Positions 1-63,464 are shown, counted from the whole stretch's first letter. The stretch is 63,464 bases of DNA, filler included, from Folioceros fuciformis (GCA_049999805.1; 10 parts of 10 records of this genome joined end to end with filler, not necessarily neighbours in it); one strand, 5' to 3'. The notes: generated by a model not told the origin, from the letters alone. Numbers and translations are program-made.

Positions 1-115
1 AATCTCAGCCTTCCCATTTCAAAAGGTTGAGGTTCGCTGACACCTCTAAATTACTAACTGAACATCACGCATAGTGACTAGGAATATGTGCAGCGGAAGT
101 CTAAGAGATTCAATT

Positions 116-312
116 GCTCTGATACCATGATGCTTTCTATATATGTAATTCCATATATATATTAAAAGGCAAATTCTAGAGAACTACAAAAAGAGCATAT
201 ATAGAATGATAATGAATCGTTACACAAAGTTGGTTTACAGTCTTAGGTTATTAACCCTATCGGATAAGAACCGAGTTAGGTTAACTATAGGTTATTTAAA
301 TAACCTCTAACA
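116..312 (-). mobile_element. 5' LTR (128-312, TG...CA) and tRNA-iMet primer-binding site (116-127) of an LTR retrotransposon inserted antisense into the adjacent copia pol
   Basis: GCTCTGATACCA (reverse complement of TGGTATCAGAGC) is directly followed by TG. The AT-rich segment ends at CTAACA (312), where copia coding sequence resumes. Confidence 0.75.
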
Positions 313-2475
313 AAAGTTGCTCCTGTCGAAGTTGCTGAGATCGATTCTGGAGAGCCTGTTCCCGTCGAAATTGCTGGGGATGGAGTCACTGTTAATGATG
401 AGGCTCTTTAGTATGCTACTCGGTCTATTCCTCCAGCATTAGTATTTGCTGAGCCTGAACGACGTTATCCATCTAGACAAAGACCTCCTAGTGATCAGTG
501 GCATGAAGTACCTTATGCAGCATCTGACTAGCGAGTTCCACGAGTTTCTTCAGTTCGTCGACTCTCTGTCGATTTCGGTACAGGCTATCCTCCAGAGCCT
601 CGCACATACCAGGAGGCGATTACAGACAAAGACAAGGATCAGTGGATTCCTTCTATCAAAGATGAGTATGACTCACTAATAAAAAATGAAACATGGGAGC
701 TTAGTCCCTTACTTGCTGATAGGAAAGCTGTGAGCTGCAAGTGGGTATTTAAGCATAAGCTTAATGCACAAGGCCAAATAACTAGATTTAAATCTAGACT
801 TGTGGCTCGTGGCTTCTCTCAGGTTGCGGGTGTCGATTATATAGAAACCTTCAGCCCTATAGTTAAAACTCAGTCAATTAGGCTCATATTGGCACTTGCA
901 TATGCTAGAGATTGGGACTTAGAGTAGATGGACGTATCTGCACCATTCTTGTATGGGGAGCTTGAAGAAGAAACATTTATGGAGCAGCCTGAAGGTTTTA
1001 TTGACTCTGAACATATGTGGGCATGTAAGCTGAAGAAGACTATCTACAGCCTAAAGCAGAGTGCACATGAGTGGTACAAAACCATTGATGCTTACCTGAA
1101 GTCTATTAGTTTTCTCCAGAATCTTACAGATGCTAACGTTCATGTTTATTTTAAGGATGGGAAAATGGTGTTGTTAGCTCTCTATGTTGATGATGCAATT
1201 CTAGCGTCAGACAATCGTGAGCTGTTAACGTGGGTTAAGGAAATGCTCCATAGATAGTATGATATGAAGGACATAGGAACACTTACTTTCGTGCTGGGAG
1301 TCCAGTTGTTGAGAGACAGACAGAACAAGCTCTTGGTCCTGCATCAGACAAAATATGTCAATGAAACCCTCCGGCGTTCTAATTTGGGTAGTGCATGACC
1401 TGTAAACACTCCTGGCACTGTTGGTTTCAAACTTACCTCTGAGCAATCACCCAAGGACAATGACGAGACTGAAGCTATGTCCTTTGTCCCCTATCGGGAT
1501 GCAGTAGGGTGTGTGAACTATATTGCTTGTTGGACACGCCCGGATATTCAACATGCTGTTAGTTGTGTTGCACAATTTCTCGACCGACCTGGCAAAGAGC
1601 ACTGGGGAGCTGTCAAATACATCCTGCAATATCCAAAGGGCACTGCAACATATGGTTTGTGTTACAGAGGAGGCACACCTGATGGTTGCACACTTGTAGG
1701 TTACACTGATGTCGATTGGGCCTCAGACCTGGAAAGTAGACGCAGCGTATCCGCCTACTGCTTCTTCCTCTCAGGCGCAGTTGTAAATTGGAGCTCAAAG
1801 AAGGAGGTTTCAGTAGCTTTGTCCTCCACTGAGGCTGAATACAAAGCACTTACAGATGCAGCTAAAGAAGCAAAATGGGAGAGAAGTTTCATGGCCGGCC
1901 TTCATGTCCCATAGCCCCAGCCTACTACAGTCTTTTGTGATAATCAATCCACCATAGCTCTTGTAGAGAATCCGCGCTTTCACGCACACACGAAACACAT
2001 AGAAATCCAGCACCATTTCGTGCGCCATTCTGTTGAAAGAAAAGTAGTCAAAATTGATCATGTATCAACTGACCTTAATGTCGCAGATCTACTCACGAAG
2101 ACACTACCCGAACCTAAGCATACCTTTCATTTAGGACAAATGGGATTGGTAGATCACTCTAGTGTCTCCCCTTCTCCTACCCTTCCACGTTAGGGTTCTT
2201 CGAATCTGGAGATTCTCCTTTTAGCTCTGACAACAGGTTGCTGCGGATGAAGCTTCAGCTCGATATCAGATCGTTGCACAGTTGCACTGACTTTTATGCT
2301 GGCGAGAGGACATGCAATTCCTCTGCCACTCGACTTTTGGTGCTTCGTCACTTGCCCTGCTACAACAACACGACTTCCAGTTCCACTGACAATTTGCAGA
2401 TCAATTCTCAACCGCAAACTGTGGATGCTGAAGTACCCAAGTATTACAAAACAGCTATGTCCTTAAGGTGGTGTG
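313..2475 (+). mobile_element. Degenerate Ty1/copia pol 3' half (IN-RT linker, reverse transcriptase, RNase H) with 3' UTR and PPT-like tract
   Basis: Motifs EPRTYQEA, CKWVFKHK, KSRLVARGFSQ, LYVDD, GYTDVDWASD, SSTEAEY, HARTKHIE and ADLLTK, with in-frame TAG stops (e.g. 925-927). AAGGTGGTG precedes TGTCAGG at about 2474. Confidence 0.95.
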
Positions 2476-3014
2476 TCAGGATAAGTAATCGATTGATTAA
2501 TTATATGCTAAGTACATAGTGTTTCATATTAACTTACACTTATAGAGTGAAGGGGCACCAAGCCCAATTGACACATATAATATACATTTTTGTTACATAC
2601 ATTTTATTATTTTAGTCTACTTGCTGTGTTGCTAGGACTACACCTCTGCAACGCTCACAGCACAAAATGAAGACTTTTTTCAGTAGGGATACCACACTCG
2701 CTTGCCCACATTGAGCAAACTGGATTTATTAGACAAGCAAGGTGTGGGGAAAGGCAAAGTAGAATTCCTTTCCTTTGACACAAAGCCATGCTTACATACC
2801 TATTTTTGCATGCCCCAACAAATCTCCCCTATTTTATTTTTAATATAGAGGAAAGGGAAATTTTCTATCCTTAACTCCCTTCATCTATCATTGCGATTAT
2901 TGAACACTACATTCATACCTAGATCAGTGCTAAACATGAGATAGCACATGAATGGTTCTCATGTCTTACGTAACATGACAACTAAAACTAAGGACCGTGG
3001 TATAAGCCATTATG

Positions 3015-3222
3015 GCTCTCATACCAAGTTAGAGCATCATGTGGAAGCAACTTTTGTAACTCCGTTAATATTTCTAAAAGATTAATAATGTGTGTAAGAT
3101 GGTGGTCCTTATATAGGCTATATCTTGAAGGGGTATGACCCTTTGCTTGACTAACTAACTAACTAACCTGGCTGGTTAAAACCAATGTGGTTTGTCAAAC
3201 CCTTCTAACTCCATTTGACACA
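3015..3222 (-). mobile_element. Degenerate tRNA-Met PBS and probable short LTR remnant
   Basis: GCTCTCATACCA (one mismatch to the PBS complement) is followed by an LTR-like segment with TATATA and (CTAA)n. Boundaries are approximate. Confidence 0.45.
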
Positions 3223-3224
3223 TT

Positions 3225-3819
3225 GTCCCATCAGTGGGCACTAGTGGCATTGCCACCCATGATGCAATTTGAGATGTCATGTTCTCAATGGCTAGGGAAT
3301 GTGGGTTTCTTCCGTATACAGAGCGTCCATGTACTTTGAGACGGGGTTTCTCTTAGAGCCCACCTTTTTTTTCACTAGGGGGGAATAGGTTTGTGTTGAT
3401 GATGTCATTGTTGTGAATCCCACTAGGAATTTGATTTGCGAGCACCTTATCATGAACCCCCTAGATGGACAGCGAAGGTTGGTGCAAGTGCCAAAGTCCA
3501 TAAGTATTCTCCCCTACAAGAGGTGCATATTTTCATCTCCCTTGCTTTTGAGACTCATGGGGCCATGGGCAAGGACTTTTCAAGGTTTATCAAAGAATGG
3601 GCAAAGGTTTATGGTAGTAATAGAAAAAATGTTCTTCTTCTTTCCTCTATGGTGGCCTTCTTTCGACAACGCGTATCCATTGCTTTGCAAAGAGCATTGG
3701 CCAACACGATTTTTACACCAACAACAAGTGCAAGTCAAGCAGCCTCTTCGACATCAATGGTGGGTAGGTCTTTTGTTATTCCACATCATGACATTTTGGG
3801 AGTAGTATCTAGTTTTTAA
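3225..3819 (+). mobile_element. C-terminal relic of an RLE-type (CRE-like) non-LTR retrotransposon, restriction-like endonuclease domain
   Basis: HDAI*DV...VDDVIVVNP, then AKVHKY...FISLAFETHG...RQRVSIALQR, which fits the KxxKY / FxPxxxETxG / SxAxQR pattern. Frameshifted. Confidence 0.7.
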
Positions 3820-3984
3820 GAATGATGTTCGAAGGGGCTAGCGCCCCTTTTGCCCCTTCTCGGATTGTTCCTCCAATCTTTGGAGCACATTGGACTTTCC
3901 ATCTCTTTTTCAATAATAGGAAATAATTCCACTTACAGCCAATGATTGCCCTCAATCAGAAGAAAAAAAATCTGATTTGCTAAA

Positions 3985-4790
3985 AATTCCATACTGACAA
4001 GTCATAGGCTCTTTCATGTATGTTGCTAATTAGTCGCAATCTGAAATTCAATATTTAGTTAATTTCTACCCAATCTTGGTAAAACCCATTCGGTAGCCAT
4101 AAAATGCATTTATAGATATTTGAAAGGAACACCTAGATTTGGGATACACTATTCAAGGAATCCAAAATTACTCATACCATTAGTAGGGCATACTAATGCT
4201 GATTGGAGACACAACGTTGATGGTCGTAGGAACATAAGATCCTACATATTTTTTCTTAATGGTGGAGATGTAAGCTAGTCTTGCAAAAACATATCATCTA
4301 TGTGCACATCTACAACAGAGAGCGAGTATAGTGCTCTCTCAATGGCAACCAAGGACCTAGTATGAGGAAGAAACTTCCTTGATAGCTTACGGTATACACA
4401 AAAAGAACCTACCATACTCCATGCAGACAACTAAGCTACAATTACTATGGAAGCCAATCCATGGTTTCATGGTAGAACTAAACATATCAAGTTAAAACCA
4501 TCATTTTGTGTGTGAAGTGCTTTCCAATGGAAATTAAAACATATCTTACTTACACACCAACAAATTATAACTTGGCTGATGTCTTAACCAAACCTTTGGC
4601 CAAGTATCCACATTGTAAACACTCAGAGGCATAAGGAGTTTGTGTGTGATCGAAGGTTGAAGATACCAAAACAATTGAGTCTAATGCGAGTATAAAATAG
4701 CCTTGAAGTTTGCTACAAGGAAGTGAGAGACCTTAATTTCATATATCTACATAAATAAATTCTGTGCTATTCGTGCAAGTGGGAGTGTAG
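3985..4790 (+). mobile_element. Highly degenerate Ty1/copia RT C-terminus and RNase H with PPT
   Basis: Translates to IPY*QVIGSFMY, GHTNADW, STTESEY, FHGRTKHI and LADVLTKPL. GCAAGTGGGAG-TG lies at about 4776-4788. Confidence 0.85.
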
Positions 4791-5571
4791 AGATAGAGCA
4801 CACTCAACATAGGAGAAGAAACATTAGGTTTTGCTGTCATTTCATTGATAACGGTTTGTGTGTTTAAAAACCCGTGTATAACCCGTTTTGATAAAAAGCA
4901 ATTGTTCATTTTCTTTCTTCTTTGCCGTGATATGCGTGCTTTGTGAATCAGCCCCTAATCCAACAATTTTCTCCCTTCCTTGGGGGTATGCACCACAATT
5001 CTGCTGCCTAGCCTCTTGTACAATGCGTCTAGTCCTCCTTGCCCCACAACGATGCCCATTTTTGCGCCCAATGACATGTTGCTGCGACTAGCCCCTCCTA
5101 ATCCTGTGTGTCTTCTCCTAGCTGATTAGCCCATTGAGTGCCCCTTTTCACTCCTAACGCCTTGTTGATCACAGGGTCCAAAGGGCACACAGCCCATATG
5201 GCACTCCTCTAGCCACCAGCCTTGCACAAACATGCTTTCCCTAGCTAATTCATCTGTGGCGCTCTTCCTAGTGATGGCTAGGTCCCCAATTCCTCAAGGT
5301 ACAACCTCGCGGCCCCATACCCATTCTTACAACACCAAAACCCAATCCATATTCTACTCTTTGCAACGAGTGAAGAGATAATCATGTTTTTACCATCAAT
5401 TGTTCTAGTTAGGGTGGTTATCCATGTAAGCCTGTGAAAGAGGCAACAACCTACACGCATCCGAATTAGCGGGCACGCCTGCGGCAAGCGAGCAGCACCA
5501 GCAATCGCACCGCGCAGAACAGCGGGGCGCCAACTCTAGTAGGCCGGGGCAAGGCGCACAAAATGGCAGCG

Positions 5572-5671
5572 NNNNNNNNNNNNNNNNNNNNNNNNNNNNN
5601 NNNNNNNNNNNNNNNTTAATTAATTAANNNNNNNNNNNNNNNNNNNNNNNNNNNNNNNNNNNNNNNNNNNN
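5572..5671. other. Artificial contig linker
   Basis: 100 bp of N flanking TTAATTAATTAA, which gives stops in all six frames. Confidence 0.99.
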
Positions 5672-8186
5672 AGCTCTTTCTTTCACAGCCTCGTACCTAT
5701 TCGCATCAATTCAGAAAACTCATCTAAAGGAGTCCCGAAAACATCGTATCTTTGCAGATCCAATGAAAAAAGTCTCCAATGTGGGGCGTCCATCTGTGGT
5801 ACGATTGACATTGATTAGTGTCTGCAGAAACATTTCTTACTTTGCCCTGTACATGTTTAGAAATCGGTACCTCAAATCCCGAAAGCCTGGTTTTTCTAAG
5901 GATCTTAGACACCGCTTTGCACAACATATTCAACATTAATCAACAGAAATATGGATCTTAGAGCACTTTGCCTCATGTATGGTTGAGATTCTTTTTCTTC
6001 TAACTATGTTGATGATCTCCTAGAGTTTCAATCAGAGATTTCGATAATGGTTTAAGATTGTATGATCTTCGCACCGTTGTGCCAATCGTCATGCCATCTT
6101 CTTCTGGCAACACAACAACTCCTTCATCTTCGGCAAGAAAGCGCACTCCGCTTGAAGTTCCTAGTATCCAACTACCAATCGCATGTATTTCAACATCCGC
6201 ATTAACAATGTTAGGGTGAAAGATTGTGCCCTTTGCTTTTCATTTGATAGATGTTGTTTTCCGGATCGCTCGTCTGAAAGGAGATTATATGCGCAACGGG
6301 CTTGCTGAAGTATGGATGTCGTCCAGAAGACTAAGGTGTACAAGCAAAGCTCAGAAGTCGATGTCGTACCCTTCTGAGTCATCCTCTTCAAAGCATCGTG
6401 ACACGAACACAAAACTCATACATAGACTTTGAATTAGAACACGCGAATGTCCTTCACGAACCAAATTCCTCACGCACCTTGAGAGTTGTACTCCATTGTT
6501 GTCATCGCCACCATCTCTCGTGAGAAAGAAGCCTGCTCATCCATGCCAAGGTCTCAAGGATTGCTCGCAAATGACCTTCCTTACACGATGCAAGCTAACG
6601 TTACTCGGGGTTTGATTGAAGATATCACAACTCTAACATAATTAAGCTGCCACTTGAATATGAAAGTTTGATCACGATTACAAATAGTTGTTGTTGTTTA
6701 TAAATGGAATTTGCAATCATTGTTGTGGTATAAATGCTCCAGATGTGGTTCAAACTCCTATGCTATTTTCGGTAACGGATTTTAAAATTTGAATTTAACT
6801 TCAAATATCATCGTCAAGTGCCTAAGACATCATTGTCTTTTTGAAGATTGGAACACTAGTCTTCCATGTCTATCATTCACAATCTCTGAAGGGCAATCGC
6901 AAATGGCAGCTGGCCGGCGAAGCAACAAGCAACTAAGTGCCATAATGGACATGCAGGCACTAGAGGCACCACCAAGGTTGAAGAAACAACAACAAGCTGC
7001 GAAAGCTTCAACTTGCACTGCGTCTGGCCCATTCTTGGAAAGAGATAGCCAATGATGACCAACGATTACAATAGGGGATGTTACACCTCAGCCACCAGCT
7101 GTTGCACTCAGAAAAGACAATTCTGCTGGGAGTGTCCATGCCTCGAACAACAAAGCTGGCATATTAACCATGTTCCTATGAATGTGACTTAGGGTGGCAG
7201 CACGGGTGGTAGCTAGAATCACAACATTCCGAATGCGTACAACTTTGTGGATCATTTGAAGCTAAAGAAGCTTGAAGACACGCTTGCCAAAAGATTCAAC
7301 ACAGACAAAGAGTGGTTTTTGGTAATAGAAGAGGAGCCAGAAGACTGCACTTTGCCGTGGGTGCCATTGGTGGCTATGGGTTAACGGTTTCCAAGGCTTG
7401 AAAGACAATGAGGTAGGGAGGCCTGGATGGATTCTGTGTGCATTTGTTGATGGTGTGGATGACAAAACCCATGCCAATTTGATATGCATACGCCACCCAC
7501 CAAGTCATATCAATGATGACTACGACAGCCACAGCCTCATTGTAGTGAATGTCGCGAAAGTTGTGCCATGACGCTGCAAACCGATGTGGCTGAAGAATGC
7601 TTTTAAAGATTGCCTAAATTTGAAGGATGTTAATATATAATTAATTTAGTCTTGGTTCATGTCTTCAGTGATTATGTTTATGCAACCCTAAATTACCCAT
7701 TACGTGTTTACTGTAGGGCGGTGAACAATTCTGTCGGATAGGACAGTCTTGCATTGTGTTGCTAATTCCGTTCACAAGAATCAGGCATTGGCGTCGAGAA
7801 TTGTAGGAGAGCGCCAAAGGCAATCACTTCAAGCGGAGTTCGGGCCCATCACATCTAGGCAACCCAAGAGGATTCAGAGACCTTTGGAAATGCCGCGCAT
7901 GCAGCCAAAGCTTTTAAAAGACAACATCCCTTACCCAAAACAACTGGGCGGTGAGGAGAAGAAGGAAATGGGAGAGTATTCATCCACCTAAGATAGCCTG
8001 AATGAAGCAATAGATGTTGCTTGAGGCTCTGGAGAAGATGAAGATGCTGCAGGAGATTCGCCCATCGAGATATCCCCACCACGGAAGAAGTTGAAGACGG
8101 TTCGCCGGGCTACCGGGACACTTGTTCAACGGAAGAGGAAGACCACAACAGCCTTTCCCTCGAAGTTGCAAAAGAAAAACAAAGAT

Positions 8187-8325
8187 TGTTGTTGAAGGAA
8201 CGCTTTAGGAGCTACATGGTGAAGGAGAGGAGAGGAGGAGGCAATGAGGAGAGGAGAAAGAGAGGTCACACCCTCACAATAGAGTCACTATACAAGGGAG
8301 CTCAAGGGGGTATTTATACCCCCTA
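8187..8325 (-). mobile_element. Partial LTR, same family as the LTR at 35495-35790
   Basis: Shares TTGAAGGA...GAGGAGAGGAGAAAG...CAAGGGAGCTCAAG(G/A)GGGTATTTATACCC with 35534-35626. Confidence 0.6.
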
Positions 8326-8425
8326 NNNNNNNNNNNNNNNNNNNNNNNNNNNNNNNNNNNNNNNNNNNNTTAATTAATTAANNNNNNNNNNNNNNNNNNN
8401 NNNNNNNNNNNNNNNNNNNNNNNNN
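8326..8425. other. Artificial contig linker
   Basis: N-TTAATTAATTAA-N, 100 bp. Confidence 0.99.
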
Positions 8426-8535
8426 ACGAACCCATGGCATGTGCACTCGCTGCATGCAGCTTTCATGCCGACAATCTGGACATGACGAACCCATGGCATG
8501 TGCACTCGCTGCACGCAGCTTTCATGCTGACAATG
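8426..8535. repeat. 59-bp tandem repeat at the contig edge (about 1.8 copies visible)
   Basis: ACGAACCCATGGCATGTGCACTCGCTGCA recurs at 8426 and 8485. Confidence 0.85.
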
Positions 8536-9559
8536 AAGAAGGAGCTAGCAACGTTCATATGCGTGTGGAATCTGCACAGGGTAAGGAAGATGGTCTGTCA
8601 AGACGGGGACATACCAAGTCATGTGCCTGTGGAGGCATTCTAGGAGGTAGAGCGACTATCGGGGGCAGTCAGGCCACCTGCATATGGGGTGGACGAGGAT
8701 GGCGAGGGTGACGAGTACATGATACCCGGCCCGCAGTTTGGTCGCAACAATGCCTCGGAGGAGCCACAGTTGCGCAACATTACGCTACTGTCGGGGGTGA
8801 CGTCTCTGCATTGTGTAATGGAGAGGGAACAGCAGCTGATGACTTCAATGCCTAACATGGTGGGTGTGTGGCTGCAGGATCCGGAAGACGCACGAGACAG
8901 GGCATATCGTGTAGGACTGGAGTGTGTGGACTATTTGCCGGATGCATACCGGCTGCATAGGACGCTGACTGCAGTGCGCGTATACTGCAGGCGCAGGGGC
9001 ATGCGCCTACAGGACATGTTGTGGAAGTGTGTTGTGGACGTGGGTGGAGGATGATTGCACCATGTGGACATGGCGAGCAATTATTCTACTGCACGAACTG
9101 TTTGTGGATGAGGGGGGAGCAAATGCGTAGCCCGTGCCAAATGTTTGTGGAGGAGGAGGGAGCAAGCGCGAATTATTTATGGAGGAGGGGGGAGGAAATG
9201 CACAGCCATGGCAAGCATTAGGTGACTTGGGATGTGGAACTTGGTCTGCGAAGGGATGAGGGCTAGAGGTAGAGAAATAGGATAGTGGCAAGTGTGTTAG
9301 ATTGTGTGTGAAGCAGTATGTACGTACGTAAGGGCCATAAGCCTGAACCCAAAATCTGTGTGTGCTTCCGCTTTGCAGCGTGGGGGCAGTACATCAGGCT
9401 GCCCGGCATTGTGGCACCTGCAATTCCAACGTCGCATGCATGCAAATTCATCCTTATTTGAGGCGTGTGCGCCCCTCGAATAACAGAGGCACAACCTTGG
9501 TAGAGGCGGTAGCGCGCTGAACCCGTGTGACGGTGCTTGAGACCGAGGGGAATAAGCTT

Positions 9560-10065
9560 TGTGAAGCTGCTTAACCTTGGGTACTTCCCTCCTCGGACAG
9601 AGCTGAATGCTGTGACATAGCTGAATGCCGCGAAAAATTTGTTTAACGGAGATGACTGGAGGGCTGGATGTAGTTGTGCGTTTGCTCCGGGTGGATGTTC
9701 ATTACAACCACATGTAAATTCTGTCTCCTGCCATGTAGGGTTGTGTTTCTCTTGCTGAACTGTCCATTGGCCTGAATTGCATCTCCTCTCTCCCGCTGGA
9801 GATGGGCTGTCTAACAGCGGTGGCCACTCTGGACTTGCATGGCAACCATCTCACAGTGTTTCCCGTGGAGGCTTGCTCCTTGCGTCTCTCAATTCAAGAC
9901 TTGTCGAACAAGAACTTGGCAGGTTTGCCGGCAGCATTTGGGAAGATGACAACCTTACGGAAGCTGGTACTTACAGGGAATCCGGAAGCTGGTACTTACA
10001 CCTAAACCCTTACGGTCTGTAGATGGACACCTTTGTTCCTCAAGTTCGTAATAAGCAGGCTGCCG
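9560..10065 (+). pseudogene. Intronless pseudogene fragment of an intracellular LRR protein (LRRC40/At3g15410-like)
   Basis: [99 protein letters not shown]. It has in-frame stops and no start. The family is recalled from memory. Confidence 0.7.
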
Positions 10066-11255
10066 GTGCCAGACGTGCCCAGCAGTGCAGCTGTTGCCTA
10101 TGGCAATGTTTTCGGGGCAAATGTACAAGAGGCAATGGTTATGGCATGAAGGCAGGCAGTCTCATTCAAGGTATTCTCACTCGCAGGGATGAAACTAGAG
10201 TAATCCACTACCGAAGTACCCTAAACCCATCCCAGGGACGAAATTGTGCAGCGTGCCAGTGCACAAAATCCAGTGCAAATGTATGCAGCAATTCACCACA
10301 AGCGAAGTTCACGCGTCGCACAGCGACCATTTTCACCGCTACCTCAGCAAGAGATTGAGAGGATTCGGACCCTACCACCTACAGTTTCCCTGCCAGCAGT
10401 TGATCCTTCCGTACACACGATACCACCAAGCCCGCCTCATTATAGCATCCGTTGGCCCCTAAACCCTGAAATGCACTCTTCTGTGAAGAACCCGCCATCG
10501 AAGGGAATGCCTGTTGCAGCGACCATGACCACCGTCACGGAACCACCTGACTGACGGAATCTAAAAAGCGGGCATAGCCAGCTCGCAGTGCATGTCTCCC
10601 AAGCGTAAGGCAGCTTGCTTATCATCTGCGCCGTCCCGAGCCCCACCCAAGACATAGTTGTCATCGTGGTGACCTTACCAATCCTGCATACACCTGGACA
10701 TGAACAAGTTGCAGTGAGAAACCCGGAAGCCAGTACTGTGAGTTGCAACAAGAACAGCCGCGACCTCTGACGTGTATTGCAAAAACCCACCAGAGGAACT
10801 CTAGTCGACATAAGCGAATGTGTTGCAGGTGCGAAGTCCATTCGTGGCTTGCATCGGGAGGCTGTAGGGGCTTTCTGTATGCACCACGAAAGCAAAGCTT
10901 AGCAGCCGAGAGCCGGCAAGAAACACACAAACAATATACCTTTGTGACCCGTTTTTCGTGAGGCTGTCCATGACGGAGGTGGAGGGCGTTGGCAAGAAGG
11001 GGGAGGGGGGGTGGCTGAGCGCATGAGCCCAAGCAAGCTTGGCGGATGGGGGAAAGCGTGTGCGTCACAAGGGACAAGGCAAGCCAAACCCTGAACCCCG
11101 AGCACCCTGAACCCCGAGCACGAAAGGCAGAGAATGGGCGGCGAGAGATTTGGCTAGGCTGGTGGCAGCTTTTTTATCCGCGGAAACGTGTTTGAAGTGG
11201 CCTCCAGACAAGTTTTTCCAGATGCATGTGTCAAATGTCCGGTTTGGTTTTGGCC

Positions 11256-14200
11256 TCAAACTCGCGTACGCACCAAAGGGGACACAGAATCGGTGTGCTC
11301 GTAAAAAATTCTAGAGAGAGGGGGCGTGTCCGCTTTGGTATGCCATACTGAGGCTGTGGGACACGGATTTTGACCCGTCTCCACGATTTGAGAGAGTTCC
11401 TTCATTACCCATCGCATTTTAGGTCTTGCTGGCCCGGTGGCTCTTGTGCAACGCATGGCAAGCTCCACAAGCCTCGACACAGATTCTGCCGGATATTGCT
11501 CTCCCAGACTCGGGTCTACCACCATGTCCACGCTACCAGCATGTACCGCGTTTTTCACCTGCACAGCCAAAAGGTCCGGTTCCAGAAATCGAACGTTGTT
11601 CCGAATCCGAATTGGAGATACTTGTGCGTTCCACATCGTCAGTAACAATGTTTTCATGCTCACCCGCTGCACAATGAAACGATCGGTTTGGGAAAGCGCA
11701 TCAGGAAGCAACGCTTGCCTCCTACACAGAATCTCTAGGAGTACTACCCCGAAGCTGTAAACGTCGCATTTGTGGGTGAGGCAACCTGACACTTGATACC
11801 TGCAAGCACATCGGATTGTGAAGTTCAGGAGAACAGTATACTTGTGAGCAACATGATGGCACAAACGCGGATCGAATTTCGCACTACTTACTCAGGATCC
11901 AGGTACCCTAGTGTTCCGATCACTCTGGTGGTGACATGACTCGTGTCCTCGCTTTTCAACTTCGAGATCCCAAAATCTGCCAACTTTGCCTCCATACTGC
12001 TGTTTGAGGAGAACATTGCTTGTCTTGACGTCCCTGTAAATGATAAAGGGGTTACAGCCTGCGTGGAGGTAAAGGACGCCTGGAACCCATGCATCAAGTG
12101 AAGATCATTAGCAGCCAGCAGCTCAAGGCTGCAACAGTGGATAGCCTTGACCTATAGATTCACCCAGCTGCTTACCATTGGCAGCATCCAAGGCAATGTT
12201 CAATCTCTGCTGCCATCTCAATGGAGGTGCAGAGTTTGCACCTTCACATGTCAACAACGTTCGTAGTCAGTTCCACACATGACCCTCAAGAGACATAAAG
12301 CCACACGTTTGCCCAAGAGGTTTCGCTGACTGACCATACAGTCTCTGCCCCAGGTCACCTCCAGGCATGAACTCGTACAAGAGTTTCAGGTCTGGTGGGT
12401 CGTTACAGTAGCCGACCAGGCTCAGCAGGTTTTTGTGGCTAATAGTGGATAAAAGAGCAACCTGCTACACATGACATTGGAGGAAGGCTCAGTACCCTGG
12501 CTGGCATTTCCGTCCCTGGCTGCACCTACAAACCAGAGAACAGATCCCACCTCATTATAAAACTCCTTCGATCCTTGAGGAGTTTTTCCTGAAAGAGTTT
12601 TTACTGCCACTTCCTGCTTATTTTGAAGCACGCCGTAGTAAACAGGGCCAAAACCTCCTTCCCCAAGCTTTTGAGGAAAGTTGTTAGTGGCCTTCATCAC
12701 AGCTTCCGGAGTAAAGTGGTTACCCACTGCTTTCCCTCGCACGAGGATGTGACCTGAAACTAAAAGATACTGACATCAACTTCTTTTGGTCCTCAAACCA
12801 TCTGAGCTTCCAACATTCCCCTGCCAGACTTGAGAGGATGAGAGTGAGAGTCTCTGAACAGGTACCCCTTTGGGAAGAGTCGCTTTTGCGATTGAAGGTG
12901 ATACATCTGCCGTCCTTAATCTTGATGTACCACACGACCACTCCAACTACGATGACAACTGATCCAGCAACTCCAACGAAGGAGGCCACATGGAGCAAAC
13001 TTTTCAACTTGCTAGACCGAGGGCTCTTGAGTGGAGTGGTTTGCGAGGGTGGGGAAATGGGTCCAGGAACGGGACACACAGCATTGTTTACCGGGTAGCA
13101 TTGGAGAAGAGGATTTCCAGAGTACCTGCAGGACACAAGATTCATGTTAGTCCACGGAAGCTCTGGTACACGGAGTCCGGACTGACGTTCCCCGCTCGAT
13201 TATCTTTCTTATTTGCCATGAATGGGCGAGGGCACCAACCTGAATTTCGAGCCTACATTGGTGACGAGGTAGCTTGAGAAGGTCCCATCCAGCAGGTTGT
13301 TTGAGACGTCTCTGCTTAAGACATCTCTGTGGTCAGTGCTAGAAGACTAGTCTGTGAAAGGAACGTGGCCTAAAATCCAAAAGCAGCTGCACCAAATACT
13401 GCGGACTTGAGCTTGTCACTAACAGATATGTGAGATGTTGCAGCCAGGTGTCCAACGATCCAGTAAGTTGGTTGTTTGCCAGATTCCTGCAGTACAGTAC
13501 TTTCATGTGAGTTGTTGTTCCCCGGCTAGGAACCATTAGATATTCTCAAGCGAGAATGCAACAAAGTATCCGCTTGCGATCGCGAGGACAACAAATATGG
13601 CAGAGTGGTGGCCATACAAGACAGTTAAAGCCGTGAGGTTCTGTAAATCTTGTAATAGAGGTCCCGAAAAACTGTTGTCGGTCAAATTGCTGCACATCGA
13701 ATGGGCGCACACACTTATCGATCTTTCACGAGCAGTCTGGAATTTCAGCTTCCTTGCCAAGCATGTAGGGAAGATTACTCACATGGTTGTCAGGGAAGTG
13801 AGGGCAGTAAAGTTGGACGCACGTATAAGGCCCGTGAGATGTTTCCCCGACAGCTTCCTGCAAAGCAAGTTATCATGACACCTGTCCGTCCAGAGTCTGA
13901 AGGCCGAGTTCTATGCTTCATGAGACAGGCTTGGTTTGTGACCTCACAAAGAAGTGACTCTGATATCTGTGACATCCGAGGTTGAGCAGGAAACGTCGTC
14001 CCATGAGACCGGCTTGCAGGGATCTCCGACCCAGTAGCTGAAGTTGAAGGTGCGTTTGATCACAGCCAAAGCATCCACTGCACGGCACAGCAATTAATCG
14101 CTACCACAATTATAAAACACCATCTTGCAGCCAGATGACTCACCTGCAAGTCTGGAGGAGAAGGACGCAAATTTGGATTCAACCTACCATCTACAGGATT

Positions 14201-15656
14201 TGTACCACTCTGGAGCTTCTGAACATGATACAACTTGTCAATGTTGACCAGTGCGTCTAGTGTGGACACGGGATTTCTTGTCACAGTAACGGAAAAGGAA
14301 GAGTTTCCTAGTCCTGTGGGAGTCCCATCTATATATCCCCAGGCGTTGATGGTGAATGCCAAGTAAGGAAGGATCAAGTGGTCAGCAAAACCATCTTGAA
14401 AAGTGCCCGACGAAAATTCGATCCCGATTACCCTTCTGCACAACGTTCAACGACGGGCTTCAAGCAGGAGTCTCAGAGCTCCAAGACGGACAAAAAATTG
14501 TTCTTTCATTCGATACATGACTAACGGGTTCCTGGTATGCAACGTGTCTAGGAGCGCCAAAGAGGAATTCAGTTCCTGGCAGCCGACAACGTTGAAAATG
14601 TCTGCTCCGATCTCTACAGGGCGAGTGTAGGTTATCCTGGGGCTCATGACACCTGACCGCATGATGGGAGCTGGAATGGATTCGGGGACTGGTTTGGTAT
14701 CGAAATATGCCTTTTCCTGAAGTGGTCAGAGTGTGACAGTGTATTGAGAGACGTGGTGAGGACTAAGGCATAGAAGGCTCCAATTGTCCACACCGCAACG
14801 GAGAGAGGGCGTTCCGTTCCCCGAAATTGATCCTGCTCACGAGCCGCAAGTTGGCACGTAGGTCGCCAAGCCTGTTGGTGTAACCTTCAGTCCCGATTTG
14901 CCTTAGCTCCAGCGTGTTGAAGAAGGGAATGCTGGGGCCTGTTCTGATGAGGCAGACACTCAGCGAAGAGTTTTGAGTGGGAGCAGTGATGGCCTCGAAG
15001 TAGGAAATCGTGCGCGTGCTGGTAGCAGTGGCCAATCGCCCATTGATTTCCACGTCGTCCACCCACGGCGTGTTGTCCAGAGCAATCTGGCAAGTACGTG
15101 TACGTTGCAGATGGATTGCTGAAGATTCATGTGCACCCAACACAGGTGCATTGGAACTCGGGAGTAGTCAGCTCCTGGACCAGTCTGCGGGGCGATGGGC
15201 GAGCTCACCTGGAATTGAATGGCGGAGGATTGCCCCATCGTAGCTCCCGTACAGGAAGCCAGCTCTGATGAGATAGATGTTGGGCGGAGTGGTCGGCAGA
15301 AGGAAACAATTCTTGTTTGGCGATGAGGTTGCTGGAAAGTACCTCACGCTCTGAAACTTAGCTGAGACTGGTGTCGCATTTGCTACCTTGCCTACATTCC
15401 CCGTGGAAATAAAATTGCTGTCTGCTTGCCATCGTACGTCAGGCAAGTTGTTGTGGATGAAGCCATTGCTGTTGTTCCCAGCGCAGCCCAAGGTCAGAAA
15501 TTCCCTGTTCCCAAGCACTGGGATGAACATGAATTCCGTACGTATCCAGTTACAACTTGCAAGCTCTACGAATGCATTCTATATCACCTTGTTGAGCACA
15601 GATGCATTACCCTCCAAGGCAAGGGCTGATAGAAGAGACAGCAGAGGCCACCACAT
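11256..15656 (-). pseudogene. Malectin-like domain LRR receptor-like kinase (LRR-I/SYMRK-like architecture), disrupted as assembled
   Basis: Signal-peptide exon MWWPLLSLLSALALE (15656-15611), malectin-like exons, WVGDPC motif (about 14020), four ~70-nt LRR exons, TM helix and kinase ([37 protein letters not shown]). There are +1 frameshifts near 15233-15236 and 12003-12005 and an in-frame TGA at 14447-14449. Confidence 0.9.
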
Positions 15657-16117
15657 TGTGCCGTGTGCAGTTCATGCCACTCAGGATTTCCCGACGAGCG
15701 CAAGACAAAATCAAGCTGCAGTCGGACATGCAGAATGCGCAGATGTTGCACAGCCTGTTGGGCCCGTCCCGTTGAGTACATGTGTGGAAAGTAGGGAAAG
15801 CTCACATGGTGCGAGCTCGAAAAGCTGGCTGCTCGCCTTGGTAAACATCCAGCGTTGAAATTCCAACCCAAACGTTGTTCATGAATACGTCACCGTCTCC
15901 TCCTCGGTAAACCACCAAAGAGAGATTTGACCCAAGTCCTCATCTGTTTCCACATCATTCGCTAAGAATCTCGAATCCCTCTGTTCCCCACAGGCTCAGA
16001 GCCTGCCGGGTACAAATGTATGATTTCCACGAAAGGTGTGGCATCGATACGATTTCAAAGCTCCAGCATTCACGCTCCACTGCTACTGTAGAACTCTAAG
16101 TAAGCAACACACTTACT

Positions 16118-16216
16118 GTTAACAAGCCTGCAAACTGCAGTCTGTAAGGCGAGACATGGAGAACATGCTCTCCTCGTCAAGTCTTGCTCGATCACGAAGT
16201 TCTGCTGAAACAAATT
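16118..16216 (-). pseudogene. Orphan 3'-terminal remnant of a paralogue of the neighbouring aspartic protease
   Basis: TGCTCGATCACGAAGTTCTGCTGAAACAAATT is identical to 16641-16672, and similarity continues to the stop codon. Confidence 0.85.
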
Positions 16217-16576
16217 TCTCAAGATAGTGATCTTGCTTGACTTGTCCAAGAGTGAACCAACTAGGATATGCTACACGTGTTGGGATGAAAGAACTCCAGA
16301 GTCAGGCAAAGCGATTGCTGATCAGTGCCCATTCTTGAAAGGTTTGGAAGCAAAGTTTCTTGGCATTCTTGAACGCCTAACGTCCACCCTCGTGTGTCCA
16401 GGCCTAACTAGCTCCGGCAACTACACCGATCGCACAAACCCTTCACGTTCCGTCAATGTCCGACATCGGTAGAGTCTGAAACTCCTGCCCGCAAAAGATC
16501 TGGCAAAGGTATGAAAGCAAAGGGCACCAAAAGTGGACCACGATCCAGAACCACATTACACGGCACCAGCAAACAG

Positions 16577-18365
16577 TTAATCGGCCTGCAAGCTACAGTC
16601 TGTGAAGCTGGAGATGGAGAACATGCTCCTACTCAAATCGTGCTCGATCACGAAGTTCTGCTGAAACAAATTGCCGAAGATCGAAAAGGGGTGTGAGGAA
16701 GAAACAAAGGCGTAGCAGTAGACGGCACGCTCGCGTGAGACGGGCCACAGGTAGTTGCCGATTGGCAGCGCCCAATTCACACCGCCCTGCAGATGGACGG
16801 TCATGTTGGGCACTGCGGACGACAACGTGGAGGGGTCAGCAACGTGGTAACAGGGGCCAAAGCCCAACTCCGCCTCAGCCGAATTGTTGAGCTCCAGCCC
16901 CACAGTCTGCGCCTCAAGCACCGTCCTGAGAGGGGCATAAACGTCAGTCCTCAAAAGCTGAATGGTAGTTCCGGAATCCAAGAGCACACCTCCCGTCCCC
17001 GTGACATTGTCGACAGTCCAGGCAGACTGCGGTATGTCCACCGGCTTGCCCCCGACACTCAGGCCTGTGACGCCGAGGAAGTAGAAACTTGTGCTCAGAA
17101 GGGCGTTGGTGACCATAGGAGTGCGCTCCCACTCCAGCCCATTGCTGGAGTTCACCTGTTCTGGTAGATGGCCGAAGTATATGTAACCCTGACTTGCGTT
17201 CTGTGCGAAGCGGTCCGGCAAGCAGTAGGAAAATTTCTTCGCGTCCAGTTGGCTGGCAAAGCTGAGAGGCCCTTTGTCCAACCCCATTAGGCCGGATGCT
17301 CCCAGCTCCAACCCAGGTCTTGTGTACTGGCCGCATCCCAGTACGAGCGTCTGGTCTGTCGCTCCCTCAGTGACTGCAATATGCAGGATTGATGATCGTC
17401 ATTGATGGTGCCCCCCGTTTGCAAGCACAGGTGCAGGCTATTTGCTGGATTGCGCTCGTGAAGGCTAGGAACAAGTGACGACGGTATGGAAGAAAGATAT
17501 GTGTATGAAAGAAAGGCTCGAAAGGGCGCCAAGGGTTGCTGAGTACCTCGATCGGCAGCAGGCTGGGTGGCAACCACGTCCGTTGCCACATCCCCAACAG
17601 TGGCGCTGCCATCCCCATACACAATATGGAACTGGCACTCCTGGACTGAGGTATCGCAGCCCGAGATCGCGCCCGTCAGGTTCGTGCAGAGGGCATCAGA
17701 GCATGACACCACTGAGTAAGATGACGACTTGGTTGGCTCGAAAGTCATGTTGCTCAGGCACGTATTGCAGGGCCTGCACTCCACCCATGTCAGCTCGCTT
17801 CCGGTGTCTATGATGAGCAGTGTCTCTTGCGCTGGTGTCCCAACCTGTACACGAGCTCCCACACCCATTAGAAGCGGAACGTTACCTTAGGCTGTCATGA
17901 CGCAGTTACTGCCTCACATTGCACAGGATTATGCGGAATTCACGAAGCTCGTGAGAACTGTGGCTGTGAAATCTTGCGTGCCTCGAGAGTGAGGTAGTAC
18001 TCCACGCTGCCGAAGCCCAGTGAGACGATCGGACTGGATGCTGCAAACTCGTTAACCAACTCGGCGGTGCTGAATGCCGGATCTACTTCCTTCGATTTCA
18101 ACCAGGCAGAGAACGCCCCTTCCCTGGTCTGGTAAAGAGCACCGATCTGGTCAGCTCGGGTCCTACTCCTGCGTACCACTTCTTTCACCCATTCATATGG
18201 ACTCCAGTCCGGGGACGTGGCCGTCAAGATGGGTGAATTGTCTGCCACCAATTTCCGGACGAATCCCGGCTGGGACGACCTCGCCCCAAAGCTCTCACCG
18301 ACCACCCATGGCAGCCTGGCCAGCTCGGACGGGTGGAATTCGAACTGCAGCAGCAGCTGCTTGTC
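16577..18365 (-). CDS. Nepenthesin-like (pepsin A1 family) aspartic protease, true 5' end unresolved
   Basis: Exons about 18365-17982, 17844-17546 and 17373-16577 splice in frame. Motifs GSVEYYLTLE/VGTPAQ, catalytic DTGS and DSGT, Cys-rich insert, KFSYCL and IFGNLFQQNF. Confidence 0.9.
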
Positions 18366-19851
18366 TGCAGGCACGACGAATCCTCATCAGTCTGCACGAC
18401 CCAGCTAGGCAAGTACTTACAGGCCTGCATTATCCGGATTTCCTCCTGTATCGCCTCAACCTCCCAATCAGGCAGAGTTGTACAGCTCGCAAACGAGAAA
18501 CCCAAGGGGCAGACTGTCCAGCTGCAGCCTCCCAAAAGAGGGCTCACCAAGTCCTCCAAGCTTAGTTTCGCTTCTCCAGAACAGAAGGGGCGACAGGGCG
18601 AGGAGCCAGAGTCCCAAATAGGATCCAGACGCACCCCAGATCATTTTCGGAGCGACAGTCACTGCAGAAATCGTTGAGCAAGACGCCACACGAGCACCGC
18701 CCACATCGTGTGGAATAGGGGCGCACTATCGAGTGGTCGATCTCCAGTTCTGGATCAGTGAACCCGTCGAACTGGAAGATGTCTCCCACAGTCATGAATT
18801 CCTTCTAACTGGCCAGATCAGCTCACTGTTTGATTATGGACACGTAGATGACCCTTTCTCATCCTGGTTTAGCGGTGCACTTCTTGCCCCAGTGCCTCCA
18901 GAGATGTAAGGATGTGGAGAGTTCCCAAGGCTGCTTTTCATCACTCAATACGTGCTTCTTCCTAGGAATATGTCTGGAAAGGGTTACACCGGCGGGATTC
19001 CTTCATCCATTCCACGTCCTGTCCTGTGAGTGCAAGAAAGTCTCCCGTGAACACTTGATGCCTATCTATGGAAAGTGGCCGATCCCACGTCCTCAAGTTG
19101 AAGCTGGAAGGCAATTTAATTGCTTTCAAGATTGTTCAAGCCCTGAAGAAGCCATTGACGGCCTCGCTCACTGTCTCCCATTGATTTTGACAAGAATGTC
19201 TAGGGCAGGATGTTTCCAACGACAACCTGGATGCTACATTCCCGACCTGGGATATCACAGCACGAAGGTATTCCAGTCCTGCTCGTCCCCAAGGTGAAGG
19301 CCAAAGTAGCAGACTCCGGGGCGTGGGTGTCCAACCTCTTCAACGAGCGGGGAAGCATGGCATGTGGCCGCCATGGACAGAGGCAGGAGGATAGCATACC
19401 CTGGCTTCTCCCTTGTCTGAAGTAAGGTTATTAATTTGTCGCAATCAAACCAATGGGCTACCCAGAGTCTTAAGTGAGTTGGTTAGTCTGTCGTAAGACG
19501 ACCAACTATGTACGTAATGCTTGGCGGGTGGTTTGGTTGCGCATCATTAGCCCGAGCGTCTGACCTAAGTACATGGTCCGTTGCACCTTCCAGACGACGC
19601 GTGATTTCCTTTCTTCCCCCGGCCTTCTCCTGGGTCGAGCGGGCCGCCATGGCGCACGTCGGCGTCGCAGGCTTTCTCTTGTGGCTCATGGCGTTCTGGG
19701 TGGTGCGCACGCTCATCCGCCTGAACGTGGTGTGAAAGCGAAGGGAGGGGAAAAGGAGGGGTATTTTCGACTGGGACGGTCCGAGGCCGCGGCTGATCCG
19801 GGAGCTGCGAATCGGGGGTGTGCCAGCTCCGAGCTCGGGGTGGATGCAGCC

Positions 19852-21099
19852 ATGCGGAGGATCATGAGGTCGAGCGCAACTTCGAGTGTGAGTGTGAGCG
19901 TGAGCGTGAGCATGGTGGTGGCTGGGGACTTGGGGTCCCCCGACCCCAGCTCCTCCAGCCTGGGCCTGGGAGGCCGCGACACGGACTGGGGCCAGCTCCC
20001 ACAGAGTCTGCTGGAGGAGGTGCTGCGGCGGCTGCCTGTTGCTGCGCAGTTGCGATTCCGGAGCGTGAGCAAGTGCTGGCTGGGGATCCTCACCAGCCCG
20101 GGCTTTCTGTGGGATTGCGTCCCCAGGGAGCCGGCCCCGGCCGCGATCCTAGCCCTGGGGGCCCGCTTCGTGCTGGAGGAGAGGGTGGAGCAGCCGTACC
20201 CGCTCCCGACCCCGCTCTGCTTCTACGGCCTCCCGCCGCTGCAGGGACCGCTGGCGAGAGTGGACCTCTGCGCCTCCCACGGAGGTCTCGTGTGCATTTT
20301 TCGCTTCCGCCAGTGCCGCCCGCCCCCGGGGGGAGGGTTCTTCGTGCTCAATCCCATGACCCGGTCGTGGCGGAAGCTGCCGGCCGGGCCTGCGAACCCC
20401 TCCACGATGGCCCTGCGGGTGGATGACGCCTCCAAGGCCTACACTGTCGTGGTGGGGGGGGCGGCGTCGCTCATCAGGGGCGCCGACTCGAGCTTCTACA
20501 TGTACGAGGCGAGCACGGACAAGTGGGAGGATGTCGGGCCGATTCGGTATGGGCTGCAGTGCCTTGACACGGTGTTTTTCGGGGAGGTGGCCTACTTCCT
20601 GGGTTCGGAGTTGGACGTGGTGGGCTGGAACGTGAAGAGCAGGGAGTGGGAGTCGAAGATCCTGCCGCCTCCGGCCGAGTTCGATACCGGCAGGCTGCTC
20701 TCGCACCGGGGGGAACTGCTCATGATCGCCCTCTACACTTGCGCCTCCAAAAGGTACGGGATCTGGCGGCTGCTGCCGGACGGGGTGTGGGGGCAGGTGG
20801 CGCTTCTCAGCGACAGCTCCTTCGGCGACTTCTTCCCCAACCTGGCCGCGCCCTCGCGGGGCCACGTCTGGTGCGTCTTGAGCTTTGGGGAGACCGTCTG
20901 CCTCGACCTTCTCCTGGACGAGCACGTGTTCCCTGAAGAAGAGGAAGAGGTCGAGAGTAAAACAGTCCGCCGCCGGGTCCTCCTCGCCTTCGACTTCTCC
21001 ATCAGGGCCTGGTTCGTCATGCCGCTGCAGTTCCTGAACTCTTTGAGCAGCACCGACTCCTTGCTCTCCTTCCAGCCCAGGTTGGACTCCATCGTGTGA
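19852..21099 (+). CDS. F-box protein with a kelch-like C-terminal region (415 aa, intronless)
   Basis: F-box motif WGQLPQSLLEEVLRRLPVAAQLRFRSVSKCW, then ASHGGLVC, VLNPMTRSWRKLP and C-terminal FQPRL. First ATG is at 19852. Confidence 0.92.
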   Translation: MRRIMRSSATSSVSVSVSVSMVVAGDLGSPDPSSSSLGLGGRDTDWGQLPQSLLEEVLRRLPVAAQLRFRSVSKCWLGILTSPGFLWDCVPREPAPAAILALGARFVLEERVEQPYPLPTPLCFYGLPPLQGPLARVDLCASHGGLVCIFRFRQCRPPPGGGFFVLNPMTRSWRKLPAGPANPSTMALRVDDASKAYTVVVGGAASLIRGADSSFYMYEASTDKWEDVGPIRYGLQCLDTVFFGEVAYFLGSELDVVGWNVKSREWESKILPPPAEFDTGRLLSHRGELLMIALYTCASKRYGIWRLLPDGVWGQVALLSDSSFGDFFPNLAAPSRGHVWCVLSFGETVCLDLLLDEHVFPEEEEEVESKTVRRRVLLAFDFSIRAWFVMPLQFLNSLSSTDSLLSFQPRLDSIV

Positions 21100-22312
21100 T
21101 CCGGAGGAAGGGCTGGACTCCATCGTGGGATCCGAGGACTCCATGGAGCCTCCAGTCCCCTCCTCTGTCTGTCTGCCTGAGGAGGAGCTGGCAACGTCGT
21201 CAAATCAGGTGGTGGGAGGAAGGGGCAGGCAGGTTTGGGTAGCAGGCCTTTGTTTTGAGCTTGCCATTGCCTGCAGGGGACGGAGACAGGGAAGGTTGGG
21301 AAGCGGTTGTGCAGACCTTCATCAGCTTGCAAGGACTTGTTCTCCTTGGGCTGGGCTACCTACCATGGGGTAGGGCTTGGATTGATGGTATCAATGAAGC
21401 TGCTCAGCTTGGATAGTGAATGGATACTCTCGAGCATGTCACATCGAAAGTACCAACCAGTGTGGGTGATCTAGATCACTTGGATTAGCCCGTCCCGGAC
21501 ACCTCGACCTGTTTCAACTTACCCAGGGTCTTGGAACGTCTGGGTTGAGGAATGGAATGCATACCTTTGTAACTCCGAGGCTTGGAAACTTAACGGCAGA
21601 ACAGCACTTAGACAAGTTTGTTGAGTGGGAGGTTCTGTTCGTGATGAGAGAGGGAGTTGTCATGCGTGATTGACGTCCAGTCACTGATCGGATCTGGCTC
21701 TCACGCCGGAACATGGAGTAGAAAAGGAGAAAGAGGCTAGCATTCTATCTGATTTCCTCCTGCAATTGAAAGCCCAAAAGAGGAGGCAAGTTGCAAAGAG
21801 CGAAAGCCCAAAATAGCAGGCAAGTTGCAAAGAGTGAAAGCCGAAAAAACGCGTTTCAAGCCCTCTGTTCGCGGATACGCAGACCCCTGGAGTGGGACGT
21901 CTGCTCTGGACGAGCAATGGCATTGGTGGCACCTCTCTTCTGGGTGGGCTGTCCATTCTAGGATCCTTGGGAGCCGTGTGAAAGACTTTCTCTGCCGAAA
22001 ATGGGAAAAAAATGGGAAGGAGAAAGGTGTATATCCAATATGTAGCACGCACCGGCAGTTACGAAACCGGCGATTAAGTGGTGATCAAGACTAGTGATGT
22101 CGAGCCTGCAAATCGTGAAAATACAACGCGGCTTTCGCAGACGGCGATCGATGGGAACGGGCTGAATTCGAGAGTCGCGCCGTACGAGTCGGGTGCAGCG
22201 CGGGATGGAGTGACGAGAGCGAGCAAAACGCTAAGTAACGATAACGACACGGTTAGCAAAGCAAATCGGAACAGCGGGTTACAACACCGGATCCCACAAC
22301 CCTCCCTCCGGA

Positions 22313-23557
22313 TCACACCATGGAGTCCAACCTGGGCTGAAAGGGGAGCCAGAAGCCGGCGGCGTTGAAAGGTATCAGGAACTGCAGCGGCATGGTGAAC
22401 CAGGCCCTGATGGAAAAGTCGAAGGAGAGGAGGACCCGGCGCTCGACGTGAGTTCTCCTGGCCTTCCCCGTCTCCTCCTCCTCCGGCAACACGTACTCGT
22501 ACACGCGAATGTCGAGGCACACGGTCTGAGACTCCCCAAAGCTGAAGGCTTTCCAGGGGAGACCCCTGGAGCACGGGGCGAGCTTGGGGAAGAACTCGCT
22601 GAAGGAGCTGTCGCTGAGCAGCGCCACCTGCCCCCACGCTCCTTCCGGGAGCAGCCGCCAGATCCCGTAGCTTCTGAAGGAGCGAGCGAGGAGGAGGATG
22701 AGGAGCAACTCCCCCCGGTGCGACAGCAGTCTGGCGGACTCCGCCTCGGCTGGAGGCGGCAGGTTCCTGGACCGCGACTCCCATTCCTTGCTCTTCAAGT
22801 TCCAGCCCACAAGGTGGAATCCCAAACCCAGGAAGTACACCATCTCCCCGCAAAACACCGGCTGCTGGGGCAGCAGCCAAGGCACAACCGGCCCCGCGTC
22901 CTCCCACTTGTCCTTGCTCGCCTCGTACATGTGGAGTCTCGGGATGGCCTCGCCATTGTTCGCCACCGCCAGTACGGTGTAGGCCTTGAACGGGCCATCC
23001 ACCCGCAGGGCCAGCGTCCAGGTGCCTGCAGGCCCGACCGGCAGCATTCGCGACGCCCGGGTCATGGGATTGAACATGAGGAACCGTGCCCCCCACTCCA
23101 GCTGGCGGTGGTGGCGGCTGAAGAGGCAGACGAGGCCGCCGTGGGAGACGGCCTGGAACACGCTCGCCATCTGCCCCTGCAGCGGCGGGAGGTTGTAGAT
23201 GCGGAGCGGCCCAGGGGTCGGGAGCCGGTACGGGTGTTCCGCCCTCTCCAGCACCTTGAAGAGGATATCCAGGACCAAGAACGCGGCGGGGGCCGGCTCC
23301 GAGGAGACGCACGCCCGCAAAAAGCCCGGGTCGGTGAGGAGCTCCAGCCAGCACTTGCTCACGCTCCGGAATCGCAATTGGGCTGGGATGGGCAGCCGCC
23401 GCACCACCTCCTCCAGCACGCTCTGCGGAAGCTGGCTCCAGTCCGCCGTGGGGCCGTCCAGCCTCAGACTTGAGAAGTTGGGATCCGCGGAGCCCAAGTC
23501 CCCGGCCACCACCATGCTCATGCTCATCTCCGCCGTCATCCAGCTCTCCCAGCTCAT
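22313..23557 (-). CDS. F-box protein with a kelch-like C-terminal region (414 aa, intronless), paralogue of 19852-21099
   Basis: WSQLPQSVLEEVVRRLPIPAQLRFRSVSKCW and shared YGIWRLLP, WGQVALLSDSSF and FDFSIRAWF. The ATG follows an acceptor-like CTTCCAG. Confidence 0.92.
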   Translation of the reverse strand: MSWESWMTAEMSMSMVVAGDLGSADPNFSSLRLDGPTADWSQLPQSVLEEVVRRLPIPAQLRFRSVSKCWLELLTDPGFLRACVSSEPAPAAFLVLDILFKVLERAEHPYRLPTPGPLRIYNLPPLQGQMASVFQAVSHGGLVCLFSRHHRQLEWGARFLMFNPMTRASRMLPVGPAGTWTLALRVDGPFKAYTVLAVANNGEAIPRLHMYEASKDKWEDAGPVVPWLLPQQPVFCGEMVYFLGLGFHLVGWNLKSKEWESRSRNLPPPAEAESARLLSHRGELLLILLLARSFRSYGIWRLLPEGAWGQVALLSDSSFSEFFPKLAPCSRGLPWKAFSFGESQTVCLDIRVYEYVLPEEEETGKARRTHVERRVLLSFDFSIRAWFTMPLQFLIPFNAAGFWLPFQPRLDSMV

Positions 23558-24381
23558 CCTGGAAGGAAGAAGGAAAGCAAGCGTTGCTGGGAAGACGCAA
23601 CGGAGTGAGGCTCTACGACCTGAAGTGCCCAAAAACAGGACCACAGTGACTCCTGTCGCACACACAACCTTCAGAACTTGCGACCAAGCTCGAACGTCCT
23701 GCCGTGTGTTTTGAAGACACCTGAACCCACCCTGTCGAGGAAGGATATGTCAAGGTAGGGGACGGAGAGCACAAAAGGAATGGAAAACAGGCGTCTGCCA
23801 AAACAGGAGGGAAAAGGAAAGATACGCAAACGTGAGACGGAGGAAGCAAGCCACAATGAATGCCACAAATGATCCGTTGCAATTCAACGGATCATGCATC
23901 GCCTGCAAGACATCGAGACCTCTGTCTCACCTACCAAGCTCGGCGGTGTTGGTCGCCTCAAACCTGGTTAGGGCTGGTGATCGTGATACGAGCTCATGTG
24001 CACTAGCTAGGTACTCTTTACATTGTGGCAGAGCTGTCTCTTAGCACAGTAGTAAGACGCAACCTAATGTGGCCTTTCTTCTAATGACGTGAGTATAAAG
24101 CATCAAGCGAAGCTGCAAGCCGAGTGTAAGGCCATAAGGCCCGATTCAACTTCACTGTGACGGCCAAACCGGGTTACGACCCGGTCTGGCTATGCTAGCA
24201 GCAAGGACTTTTGATGTTCTTCTTCATTAGTCTTTATATGGTGGCATTTGTGCTCGTAAGAGCTTGGTGCTTATGAAGCTTGGAGCCTCAATATCCCTTT
24301 TTGCTTAAGGGCCATAGCCACTTCATCTACCTTGGTTCGAATTTGTGTCTTTTATGTTCTTCTTTGCCACTTTTTTGACAA

Positions 24382-24448
24382 GCTTCCAAGAAGACAAGTA
24401 CTTAGTCTGCAATTGCTTCCAAGAAGACAAGTACTTAGTCTGCAATTG
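24382..24448. repeat. 33-bp perfect direct duplication
   Basis: GCTTCCAAGAAGACAAGTACTTAGTCTGCAATT occurs twice in tandem. Confidence 0.9.
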
Positions 24449-24584
24449 TACAATCTTACGCAACTTTTTGGAAACTTGTTACCATGCTAGCTTGATGAAA
24501 ACTTTGGTGTTTGAAGGAAAGAAATTGAAGTTAGAATCTCTTGGTGTTCAAAGGAAAGCTGAGAACTGAAGTATGAAAGTATGT

Positions 24585-25802
24585 GTGAGATCTGCATAGA
24601 AAATCTAGTGGATAAGAGTTGTAGTTTATCTCTACTGGTAAGTAAGAGCTAGCTAGCAAATGGTCGTGAAATCTGTGTAGGAAGTCTAGTAGATAAGTGT
24701 TATTACAGTAGTAGTAATCTTTGAATCTTTGCTGGTTAGCAAGAGCTAGCTAGTTGTTACAACAATAGTGAATCTTTGCTAGTTAGCAAGAGCTAGCTAG
24801 CGAATGATCTGCATAGAAAATCTAGTGGATAAGAGTTGTAGTTTATCTCTACTCGTAAGTAAGAGCTAGCTAGCAAATGGTCGTGAAATCTGTGTAGGAA
24901 GTTTGGTAGATAAGTGTTAATACAGTAGTAGTAATCTTTGAATCTTTGCTGGTTAGCAAGAGCTAGCTAGTGAATGGTCCTGAGATCTACATAGAAAGTC
25001 TGGTAGATAATAGTTGTTACAACAGTACTGAATCTTTGAATCTTTGCTAGTTAGCAAGAGTTAGCTAACGAATGGATGTGAGATCTATGTAGGAAGTCTG
25101 GTAGATAAGAGTAGTAACAACAGCAGTGAATCTTTGCTGGTTAGCAAGAGCTAGCTAGTTGTTACAACAGTACTGAATCTTTGCTGGTTAGCAAGAGCTA
25201 GCTAGTGAATGGTTGTGAGATCTATGTAGAAGTTTGGTAGATAAGAGTTGTTACAATAGTAGTGAATCTTTGCTGGTTAACAAGCTCGCAAATCGTCATG
25301 AGATCTGTACAAGAAGTCTAGTTTATAAGAGTTGTTACAACAAAAGTGAATCTTTGCTGGTTAGCAAGAACTAGCTCGTAAATTGTCGTGAGATCTGTAC
25401 AAGAAGTCTGGTAGATAAGAGTTGATACAACAATAGTGAATCTTTGCTGGTTAGCAAGAACTAGCTCGCAAATTGTCGTGAAATCTGTACAAGAAGTCTG
25501 GTAGATAAAAGTTGATACAACAATAGTGAATCTTTGCTGGTTAGCAAGAACTAGCTTGCAAATTGTCGTGAGATCTGTACAAGAGGTCTGGTAGATAAGG
25601 GAAGTGAGATCTATGCAGAAGTCTGATAGATAAGGGTAGTGAGATTTGTGCAAGAAGTTTGATAGATAAGGGTAGTAAGATTTGTGCAGGAAGTCTAGTA
25701 GATAAGGGTAGTGAGATCTATGCAAGAAGCCTGGTAGATAGGGGTAGTCAGATCTGTGTTACATTAACATATCTTCGTTGGTTAGCAAGAGCTAGCTAGC
25801 AA
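24585..25802. repeat. Complex degenerate minisatellite (about 90-bp units built from about 37-bp and 50-bp sub-units)
   Basis: GAGATCTGTACAAGAAGTCTGGTAGATAAG...GAATCTTTGCTGGTTAGCAAGA recurs at 25300, 25390, 25480 and 25570. Shorter 36-37 bp units occupy 25603-25760. Confidence 0.92.
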
Positions 25803-25971
25803 AGACTGATTCGCAAGCGGAGATTTTGTGTTGGAAGGATGGAAGAAGTTTTCACAGCTCTCAAACAAATGGTCTAGGATTGTATAACGGCTAGGCAACC
25901 TTTGCCCTAGACAAGTAAAAAGCCGTGTCTCACTCGAGATTTCTGCCTTTGCCTTGCACAAGTAGACAACC

Positions 25972-26071
25972 NNNNNNNNNNNNNNNNNNNNNNNNNNNNN
26001 NNNNNNNNNNNNNNNTTAATTAATTAANNNNNNNNNNNNNNNNNNNNNNNNNNNNNNNNNNNNNNNNNNNN
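25972..26071. other. Artificial contig linker
   Basis: N-TTAATTAATTAA-N, 100 bp. Confidence 0.99.
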
Positions 26072-29000
26072 AGGAAGAGAGGGAAGGGAGCGGCCGCAAC
26101 CCTTGCCCTAGCTAGGGCACGGCCTCCATGGCCGTTTAGGCCAGCCTGACAATCAGCTAGCCTGACATCGGACCCTGACATACCCCAAATTCCCGTTCCT
26201 ATGTTCAAAACATTATTTATTATTTATTATTATTTAATTATTTAATACTATATATCTTTAATTAATAATAAACCAATCATCAAACCTAGATTCAAACTTT
26301 CCCGACCCTATGGTCCGGTACCAGACCTAAACTTTACTAGGTCTGGGACCAAACCTATACCCACTCTAATAACCAAACTAACTATTTCCTAGTCAATTAA
26401 CCTAATTAGCACAAAGAAAAATAGGAGAAATGACCAGAAAATAAAGGAAAATTAGGGAAAATAAGTAGAGAAAGGAAACCAAACCATATCACTGTTAACC
26501 CTGTTTCAACCAAAACAAACCACTACCCCAAACTTTGGAGGTTTACATGCCCCCTTCTCAGCTGTGTCCTCGCAAACAACTAACCCTCTCATGGTTGATA
26601 GTACTTCTTAACTTGCCAACCATTGACCCTAGTTGGCAACAAATCACCATCCAATACCCTCAACTGGACAGACCCATTCTCAAACACTTTCTCCACCTTG
26701 TAAGGACCTATCCACCTCAACCTCAGCTTACCTGGGAAATCCATGTATCTATTGTCATACAGTAGCACCAAATCCCCTTGTAGGATGGTCTCCTTCTTCC
26801 TCAACCTACCATCATGGCGGGTTTTCCTTTCCTCTTATATCCTGTGCGTCTCCTCCAAGGCTTCTTCTCGGTCCTCCTTGTACGTGATAAAAGCTTCCAA
26901 CCTAGCTTCTTGACTCTCCCTCACAGGCATCCTAGCCTCCTCCATGACACGGTGAGTGGGAATCTCAAACTCAATGGAAAGAACAGGAGACATACCATAG
27001 GTCAAGAAGTAGGGAGTCCTCTTCGTGGTGATCTTTTCTGCTGTCCTTTAAGCCCAAAGTGCTGAATGCAACTTGGTGTCCCAATCATACATGTGTGTCA
27101 CAGTCACCTTGGTCAAGATGGTCCCCAAAAGACCATTGGTCTTCTCCGTCAACCCATTCGCCTTCGGATTGTAAGGAGTGGTCTTCCTATGACGAATGTT
27201 GAAGTAGGTGGTCAAGGCGGTAATGACTTCATTGAGAAAATGTGTTCCCCTATTGCTAACCAGCTCCAATGGACACCCATAGCGTGTGATGGTGTTCTCA
27301 AACAGAAATTCGGCCACTGTTGGGGCATCGTCCCGTCGGGTAGCCTCTGCTTCCACCATCTTGGTGTAGCAGTTTGTCGCCACTAGGATGTATTGCTTCC
27401 TTGTCCAGCGAGTAGGTGGACGAATCGGCCCTACAAAGTCGATCCCCCACTTCTCAAATGGAGCCAATGGTAGGATGTAGGTCAACGGCCACCTGGTTCT
27501 CAATGTGGGTCTCCCTACCCTTTGACAAGCATCACACCTCCTCACAAACTCCCACACATCCCTCTGCATGGTAGCCCACCAAAACACAGTATCCAAGATC
27601 TTCTTGATGGTAATGGGGACTGAATAGTGGCCTCTTGCCTCTTTTGCATGCAAAGCTTCGGTCACCAAAGCACCTTCATTCACCTCCAAACAACGCCTCA
27701 CCTTACCATCCGAGCCTAGTTTGTACAAGACCCCTTGCTTCAAACAATATGGGCCTATCTTGTGCAAGAACATTGCCCTACCCTCATGGCTCAATCTAGC
27801 TGGCATGATTCCAAATTCTAGAAATCTCCTCACCTCAGCTTGTAGCAACTGCCTAGCACAAGGCCTTCCCAACCTGTCGCCACGGTGGCTTCTCTTCCTC
27901 CAAATCAGCTCCTCATCAGGAAACTTGTCATCCGTTTTTCTAACCTTCCCTTTGGTTTTGAGCCTAGAAACAAAGTCAGCATTGACATGACTCTTCCCTG
28001 CCCTGGTTTCCACCTCAAAGTCAAACTCTTGCAGCAAGAGAATCCACCTAGCGATCCTCCCCGATAGGTCAGGCTTGTTCACAAGATACTTCAAAGCAAA
28101 GTGGTCCACATGAAACACTACCTTGCAAGCTAGAAGGTAGTGACGGAACTTCTTATAAGCATAGATGATGCCCAAAGCCTCTCTCTCCGTTGTGGAGTAG
28201 TTCCTCTCCGCATCCGTGAGTTGCCTTCCAGCATAGAAGATAGGGTGGTCCCTCTACTTGTCATCTTGTTGGCTGAGGATGGCCCCTATAGCATAGGCTG
28301 ACACATCCTTATACAAATGAAAGGTCTTCCCCCAATTTGGTGGGCTCAATGTTGGTGCTACCACCAAACTTCTCTTCAAGTCCTGAAATGCCCCTCTTTG
28401 GGGTCCACTCATATAGCACATCCTTCTTCATTAGCTGGGTCAAAGCTACAGCCTTCTTAGCAAAATCCTTGATGAACCTCCTGTAGTAGCCCACCAACCC
28501 AATGAAGGCTCTAACCTGTCTCACGCTCTGAGGTGCATCCATCTCTGAGATGATCTTCACCTTTTCCATGTCGACTTGCAACCCCATAGCTGAAACTCTA
28601 TGGGCTAGCAAGATACCCTCCGTCATGCAAAATAAACACTTCCCCGGATGCAACTTGAGGTTAGTCTCCCTACACCTTTGCAAGCACTTCCTCAGTTGTT
28701 CCAGGTGTAGGGCCCTCCTCCCAAAGACACAAAAGTCATCCAAGAACACCTCCATGAACTTCCAAAGGAACTCCTTGAAAATGGTATTCACCACCCGCTG
28801 GAAAGTTGCTGGAGCGTTGCAGAGCCCAAAAGGCAGCTTGGTGTAGGTGTAGGTCCCCCAATCAGTTGTCAAAGTCGTCTTGTCACGATCCTTCTCCCGC
28901 AGTGTGATCTGATTGTAACCTGAATACCCATCTAGAAAACTGTACATCTCATGTCCAGCAACTGTGTCCAGCACACTGTCCATGAAAGGGAGTGGATGAT

Positions 29001-32000
29001 GGTCTTTCTTGGTCGCCTCATTGAGCTTCCTGAAGTCCTAGCAAACCCTCACCTTGCTAGCTTGCTTCTTAGGCACCACCACAATTGGAGCTACCCACTC
29101 ACTTGTTAGGACAGGATAGATGACTCCAGCCTCCAAGTACTGGTCCAATTGATCCTTCACAACCATGGAGTACTTTGGGTTCAGTTGGTATTGCTTCACT
29201 CGGACTGGTGTGCTTCCCTCCTTGAGGTCTATCCTATGAACACCCAGCTCCTCCGGAAGACCTGTCATGTCCGTCACCTTGAAGGCAAACACATCCAAGT
29301 ATTCAGTCAACAATGCCTTCAAACCTACCCTCTCCTTGGGTGTGAGGTACTTGGACACCTTGACCTTCTTCCTTGGGGCCAACTCCATGTCCTCCATAGC
29401 ATCTGGATCCACGTAAACTCCTTCGGTACTGCTCCCTACACTTGTTCCTGATCCTTCTTCCGGGAAATCGTAGTCATAGGCCTTCCCCTTCCAAAAGGCA
29501 GCTCCTTCCCTTTGCTCTTCATCCCCCGATGGATCTTCATTTTCCACCACTTCAGTATGGAAACCAGTCGTTTCTTGACCCAAATCCACCATCTTGGCAT
29601 TATGCCCTACTCCCTTGTAGGCTCCTATACTACTAGAAATGCTACTTCCAGCAATACCGGATGTGTACCCGGTGGATGGTCCTGCTGTTTCTCCCCCACA
29701 GGGAGCTTTGCTCCACGAGACAAATGAAACTTCTGCAAGTCCTGTAGGTTTAGACCTTAAGGTCACACCTTTCCTTCCAAAATCAAACACACATGTTGTC
29801 CCGTACAGCCACGGTCTCCCAAGGAGTACCTTGAACCCTAGGTCCGACACTGGCCTCATGTCAATGTAGGTTAGCTTGAAAGTGATCCCTCCAATCACCG
29901 TAGGCACATCCCTCAACACTCCTAGAGGCTTCCTCTTGGTCTAGTCTGCCATCCGAAGGTACACGTGGATAGGGTCAAACTTCGTGAACCCCAAACGATG
30001 GGATGTGTCCTCCGTCATGAGATTGACACCAGACCCCGTACCCAACGGTACATCCGGCACCAAACAACTTGCAATCTCCACCTCTATCTCATGAGCTCCA
30101 CAATCAGCCAACTCCACTAGACTCATTCAAGTAGGGACTATCTTCCCTTCAAGTGGCTCCGGTATCCCTCGGATGGCCTCCTTCACGATCTTCCTGGCCT
30201 TAGGACTAATGGACAAGAGCTGTCTCAAGCTCACCACAAACTCCTGATCAAGCAAGGCGTCAGCAAATCCAGCAACCTTCATGGCCAAAGCCTCCCTTGC
30301 TGTTGTTGACTTAGGAGGATCGATCCCTCTATCCTCCTCACTTCGATCAACCTTGTCTCCTTCCTGTTCCTTCTCCAAGGGACTTGCACTCTCTACCACC
30401 CCTGTCACAAGAGGGTTTGCAATTGTGACCTTCTTAGATCAGTGCATCAGCCTAGTCAGCTCTTCCTCCAGCATTGCAGCAACCTCCTTGCTGATGTATG
30501 GTGGAAATGCTGATTCTTCAGCCTCTCCTAGTTCTCCCTTCACCTAGTTCTCCTTCCTCCAGCTGAGGTGGATCAACCTCTTGTCCAGCCGACACATCAT
30601 TCTTCCCTTGCTAGATGAGTGGTTCCTCCCTTGCCTCTGGTGGTTTAGGAGTGTTGTCACGTTCTCTCCTCCTCCTCTTCTCTTCCTTCTTCGTCCTCTC
30701 CCTATAACGGCGTTCGGAACAAGTGGTGACCCTTGCCACCATGACTTCTTCACCATCGTTAGCTTTGCCTGAATATCCCTCCTCCACAATGCCAGAAAAT
30801 GCTTGAAATTCAATCAAAGGCTCCTCCTCAGCCTCCACCGACAACACATGTGCGCTTGTCACCAGAGCTGCTGTCTCCACCATAGGAGGAAGTCCTTCTT
30901 GCGGTGCCTCCGTGATCCTCACTCTGGATCTAGGCAGCACGGGCCTAGGGATGCCCGAACACCTTGGATCCCCAAGCCCTAAACCCTATGCCCTGGATCC
31001 TTGCACACCTGACAAAACGGCACAAATTCAAGTTGCCGACGTGGCTCCACGCACTCGTTAGCATAGTGTCCCGGCAAGCCACAATTGAAACAACAACCTG
31101 TTGCCACCACTTGTGGACGCTGGGACGAATCCGGCCTCTAAGGTCCTAGAGATACTGGACGAGGACCATACCTCATTCCAGGAGGTCCTGGTGGTTGGAA
31201 AGATGGCCGAATGGACTGTAGTGGTCGAGGAGTAGTCACAGCCTGTACCTGATAGGAGTCATCCACGTACCAATAGTCTCCTGGTAGGTAGGCTTTCACT
31301 TGGTTGACGGCGTGGCGGGGAGCCCTAGTGCACTCTTGGTGGGTGTGTCCTGATTGGTGACAAATAGAACAGTACACTAGCTACCTACCTGGTGAAGGTG
31401 ACCTCCTTGGTGCTTGGTTGTGTACAGCCTTCACCTCCAGCTCGGTCAGCATCATCGTCAATGCCTCAACCTGACTGGTTAGTCCTCCACCACTCGAGGA
31501 CGATTCACCTCTCTCCGTCCTATAGGATCCTTTTCCTCCTCAGCTCGACGATTCTCATCCTCCTCAGGCCTCTTGCGTGCTTTCTCTAGATCCTTCCTCA
31601 TCCTCTTCTCATAAGCCCTATCAGACTCCTCATCGGTGTAAGGATCCAACACAATGCTGTCATAATCCGGATCAGAGTGAGACGATGACCTGGACCTTGA
31701 AGAGGAAGATGGGCTGTGATGCCTTGACCTCCTATGATGCCCATACTTCCGGTTTTGCTTCCTCTTCTCTCTGCTCAACTCCGACAGCTCAAAATCTTTA
31801 GTAGCCTTCAAAGCCTCCTGCAAAGTGGTCACACCCCTCGTGCAATAGGTTGCCATCCGATCGGGCACTCCTCCACCAAACCAATCCAAAGCTTGAACAT
31901 TCGTGTACCCTGGAGTACTCAGACCTCCTGGAACAAGTGGCCTGCCACGTGGGATCTTGTCCACGTAGCTGTAGAACCTCTCAATGTAGTAAGATAGATC

Positions 32001-32480
32001 CTCCTTCCTTCCTCGCTTCAAAGTTCTCAACCTCGCGTAGGTGTGATGGCCATGGCTGAGACCTCGAAACCTGGTCAAGAAATCGTCCTTTAGGCTGTCC
32101 CAATCCACTAGTGGTGTCACTCCATATGTTCGGCTGTACCACTGCTGAGCTTGTCCTCTCAGCAAGCATGGAAAGATCCTCAAATGATCAGCTACAGTGT
32201 CCTCCAGGTTGGCACGAGACACATGCTCGAACGTCCTTAGGAAGGACTCAGCATCCTCCCCTCTTCTTTTGTCTCCAAACTTCACGTATTGCTGACGACT
32301 GTGAATAGGAGTAGCCATCCTTGTAGCGACTCCTCCACCCACTTGGCTGATACTTGACGTAGGAAATACAGCCCCTACTGAAACCACTACGGGGGCTGAC
32401 AATGGAACAATGGCCGGGGAGGGGACTGGCTGACCACCAACAAGTGACTGCAAGCTGTCCAGCAATGATACCATGACTGA
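26072..32480 (-). mobile_element. Degenerate Ty3/gypsy retrotransposon (non-chromovirus, Athila/Tat-like): gag, PR, RT, RNase H, IN, PPT and partial 3' LTR
   Basis: Gag 32474-31479, CCHC knuckles, protease-like LGTGSGVNLM, RT (LDGYSGYNQI, PFGLCNAPATFQR, FLDD), RNase H, integrase (PFEKWGIDFVGP, TTPYNPKANG) and WIGPYKV. PPT GAGAAGGGGGCA (26559-26548) is followed by TG at 26547. Confidence 0.95.
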
Positions 32481-32484
32481 AGTA

Positions 32485-32910
32485 TGTCAATAGGATCGAC
32501 TCCAATCTACGTGCAAGTGTAGGAGAGGAGAGGAGAGAAGAGAGGGTGGTATTGGTGATCACAACCATGAAAACAATACACATCACCACTGTCTTACTAT
32601 GGAGGTCCGAGGTCTCCATTTAAGTAGTACATTTAGGGCTACACAACTTCCAGGTTCAATATGGGATAATCTACACTATCCTAAGTTCACTAATAACTAG
32701 AACTAGTCTAGTATGAACCCAACTGGGATAACTAACACCACATGAGTTTAGCTCATATAGAGCTCGATAACTCAACACTCCCCCTCGAGCTCAACATAGC
32801 ATCTGTACGCCTAACATAGCTCGGAATTTCTTCAGCTTCTCTGCTCCCATTGGCTTAAAAATATATCGGCTATCTGCTCGTCTGTGTTGACATACACAAG
32901 ATCAATAGCT
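32485..32910 (-). mobile_element. 3' end of a Ty1/copia (RNase H tail, PPT 32786-32778, 3' LTR 32777-32485) abutting the gypsy gag start
   Basis: AIDLVYVNTDEQIADIF...KKFRAMLGV, then GAGGGGGAG-TGTTGAG...TTGACA. Confidence 0.85.
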
Positions 32911-33010
32911 NNNNNNNNNNNNNNNNNNNNNNNNNNNNNNNNNNNNNNNNNNNNTTAATTAATTAANNNNNNNNNNNNNNNNNNNNNNNNNNNNNNNNNN
33001 NNNNNNNNNN
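32911..33010. other. Artificial contig linker
   Basis: N-TTAATTAATTAA-N, 100 bp. Confidence 0.99.
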
Positions 33011-33086
33011 TTAACCTAGCAGGGGTTAAATTAAGAAACTCTTCAGAAATGCGGGGCGTCGGTTAATCTAGCCTGGTTAGATCACG

Positions 33087-33443
33087 ATGGCGGTAGTGGA
33101 GATAGTCTTCTGGGCGTTGATGCTCTTCATCGCCTACCAGCTGCTGCGGGTGCTAGCGTGCGTGCTTGCGAGGATGGTTCGAACAAGGAGTAGCGGATTG
33201 ACAGGCCGGGACGACGGGCATGGATGCAGAAGGGCGCCGAACTGGGATAGAGTCCGGGATGCATACAGAAACGAAAAATCAAGTGTGGAAGAGAGTGGGA
33301 TTGAGGATAACGACGCAGCCTCAAAAGGTGAACGTGAGGCCTTTTCCAGTGAAGCCATGGCCAACTACTGCAGAGGAAAAGAGGAAGAAAATGAAGGTGG
33401 GACTTCTCTACTTACTCTGTATGCTCCAGTGGCTGACGATTAG
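33087..33443 (+). CDS. Hypothetical 118-aa protein with an N-terminal hydrophobic helix
   Basis: ATGG start, TM-like first 28 aa and an acidic tail. Splice-site-like motifs lie downstream. No homology recognised. Confidence 0.3.
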   Translation: MAVVEIVFWALMLFIAYQLLRVLACVLARMVRTRSSGLTGRDDGHGCRRAPNWDRVRDAYRNEKSSVEESGIEDNDAASKGEREAFSSEAMANYCRGKEEENEGGTSLLTLYAPVADD

Positions 33444-33746
33444 GTCATTGTTTTGCTTCATCCGCCAGGTACTGATGCATGCTTGAACTTGCAGAAGGAG
33501 GAACCTTGAAGCTGCTCCCACTCAAGGTAAGCACATGTTGCTGCGATGATACTGCTTCTCTGCCCAATTGCTTTCAGGTTACTTGCGCATCATGTCTATA
33601 GCTTCTAACAGACTGTTTTGTGTTGTGTTTTGCAGGTATGAGGATGTGAGGGCAGTGAACCCTAATCTGTGCGTAAGAAAACTAGGACTAGCTGCTGTGC
33701 ATGGAACTACCCTATCCCATGTAAGCTGATTATGAAGCAAGTGCTT

Positions 33747-34390
33747 TCTGCTCGTCTGTGTTGACATACACAAGATCAATAGCTCCAGATAAAATCCTTT
33801 CGCAAAGAAAATGATAATGTATTTCAATGTGTTTTGTCCTGGCATGAAACACTGGGTTTCGCGCCAACTGTATGCTGCTAAGATTGTCACAGTAGATAAC
33901 AACCTTGTCGTTGACCTGCAATCCAAAATCTCCGAGTAACTTACAAATCCAAGTCACTTCACACGCTGCCATTGCTGCGCCTCTGTATTCAGCTTCTGTA
34001 CTAGACAAAGCCACTGTAGGCTGCTTCTTGCTACTCCATGTAATTGCTGCACTCCCAAGTGAAAAAATGAATCCACTTGTAGATCTACGATCAGTAACAC
34101 TGCCTGCCCAATCTGCATCTGTGTACCCACACAGGTTTATTTCTAAATCTGCAACATAAAAGAGAGCATGATCCATAGTTGCCTTCACATAGTGCAACGT
34201 TCGCCTTACTGCATCCAAATGTGGCTTTCTTGGCGCCTGCATAAACTGACTTTGCAATCCCACTGTATAGTTCAAATCTAGTCGGGATAGAGTGAGATAT
34301 ATCAAATAATAATTAGCTAGTCCAAGACCTTCTACATGTGTGTAGTGCTTTTGTTTGGGAAGGGATTTTGTAAGGATATCGGCATTATTG
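33747..34390 (-). mobile_element. Ty1/copia RT C-terminus and RNase H fragment, preceded by a short tail from a different copia
   Basis: GYTDADWAGS, WSSKKQPTVALSSTEAEY and HARTKHIEIHYHF. Bases 33747-33784 match 32873-32910. Confidence 0.93.
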
Positions 34391-35494
34391 ATGGCTATAT
34401 GAATTAGGGAGTGCACCAGATAGTCGGGGAAGAGATACGGAGTTTCATCTATTTAGATGGTGTTCTTGTCTATGTTGGACTACAGAGAGTTGAACTGACC
34501 GACGGTGGGTTGGTTTATTCGAAGTCCCACCATTGTCAAGGCGACGAGGGTTATTGCACATAAGTATGTGTCTTCGTCAACTCTGTTCAATGAACGTACG
34601 ACTTTTTTTTTGTTCCCCCCAGGAGCGACTCTTGAGCTACCTTCCCGAGATTTTAAGGTCTCGTGGTACATGGAGAAAAAGGAATTTTTTACAAATTTTA
34701 AACAGGAGTTATACTACAATCGGCCACCCCTAGTACGTGTCTGCGTTTCGTCTTATGGATGGGTGCCCTGAGTTTTGCAAACTTGTCCCAGTAGAGCGTT
34801 CTAGATGGCATGGGTGATTCATATACAAATCCTAATTCAACAATGTGTGCTTCAATTTTTTTGATGTATTTATAGATATGGGCATAAAACTCTTAGATAA
34901 GCTGTTTCTTTACTATAAGTTAAAAAAAAATAGATCTACTTATAGAATGCTCACTTTTAATTTTCTTTTAATTTTAATTATTTTTAATTTCAAATAATAA
35001 ATAATATTATTTTTATGTTTTTTAAAAGTGAAAAATTAATTGGGACACCTCCCTAAAGGGGATCTTTGAGTCGACTCCCTATAGGTCCGATTTAGGGAGA
35101 GTAGTCCTTAGGTAGTTTCTCCATGTTTTTGGGTAGATATATATATATAGCAACATCTTTTCTATGTATGTATCCATATTTTATGTCATATACCTTTCTA
35201 TGTGTGAGCTGGAAGTATAGTATTTTAGAAGACAAAAATTTCATGTCACACTTTTCAACTCATGTTTTGATCGCATTGTACCCTAACTTTATTGTATGGT
35301 TTCTTTGCTTCACATAAATTCTAGAAACACATCATTTAGTAATAATTATCGGATATGGTGTCTTCAAGGAGCTCAAAGTTTGCTTTCAATTGGGGCCCAT
35401 CCCATACTACCCACAATGCTCTTAGGGCATGCAAATCTGTCAAAACTTGATTCTCCTTGGAAACAATGCCAAAATGTGAAAGCAAAAATCACTT

Positions 35495-35885
35495 AGTAGG
35501 AAAAGAGAACTTGGTGGGGTTCTTAGGCCCACCTTGAAGGATCGCTAGGAGAGCAACATAATGAAGGAGGAGAGGAGAAAGCAAGGTCTCTATCTTGCAA
35601 GGGAGCTCAAGAGGGTATTTATACCCTCTAGAAGAGCTCCCAAGGAAGCTTCACAAGAAGCTCATAGGAAGCTGCGCAAGAAGGTTCCTAAAGATTAGCT
35701 TAAGCTAATCTAAACAAATGATATTTAACTAGACACTAATCTTAGACTAAACACATTAGTCTAAGCACATTGGGCTTTAATAACCCTACAACCTCCCACT
35801 TAAAGGCCAATTTACCTTCATAGGAGAGTGGTCTACCTCATGCCCATGAGTGTGCGAGCTTGTGCGAATTGCTCCGTAGGACTAC
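35495..35885 (-). mobile_element. Copia 3' end: last pol codons, PPT (35805-35791) and 3' LTR (35790 to about 35495)
   Basis: The minus strand reads TEQFAQARTLMGMR*, then TTTAAGTGGGAGGT-TGTAGGG. Confidence 0.7.
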
Positions 35886-38436
35886 CTCTCCGACCAGATG
35901 CTCCTGTTTGTGCATGAGGTAGTTAAGGGCAGTCGGGTGAATTGGGGTAAGATCCTGTATGACAAGATGAGTGAGGAGAGGCAGAACTTGGCCTTAGCCT
36001 CTCCCCGACCCTCTATGATTTCTCCATTTCTGATGCACACATACTACTATGCTAACCTCCTGCTTGAAGTAGAAGTGATTGCCTCCCTACACATGTGGAA
36101 GCCACTTAGGAAGGTGAAGTGGAAGCTAGTGGAGTCGAAGGAAGTCGACTCCAGCAGCTGGGAGTCGGGAGGCACGGAGAGTTTGGAGGAGGAAACCCCA
36201 ACCAGGCAGAAAAGGAAGGCAGGGGCAGGACGGAGAACTCCAACGGCGAGGAGGAAGATTGGTGGGCAGACCACCAAGAAAGGGAGTGGGTAAGCGCAGT
36301 AGGAGGCCGTCCAAGTGCGGATTGAGAAGGAACCAGAGGCACCTCAGGTGAGGGTGCCAGAAGTAGAAACGGCCCCAACTGAGGTGGTGGCTGAATTAGG
36401 CACGTTCCGGAAAGGGAACCCTTCCCGGGATGGGAAGAGATTTTTAGAAGGGTTCCCCTGGTGGCCAGTTTGCAGACAAAGGTTCTGGACAGGGTTCGGG
36501 CGCTGCTGGGAAGGCAAATCTTGGATAAGAGGATGGCTCCTATGGGTGAGTCGTAGCAAGTGGACCTGCCAGGCTTGATCTCGGCGATGATACAGGCCCA
36601 GGCAAATATGCTGGACTAGGTTGCCAGGGCACTAACCTGGCTGAGCATGCAGGCAAAGAAGGAGGCCGAAGCCCGGGAGAAGTTGGCTGAGTCTGAAGCG
36701 GAACGGCAGCACCTGGAGGAAGTCCGATAGACTTTGAGCGCAGCTAAGGAACAGGCGAAGAAGAAAGCCCGCCAGGCGAGAGAAGAAGTGCAGGCGCTGA
36801 AGGAGTAGCAAGAGTCGCTCCTAGGTCAGGTGAGAGAGGCTCATGGGACTAACCAGGAGATGCAACAGGAGTTAGTAAGGGCCCAGGAATAGGAAGTGGC
36901 TGCAGTGGAGCAAGTGCAGAAGCTGGTGGACAGGTACAAGCGGGAACGGGACGAGGCCCGGAATCGGGTGAAGGGGAAGGGCAGAGCTAGGCGAGGTAGC
37001 CGAGCAACAATGGAGGTACCTGAAGACACTACCGGTCGGAGAGAGACAATGCCAGTAGAGAAAGGCCAAACCCCGATAGTTGAAGAGGCAATTGTGGAGG
37101 GACCTGCAATCCGCAGATTTGGAAGGGCAACCCGCACTAGGAGGACTGAGCAGGGAGGAGCAGCAGTTGGGGGAATGGAAGATCCTCCAATGCCCATGGA
37201 GAGCAAAGAGCAGACAACCCGAAGTAGCCCACGGGAGGAGGGGTTACGCGCTTCCTTTGCAACAGAGGGTCGGATTGTGTTGCACTATGAGGAGGAGGCC
37301 ACTTATGTGCCTGGCCTCTATGTGGAAGGAGCCCGTGTGCTGAAGTTGATTGTATGTGTGCGTGTGGGCTTAGGAGGGACGAGGGGCTATGGCCTGCAAC
37401 TGAGGACCTGCAAGGGATCCTTCTACTACTGTTGCCGAGTGTGGGGACTGCCTCCTTTCTACTCAGAGGCAATCCTGGTGGAGCTGACGGATGAGGAGGC
37501 GCAAGTGTGGGTCGAACGGGAGCCGGTGCTTGTCCTCAACAATAGGCGACGAGAGGAGGGAAGGAGTTCCCTGCGACGGGACCCACTTGCACCGCCGTCG
37601 AAAGCATCTAGCAGCAACAACAGTGAGGTAGAAATCCTCTGGGAGGATTTGCCCGACCAACGGCGGGGGAGGAGAGCTAGAGGCAGAAGAGAGAGAGGAG
37701 GAGCGCGACAGCTAGGCGGAAGGCGAGCGCAGCGATAAAAATAGGCAAAAGTGAATGTATCCTAGGATAGAATCCTGTAGGATCTTAGGTGATGCTTTTT
37801 CTTGGACCAAGTGCCGCTCATAATTAAGAGCGCCTCCTGTCCGCGGGCCAAACTTAATGGCGAAAGCGGACCCATCACCAGCGTGTACAAGAGGCTTGTT
37901 GGCGCCTCACACCATAGCGAAAAATCGACATTCCAAACTCGAGGAAGCTTGGTGATGACCGTTGTTGAACAGGGAGGTCTAGGCAGGCGAGTGCACGTAG
38001 TGTTCCTGGTGATGGTGTGGTGGTTTTGTTGCTCCGCGGCGAGAGGGCTCTGGGGACGAATAAGGAGGAGAATCCTCGCCGAGTGGAAGACGACTTCCCT
38101 GCCACCCCTGGTACCATCTTGTTGTGTATCGCGGTGAAGGCGAAAGGGGACAAATCCGCCAAATGCAGAGTGGAAGTGGCATTCGCTTCCCTTATTCCCT
38201 ACCTCCTTCACCGCGCTTTAACTAAAGTGAGGAGATGAGAGTTGAGGAGAGGAGTGTTGAGAATGTTAGCGGAAGCATGGAAGCCAAACCCAGACTAAAG
38301 CAAAAAAGGAATATTGCATTAATTAAAAAAACAACTCAAAGGTCACTTAAATACAAAAAGGTTCATAACCTAATTTAACTAAATAATATTAACCCTAGGT
38401 AGGTTACTTTAATCAGGGTTAACCTAACCCGTAACA
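35886..38436 (+). mobile_element. Unclassified repeat, copy 1: degenerate long ORF (transposon accessory-like N-terminus, coiled coil, unknown conserved domain) and downstream non-coding module
   Basis: ORF pieces 35898-36293 and 36896-37738. Domain EGRIVLHYEEEATYVPGLYVEGARVLKL recurs at about 50680 (+) and 54650 (-). Module TAATTAAGAGCGCC recurs near 51222 and 52614. Confidence 0.7.
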
Positions 38437-38536
38437 NNNNNNNNNNNNNNNNNNNNNNNNNNNNNNNNNNNNNNNNNNNNTTAATTAATTAANNNNNNNN
38501 NNNNNNNNNNNNNNNNNNNNNNNNNNNNNNNNNNNN
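38437..38536. other. Artificial contig linker
   Basis: N-TTAATTAATTAA-N, 100 bp. Confidence 0.99.
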
Positions 38537-41006
38537 AGAGGCCTTCAAAGAGCGAGAACGGAAGGCCGCGGCAGCTGCAGCTATTCCCAGCTTTTATAGA
38601 AAGGTGGCGTTTTTTCCAGGGACGTATGTGTTGCGGGCCTGCATTGCCTTCGTTAGCGCGTGAGCTCATGTAGTGTGCCTTTCGCTCCGCTCCGTGATGC
38701 AGAAACCAGCGGAGGGCTCCGCTGCAGCGAAAGTGCATCGCCTGGCAAGGTTCAGATTTTTGAAGGTACGCTTGTGTACGACGGAGCTGTAAGGATTCCG
38801 GTTGCTGGCGCGGTTCACGCCTGAATGTATGCCTGGCCGTTTATCTCTGCCTATGCGCAGAAACAAGCGGAGCAGCTTCTGAACGCCGATGACCTCGATG
38901 CCATGTGGGTCTGCTTGCGAGAAAATTGTAGTATCGACGATACTAATCGCACAGAGAAGGTCAGTCATTGTTGTGAAGAGAATTCGTGATTCTGGGCATG
39001 GGTGTCGCAGCTCGTACTGAGTGGTTGCTCCTTTTACAATTTTCTGTGCTTGCAGATGAACTATGAAGATTTCTGTCAGATTGCCTCCATTTGTGCTGAG
39101 CAGATTGGAGTTAAGTGTCGTCGCTTCTTCTCTCCCTCGAATTTCATGAAATTTGAGAAGGATGAATATGGGCGGGTTGCCATCCTGCCTTTCTACCTGT
39201 ATGTCATGCGCACGGTATGCCACGGAACCATTCAGTTTTCTTGCTGTTCTGTCTACAGCGAAGGTGGATCTTAGAGAACTTCTGTAACCTTTGGTTCAAA
39301 CATTGGCTTAGGAGATAGTTCAGTGGTGGTGCTGTGTGCATTCTGCTGTTTTTGCTTACTTATTCTGTTCTTCATAGGTCTCACTTACACAAGCTCGAAT
39401 TGACATGAGTGAGCTTGATGAAGATGCAGATGGCTTTCTTCAACCACAGGTATGCTGGAGTGGTTTTTCTTTCCTCCATGTCTCATGTTGTCATTCACCC
39501 TCTCAGTGCGCCCACTTGTTTTGCCTTTGTCTGGTAATAGGAAATGGAGGCCTACATCAGGGGCTTGATCCCAAATCTTGCCCAGTTGCGAGATATGCCT
39601 CTTCCGTTCTTGTCCATGTATTGTCGAATTGCAGCCCGCAAATTCTTCTTCTTCTGTGATGTTCACCGGAGAGGTAATGGTGCTTTTTTCAGCACTCTGA
39701 ATTTCAACCTTAGTTTAAACTGTTGTCTCGGCTTTTGGAAATAGATTTTCCCCTCCTGTAGCCACTTGTTTACCTGTGCTCAGGCAAGTTGTGTATCAAG
39801 AAGGTGCTGTTGAGCAACTGCCTTGCTGAGCTCATGGAGCTTCATCAGGTATGTCGCAAGAGACTATTGTTTGCATGTGAGCTCAGTTGCGCCCGTTTCT
39901 ACAAGCTGAGTACTTTTCTACCATGCCTTTAGGAAAGTGAGCCAGATGAGAATTCAGAGGGAGAACAGGTTGACAACTGGTTTTCACTGAGCAGTGCCCA
40001 GCGAGTGTGTGGTAGGCCTCAACCTCATCTGCTACTGGTGGTTAAGACTACGGCGTGAGTTTTTCATTTTTCGTTCTTTCCAGATGTCTTTCTTGCACTG
40101 GACAAAGATATGAATGGGACTCTGAGCAAGCAAGAATTGAAGGAGTATGCGGATGGAACTTTAACAGAGATTTTTATTGAAAGAAGTGAGTTTTCAAATA
40201 TTTTTTTCCTATGGTGTGCTGATATGTTTCAAGGGCAAGTTCTAACTGTTTGTTGTGTTACCAGTCTTCGACGAGCATGTGCGAAGAGGCAGAGGTGGTA
40301 GCAGCAAAGTACGAGAGATGGACTTCGAAAGCTTCCTAGATTTTGTTCTAGCTCTGGAAAACAGGGACACCCCCGAAGGCCTCTCCTATTTGTTCAAATG
40401 TCTTGATTTGCAGAACAGAGGGTTCCTCACAACCGCCGATGTCCATACACTCTTCAGGTGAGTGCAGGTTTCCTGGAAGGTCCCCGAAATGGTTGAGTAG
40501 TCAAGCGATGAACAAGTTTATGCCTCTGTGCTTGCATGCTGCATTTTGCTGAAAGGAAGAAAAAGAAGGGTGATCACCCGAGGATGTCGACTCACCCGAT
40601 ACATTCTTCCAAGAGTTGTGGGAAATTCCTTTTTGCACTTCGAGAGCGTTGGGTGCAGGACTCATGTTCCCATAGATTCTTTGCATGTGCGAGTCTCATA
40701 TAGTGGCGTAATACGCCGGGTACTGGTCTTTTTCCTGACCCGTCCGTCGAATCGTTGCGCAGGGATGTGCACAAGAAATGGATTGAAGGAGGGAATTATG
40801 ATCTCTGTATTGATGACGTGAGGGATGAGATATGGGACATGGTGAAACCGGTGGACCCTTTAAAAATTACTCTTCCAGACCTGTTATCTTGCAGGCAAGG
40901 TGGAACCATTGCCAGTATGTTGACAGACGTTCGCGGGTTTTGGGCGCATGACAACCGCGAGAACCTGTTGCAAGATGAAGAAGAATCGACGGAAGACGAG
41001 GAGTAA
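38537..41006 (+). CDS. TON2: PP2A B'' regulatory subunit TONNEAU2/FASS, 5'-truncated by the contig edge, 11 visible exons
   Basis: LLNADDLDAMWVCLRENC, MNYEDFC..CRRFFSPSNFMKFEKD..GRVAILPFYLYVMRT, EF-hand-like LDKDMNGTLSKQEL, MDFESFLDFVLALEN and RGFWAHDNRENLLQ. Introns are GT-AG. Confidence 0.95.
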
Positions 41007-41169
41007 CCAACCTGCATAGCACTACGTTGTACACGTCCGTAACTATCCAGAACTATGTACATTATATGTATTTGTTTCTGATATTTAAGTACTAGTAAAT
41101 TAAATTTCGATTTTGGATGGATACTTCTTGAAATCGGTTTTACCGCAACTCGCCCAAGTCTCGAAACTG

Positions 41170-43746
41170 CTATCCACTTTCATCGCTGGATGGAGACGTA
41201 GGTCGCCACAACGTGCCATTGCCCCCGTCCATGAGCGCGATTCCTAACCTAGCTAGATCAGCTCGAATCGCATCCGATCGAGCATAGTCCTTGGCGGCTC
41301 TTGCGGCTGTTCTTTCTTGTACGCGTAAAGCTATGTCGTCCTCTGTCAGACCGGCTCGCTTAAGCGCCAGCTTTTTCATTTCTTCTAGAACCTGACCAGA
41401 GAAGAACCAAGAAAGCATGAAGAATGAAACGTTAGCAGGTGCAACGAGGAGGAGGAGGCGGCAACGGTGAGAAAAGCATCAAGCCAAGTCGTCTTACCTC
41501 TGCGTTGCTGCTCACTGAGAGACCGAGCACATCCAGAACTTTAAGGACTTCACTCAACAGTATCCTCAGTGATGCAATTCGACTTTTGTCCTTGCGCCCC
41601 TGTCGAGACAGCAAGATTAGCATCACAGAAGGCCCTGACGTTGGACAAGCAAATGCCGCAATTGTGAGTGACAATCTCTATTGCTGAGCAATTCGTAGAC
41701 CTTCTTTGTGTGCATAAGATCGTTCATTAATTTCAACGGCTCAGATAGGGCCGCTGCTGCTGCTGGCGTGTTTAAGTCATCTGCCATAGAGGCGGCAACT
41801 GTAGACCGCAAGCTATCCACGGAGTCCCGGACTTCCTGCGATGGGAGGCTGGTATTGTCGTCTTGTCCATCTAAGCATTCCTGACAGTCCAATAGCGTCT
41901 GCAAAGCAACGGGAGTCAGAGCAGAAATGCACTAAATGAGTCTGGAAGTACTGAGCTCAAGAAGCAGAGCTTACTTGGTACAAGTAGTAGACGCGGTCAG
42001 TTGACTTCTCCAGCTGGGACTTGGAATAGTTCACAGGTGAGCGGTATTGTGTGCCAACTAGAAACCATCTCAGAGCCAAAGCATGATACACTTCCAGGAC
42101 CTGCATCACGAAAGAGATGGCCATGGCTAAGTAGAGAGCTCTGCTTGCAAGACATGCGAAGGGTACTTGACAGATTTAAAAACATGTAGGTTCTCTTACC
42201 TCCCTGATGGTGAAGAAGTTTCCCAGAGACTTGGACATCTTCTCTGCATCAACTGTCACAAAGCCGTTGTGTATCCAGTACCTGACGTTGCTGTCCTTAC
42301 AAGCTGCACAGCTCTGTGCAATTTCGTTCTCGTGATGTGGGAAGATGAGGTCTTGTCCGCCTCCATGAATGTCGAAGGTGTGTCCCAAGTGTAGTGCACT
42401 CATCGCACTGCATTCTATATGCCAACCAGGTCTTCCTGGACCCCAGGGGCTTTCCCAACACGGTTCACCAGGCTTTGCACTCTGGAGTTCACCACACAGA
42501 ATGAGTATAAGAGAATGTTCCCCACACCACACCCACCAACAAGCATCAACCACCAACACGGATCTGAAACCGAAGGGATGCCTCTCTCACCATCTTCTAA
42601 ATGCTGACCTTCCAAAGCGCAAAGTCGGCAGGATTCTGTTTCCGCGAATCCACAGCAACTCGTTCCCCAGCTCTGTTCTCCTCTAGTTTCCGGCCAGATA
42701 GCTTCCCATAGTCCGGAAAGGTGTCCACAGAAAAGTAGACATCTCCATCTTCCATCACGTATGCATGGCCATTCTCTAGAATCTACTAATCAGGTACAGG
42801 GCACATTGATCAGAAGTCCTGCCTTCAGAGCACGGCCTTGAGCTCAAGCTGTGCAGAGTGAAGCCCTCGGGCGCGAGGCCTTCGTTCAGTATTCAGCACC
42901 ACAACATGGAAACACTTGTTAAAAGAACCTGTTTGATCATCTGGATGATGTCGTCTACGTGACCAGTGACTCGAGGCTCTACAGTCGGAGGGAGGCATCG
43001 CAAGGCTTTCATGTCAACATGAAACTCGTGACAGAATCTGTCACTCAGTTTAACCGGGTCTTCTTCTACCTCATTCGCCCTCTTGATGATCTACAAAGCT
43101 GATAAGACTGTTAGGAGCAGATCATCCACACAAGAACATGCCTCAGGGACTCCTCACCCCAAGACTTCACCTTGTCATCAACGTCAGTAAAGTTGCGCAC
43201 GTATCTTACGTCATACCCCACGTTTGTCAGATATCTGGCACCATGGCAGCCAAGTGATTGTCAAGACGAGCGCCATGGTTTGGTAATCTGTTCGAGGCAC
43301 AAAGTGATGGGTGCTGACCTGAACAGAACGTCGAAAGCAACATACACCCTTGCATGTCCGATATGGCTGTAGTCATAGGCCGTCACACCACAGACATACA
43401 TGCTCACCTTCCCAGCCACTCTTGGCTGGAACAGCTCCTTCTGCCTGCTCAGCGTGTTGTACAAGTGCAGCTCTGTAGCAGCAGCAACATGCTTCTCCAC
43501 AAGTTCTTCCTCCCTGCTCGTGTCGATCTGCACGCTCAGATTCCTGGCAGAGCACCGTTTCTGGCTGTGCAGCCGAGGCCTTCCCACCAAGCCACGGCTC
43601 GCACAACTGGACCTGTACTTGTACAAACCTGCTGTATGGCTGAAGCGTGCAGGGTGCAGCACCGCTGCCGGCCCTGGCTGCCGCCTGGTGCACAAGCCCA
43701 GCACGGACCGCCCGCAGGTGAGGACAAGGCGCACGGAGCTTCCCAT
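41170..43746 (-). CDS. Cysteinyl-tRNA synthetase, organelle-targeted type (SYCO-like), multi-exon
   Basis: [18 protein letters not shown] (HIGH), [44 protein letters not shown] and MADDLNT. The Arg/Ser-rich N-terminus is transit-peptide-like. Confidence 0.96.
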
Positions 43747-43816
43747 TTCTGGCCAAGATCGCTTCTATGGGCCCATAAGTACGAGGGGATGAGAGCGGGA
43801 TGCGAGGTGGGCAATC
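43747..43816. promoter_or_regulatory. Candidate bidirectional promoter core with a palindromic site II element
   Basis: Only 70 bp separate the divergent ATGs. The perfect palindrome TATGGGCCCATA at 43766-43777 gives TGGGCC on both strands. Confidence 0.6.
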
Positions 43817-46672
43817 ATGTGGAGGAGGCGAGGCACCAATTGGCTGTTGGGTCATTCGTTGCTGAGCCGGAGATCTGCGTCCCACGCTCCTTCGCCACCT
43901 GCGGTTCATCGGGCTCCTGCTGCTTCTTGGCTGCGTCGGCTGGGTGTCACGGGCGGTGTGATCCTGGTGGGCGTGTCCAGCTGGGCTGCAATTGGAGATG
44001 ATCCTCGTGGCCGCGCCAAGCTCCTGGTGGCAGTGCCGCTGCGTCTGGCACGCAACATGGCCATGGCAGCCATCATGGTTGCGGGTGGGGTTTGCTGATG
44101 CGGTCGCTTTCGCTCTTCTTTGCAGGAGCGGTGGAGGCAGAATTGAACGTTGGGTCCCCTTGTTGGATTGCCAGATTACAGCTACTCCTTGCACGGGCTC
44201 GTCGAAGGAACAGAAGAAAGGGCTGCGGCCACGCACCAGGTCCATCTGCGGAATGCGCACCGGCTGCAGGATCTCTGTTTCAGGAACGGAGGGATATACA
44301 TCAAGCTGGGGCAACATGTGGGTCAGCTGGTACGCGCTGTGAAGCAATCTGAGCGGGGTGATGGGAGCTGCTTGGGTGGAATTACGGGGTAACTATGCTT
44401 CTGGGCATGAGTCTGAATTGGGGCTGGAACATGCGGGTGGCAGGATTACTTGGTGCCGCAGGAGTATGTTCAGGTGATGCGAAGTTCGATGCTGAACAGG
44501 TGCCCTGTGTCTTCCTACAAGCAAATCTGCGATGTGTTTCTGGCAGAATTTGGCCGTCTCCCGCAACAGGTAGTTTTATGCTCCTCATGGACACATGGTG
44601 CAGAAACTTGGGTGAAACAGGTGGATATGACATGGAACGGTGGTGTAGGTCTTTCGGCAATTCGACCCTGTGCCTCTAGCAAGTGCTTCTTTAGCTCAAG
44701 TTCATGCTGCTCGGACCGTGGATGGGGAGAGGGTTGCTGTGAAGGTAGTAATCTTGCGACTTTGGTTATAAGTTCGTGGTCGTCATTTTATGTTGGAGCA
44801 TGTTTAAGGAACAGGTGTGACATGTCTGTAGGTGCAGCACATGCACTTGACTGATACAGCAGCTGTGGACACGGCGACCGTGTACTTCGTTGTGAACCTA
44901 GTGCACTGGCTATATCCTGCTTTCGACTACAGGTATTGCTGCTGTGCTCATCCACAAGCATGCCGTAGTCTGTTGCATCCCAAGCCTTCCTTGTTTTTTG
45001 TGTGAGATGGCCGCTAAACATGTGCTCATGGCAGGTGGTTGCTTGCTGAGATGCAGGAAAGTTTGCCCAAGGTAAGTCCCTAAAGGTATCCGTCCAAACG
45101 CTGTCAAATTTGTCCTCAGATTTGAAAGCTGCCGTAAGTTACAAAGGCTTGCAGGTCCTTGCCGTTTGTCAGGATTGTTTTCGCTCTCTTTGCTGTTGCT
45201 GATATCATGCATTGTCCGCTTGTGTTTTGCGAAGGAGCTGGACTTCGTTAACGAGGCCAAGAATGCAGAGCAGTGTCGGGCCAACTTCTTGAAGCTCTCT
45301 CCAGATCTGGCTCCATATATTCACATCCCCAAGATACACTGGCAGCTGAGCACCTCAAAAGTTTTGACCATGGAATTCATGGACGGAGTTGAGGTCACCG
45401 ATGTTGCCTCCATAAAGAAGCTTGGGCTGCGTCCATCAGAACTGGCAAAACTGGTGGGTGCACAATCTGAGCAGAGTTTGTGATCAGTGATAGCAAGCTC
45501 GTTCTTTGGACCTAGAGTCTGAACTCACAGAGCACGCTGCGATGGTGGATGGGGATGCAGATAAGCGAGGTGTTTGCCAACATGATATTTCGTCATGGAT
45601 TTGTTCATTGTGATCCACATGCTGCGAACATGCTCGTCCGCATCGCACCAGGCCAGCAAGGGGGGATCCTCGGTAGGTCTTGAGACCGATTCTGTTGAGC
45701 TGGTGAGGAGATTCTTTAACTTTGATTCAGATGGTGCTGACGGGCATCGTTGATCATCTCTACATAATAGGTAGGAAAAAAAAACCTCAGCTGATCCTGC
45801 TCGATCACGGGCTGTACAAGTCACTTGAACCTCAATTACGCGCACACTATGCTGGACTCTGGAAGGTTGGTACCTCTTCAACAGTCCTCCTCCCACGCTC
45901 GTACTGTCATACTTCAGCCCTTGTTCCTGCTGGATTGCAATGCCCAGAACATAATGCACAAGAACTGTGCAACTTGAGCAGGCACTAGTTTTTGCAGATG
46001 AGAAGGGGATCAAGGAGCACAGCATCGGCTGCGGAGCTGGAGAAGACCTTTACATTCTGTTCGCAGGCGTGCTGACAATGCGGCCATGGAACCGCATCAT
46101 CGAACGGGACATCAACCATCTCCACGTCCCTGACAGTCAAGAGGGTCGAGACGAGCTGCAGGTAAGTTCTCTCAATCGCCTGCCCCCCTTCCTCCTCCAC
46201 ATCGTGTGTCTGCATGCTCATCGCCTCTCCTGCACCCTGTCCAGATGTACGCAGCGCAGTACCTGGTGGAGGTGACCGAGCTTCTGCGTCGCCTTCCTCG
46301 AGTTATCCTCCTCTTGCTCAAAACCAACGACTGTCTCCGAGCAGTGGACAAGGCCCTGGTAGGTCTCACGTCCTTGGCATGGCCGCACACGCAACCACTG
46401 ATGTTTCCGCTCCTTCAACCTTCGATGTGTCTTTCACACCTTCCCGAATTGTTGCCATTCGACAGGGAGCCCCGGTCAACACATTTATCATCACCGGCAG
46501 GATCTCCTCCAGAGCCTTGGCGGAGATGATGAGCAGCACCGCCCGTATGTCCCTGTTTGCTGCCTTGAAAGGCTTGCGCGACAGACTCCACGTCGAGATC
46601 AGGCTCCTGAGCCTGCGTCTTGCAGCATGGATTATGCGGGTTAGAACTCTCCTTTACCATACGGGCCCGTAA
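43817..46672 (+). CDS. ABC1/UbiB/ADCK atypical kinase (ADCK1/At2g40090-like, likely mitochondrial), multi-exon
   Basis: NGGIYIKLGQ, ASASLAQVH, VAVKVQ, ELDFVNEA, LTMEF, GFVHCDPHAAN, LILLDHGLY and LLLKTNDCLRAV. Introns are GT-AG. Confidence 0.95.
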
Positions 46673-46802
46673 TTCGCGTTGTTCTGTGGTTGAACCTTGG
46701 AAAGTAATCCCCAGAATGTGCACTTGGTTGTGTTCCCGTCCATTCGCCGAATTGATGGCCCTCTCGCACGTTCCTGTCTTCAACGTACCTTCTGCTGCGC
46801 TG

Positions 46803-46878
46803 TCCGACCAAGTTGGGAATCGAACCGGGGTCGATGGCCTGGAAGTGATGATGCCTAACCAAAAGATCTGTTGCAGAT
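46803..46878 (-). pseudogene. tRNA-like (Gly-TCC-like) degenerate sequence, tRNA pseudogene or SINE head
   Basis: The minus strand reads TGGTTAGG...CTTCCA...GACCCCGGTTCGATTCCC, with A-box, anticodon and B-box at tRNA spacing, but the stems pair poorly. Confidence 0.4.
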
Positions 46879-47020
46879 CACGCAAAGTATCGGGAACAGT
46901 GTCCAACGTGACAATTATATTTAGTAGCCTGCGGTTTGGATGCATGGACGGACGGAAGGGATGCTACATGAAATGGCCCAGGCTTAGTGCGGCGCCAGGT
47001 GGCACGGATCGGACCGCCCG

Positions 47021-47120
47021 NNNNNNNNNNNNNNNNNNNNNNNNNNNNNNNNNNNNNNNNNNNNTTAATTAATTAANNNNNNNNNNNNNNNNNNNNNNNN
47101 NNNNNNNNNNNNNNNNNNNN
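47021..47120. other. Artificial contig linker
   Basis: N-TTAATTAATTAA-N, 100 bp. Confidence 0.99.
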
Positions 47121-49248
47121 ACAATTACCACACATCAGGGGTGCTTCTCTTTCCCCCTTCTTCCCTCTTGGGTTAGATCATCTCCCCTCTTCTGATTACC
47201 CTGCCTCCTTCCCCAGAGTCTCCCACCTTCAGGTCCTTCCCTCCTGGCTACGGCTGGCCAAGATTCCTGGCCCTAGGCTAGGCCTTCGGCCTACAAGCAA
47301 CCAGGGTTGCTACTCATGGATGGAAAGCCGAGTGTCACTTATGTCCTTGGCGGACCACCCTCCAAGCTGCTGGACTGATGCCCTTGAGCGGATAGCCCAG
47401 GGCGTCGCGTCCTGGCATGGCACACACCATCCATCATCGCCGCAAGTAGCATCCGGCCCTCCGCCTGCGGTAGCGAGTCAGTTCCAACCATCTAACCGCG
47501 GATGGCAAGCCGTATGCAAATTACGGCCCCTGGCTGGCATGGTGCCTTCGATGCCTGGGTGGGGCAGCCTACGCCCTAAAATTCCCTGGCAGTAGTCTAC
47601 AACCAGTGTTCCAGTGTCAGGCTGTCATCCTTGGAGTGTCCCTCGGGACACTCCCCTGTCTTTCCCCTAGGCAGCCGCCTATGGGCTATTAGGCCTACCG
47701 GCTATCCAACCAGCCATTTGGCCAGTCTTCGGCTGCTAGATCCGGTCGAGACCATTCTGTCCAACTTGAAGGAACGACCATACAGAATCGTCGATGGGGT
47801 TAGTTGATCTGCACTGCACCTGGTTTGACCGGGATTTGGGACAAGCCACTATCCTTGGTTTGCAGTGCACTAAGTGCAAGTCCGTCCGCACCTGGTGCTC
47901 TCGGATCCAACCGCTTATCCTCAGCCATCGTCTGGATTTAGCCATCACGCCGTGACTCCCCTAGCCCTGCTTCCAGCCAAACTGCAACTATCCCAGCTGC
48001 TCAGTCTCCGGCTAATCGGGACTGGATCCAGTCAGCTCGCCTGGTTGCCGAGTCGCCTGCCGTTTTCCTGATTCAGCTAGCTGGCCAGCCGACCAGACTT
48101 GACTGGCCAGCCTGCCTTTGCCTAGATCTGGCCAGGCGACCAGCCTGTAGGCCGCCTACTCCTCGCTTGCACTTGGAACGGGCTGGGTTGCTGACCAGAC
48201 TCCTCACCGCCAACTCCTCACCGCCATCTCCAACCAGCAACCCCCTTGTTCGGCTAGCCATCACGGCTCATCTCGGTAGCTCACGGCCGAGCATTCGCCT
48301 AGCTAAGACAGCTAGCCAGGAAGATAGCCCAACCCCCCTTAGATCCACTTTGTCCCGCTTGCCCAACCAGCTAGCCAGAGACCCCTAGCTGCTAGGTCGT
48401 CGCCGGCTGGATACTCCTGCAGCCTGTCTTGGCTGCTCCATCCTCCAGACGTCCCTGGCCCAGCAGTCCTCCGGCGGGGGATGCTTGCCAAGCCTCAAGG
48501 GTCTCCCCTACAATCCCGATTTCGGGCTCGCCTCCTTGTTGCCGGTCGTCGGCCGGGCCGTCTGCTGAGACCTGGCTAGGCGACCATTCCCCCCCATGTC
48601 CGGTCTGCTCGGCTCGCCTACCTTCATCCTAATCTACTCCTGTGGTTCAGCCTGGCTTCTAAATCATCTGACCCCAGCCGGCCACCATTCCGGCCCCTCC
48701 TGGCTGTTTCTAGGCCGGGCGTTCGACTACCTAAGGCAGCCAACTAGGCCACTATGCTCAGCCGAGACCAGCCACGCCGCCTAGCATTTCGCCGTGAACC
48801 TACCCTGACCAGTTCCTACCAGCCAGATGGCATGCTTGCTCCTCTAGCTGCCGGGCCGCCCCAGCCAGCGGATCCGCACCCTAGACCTCGCGCTGCCCTC
48901 AGGCACAACATTTTCCTTCACATTTTGGCGTCGTTGCCGGGGAATGTATTGCTGTCAAGAACATAGGTAGGAGTAACTAATACCTAAATAGAGAGTCTAG
49001 GTAGTGATAGGTTGATGGATGCCTCAGGTGAAGACCAGCGACTCTAAGTCTAAATTGTGCAGAAACATCGTTGACAAAACGGCTATGCCAGGCAGGGGAG
49101 GGGTTGCAAAGGGTCGCCAGAAGGTTGCAGCGAGAGAACACACCTGCTGGACAAGGAAAAGGGACAAGGAGCCAGCCTAGAACTAAAGGTTAGATTCATT
49201 TGGCTAGCAATGACTACTACCCCTATCGCTATGACCAGTAAGCAGTCT
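47121..49248 (+). mobile_element. Probable long 5' LTR (to 48922), tRNA-Asp PBS (48926-48943) and leader of an Athila/Tat-type gypsy element
   Basis: CA-TTT-TGGCGTCGTTGCCGGGGA is one mismatch from the Athila-type PBS TGGCGCCGTTGCCGGGGA. The upstream region is GC-rich and non-coding, and its left boundary is not visible. Confidence 0.75.
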
Positions 49249-50426
49249 TGTTAAGAATAGATTTGATTAAGTAACTCATAGCCCTAATTAACAATCAGTT
49301 GAGTTAGGTTAACTCCAGCATTATCCCGAAGGATCACACCCCTAGGGAAGAGGTATCCCAAGTACTTAAATAAGAAACACTTACCCTTGTATTTTATTAT
49401 TATGCTCAAAAGTAAAGATATGGCTTAAGAGTAAAGCTCCTTCTTTATTACTTCCTACTAATAGGAAATTTACATGGTATCAGAGCCTTGAAAACAAAAA
49501 GAAAAATAAAATGAGTGCGCCTTAGGTCCCCCATCTGAGCCCTGATCGGGTCAAGGTGCTTAATTCATCTCTAGAGTTTCAACCGGAGCATGGGTATACC
49601 ACCCCTACCTTGCGGCTTGAAATATATTTGCATTCCTGCAGATATGAAGAGTTAGAAGTCAAGATGCCAAAAGGGGAGAGGCATGGGGCCTCTCCCTCTC
49701 GCCCACCAAGACACAAGCCGCAACAGGCATTGCCTCCCCCTCTGCTCCCTTCCATGGCTCCTAGGTCAACCACCAAATTCTCACAGAATCAAAACTTGGT
49801 GCGCCGTTGGGCTCGCTCCAGACTCCCGGCTACGAGCCGCTGCCGTCCTAGACCAAGGAGACAGCAAACAGCACAGCCTAGGTGCCCTTCTTGCTGGTGC
49901 ATTTGCACCACTACCTCTGGTTTCAAGGAGAATTGTTTTTTCCACTAATTCTCCGAGGACAACCTTGTCCCCGAGGCATCCCTCAACCTCGTGCCCCTGC
50001 CCATGGAGAGCTCGTCCCCTGCCACACAACCCCTTCCCGAAGAGATCACAATCAAATTGCTCCCATTGAAAGATTTTTGCAGATACGCAGGATTGGTGGA
50101 CGCAATCTCAACAAATCTTGGCCAAAATCTCCCCAAATTTGGACCAGATGCTCTATAAGAGGGGGTACCGCCACTCATAGGACCGATTTATGCACTTGGC
50201 CGCACCCACGAGCTGTGGGGTGGAATTTTCAGGGATTTGTTTCACACCATTGAGGCACAGCGCTCTACCGCGCTTCAGCGTGTTGCGGAGGGGTGCCCCC
50301 GCGATGAGGAGGCGCATGCGCCTGCGAGGGGGTGTGCCCATAACATGCAGGCGCCCATGCGCATGAAGGGGCGCACCCATGGCCAGGGGGCACCCACGTT
50401 CATGGAGGGGCGCCCCCATGTGGAGG
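49249..50426 (+). mobile_element. Nested LTR element: 226-bp LTR (49249-49474), tRNA-iMet PBS (49475-49486) and internal region with no recognisable gag
   Basis: TGTTAA...TTTACA is followed by a perfect TGGTATCAGAGC. The region ends in degenerate GAGGGGCGC-type short repeats. Confidence 0.8.
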
Positions 50427-50526
50427 NNNNNNNNNNNNNNNNNNNNNNNNNNNNNNNNNNNNNNNNNNNNTTAATTAATTAANNNNNNNNNNNNNNNNNN
50501 NNNNNNNNNNNNNNNNNNNNNNNNNN
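50427..50526. other. Artificial contig linker
   Basis: N-TTAATTAATTAA-N, 100 bp. Confidence 0.99.
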
Positions 50527-52415
50527 TAGGCGCTCCAGGAGGGTGACCCGTACCAGGAGAACAGAACCGGAGGAGACAACACCTGGGCAGGTAGAGAACC
50601 TTCAGGTACCCCAGCAGGAGGGGGAGCAAGCAACCCAAGGTAGCCCAAGGGAGGACGGGGTAAGCACCTCTGTGATGACAGAAGGTCGGATTGTGCTGCC
50701 GTATGAGGAGGAGGCCTCCTATGTGCCAAGACTGTATGTAGAAGGGGCCAGGGTTCTGAAGCTATTTTTGTATGTACGTATGGGCACAGGAGGGACGCGG
50801 GGCTACGTCCTGCAGTTGAGGATGCGCCTAGGACTCTACCACTACAGATGGTGGGTGACAGGACTGTCCCACTGCTATGCGGAGGCAGTTCTGGAGGAAC
50901 TGACGGAAGAGGAGGCCTAGCGCTGGGTAGAACGGGGGCCTGTGGCTGTCCTCAATAACCAAAGAAGGAGGAGGGGTGGTGGACCACAGTTGCGGGACCC
51001 ACCTGCACCGCCAGCCAGGCCTAGCAGCAGCAGCAGTGATGTGGAGATCCTCTGGGAGGACCTGCCGGATCAACGGAGGGGCAGAAGAGCGAGAGGAGGA
51101 GCAGCGAGGGGTGACGTGGGAAGGCCAGGAGGAAGCCGCCAGCGGCGCAGGACAGGGCGATAGTAAATGCAGGCTAGAATAGTTTTTTTTAGCGTGCTTT
51201 ATTTGGACCCAAGTCGCTCAGAATTTAAGAGCGCAGCCCCCTTGCCTGACAGACTTTATGGCGGAAAAACTGCCATCACCGTATACAAGAGGCCGGTTTG
51301 AAGGCCTAAGGAAGTAGCAAAACACCAGCCGAGCAGTCGACCTTGCAGGAACCTAGCGATGGCCGTTGCCGGACAGGAGGTCCAGGCAAGCGAGCGCACG
51401 TAGCAACCTGGGGTGCGGGTGTAGGTGGTGGGCGCTCTGTGATCAGGTCCGGGGACGAATCGGGAGGAGGAGCCTCGCCGAGTGGGAGAGAAGCTCCCCA
51501 GCTATCCTCGAAGTGGTTACGTGGGTGGTGTGGGTGTCGGAGCCGAATCCGCGAGTTTGGAGTGGAAGGGGTCCCTCTTCCCTTAGCTCCGGTACCTCAC
51601 CATTCCTCAATGTTCATGGAAGCCCAGGAGGGGCATTGCTGAGAAAGGAGATGGAGGATTGGATAAAGAAGAAGCACGAGGGTGCGCGTGTGTGAGAAAG
51701 AGGAGAAGCGAGTAACCAGAGACGAGGAGAACGTATAACGAGAATTGGAGAGTGGAGAACGAAGTCGGAGAAACCTTGGAAGCGAGGTGAGTAATGTGTA
51801 ACGAGACGTGGTGAGTATGAGTGACTAGTCGCGATGAGGCTGGAGAGACTAAGAAAGTTGATTTGAGACTGCAGAGGGTGTACCTAGAGTGTGAAATCAC
51901 ACGGGTAGAAGGCGACCGGCAGATTGTCGTTGTTCATATGTGTGTGCGTTTGATCCTGAGGGTGAGAGGCTATTTTGTGGAGAACCAAGGAAGGAAAGCG
52001 CAAAAGGGAAGGCGCGAGAAAACAGTCGGGTAAGGACGACTCGGAGAGAGAGGAAATCCTAGAGAGAGAAAGAGAGAGGGAGTGGGACCCACGAGTGGTA
52101 GCCCGAAAGACGACAATAGTAGTCCATTGGGGAACGGAGGGTAGTCCGGCGGGCCACCAAGAGTAGTCCAAGGGAGGTAGTCCGTGGTGCGACTGGGTGG
52201 TAGGAGGGTCGTCTGGTGGGAGAAGTAAGGGGACTGGGTAAGGACCGAGCACGGGACGTGTGTGCGTGGGTCAGTCGAGTTTGGGTGCTAATTGACTTTA
52301 GAAGCTAACCTGTGTAGTTTAACACGAATCATTCCCTTGGGATCGAATCCCAGAGCTACAACGACATAGAGGGCTTGTGTGGACCTCGCGGTACCCCCGG
52401 GTACCATATTTTAAC
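50527..52415 (+). mobile_element. Unclassified repeat, copy 2 (left arm of an inverted pair)
   Basis: ORF 50543-51163 (TAG at 50918-50920) is homologous to 37130-37738. Its terminus is the reverse complement of 53182 onward. Confidence 0.8.
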
Positions 52416-53181
52416 CCCACAGCGAGGTAGAGGTTTTATGGGAGGATCTGCCTGACCAGTGAAGTGGAAGGAGGGCCCGGGGGTTTGGCGACCGGGGGAG
52501 GGGTACGCGAAGGCCGGATAGGAGGCAAGCGCGGCGATAGGATAGGCCATAATTCATTGCATCTTAGAGTAGCATTTAGTCAAGATCTGGTGAAGATGCT
52601 TTCTAGCCGCTCGTAATTAAGAGCGCCTGACAGCCTGAGACTGAACTTAATAGCGGCTACGATCCCGCCTGGCGCGTGTACAAAGAGGCCTATTGGTGCC
52701 TCACTAATCAGCAAAAGTTGGCAACTCTTCCCAGTTGAGGTCCTCGCACCGTCCATAGCTAAATTGAGGATGTTTGGGTGGGCAGCGTGTGCGTGAAGCT
52801 CTTAAGGGTGGTCGAGAGGTCTTTGCTCCACAGCTGGTGGTGAGGGGGACAAATCAGCAAGTGCCTGCTAAGTGGAAGGTCACCTTCCCTTATTCCTTGC
52901 ATTGCTAGTTGTGTTCTGCGGTGAGTGGTGAGGGGGACGAATCTGCCTGATGCGCGGAATGGAGGGAGAGTTTCTCCTTCCCTTATTCCCTGAACGATTG
53001 ATTGTGGTCCGTAACTGAGGTGAGGGGAACAAATTTGCCAGCTGCGCGGAGTGGAAGGGGAGCTTCTCCTTCCCTTATTTCATGACCCTTAGGTTGTGTT
53101 TTGAATCTGGTGTTGAAGAGGGTGTGTGAGATGACAAGGTGTCAAAGAGCGTGTGCAGGAAGATAAGGAGTGGAGAGTGAG

Positions 53182-55108
53182 TGTTAAAATATGGTACCCA
53201 AGGGTACCGCGAGGTCCACACAAGCCCTCTATGTCGTTGTAGCTCTGGGATTTGATCCCAAGGGAATGATTTGTGTTAAACTACACAGTTTAGCTTCTAA
53301 AGTCAATTAACACCTAAAACTTGACTGACCCACACACACACGTCCAGTGCTCGGACCTTACCAAGGCCCCTTACTTCTCCCACCAGACGACCCCTCAACC
53401 ACCCAGTCGCCCCAGGGACTACCTTCCCCTGGACTACTCTTGGTTGCCCACCGGGCTACCCTCCGTCTCTTTTCGGGCTACCTCCGTCGCCTTTCGGGCG
53501 ACGGTCGCCTAACGGTCTACCGCTCATGGGTCCCACTCTCTCTCTCTCTCTCTCAGTTCCCTCTCTCTAGGGTTTTCTCTCCCTAGGGTTTCCTCTCTCC
53601 CTCCAGGTTGTTCCTACCCGACTGATTACCTCCTGCCCGTGCATCCCCTTTTGCGCCTCCCTTCCTTGGTTCACCACAAAACCGCCTCACTCACCTCAGG
53701 AACAAGCGCACACACACATGAACAGCAGCAATCTGTTGGACGCCTTCCACCCGCATGTTCTCACACCTTAGATACACCCCCTACGGTCTCAATTCAGCTT
53801 CTTCACAGCCTCTCCAGTCTATCGCGACCAGTCACACATACACACCACATCTCGTTGCACCCCACACACATTACTCACCTCGCCTCCAGGGTTTCCCCCG
53901 GCTTTGTTCTCTCTTACCCACTCACCAGTTCTCTGTATACATTCTGCCCATCTGAACAGTCATCGAATTACTTCCACTCCGCTGCACTTCCTGCTTCCAC
54001 TCCTTCTGGCTTCCTTTTCGCATTCGCTCATACCCACTACTCAGCCACTTGCTCCTCCTCCTTCTCACACACGCGCACTCTCGCGCTCTCCTTTCTCCGG
54101 TTCTTCAGTCTTGTTTCTCAGCGATGCCCCTCCTGGGCTCCTATTAACGTTGAGGAACGGTGAGGTACTGGGGCTAAGGGAAGAGGAGTCCCTTCCACTC
54201 CAAACTCGCGGATTCGGCTCCGACACCCACACCACCCCACGTGACCACCTCGAGGATAGCTGGGGAGCTTCTCTCCCACTCGGTGAGAATCCTCCTCCCG
54301 ATTCGTCCCCGGACATGTGGGTGGCGCAGGTGGGTCCCACCGTTGTGGTCCACCACTCCTCCTCCTTCTCTGGTTGCTGAGGACAGCCACAGGCCCCCGT
54401 TCTACCCTGCGCTGGGCCTCCTCTTCCGTCAGTTCCTCCGGAACTGCCTTCGCATAGCAGTGGGGCAGTCTTGTCACCCACCAGCTGTAGTGGTAGAGTC
54501 CCAGGCGCGTCCTCAACTGTAGGCCGTAGCCCTGCGTCCCTCCTGTGCCCATACGTACATATAGAAACAGCTTCAGAACCCTGGCCCCTTCTACATACAG
54601 GCCTGGCACATAGGAGGCCTCCTCCTCATACTGCAGAATAATCCGACCTTCTGTCATAACAGAGGTGCTTACCCCGTCCTCCCTTGGGCTACCTCGCGTT
54701 GCTTACTCCCCCTCCTGTTGGGGTACCTGAAAGGTTCTCTGCCTGCCCAGCTGTTGCCTCCTCCGGCTCTGTCCTCCTGGTACGGGTCACCCTTCCGGAC
54801 CGCCTAGGGGCAGGCGCCCCTACTGCTTCCTCCTTCGTTTCCAGGGTTGGTTCTGTAGCTATCCTGGGCCTTGCTGGGCCACCGGTAGCCCCGTCGGCTA
54901 CCCGACTACCGGTAGTCCCGTGGACTACCAGACTACCGGTAGTCCCGTGGACTACCAGACTACCGGTAGTCCCGTGGACTACCAGACTACCGGTAGTCCC
55001 GTGGACTACCAGACTACCGGTAGTCCCGTGGACTACCAGACTACCGGTAGTCCCGTGGACTACCAGACTACCGGTAGTCCCGTGGACTACCAGACTACCG
55101 GTAGTCCC
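53182..55108 (-). mobile_element. Unclassified repeat, copy 3 (right arm of an inverted pair, internally deleted)
   Basis: TGTTAAAATATGGTACCC... mirrors 52415 leftwards. ORF 54657-54320 carries the same domain. Confidence 0.8.
54904..55108. repeat. 27-bp perfect tandem repeat (at least 7.5 copies, runs into the gap)
   Basis: Unit GACTACCGGTAGTCCCGTGGACTACCA. Confidence 0.97.
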
Positions 55109-55208
55109 NNNNNNNNNNNNNNNNNNNNNNNNNNNNNNNNNNNNNNNNNNNNTTAATTAATTAANNNNNNNNNNNNNNNNNNNNNNNNNNNNNNNNNNNN
55201 NNNNNNNN
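55109..55208. other. Artificial contig linker
   Basis: N-TTAATTAATTAA-N, 100 bp. Confidence 0.99.
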
Positions 55209-58200
55209 AGGCGATTAGGTAAGCCGCTAAACTTCATCCGCGTGCTGCTGCTGCTTTCCGGGCTAAACTGAGACGGACTCTATGTGACAAGAGGAGGAGA
55301 AAGAACTCCAGCATCCAGGTGATTATAATGGCTTTGAGCTTCATCCACCTGTCTGGAATTATAGGGTGACCTATGCAGATGCTGACCCTCTCTTACTGTA
55401 AACATAGGGGTGTGGGAGATATGAGAAGGCTAGCAATTCTGAGGAGTCAAGGCCCGCCCGTAAGTCCTTCTCATGCGTCCTGTGACTGCTTAGGCCTGAA
55501 ATATGGCTGATAATTAATAAGTCCTAAGCCTTCCATATGTTTCTGGTGTTTGTCCTTAGACAAGGCCTTTGTAAGGATGTCTGCTGTGTTATTATCTGTG
55601 GGTACATAGAAAATTTTTACTAACCCCCTCTCAGCGGCATCCCTTACATAGTGATGATGAACTTCAATGTGTTTTGTCTGGGCGTGGAAGCGGGGATTGG
55701 CCACAAGGAAGATCGTAGATTGATTGTCACAGTATAGGTGAGTAGGGCCAGTTTGTGTCTGCCCTAGATCATGTAAGAAAGATCGCTCCCATTCCACCTC
55801 TTTAGTTGCATCCGTTAACGACTTATATTTGGCTTCGATGCTCGACAGGGCAATACTAGTCTGTTTTTTACAACTCCAGTTCATAGAGGCTTGAGTAAGA
55901 AGAAAAGCATATGTGGAGAGGCTTTTGCGGGAGTCACTGTCCGAAGCCCAGTCGACATCAGTGAAACCCTCAAGCACAAGGTGAGAGTGTCCACCACGCT
56001 TGTAACATAAGCCAATATAGTGTGTACCTTTTAAATATCGAAAAATCCGTTTAACGGCGGTCCAATGAGGACGGCCTGGATTATCGAGAAACTAAGATAC
56101 CGTACTAACAGAATGTTGTATGTCAGGGCGAGTCCAATTGCTTACAAATATCAAACTGCCAACAGCCTAACGATAGGGAACATCAAGCATGTCCTACTTG
56201 TCAGCATATGTTACATGAGATTCATATCTGGTGAGTTTTGAACCTACAGCACCTGGTGTTGAAGCAGGATGAGCCTATCCCATGTGAAACCTATGTAGAA
56301 TCTCCGATATATATTTATGTTGATGAATGATGAGCAAACCGTCTGACCTAACCCGGAGAACTTGAATTCCTAAACAGAAGAGCAAATCTCCGCCGTCAGT
56401 CATTTCAAATGTATTCTTTAACAAAGTCTTGACATGTGCCAGAATACCAGGGTTGCTAGCTGCAAGTATGACATTATCAACATAAAGTGCAAGAATAACA
56501 TAAGCAGAGCCATCTCGAAATAGGTAAACATTCGAGTCAGCTTTGGATTGTGTGAAATTCAAAGACTTTAGGGCAGTATCACATCTTTTATACCACCGTT
56601 CTGCACTCTATTTTAGTCCATACATACATTTAATTAATAGGCAAACATTTAATTAAACATTGAGGAAGAATTATTCATGGTTGTTCCATGAATAATTCTT
56701 CCTCAAGAATACCATGGAGAAAAGCTGTGCAGACGTCAAGCTGCTGCAATTCCAAGTCATATTCAGCGGCAAGGGCAAGAATGATACGAATTGATTGAGC
56801 ACGGACAACAGACGAAAAGGTTTCTTGGTAGTCCAAACCTGCTACTTGGGTAAACCCCCTTGCACATAACCTAGCTTTATATCGAGCTATATGCCCATCT
56901 GCATTTAACTTATGCTTAAACACCCACTTACAAGTAATTGCTTTCCTCTTGGTAGGTCGGGGAACAAGTCGCCATGTGCCATTTTTTATCAAGCTATTAT
57001 ACTCGTCGTCTACAGCAAACTGCCACTTGTCCCTATCTGGTCTAGTGAGGGCCTCTGAAAGAGTGGTTGGCTCTAGAGGTATATCTGGAGGGGAAGAAAT
57101 TGCTAAAGCTGTATGTCGTTTGAAATCAATGCAGGCATATGGAGGTTCCTTCCATTCAGAGGGTGCAGGTTTATGCCTTGAGGAGCGACGTGGGCCAGCA
57201 TCCTCGACAGCTTGCTGAGCTGGTACATTTATAGGTTGGGATTGAGATGGCTGAGCATCTTCACCAGGTAGGTTACCAATCACTGGAGCATTACAATTGT
57301 CAATATCATCTAACACATTTGTTGGATTTTTTGCATGCTCGGAATGATCCGAATCTAACCCATTCAAGTCTGCTGCAAGAGGGTGTTGATCATCAACAGC
57401 AAGATCTGGATTAATTAGAGCTGGTCCTGGATTGTCTGCAGATAAGTTAGGGATGATACCATCAGCGTCCAAAGGATATAGAGATAAAAGACCAGGTGTG
57501 TCCTGAAAAGGTGCATCCTCAGCAAGTTGCTCAAAGGGATCATCATTAGACTCATCTCTTAATGGAGCAGGCTGTAAGGATTCAACAAAGGTAACACTTC
57601 TTGCTAGAACAGGTTGCCTGGATAATGGGTCAAAGAGCTTATATGCCTTAACAGTTTCACTATAACCCATAAATATGAGACGCTGTGAGCGATTATCAAG
57701 TTTTCTTCGTTTTTCTGCAGGTATAAAAGCATAAGCCTTTGAGCCGAAGATCCTCAGATGGAGAAGGCTAGGCTTTTGTTTCCTGAACAGCTCGAAAGGT
57801 GTTGTCTTGGAGAAAAGAGAGGTAGTCGGCAACCTATTAAGTATATAAGTTGAGGTAACAACTGCTTCTCCCCAGTAAGGGGATGGGAGACCTGACCACA
57901 ACAACATAGCTCAAGTCATGCTCATTAAAGTCTGGTTTTTCCTTTCAGCAACACCGTTTTCTTGCTGCGTATAGGGCACAATTAGTTGATGGATAATTCC
58001 TTTTGCAGCAAAGAGGTCTTCAAAAGACTGATTCACAAATTCTGATCCATTATCAGATCTGAAGATCTTGAGGAGACAGCCAGTTTGACGCTGTACAGTA
58101 AGTAACCAGTCTTGAAACAGAGGGAAAGTTTCATTTTTTCTCTTCATGGGGAATGTCCATGTATATCTGGTATAGTCATCTGTTATGGTGAAGTAATAAT

Positions 58201-60943
58201 CTGCCCCTCCAAGTGAAGAAACCTGAAGGCGACCAGAGATATCGGCATGCACCAAGTCCAGAGGTTGAGAAGATCTGTAAGCTAGGCCTGTAGGGAAGGG
58301 TTGTTCCTTTTGTTTCGCTAGGGCACATGTCTCACAAAGAGGAAGGTCTTTTAAGCAAGTAGGAAGAGGCTCACGGTAGCAGTCACTAGTACTAAGGGAT
58401 GACAAGGTTTTAAGGTTTAGATGTCCAAGTCGTGCATGCCAGAGAATGGACTGCTATTTAGCCGATAGGTTTCCTACTCTTGTACAGTGAGCTTGCTATT
58501 GACCTCCAACAATGCAGGTAAAGTTAAGCCGATAAAGATCATGCTCAGGTAAGGCCTTGAAAACACACACAGAGGGTGAGTTCTTTCTTGAGAAGCAACA
58601 GAAACCTTCTTTAGCTGTTAGCTAGAAGCTTCCATGTTTAAGCAGTCTACTTAGAGACAGTAAGTTTTTAGCCATACTAGGCACATATAAAACTTCTGAC
58701 AATGTTAGGGTAGATCCATCACTTAGCCTGAATACACAGGAACCCTGTCCTAAAATCTGCAGGCTGGTGGTTTTACGTTCATCACCTCAATACACTCTGT
58801 CTATACTAGAAGAGAGAGCTAAGGATGTGAAGAGGGACTCATCCCAGCATATGTGGGCTGTAGCCCCTGAATCCAGGTACCAGGTTGCTCCATCACCTGT
58901 GAAGGTAGACAAACAGACTGTTAAGATTTTGACCACTGGCTTGTTGGAATCTGCAGGCTTGTCACGAACAACAGCGCTGGCAGTAGAGCGAGAAGACTTG
59001 CGTGGCTCCCCAGCTTTCTTTTTCCTACATTCGTTAGCCTAATGACCAGGTTTACCGCACCAATTACAACTTCCAGTGCGTTTGGTAGAAGGACCTACAT
59101 CATGGCGTTGGCCTTCATTACGATTTCCCTCGTATGTAGACTGTATCCGTGTTTTATCTTTCTGTACCCCTCTACCACGGAAGGTTGTGAGCACTCTGTC
59201 AGCTTTGGTTTTCCCAGACCCTGACATGAGTCTACTTTGTTCTTCCTGGAAGAGGGCTCCTATCACCTCGTCTAAGGTGATAGTTACTTGTCTCCCAGCA
59301 GCACCAGCAGCCATAGCTTGTCTGATGGGAACATTGTGTGCAGATACAAAATTCTGGTAACTGGGTGGCAGGCTAGTGAGCAATTGAGCTATCACATCCA
59401 CCTCATCCATAACAGTACCAAGAGAAGCAAGTTGGGCTTGAAGGTGTCTAAGTTTGCTGGTATGAGCAAGAACTTTGTCCCCTTCTCGCATTTTCAGTCC
59501 ATAGAACTTCATGCGTAAAGCACAAAGTGTAAGGACATTATTTACCTTATAGTGGTTTTCCAATTGTGACCAGATCTCACTGGCCTTGGTAAGAAATTCA
59601 ATCTGGGGAATAAGATCCTTAGTCAGGCCAGAGACAAGGAGGGCAATGGCTATGCTATTAGCATGAGCCCATTTGTCCTTGTCTCCCTAAAGAGCAATGG
59701 AAGCTGGTTCAGGAAGAGAACCATCCACAATGTTCCAAACTCCTCTAGCCAGCAATGTCGACCTCATCCGCACTCTCCACACCTCGTATTTGTGACCAGT
59801 AAACCTGTCCTTTTCTTTTAATTCAGATGTAAAGACAGGGGTATATGATGCAGGAGATGGTGGTGGGTTGACATTAGCCATGGTAGTAGGTTGACCTACG
59901 TTCTAGATAGTTTGGATAAAATCAACCGATTCGCCAATCTTGAGGTTAGAGAGTGATTCGGCTAAATCATCTAGCCAGTCGTCCATACATGGTTGACTAA
60001 CAAAATGATTTATTTATGTAGGGATAAAGGATAGGGCACTAACAGAGGTCATGCTCACGGCAAAACGACAACCTGAACAGGTATTTCCCATAAAACCCTA
60101 AATTAAAAATGCCCTTTCGCATGAACACCGGTTCACATGAAAACTCTAACGGTTTGCTTCCAATTTTTCAAGAATGGGCAATAGGGTGGGGAGAAACAAT
60201 CCTGTTGCTGGCTGCGCCATGGAGATGGCACCCACTGTGGGTTTAGGATGATTGAGGCGCTGAAATTTCTGAATAAGAAAATGCAAGCGCCTACTAATCT
60301 AAGAAATTTTGGTAAAGATTTGATCAATCCTAGTAAGCATCCTGCGAGTCTGAAGCATATCATCAACGCCCTGCATGTGAGTGATAGGGGCCAATTGATC
60401 ATATAAATTGTGGTCAAAGAAATCACGGTCAGACTCCACACCAATACCAAAATTATGAGAATTTAGATCAGTAGTAGCTTGCGGTGATTGAAATATATTA
60501 GATTGATTTGTTTCCCTGGTCTGTACAGGTTTAGGACGACAACGCCTACGGAAAGACATTCTGATGTAGATCACAAGCAGGACAATACTTCATCTGTTAA
60601 AGATAAAAGATCTGAAGCATGATCATTTGATACCAAAGATCATTTGTAAATTAATTTTCTTTTTGCTTTATAGAAACTTCATTTCTTCTACCTACTTGGT
60701 AGCGGAAGCGCTGGCCATAAGAATTAAAAGCCATCGCCCTTTTTTATTAGAGCTCTGATACCATGTTAAGAAATGGTAATGCAGAAAAAGAGCATAAAGC
60801 AAAAAAAAATGATAATCATTAAGTGAGGCTCAAAAGTCTTTTTTTTAAACAACAAGTGATGACGTTTCACTAAACGCTATCCCCTAAAATAAACTAGCTT
60901 AAATAATAGCGAGTTAATGTTTATCCAGCCTTTATTCCAAACA
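55209..60943 (-). mobile_element. Near full-length degenerate Ty1/copia: 5' LTR (about 60943-60764), tRNA-iMet PBS (60763-60752), about 870-nt leader and gag-pol (59881-55471)
   Basis: Gag FTGHKYEVWRVRM, knuckle CNWCGKPGH, protease WYLDSGA, integrase (LVHADISG, RSDNGSEF, ENGVAERKN), RT (CKWVFKHK, mutated YVDN) and RNase H. Many stops and frameshifts. The 3' LTR is beyond the contig edge. Confidence 0.96.
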
Positions 60944-61248
60944 CAACTTGAAGTTTCTCCTGGAGATGGAGTGGACGAAGCTTGTGACTGGAATGGAGCT
61001 CCAGAAGGCAGAACTTGGTTTGTGTCACGCTTGTATGAAAGGCAAGCATCCCCGAAGATCTTCTGTTTCAATCACGAAGAGAGCAAAAGAAGTCTTGGAA
61101 CTTGTCCACTTTGATCTTTGCGGACCAATGCAAGTGGAAGCAAGGATGATACAGGTGAAATACTATATTTCGTTTATCATCAACTATAGTAGGAGAACAG
61201 CGGTGTACTTCCTACGGAAGAAGAGTGACGCTCTCAAGCATTTCAGAT
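60944..61248 (+). mobile_element. Fragment of another Ty1/copia (GAG-pre-integrase and integrase start) hosting the antisense insertion
   Basis: CHACMKGKH...LELVHFDLCGPM...YSRRTAVYFLRKKSD. Confidence 0.9.
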
Positions 61249-61348
61249 NNNNNNNNNNNNNNNNNNNNNNNNNNNNNNNNNNNNNNNNNNNNTTAATTAA
61301 TTAANNNNNNNNNNNNNNNNNNNNNNNNNNNNNNNNNNNNNNNNNNNN
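61249..61348. other. Artificial contig linker
   Basis: N-TTAATTAATTAA-N, 100 bp. Confidence 0.99.
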
Positions 61349-63464
61349 GTATTACCTATAGTATAGATAATTACTAGAGTATAGCTTTCTATTATAGTTA
61401 TAGAGTTTCTATTAGTTTTCTTTATTATCTAAGTATACTAACTCTTCTTCTAATAGTATTTTCTAAGTTTAATATTTAAACGTTTCTACTTAAGTATACT
61501 ATTATACTAAGTTTTAGTAACTAGTAGTATCTTATAAAGTATTCTATTTATCTAGTTATAGTAGAATATTTTCTTTATTTTTCTTAGTATACTAGTTATT
61601 ACTTACTAGAATAGTACTTCTAGCTATTTCTTTATATAGAGTTTATATTATTTTATTAAGTTTCTATATTATATCTATTATAGAGTTTCTATTTAGTTCT
61701 AATATAGTACTAGTTATAGAGTTTCTATCTAGTTTAGAGCTTTCTTTATTCTACTTCTCTACTTAAAAGAGTATATTAAGTATTTAATTAGAGATATTAT
61801 ATTCTCTTCTACCTTTAATACTACTAACGTAATATATTACTTTATTTCTAAACTTATAATTTCTAGTAAAGTATCTAAACTTACTATAGTTATAGTATAT
61901 CTTTATATTATTCTTATTCTCTTTATTTATAGGTTTCTTCTACTTCTTTTCTTTATAGTTAACGTTATTAAAGTATATAGTCTTAGATTAGTTAGAAGTA
62001 TAATATTCTACTATTTAGTTTTCTTATATAGATCTTATAAAGTAGTTTCTTCTTTTACCTATATTAGCTATATTCTTTTTTTAGTAGAAGCTTTATTTCT
62101 TAAGATATAACTTATAGAGTTTATTATTAATTTAAATACTTTCTTCTATAAGTTATTCTAGGCTATTTTAAATAGCTTCTATATATATAAGTTTTTTATA
62201 TACTTAATTCTTTAGACTTTACTTAAATATTCTCTTAAAGAAGTTATTATTCTAGTTTAGTTATATCTTAAGTAATTTAAATTTAGTAGTATAGTCTAAA
62301 ATAAAAGTAGTTTATTAGAGTTATTAAATATTTTATTCTACTACTACTTTCTTCTTCTAAAGTCTAAATACCTTTTAAAGTTACTTCTTAAAGATACTCT
62401 ATTTATTAATTATTCTATTATTTATAGAATTAGTAATATCGTTATTTATATAATAGGTTATATAGAGTTTTATCTAGTTAGCTACTTTATTTCTTATATA
62501 GGTTAAGATAAGTAGAACTTACTTTTCTTTATTAATATTATCTTCTTCTAAGTAAAAGTATATATTTTACTATATAAGCTATATTTTAAGCTTCTTATAT
62601 TCGCTATAGTAAAGATCTAGTTTCTTAGTAACTTTATAATATTTATTACTTCTAGAGCTAGAAGTATTTATTAAAGTATTATTTATCTTAAGAATAATTA
62701 AAGTATTATAGACTATACCTAAGAGTATATAAAGTACTTAAGATATATAATAAATATAGATATTAAGTATAGAAGTACTTAGGTTAAGTTTTATAAATAG
62801 AGTAAATTTAATAAATAAGAGTTAAAATAACTAAGTAGTTTTAAGTATAGTATCTAAGTTAGATAACTAAGTTAATTATAATATTCTAGTAATATTAGAT
62901 CGTAAGATTTATATATATAAGGCTTTCTATAGTTTTTATAAAGTACTATAGAATTCTATAGTTCTTTCTATAGTTCTATACTTATATAAGAGTACTAAGT
63001 ATAGAATTATAGAACTACGTAATCTAGTATTATTAATTAGATATCTAATACTTTAAGGTAACTAGGCTCTATACTTTATATATCTCCTTACTTATAAATA
63101 CTATACCTTACTTTTTAGATTTATTATAATTAGTAGTTAGTAGTTTATTAACTACTACTAACTACTAATTACTAACTACTAATTAGTTATATAATTAGCT
63201 AATTATACTTAAGCTATATCTTACTTAGCTTTATATAATATACTTTCTATATAAGCTACGTACTTAGATAAACTATATACTCTACTAAGACTATACTAAA
63301 CTTTATTAACTTATTATAATTTATAGTAATACTTTAATACTATAACGTATATAGAAAATTTAATAAATCTTAAGTATAGCTTACTATCTAAGCTTTAAAA
63401 TAAGATATATCTCTCTTAATCTAATTTATTATAGCTATATATAATATATCTAAAAGTATACTAT
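61349..63464. other. Very AT-rich contig with a repeat-induced point mutation (RIP) signature, probably a fungal repeat relic
   Basis: I found no CpA or TpG by eye over 2.1 kb. TpA is abundant, C survives mostly as CpT and G as ApG, and there are no ORFs. Confidence 0.85.

Follow-up and report, generated by a model that had tools for sequence, protein, structure and literature searches.

RIP is described in PMC7882544 as a fungus-specific defence that is seen in Ascomycota and certain Basidiomycota, and the same account has it widespread in Pezizomycotina and absent from Saccharomycotina and Taphrinomycotina. The stringent thresholds given there for RIP-affected DNA are a product index, TpA/ApT, above 1.15, a substrate index, (CpA+TpG)/(ApC+GpT), of at most 0.75, and a composite index above 0, and a stretch of more than 4 kb that is consecutively affected is termed a large RIP-affected region (LRAR) (PMC7882544). 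In the figures quoted by that source, LRARs of Fusarium and Trichoderma species have average GC contents of 14.9 to 23.2%, and those of F. circinatum average 1.6 for the product index and 0.2 to 0.3 for the substrate index (PMC7882544).

We analysed a window of 63,464 bases, meaning the whole stretch of DNA at its full length, in which ten contigs of 2.1 to 17.5 kb are split by nine identical artificial spacers (Table 1). Neighbouring position in the window carries no information on physical linkage. The last of the ten, contig 10, is separated from contig 9 by the spacer at 61249..61348 and has no plant flank of its own. Its 2,116 bp comprise 740 A, 218 C, 191 G, and 967 T, corresponding to a GC content of 19.3% against 42 to 56% in the other nine contigs, a comparison with plant contigs rather than with the carrier genome. 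Neither CA nor TG occurs in it (expected from base composition, 163.5, or about 164 for the two together), and the probability of this by chance is about e^-164. TA, in turn, occurs 504 times against 338 expected (observed/expected 1.49), and AT occurs 293 times. The dinucleotides CG (9; observed/expected 0.46), CC (7), and GG (8) are scarce. Of 218 C, 202 stand before a T, and of 190 G, 173 come directly after an A; 102 TpC survive alongside the 202 CpT. These counts confirm what the sequence-only reading had described by eye, namely no CA or TG in 2.1 kb, a strong excess of TA, few CG, CC, or GG, and C nearly always before T. Its further remark that CA and TG are plentiful elsewhere is also borne out, with 36 to 97 CA and 37 to 115 TG in the full 1-kb windows of the other nine contigs.

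RIP-affected status was judged by the RIPper stringent criteria as given in PMC7882544. Contig 10 passes all three thresholds, with a product index of 1.72 (504/293), a substrate index of 0.00 (0/200), and a composite index of 1.72, and it is affected from end to end over a length that is shorter than the 4 kb of an LRAR. None of the remaining nine contigs passes all three; their TpA/ApT values range from 0.60 to 1.44 and their substrate indices from 0.96 to 1.50. The calculation of these indices had been proposed in the sequence-only reading, and the values uphold the RIP signature. Elsewhere in the window, two 1-kb windows have a high product index, 24001-25000 and 54001-55000, with substrate indices of 1.09 and 0.88, respectively. 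In the second of these, which lies in contig 8, TpA/ApT reaches 2.25 while the substrate index stays at 0.88, so that a positive composite index alone would falsely call RIP.

Table 1. Features of the 63,464-base window, with coordinates counted from its first base
Feature	Coordinates	Strand	Basis or remark
Artificial spacers	5572-5671, 8326-8425, 25972-26071, 32911-33010, 38437-38536, 47021-47120, 50427-50526, 55109-55208, 61249-61348	.	Identical N44-TTAATTAATTAA-N44
TAXi-type aspartyl protease ORF, contig 3	16577-17398	-	TAXi_C, TAXi_N
F-box/KIB1-4 ORF, contig 3	19564-21099	+	Pfam; GC 67% in 20001-21000
Organellar-type cysteinyl-tRNA synthetase exons, contig 6	41170-42586	-	Homology
ABC1 atypical kinase exons, contig 6	45076-45483	+	Homology
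Whole of contig 10, read as a RIP-saturated non-coding repeat relic	61349..63464	.	CA/TG 0, indices, stops, no Pfam family
Ghost of a protein-coding frame, contig 10	61549..62648	+, coding strand uncertain	Purine 3-periodicity
125-codon stop-free stretch in the ghost frame	61733..62107	+	No ATG, not a live gene
High-copy sub-repeat of ~200 bp, contig 10	62704..62900, boundaries approximate	.	Depth peak in run X1, loose ends

No ATG and no TGA is present in contig 10, and TAA (126) and TAG (99) together account for 225 trinucleotides on the + strand; each of the six frames contains 63 to 127 stop codons. RIP makes transitions only, so the purine/pyrimidine pattern of an ancestral sequence would be expected to survive it. 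Purines in contig 10 do show a periodicity of three, which reaches a p value of 0.0014 over the whole contig with no choice of region. In a region of ~1.1 kb that was picked after inspection (Table 1, ghost frame), the phase of this periodicity is constant, and purines occupy 141/366, 124/367, and 181/367 positions of the three codon phases (chi2 19.3, p 6.5e-5). The most open frame here is a + frame with codon position 1 at coordinate mod 3 = 2. The last 616 nt of the contig give a purine-phase chi2 of 0.0. Among the controls, three real ORFs of the window gave chi2 values of 8.9 to 13.7 and two non-coding sequences gave 0.0 and 3.1.

The ghost frame also contains a stop-free stretch of 125 codons, over which the 32 stop trinucleotides of the + strand are all out of frame, 13 in one of the remaining frames and 19 in the other. 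A stretch of 125 codons was reached in 0 of 1,000 simulations for each of three Markov models (contig first-order, contig second-order, and local first-order). We read the periodicity and the open stretch as the fossil of a protein-coding frame, the coding strand of which is uncertain because RNY-type periodicity opens the in-register antisense frame too.

The ancestor of contig 10 was most likely a transposable element. A Pfam search of its six frames, with X placed at TAA/TAG stops, returned no family at E<=1. We also used a RIP-aware alignment, in which any T may stand for a former C and any A for a former G, and compared the six frames with translations of ten gypsy and copia ORFs of the window. 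The best z was 4.7 in 60 tests; the matches lay in inconsistent, non-collinear frames, none of them in the ghost frame, and were judged to be noise. LTR-element domains (RT, RNase H, integrase, and gag) were found in contig 10 neither by Pfam nor by the RIP-aware alignment, the targets of the latter being plant LTR elements only. Internal repeats of the contig are short and imperfect, with no LTR pair or TIR found among them.

Five public runs contain parts of contig 10. The share of sampled words found is 0.67 and 0.56 in two runs of one sample (X1 and X2), 0.08 and 0.07 in two runs under another organism label, and 0.05 in a plant-metagenome run (X5). Relatives of the contig therefore occur in runs of three studies, the possible source study and two more, one of which is labelled plant metagenome. 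Run X6, from the same sample as X1 and X2, contains almost none of the words of contig 10 though the family is abundant in X1.

To map the family, Logan contigs of runs X1, X3, X4, and X5 were aligned on contig 10 at an identity of at least 90%. Run X1, which comprises 323 Mb of contigs in 1.28 million pieces, places 533 Logan contigs on these 2.1 kb (109 at 99% identity or more, 174 at 95 to 99%, and 250 at 90 to 95%), and X3, X4, and X5 place 214, 232, and 58. Exact pieces have a word depth of 5 to 12 in X1, whereas the summed depth is 25 to 330 over most bins and rises to 1920. With 533 contigs and a summed depth this far above that of the exact pieces, the sequence is repeated in its carrier, as is required of a target of RIP.

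The depth is greatest over a sub-repeat of ~200 bp (Table 1), which has 10 to 20 times the copy number of the rest of contig 10 and lies in varied contexts. In X1 the summed depth is 1547 to 1920 in bins spanning 62698-62910, and the same peak is present in X3, X4, and X5; loose ends were found at 62704 (X1), 62713 (X5), and 62897 (X3). The flank before 62713 in X5, the plant-metagenome run, contains CA, which suggests a less mutated context of the sub-repeat in another genome or copy. Two patterns taken from the high-copy segment, an exact 30-mer and a 39-letter one containing three R, matched no locus in JGI metagenome contigs, a result that is uninformative on habitat.

Transitions predominate among the variant places, with 85 of 92 in X1, 78 of 87 in X3, 89 of 100 in X4, and 33 of 38 in X5. 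The best-supported 40 of the 149 variant places include 35 transitions, of which 26 are in a CpT context, 5 in CpC, 4 in CpG, and none in TpA. Simple arithmetic puts the probability of 0/35 at about 1e-10 if transitions were blind to context, given that 48% of the possible transitions in contig 10 are at TpA. At two CG sites of contig 10, other copies have TA, and neither TG nor CA is listed there as an intermediate. Of the 24 loose-end consensus sequences shown from the four runs, all of AT-rich appearance, 23 lack CA and TG by eye, the exception coming from X5. Contig 10 is thus one member of a multi-copy family, and all copies seen are saturated at CpA. RIP that strikes many copies independently would produce this pattern, removing CpA throughout and leaving the remaining differences in less favoured contexts.

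Methyl-cytosine decay in plants converts CpG to TpG and CpA and hence raises CA and TG. A transition bias between copies can also come from this process, and it is the absence of CA and TG that points to RIP. Taken with the thresholds passed, the depleted GC content, the multi-copy family, and the transition-type differences between copies, the RIP reading first made by eye is supported.

An origin of this composition without RIP is hardly credible. Such an origin would be either a deamination artefact, from a library of the bisulfite or EM-seq type, or selective avoidance of CA and TG by a genome. C-to-T conversion is the product of such libraries, but the survival of CpT and TpC in contig 10 in the numbers given above means that conversion was context-specific. 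Further, CA and TG are both missing from one strand, hence both strands were hit, and the same family is present in runs of three studies. A bisulfite-type artefact was rejected on these grounds: the sparing of CpT, the involvement of both strands, and the recurrence in three studies. Selection-driven avoidance of CA and TG was rejected as well, since contig 10, with no ATG and with stops throughout every frame, cannot code. On our best reading, RIP fits contig 10 better than any alternative considered.

The other contigs of the window have a different character. Contig 3 codes for a TAXi-type aspartyl protease (Pfam TAXi_C, 5.9e-32; TAXi_N, 1.8e-12) and, by Pfam, for a protein with an F-box and a KIB1-4 propeller. 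Xylanase inhibitors are the solved structures that come closest to the protease, for which 165 homologues were obtained at E<=1e-10; among the 120 of these that were listed, the best full-length identity is ~35% and all organism-named homologues are from land plants. The end of this contig is a tail of 40% GC with a TpA/ApT of 1.4 to 1.5. Contig 6 bears exons of an organellar-type CysRS and of an ABC1 kinase. One CysRS exon is 82 to 88% identical to chloroplastic/mitochondrial CysRS of conifers, liverworts, Amborella, and many angiosperms; its organism-named homologues are land plants only, none closer than this range. At least two contigs therefore carry land-plant genes, and among the species with named proteins in the database, the source plant seems to have no close relative. 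Rfam gave 0 matches over the whole window, and hence no fungal rDNA, and no fungal gene was found in the window either.

The copia and gypsy ORFs in contigs 1, 4, and 9 are still recognised by Pfam, and these contigs have substrate indices of 1.25 to 1.35 and product indices of 0.84 to 0.88, that is, no RIP signature. With such normal indices, the LTR retrotransposons of contigs 1, 4, and 9 have not been acted on by the process that shaped contig 10. The sequence-only reading had held that linkage of contig 10 to plant DNA would imply either transfer or a RIP-like process in a plant; the untouched retrotransposons argue against the second of the two. A comparison of contig 10 with the other 61 kb in purine/pyrimidine space gave a longest match of 31, against 26 to 30 in five shuffles, so contig 10 is not a transition-degraded copy of other DNA in the window.

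Two of the neighbouring contigs have further repeat structure. Contig 9 contains a copia-type element with gag, integrase, SH3-like, and RVT_2 domains at 55471-59686 (- strand), and a second integrase-like frame was seen by eye at 60960-61248 (+ strand), running into the contig end; the two would be nested or adjacent retroelements. Contig 8 (50527-55108) has long inverted repeats at 50601-51012 and 54320-54731 (412 nt, 92%), together with nested pairs; in the same region there is a 27-nt tandem array at 54827-55123. Contig 8 may represent a plant element of the TIR type; Pfam gave no match there.

These neighbours also bear on the possibility that the labelling is reversed, such that the assembly is fungal, or that of a mixed holobiont, and the plant contigs are the foreign ones. 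We regard this as unlikely. Exact pieces of contig 10 at word depth 5 to 12 in X1 do indicate that the fungal genome makes up more than a trace of that run. Against this, at least five of the nine other contigs have land-plant genes or LTR-retrotransposon ORFs without RIP, none of the nine passes the RIP thresholds, and the 323 Mb of contigs in X1 far exceeds an ascomycete genome.

The complete lack of CA and TG also limits the time since RIP last acted. In contig 10, CA or TG would be created by 1026 of the 2116 possible transitions (48%) and by 1088 of the 4232 possible transversions (26%), which sets an upper bound of 7 to 9 random substitutions (0.35 to 0.43%) since the last RIP sweep (95%). 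Zero CA and TG thus allow at most about 0.4% random change, and RIP would accordingly have been at work in the carrier genome until very recent times. A prolonged passive residence in a plant genome is excluded, since methyl-cytosine decay there, even at just the nine CpG, would give rise to TG and CA; the zero count stands against an old integration of contig 10 into the plant.

A recent integration would have to take the form of a fungus-to-plant transfer of an AT-rich repeat block, with the RIP relic lying passive in the plant nuclear genome thereafter. Contig 10 is indeed filed with plant contigs, and the presence of the family in runs of two organism labels and a plant metagenome would also fit inheritance in related plants. 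However, contig 10 is not flanked by plant sequence and, by eye, CA and TG are absent from all but one of the 24 loose ends shown; the bound on change after RIP, together with the expected decay of the nine CpG, would make any stay very recent; and contig 10 has no likeness to the other 61 kb even at the purine/pyrimidine level. The hundreds of fragments with RIP-type differences imply many copies that underwent independent mutation, which needs RIP in the carrier genome. We therefore consider such passive residence highly improbable. Still less probable, to the point of being extremely so, is that the RIP-saturated family as a whole resides in the plant nucleus, whether through a very recent transfer or, more radically, through a RIP-like, CpA-directed deamination in a land plant.

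We consider it very probable that contig 10 is the RIP-inactivated relic of a repeated, once-coding element of a Pezizomycotina fungus, co-assembled with the plant. We infer a fungal origin because RIP is reported only from fungi. The RIP would have taken place in pre-meiotic dikaryotic cells, where duplicated DNA would be recognised and C changed to T on both strands, chiefly at CpA, such that CpA and TpG would be turned into TpA. Repeated rounds would have removed every CpA and TpG and most CpG and CpC too, taking the GC content down to 19% and leaving a stop-riddled sequence without ATG. The carrier would be a Pezizomycotina fungus in or on the sequenced plant material, or a laboratory contaminant, whose DNA was assembled together with that of the plant, and contig 10 would be present in the window only because small contigs of one assembly have been joined to make up the window. 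The sequence-only reading had likewise proposed a fungal endophyte or contaminant; the RIP signature and the plant neighbours without RIP support this, and from them we infer contamination. Contig 10 is most likely a contaminant.

A RIP-like process in another fungal lineage, for example a basidiomycete, would leave the fungal origin in place and change only the carrier. In the signatures described for basidiomycete RIP, CpG-containing triplets are targeted rather than CpA. CpG is strongly depleted in contig 10, as the nine remaining sites indicate, and RIP has been observed in certain Basidiomycota according to PMC7882544, but the complete and dominant loss is at CpA and TpG, with gain of TpA. 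An origin outside Pezizomycotina is thus very unlikely, and a Pezizomycotina carrier is the reading that we retain.

As read here, contig 10 shows that the sequenced plant material contained a filamentous ascomycete in which RIP was active or had been so very recently. If contig 10 did belong to the plant genome, this would amount to a remarkable inter-kingdom transfer, and the evidence points away from this. Its main significance is for assembly hygiene, in that a fully RIP-mutated, non-coding fungal repeat can escape similarity-based screens of the kind described in PMC10898089. A substrate index near 0 together with a product index above 1.15 would provide a cheap and specific dinucleotide flag for such sequences.

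Contig 10 can be compared with three known systems. The first is methyl-cytosine decay in plant transposable elements, which it resembles in the dominance of transitions in the divergence between repeat copies, and from which it differs in having no CA or TG; the LTR retrotransposons of the other contigs, with their substrate indices of 1.25 to 1.35, have not lost them.

The second is the foreign sequence in genome assemblies. Conterminator is said to screen for foreign sequences in public eukaryote assemblies, as FCS-GX does. Like the foreign sequences for which FCS-GX screens (PMC10898089), contig 10 is a short unplaced contig with a composition and mutational history alien to the others. 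Among foreign contigs it is special in being non-coding, repetitive, and low in complexity. As FCS-GX is presented in PMC10898089, its cross-species signal comes mostly from coding sequence, repeats and low-complexity sequence are discounted, and its median sensitivity is quoted as 17 to 63% for 1-kb eukaryote fragments of species absent from its database. Given this reliance on coding sequence and the discounting of repeats, a contig such as contig 10 could pass the screen.

The third system is that of the LRARs or AT-isochores of Fusarium, Trichoderma, Neurospora, Leptosphaeria, Pyrenophora, and Zymoseptoria, for which the values given in PMC7882544 are a GC content near 15 to 23% and a product index of about 1.6 or more. 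With the Pezizomycotina LRARs as portrayed in that source, contig 10 also shares a very low substrate index, an origin from repeats, and C-to-T/G-to-A differences between copies (PMC7882544). The CpT context of 26 of the 35 transitions between copies also agrees with the description in PMC7882544. Unlike the F. circinatum averages cited there (substrate index 0.2 to 0.3; PMC7882544), its substrate index is exactly 0, and unlike Pezizomycotina LRARs, it is only 2.1 kb long, below 4 kb, and is filed with plant DNA. Contig 10 is most likely biologically ordinary, a RIP relic of an ascomycete in a plant assembly and as such a known kind of contamination case.
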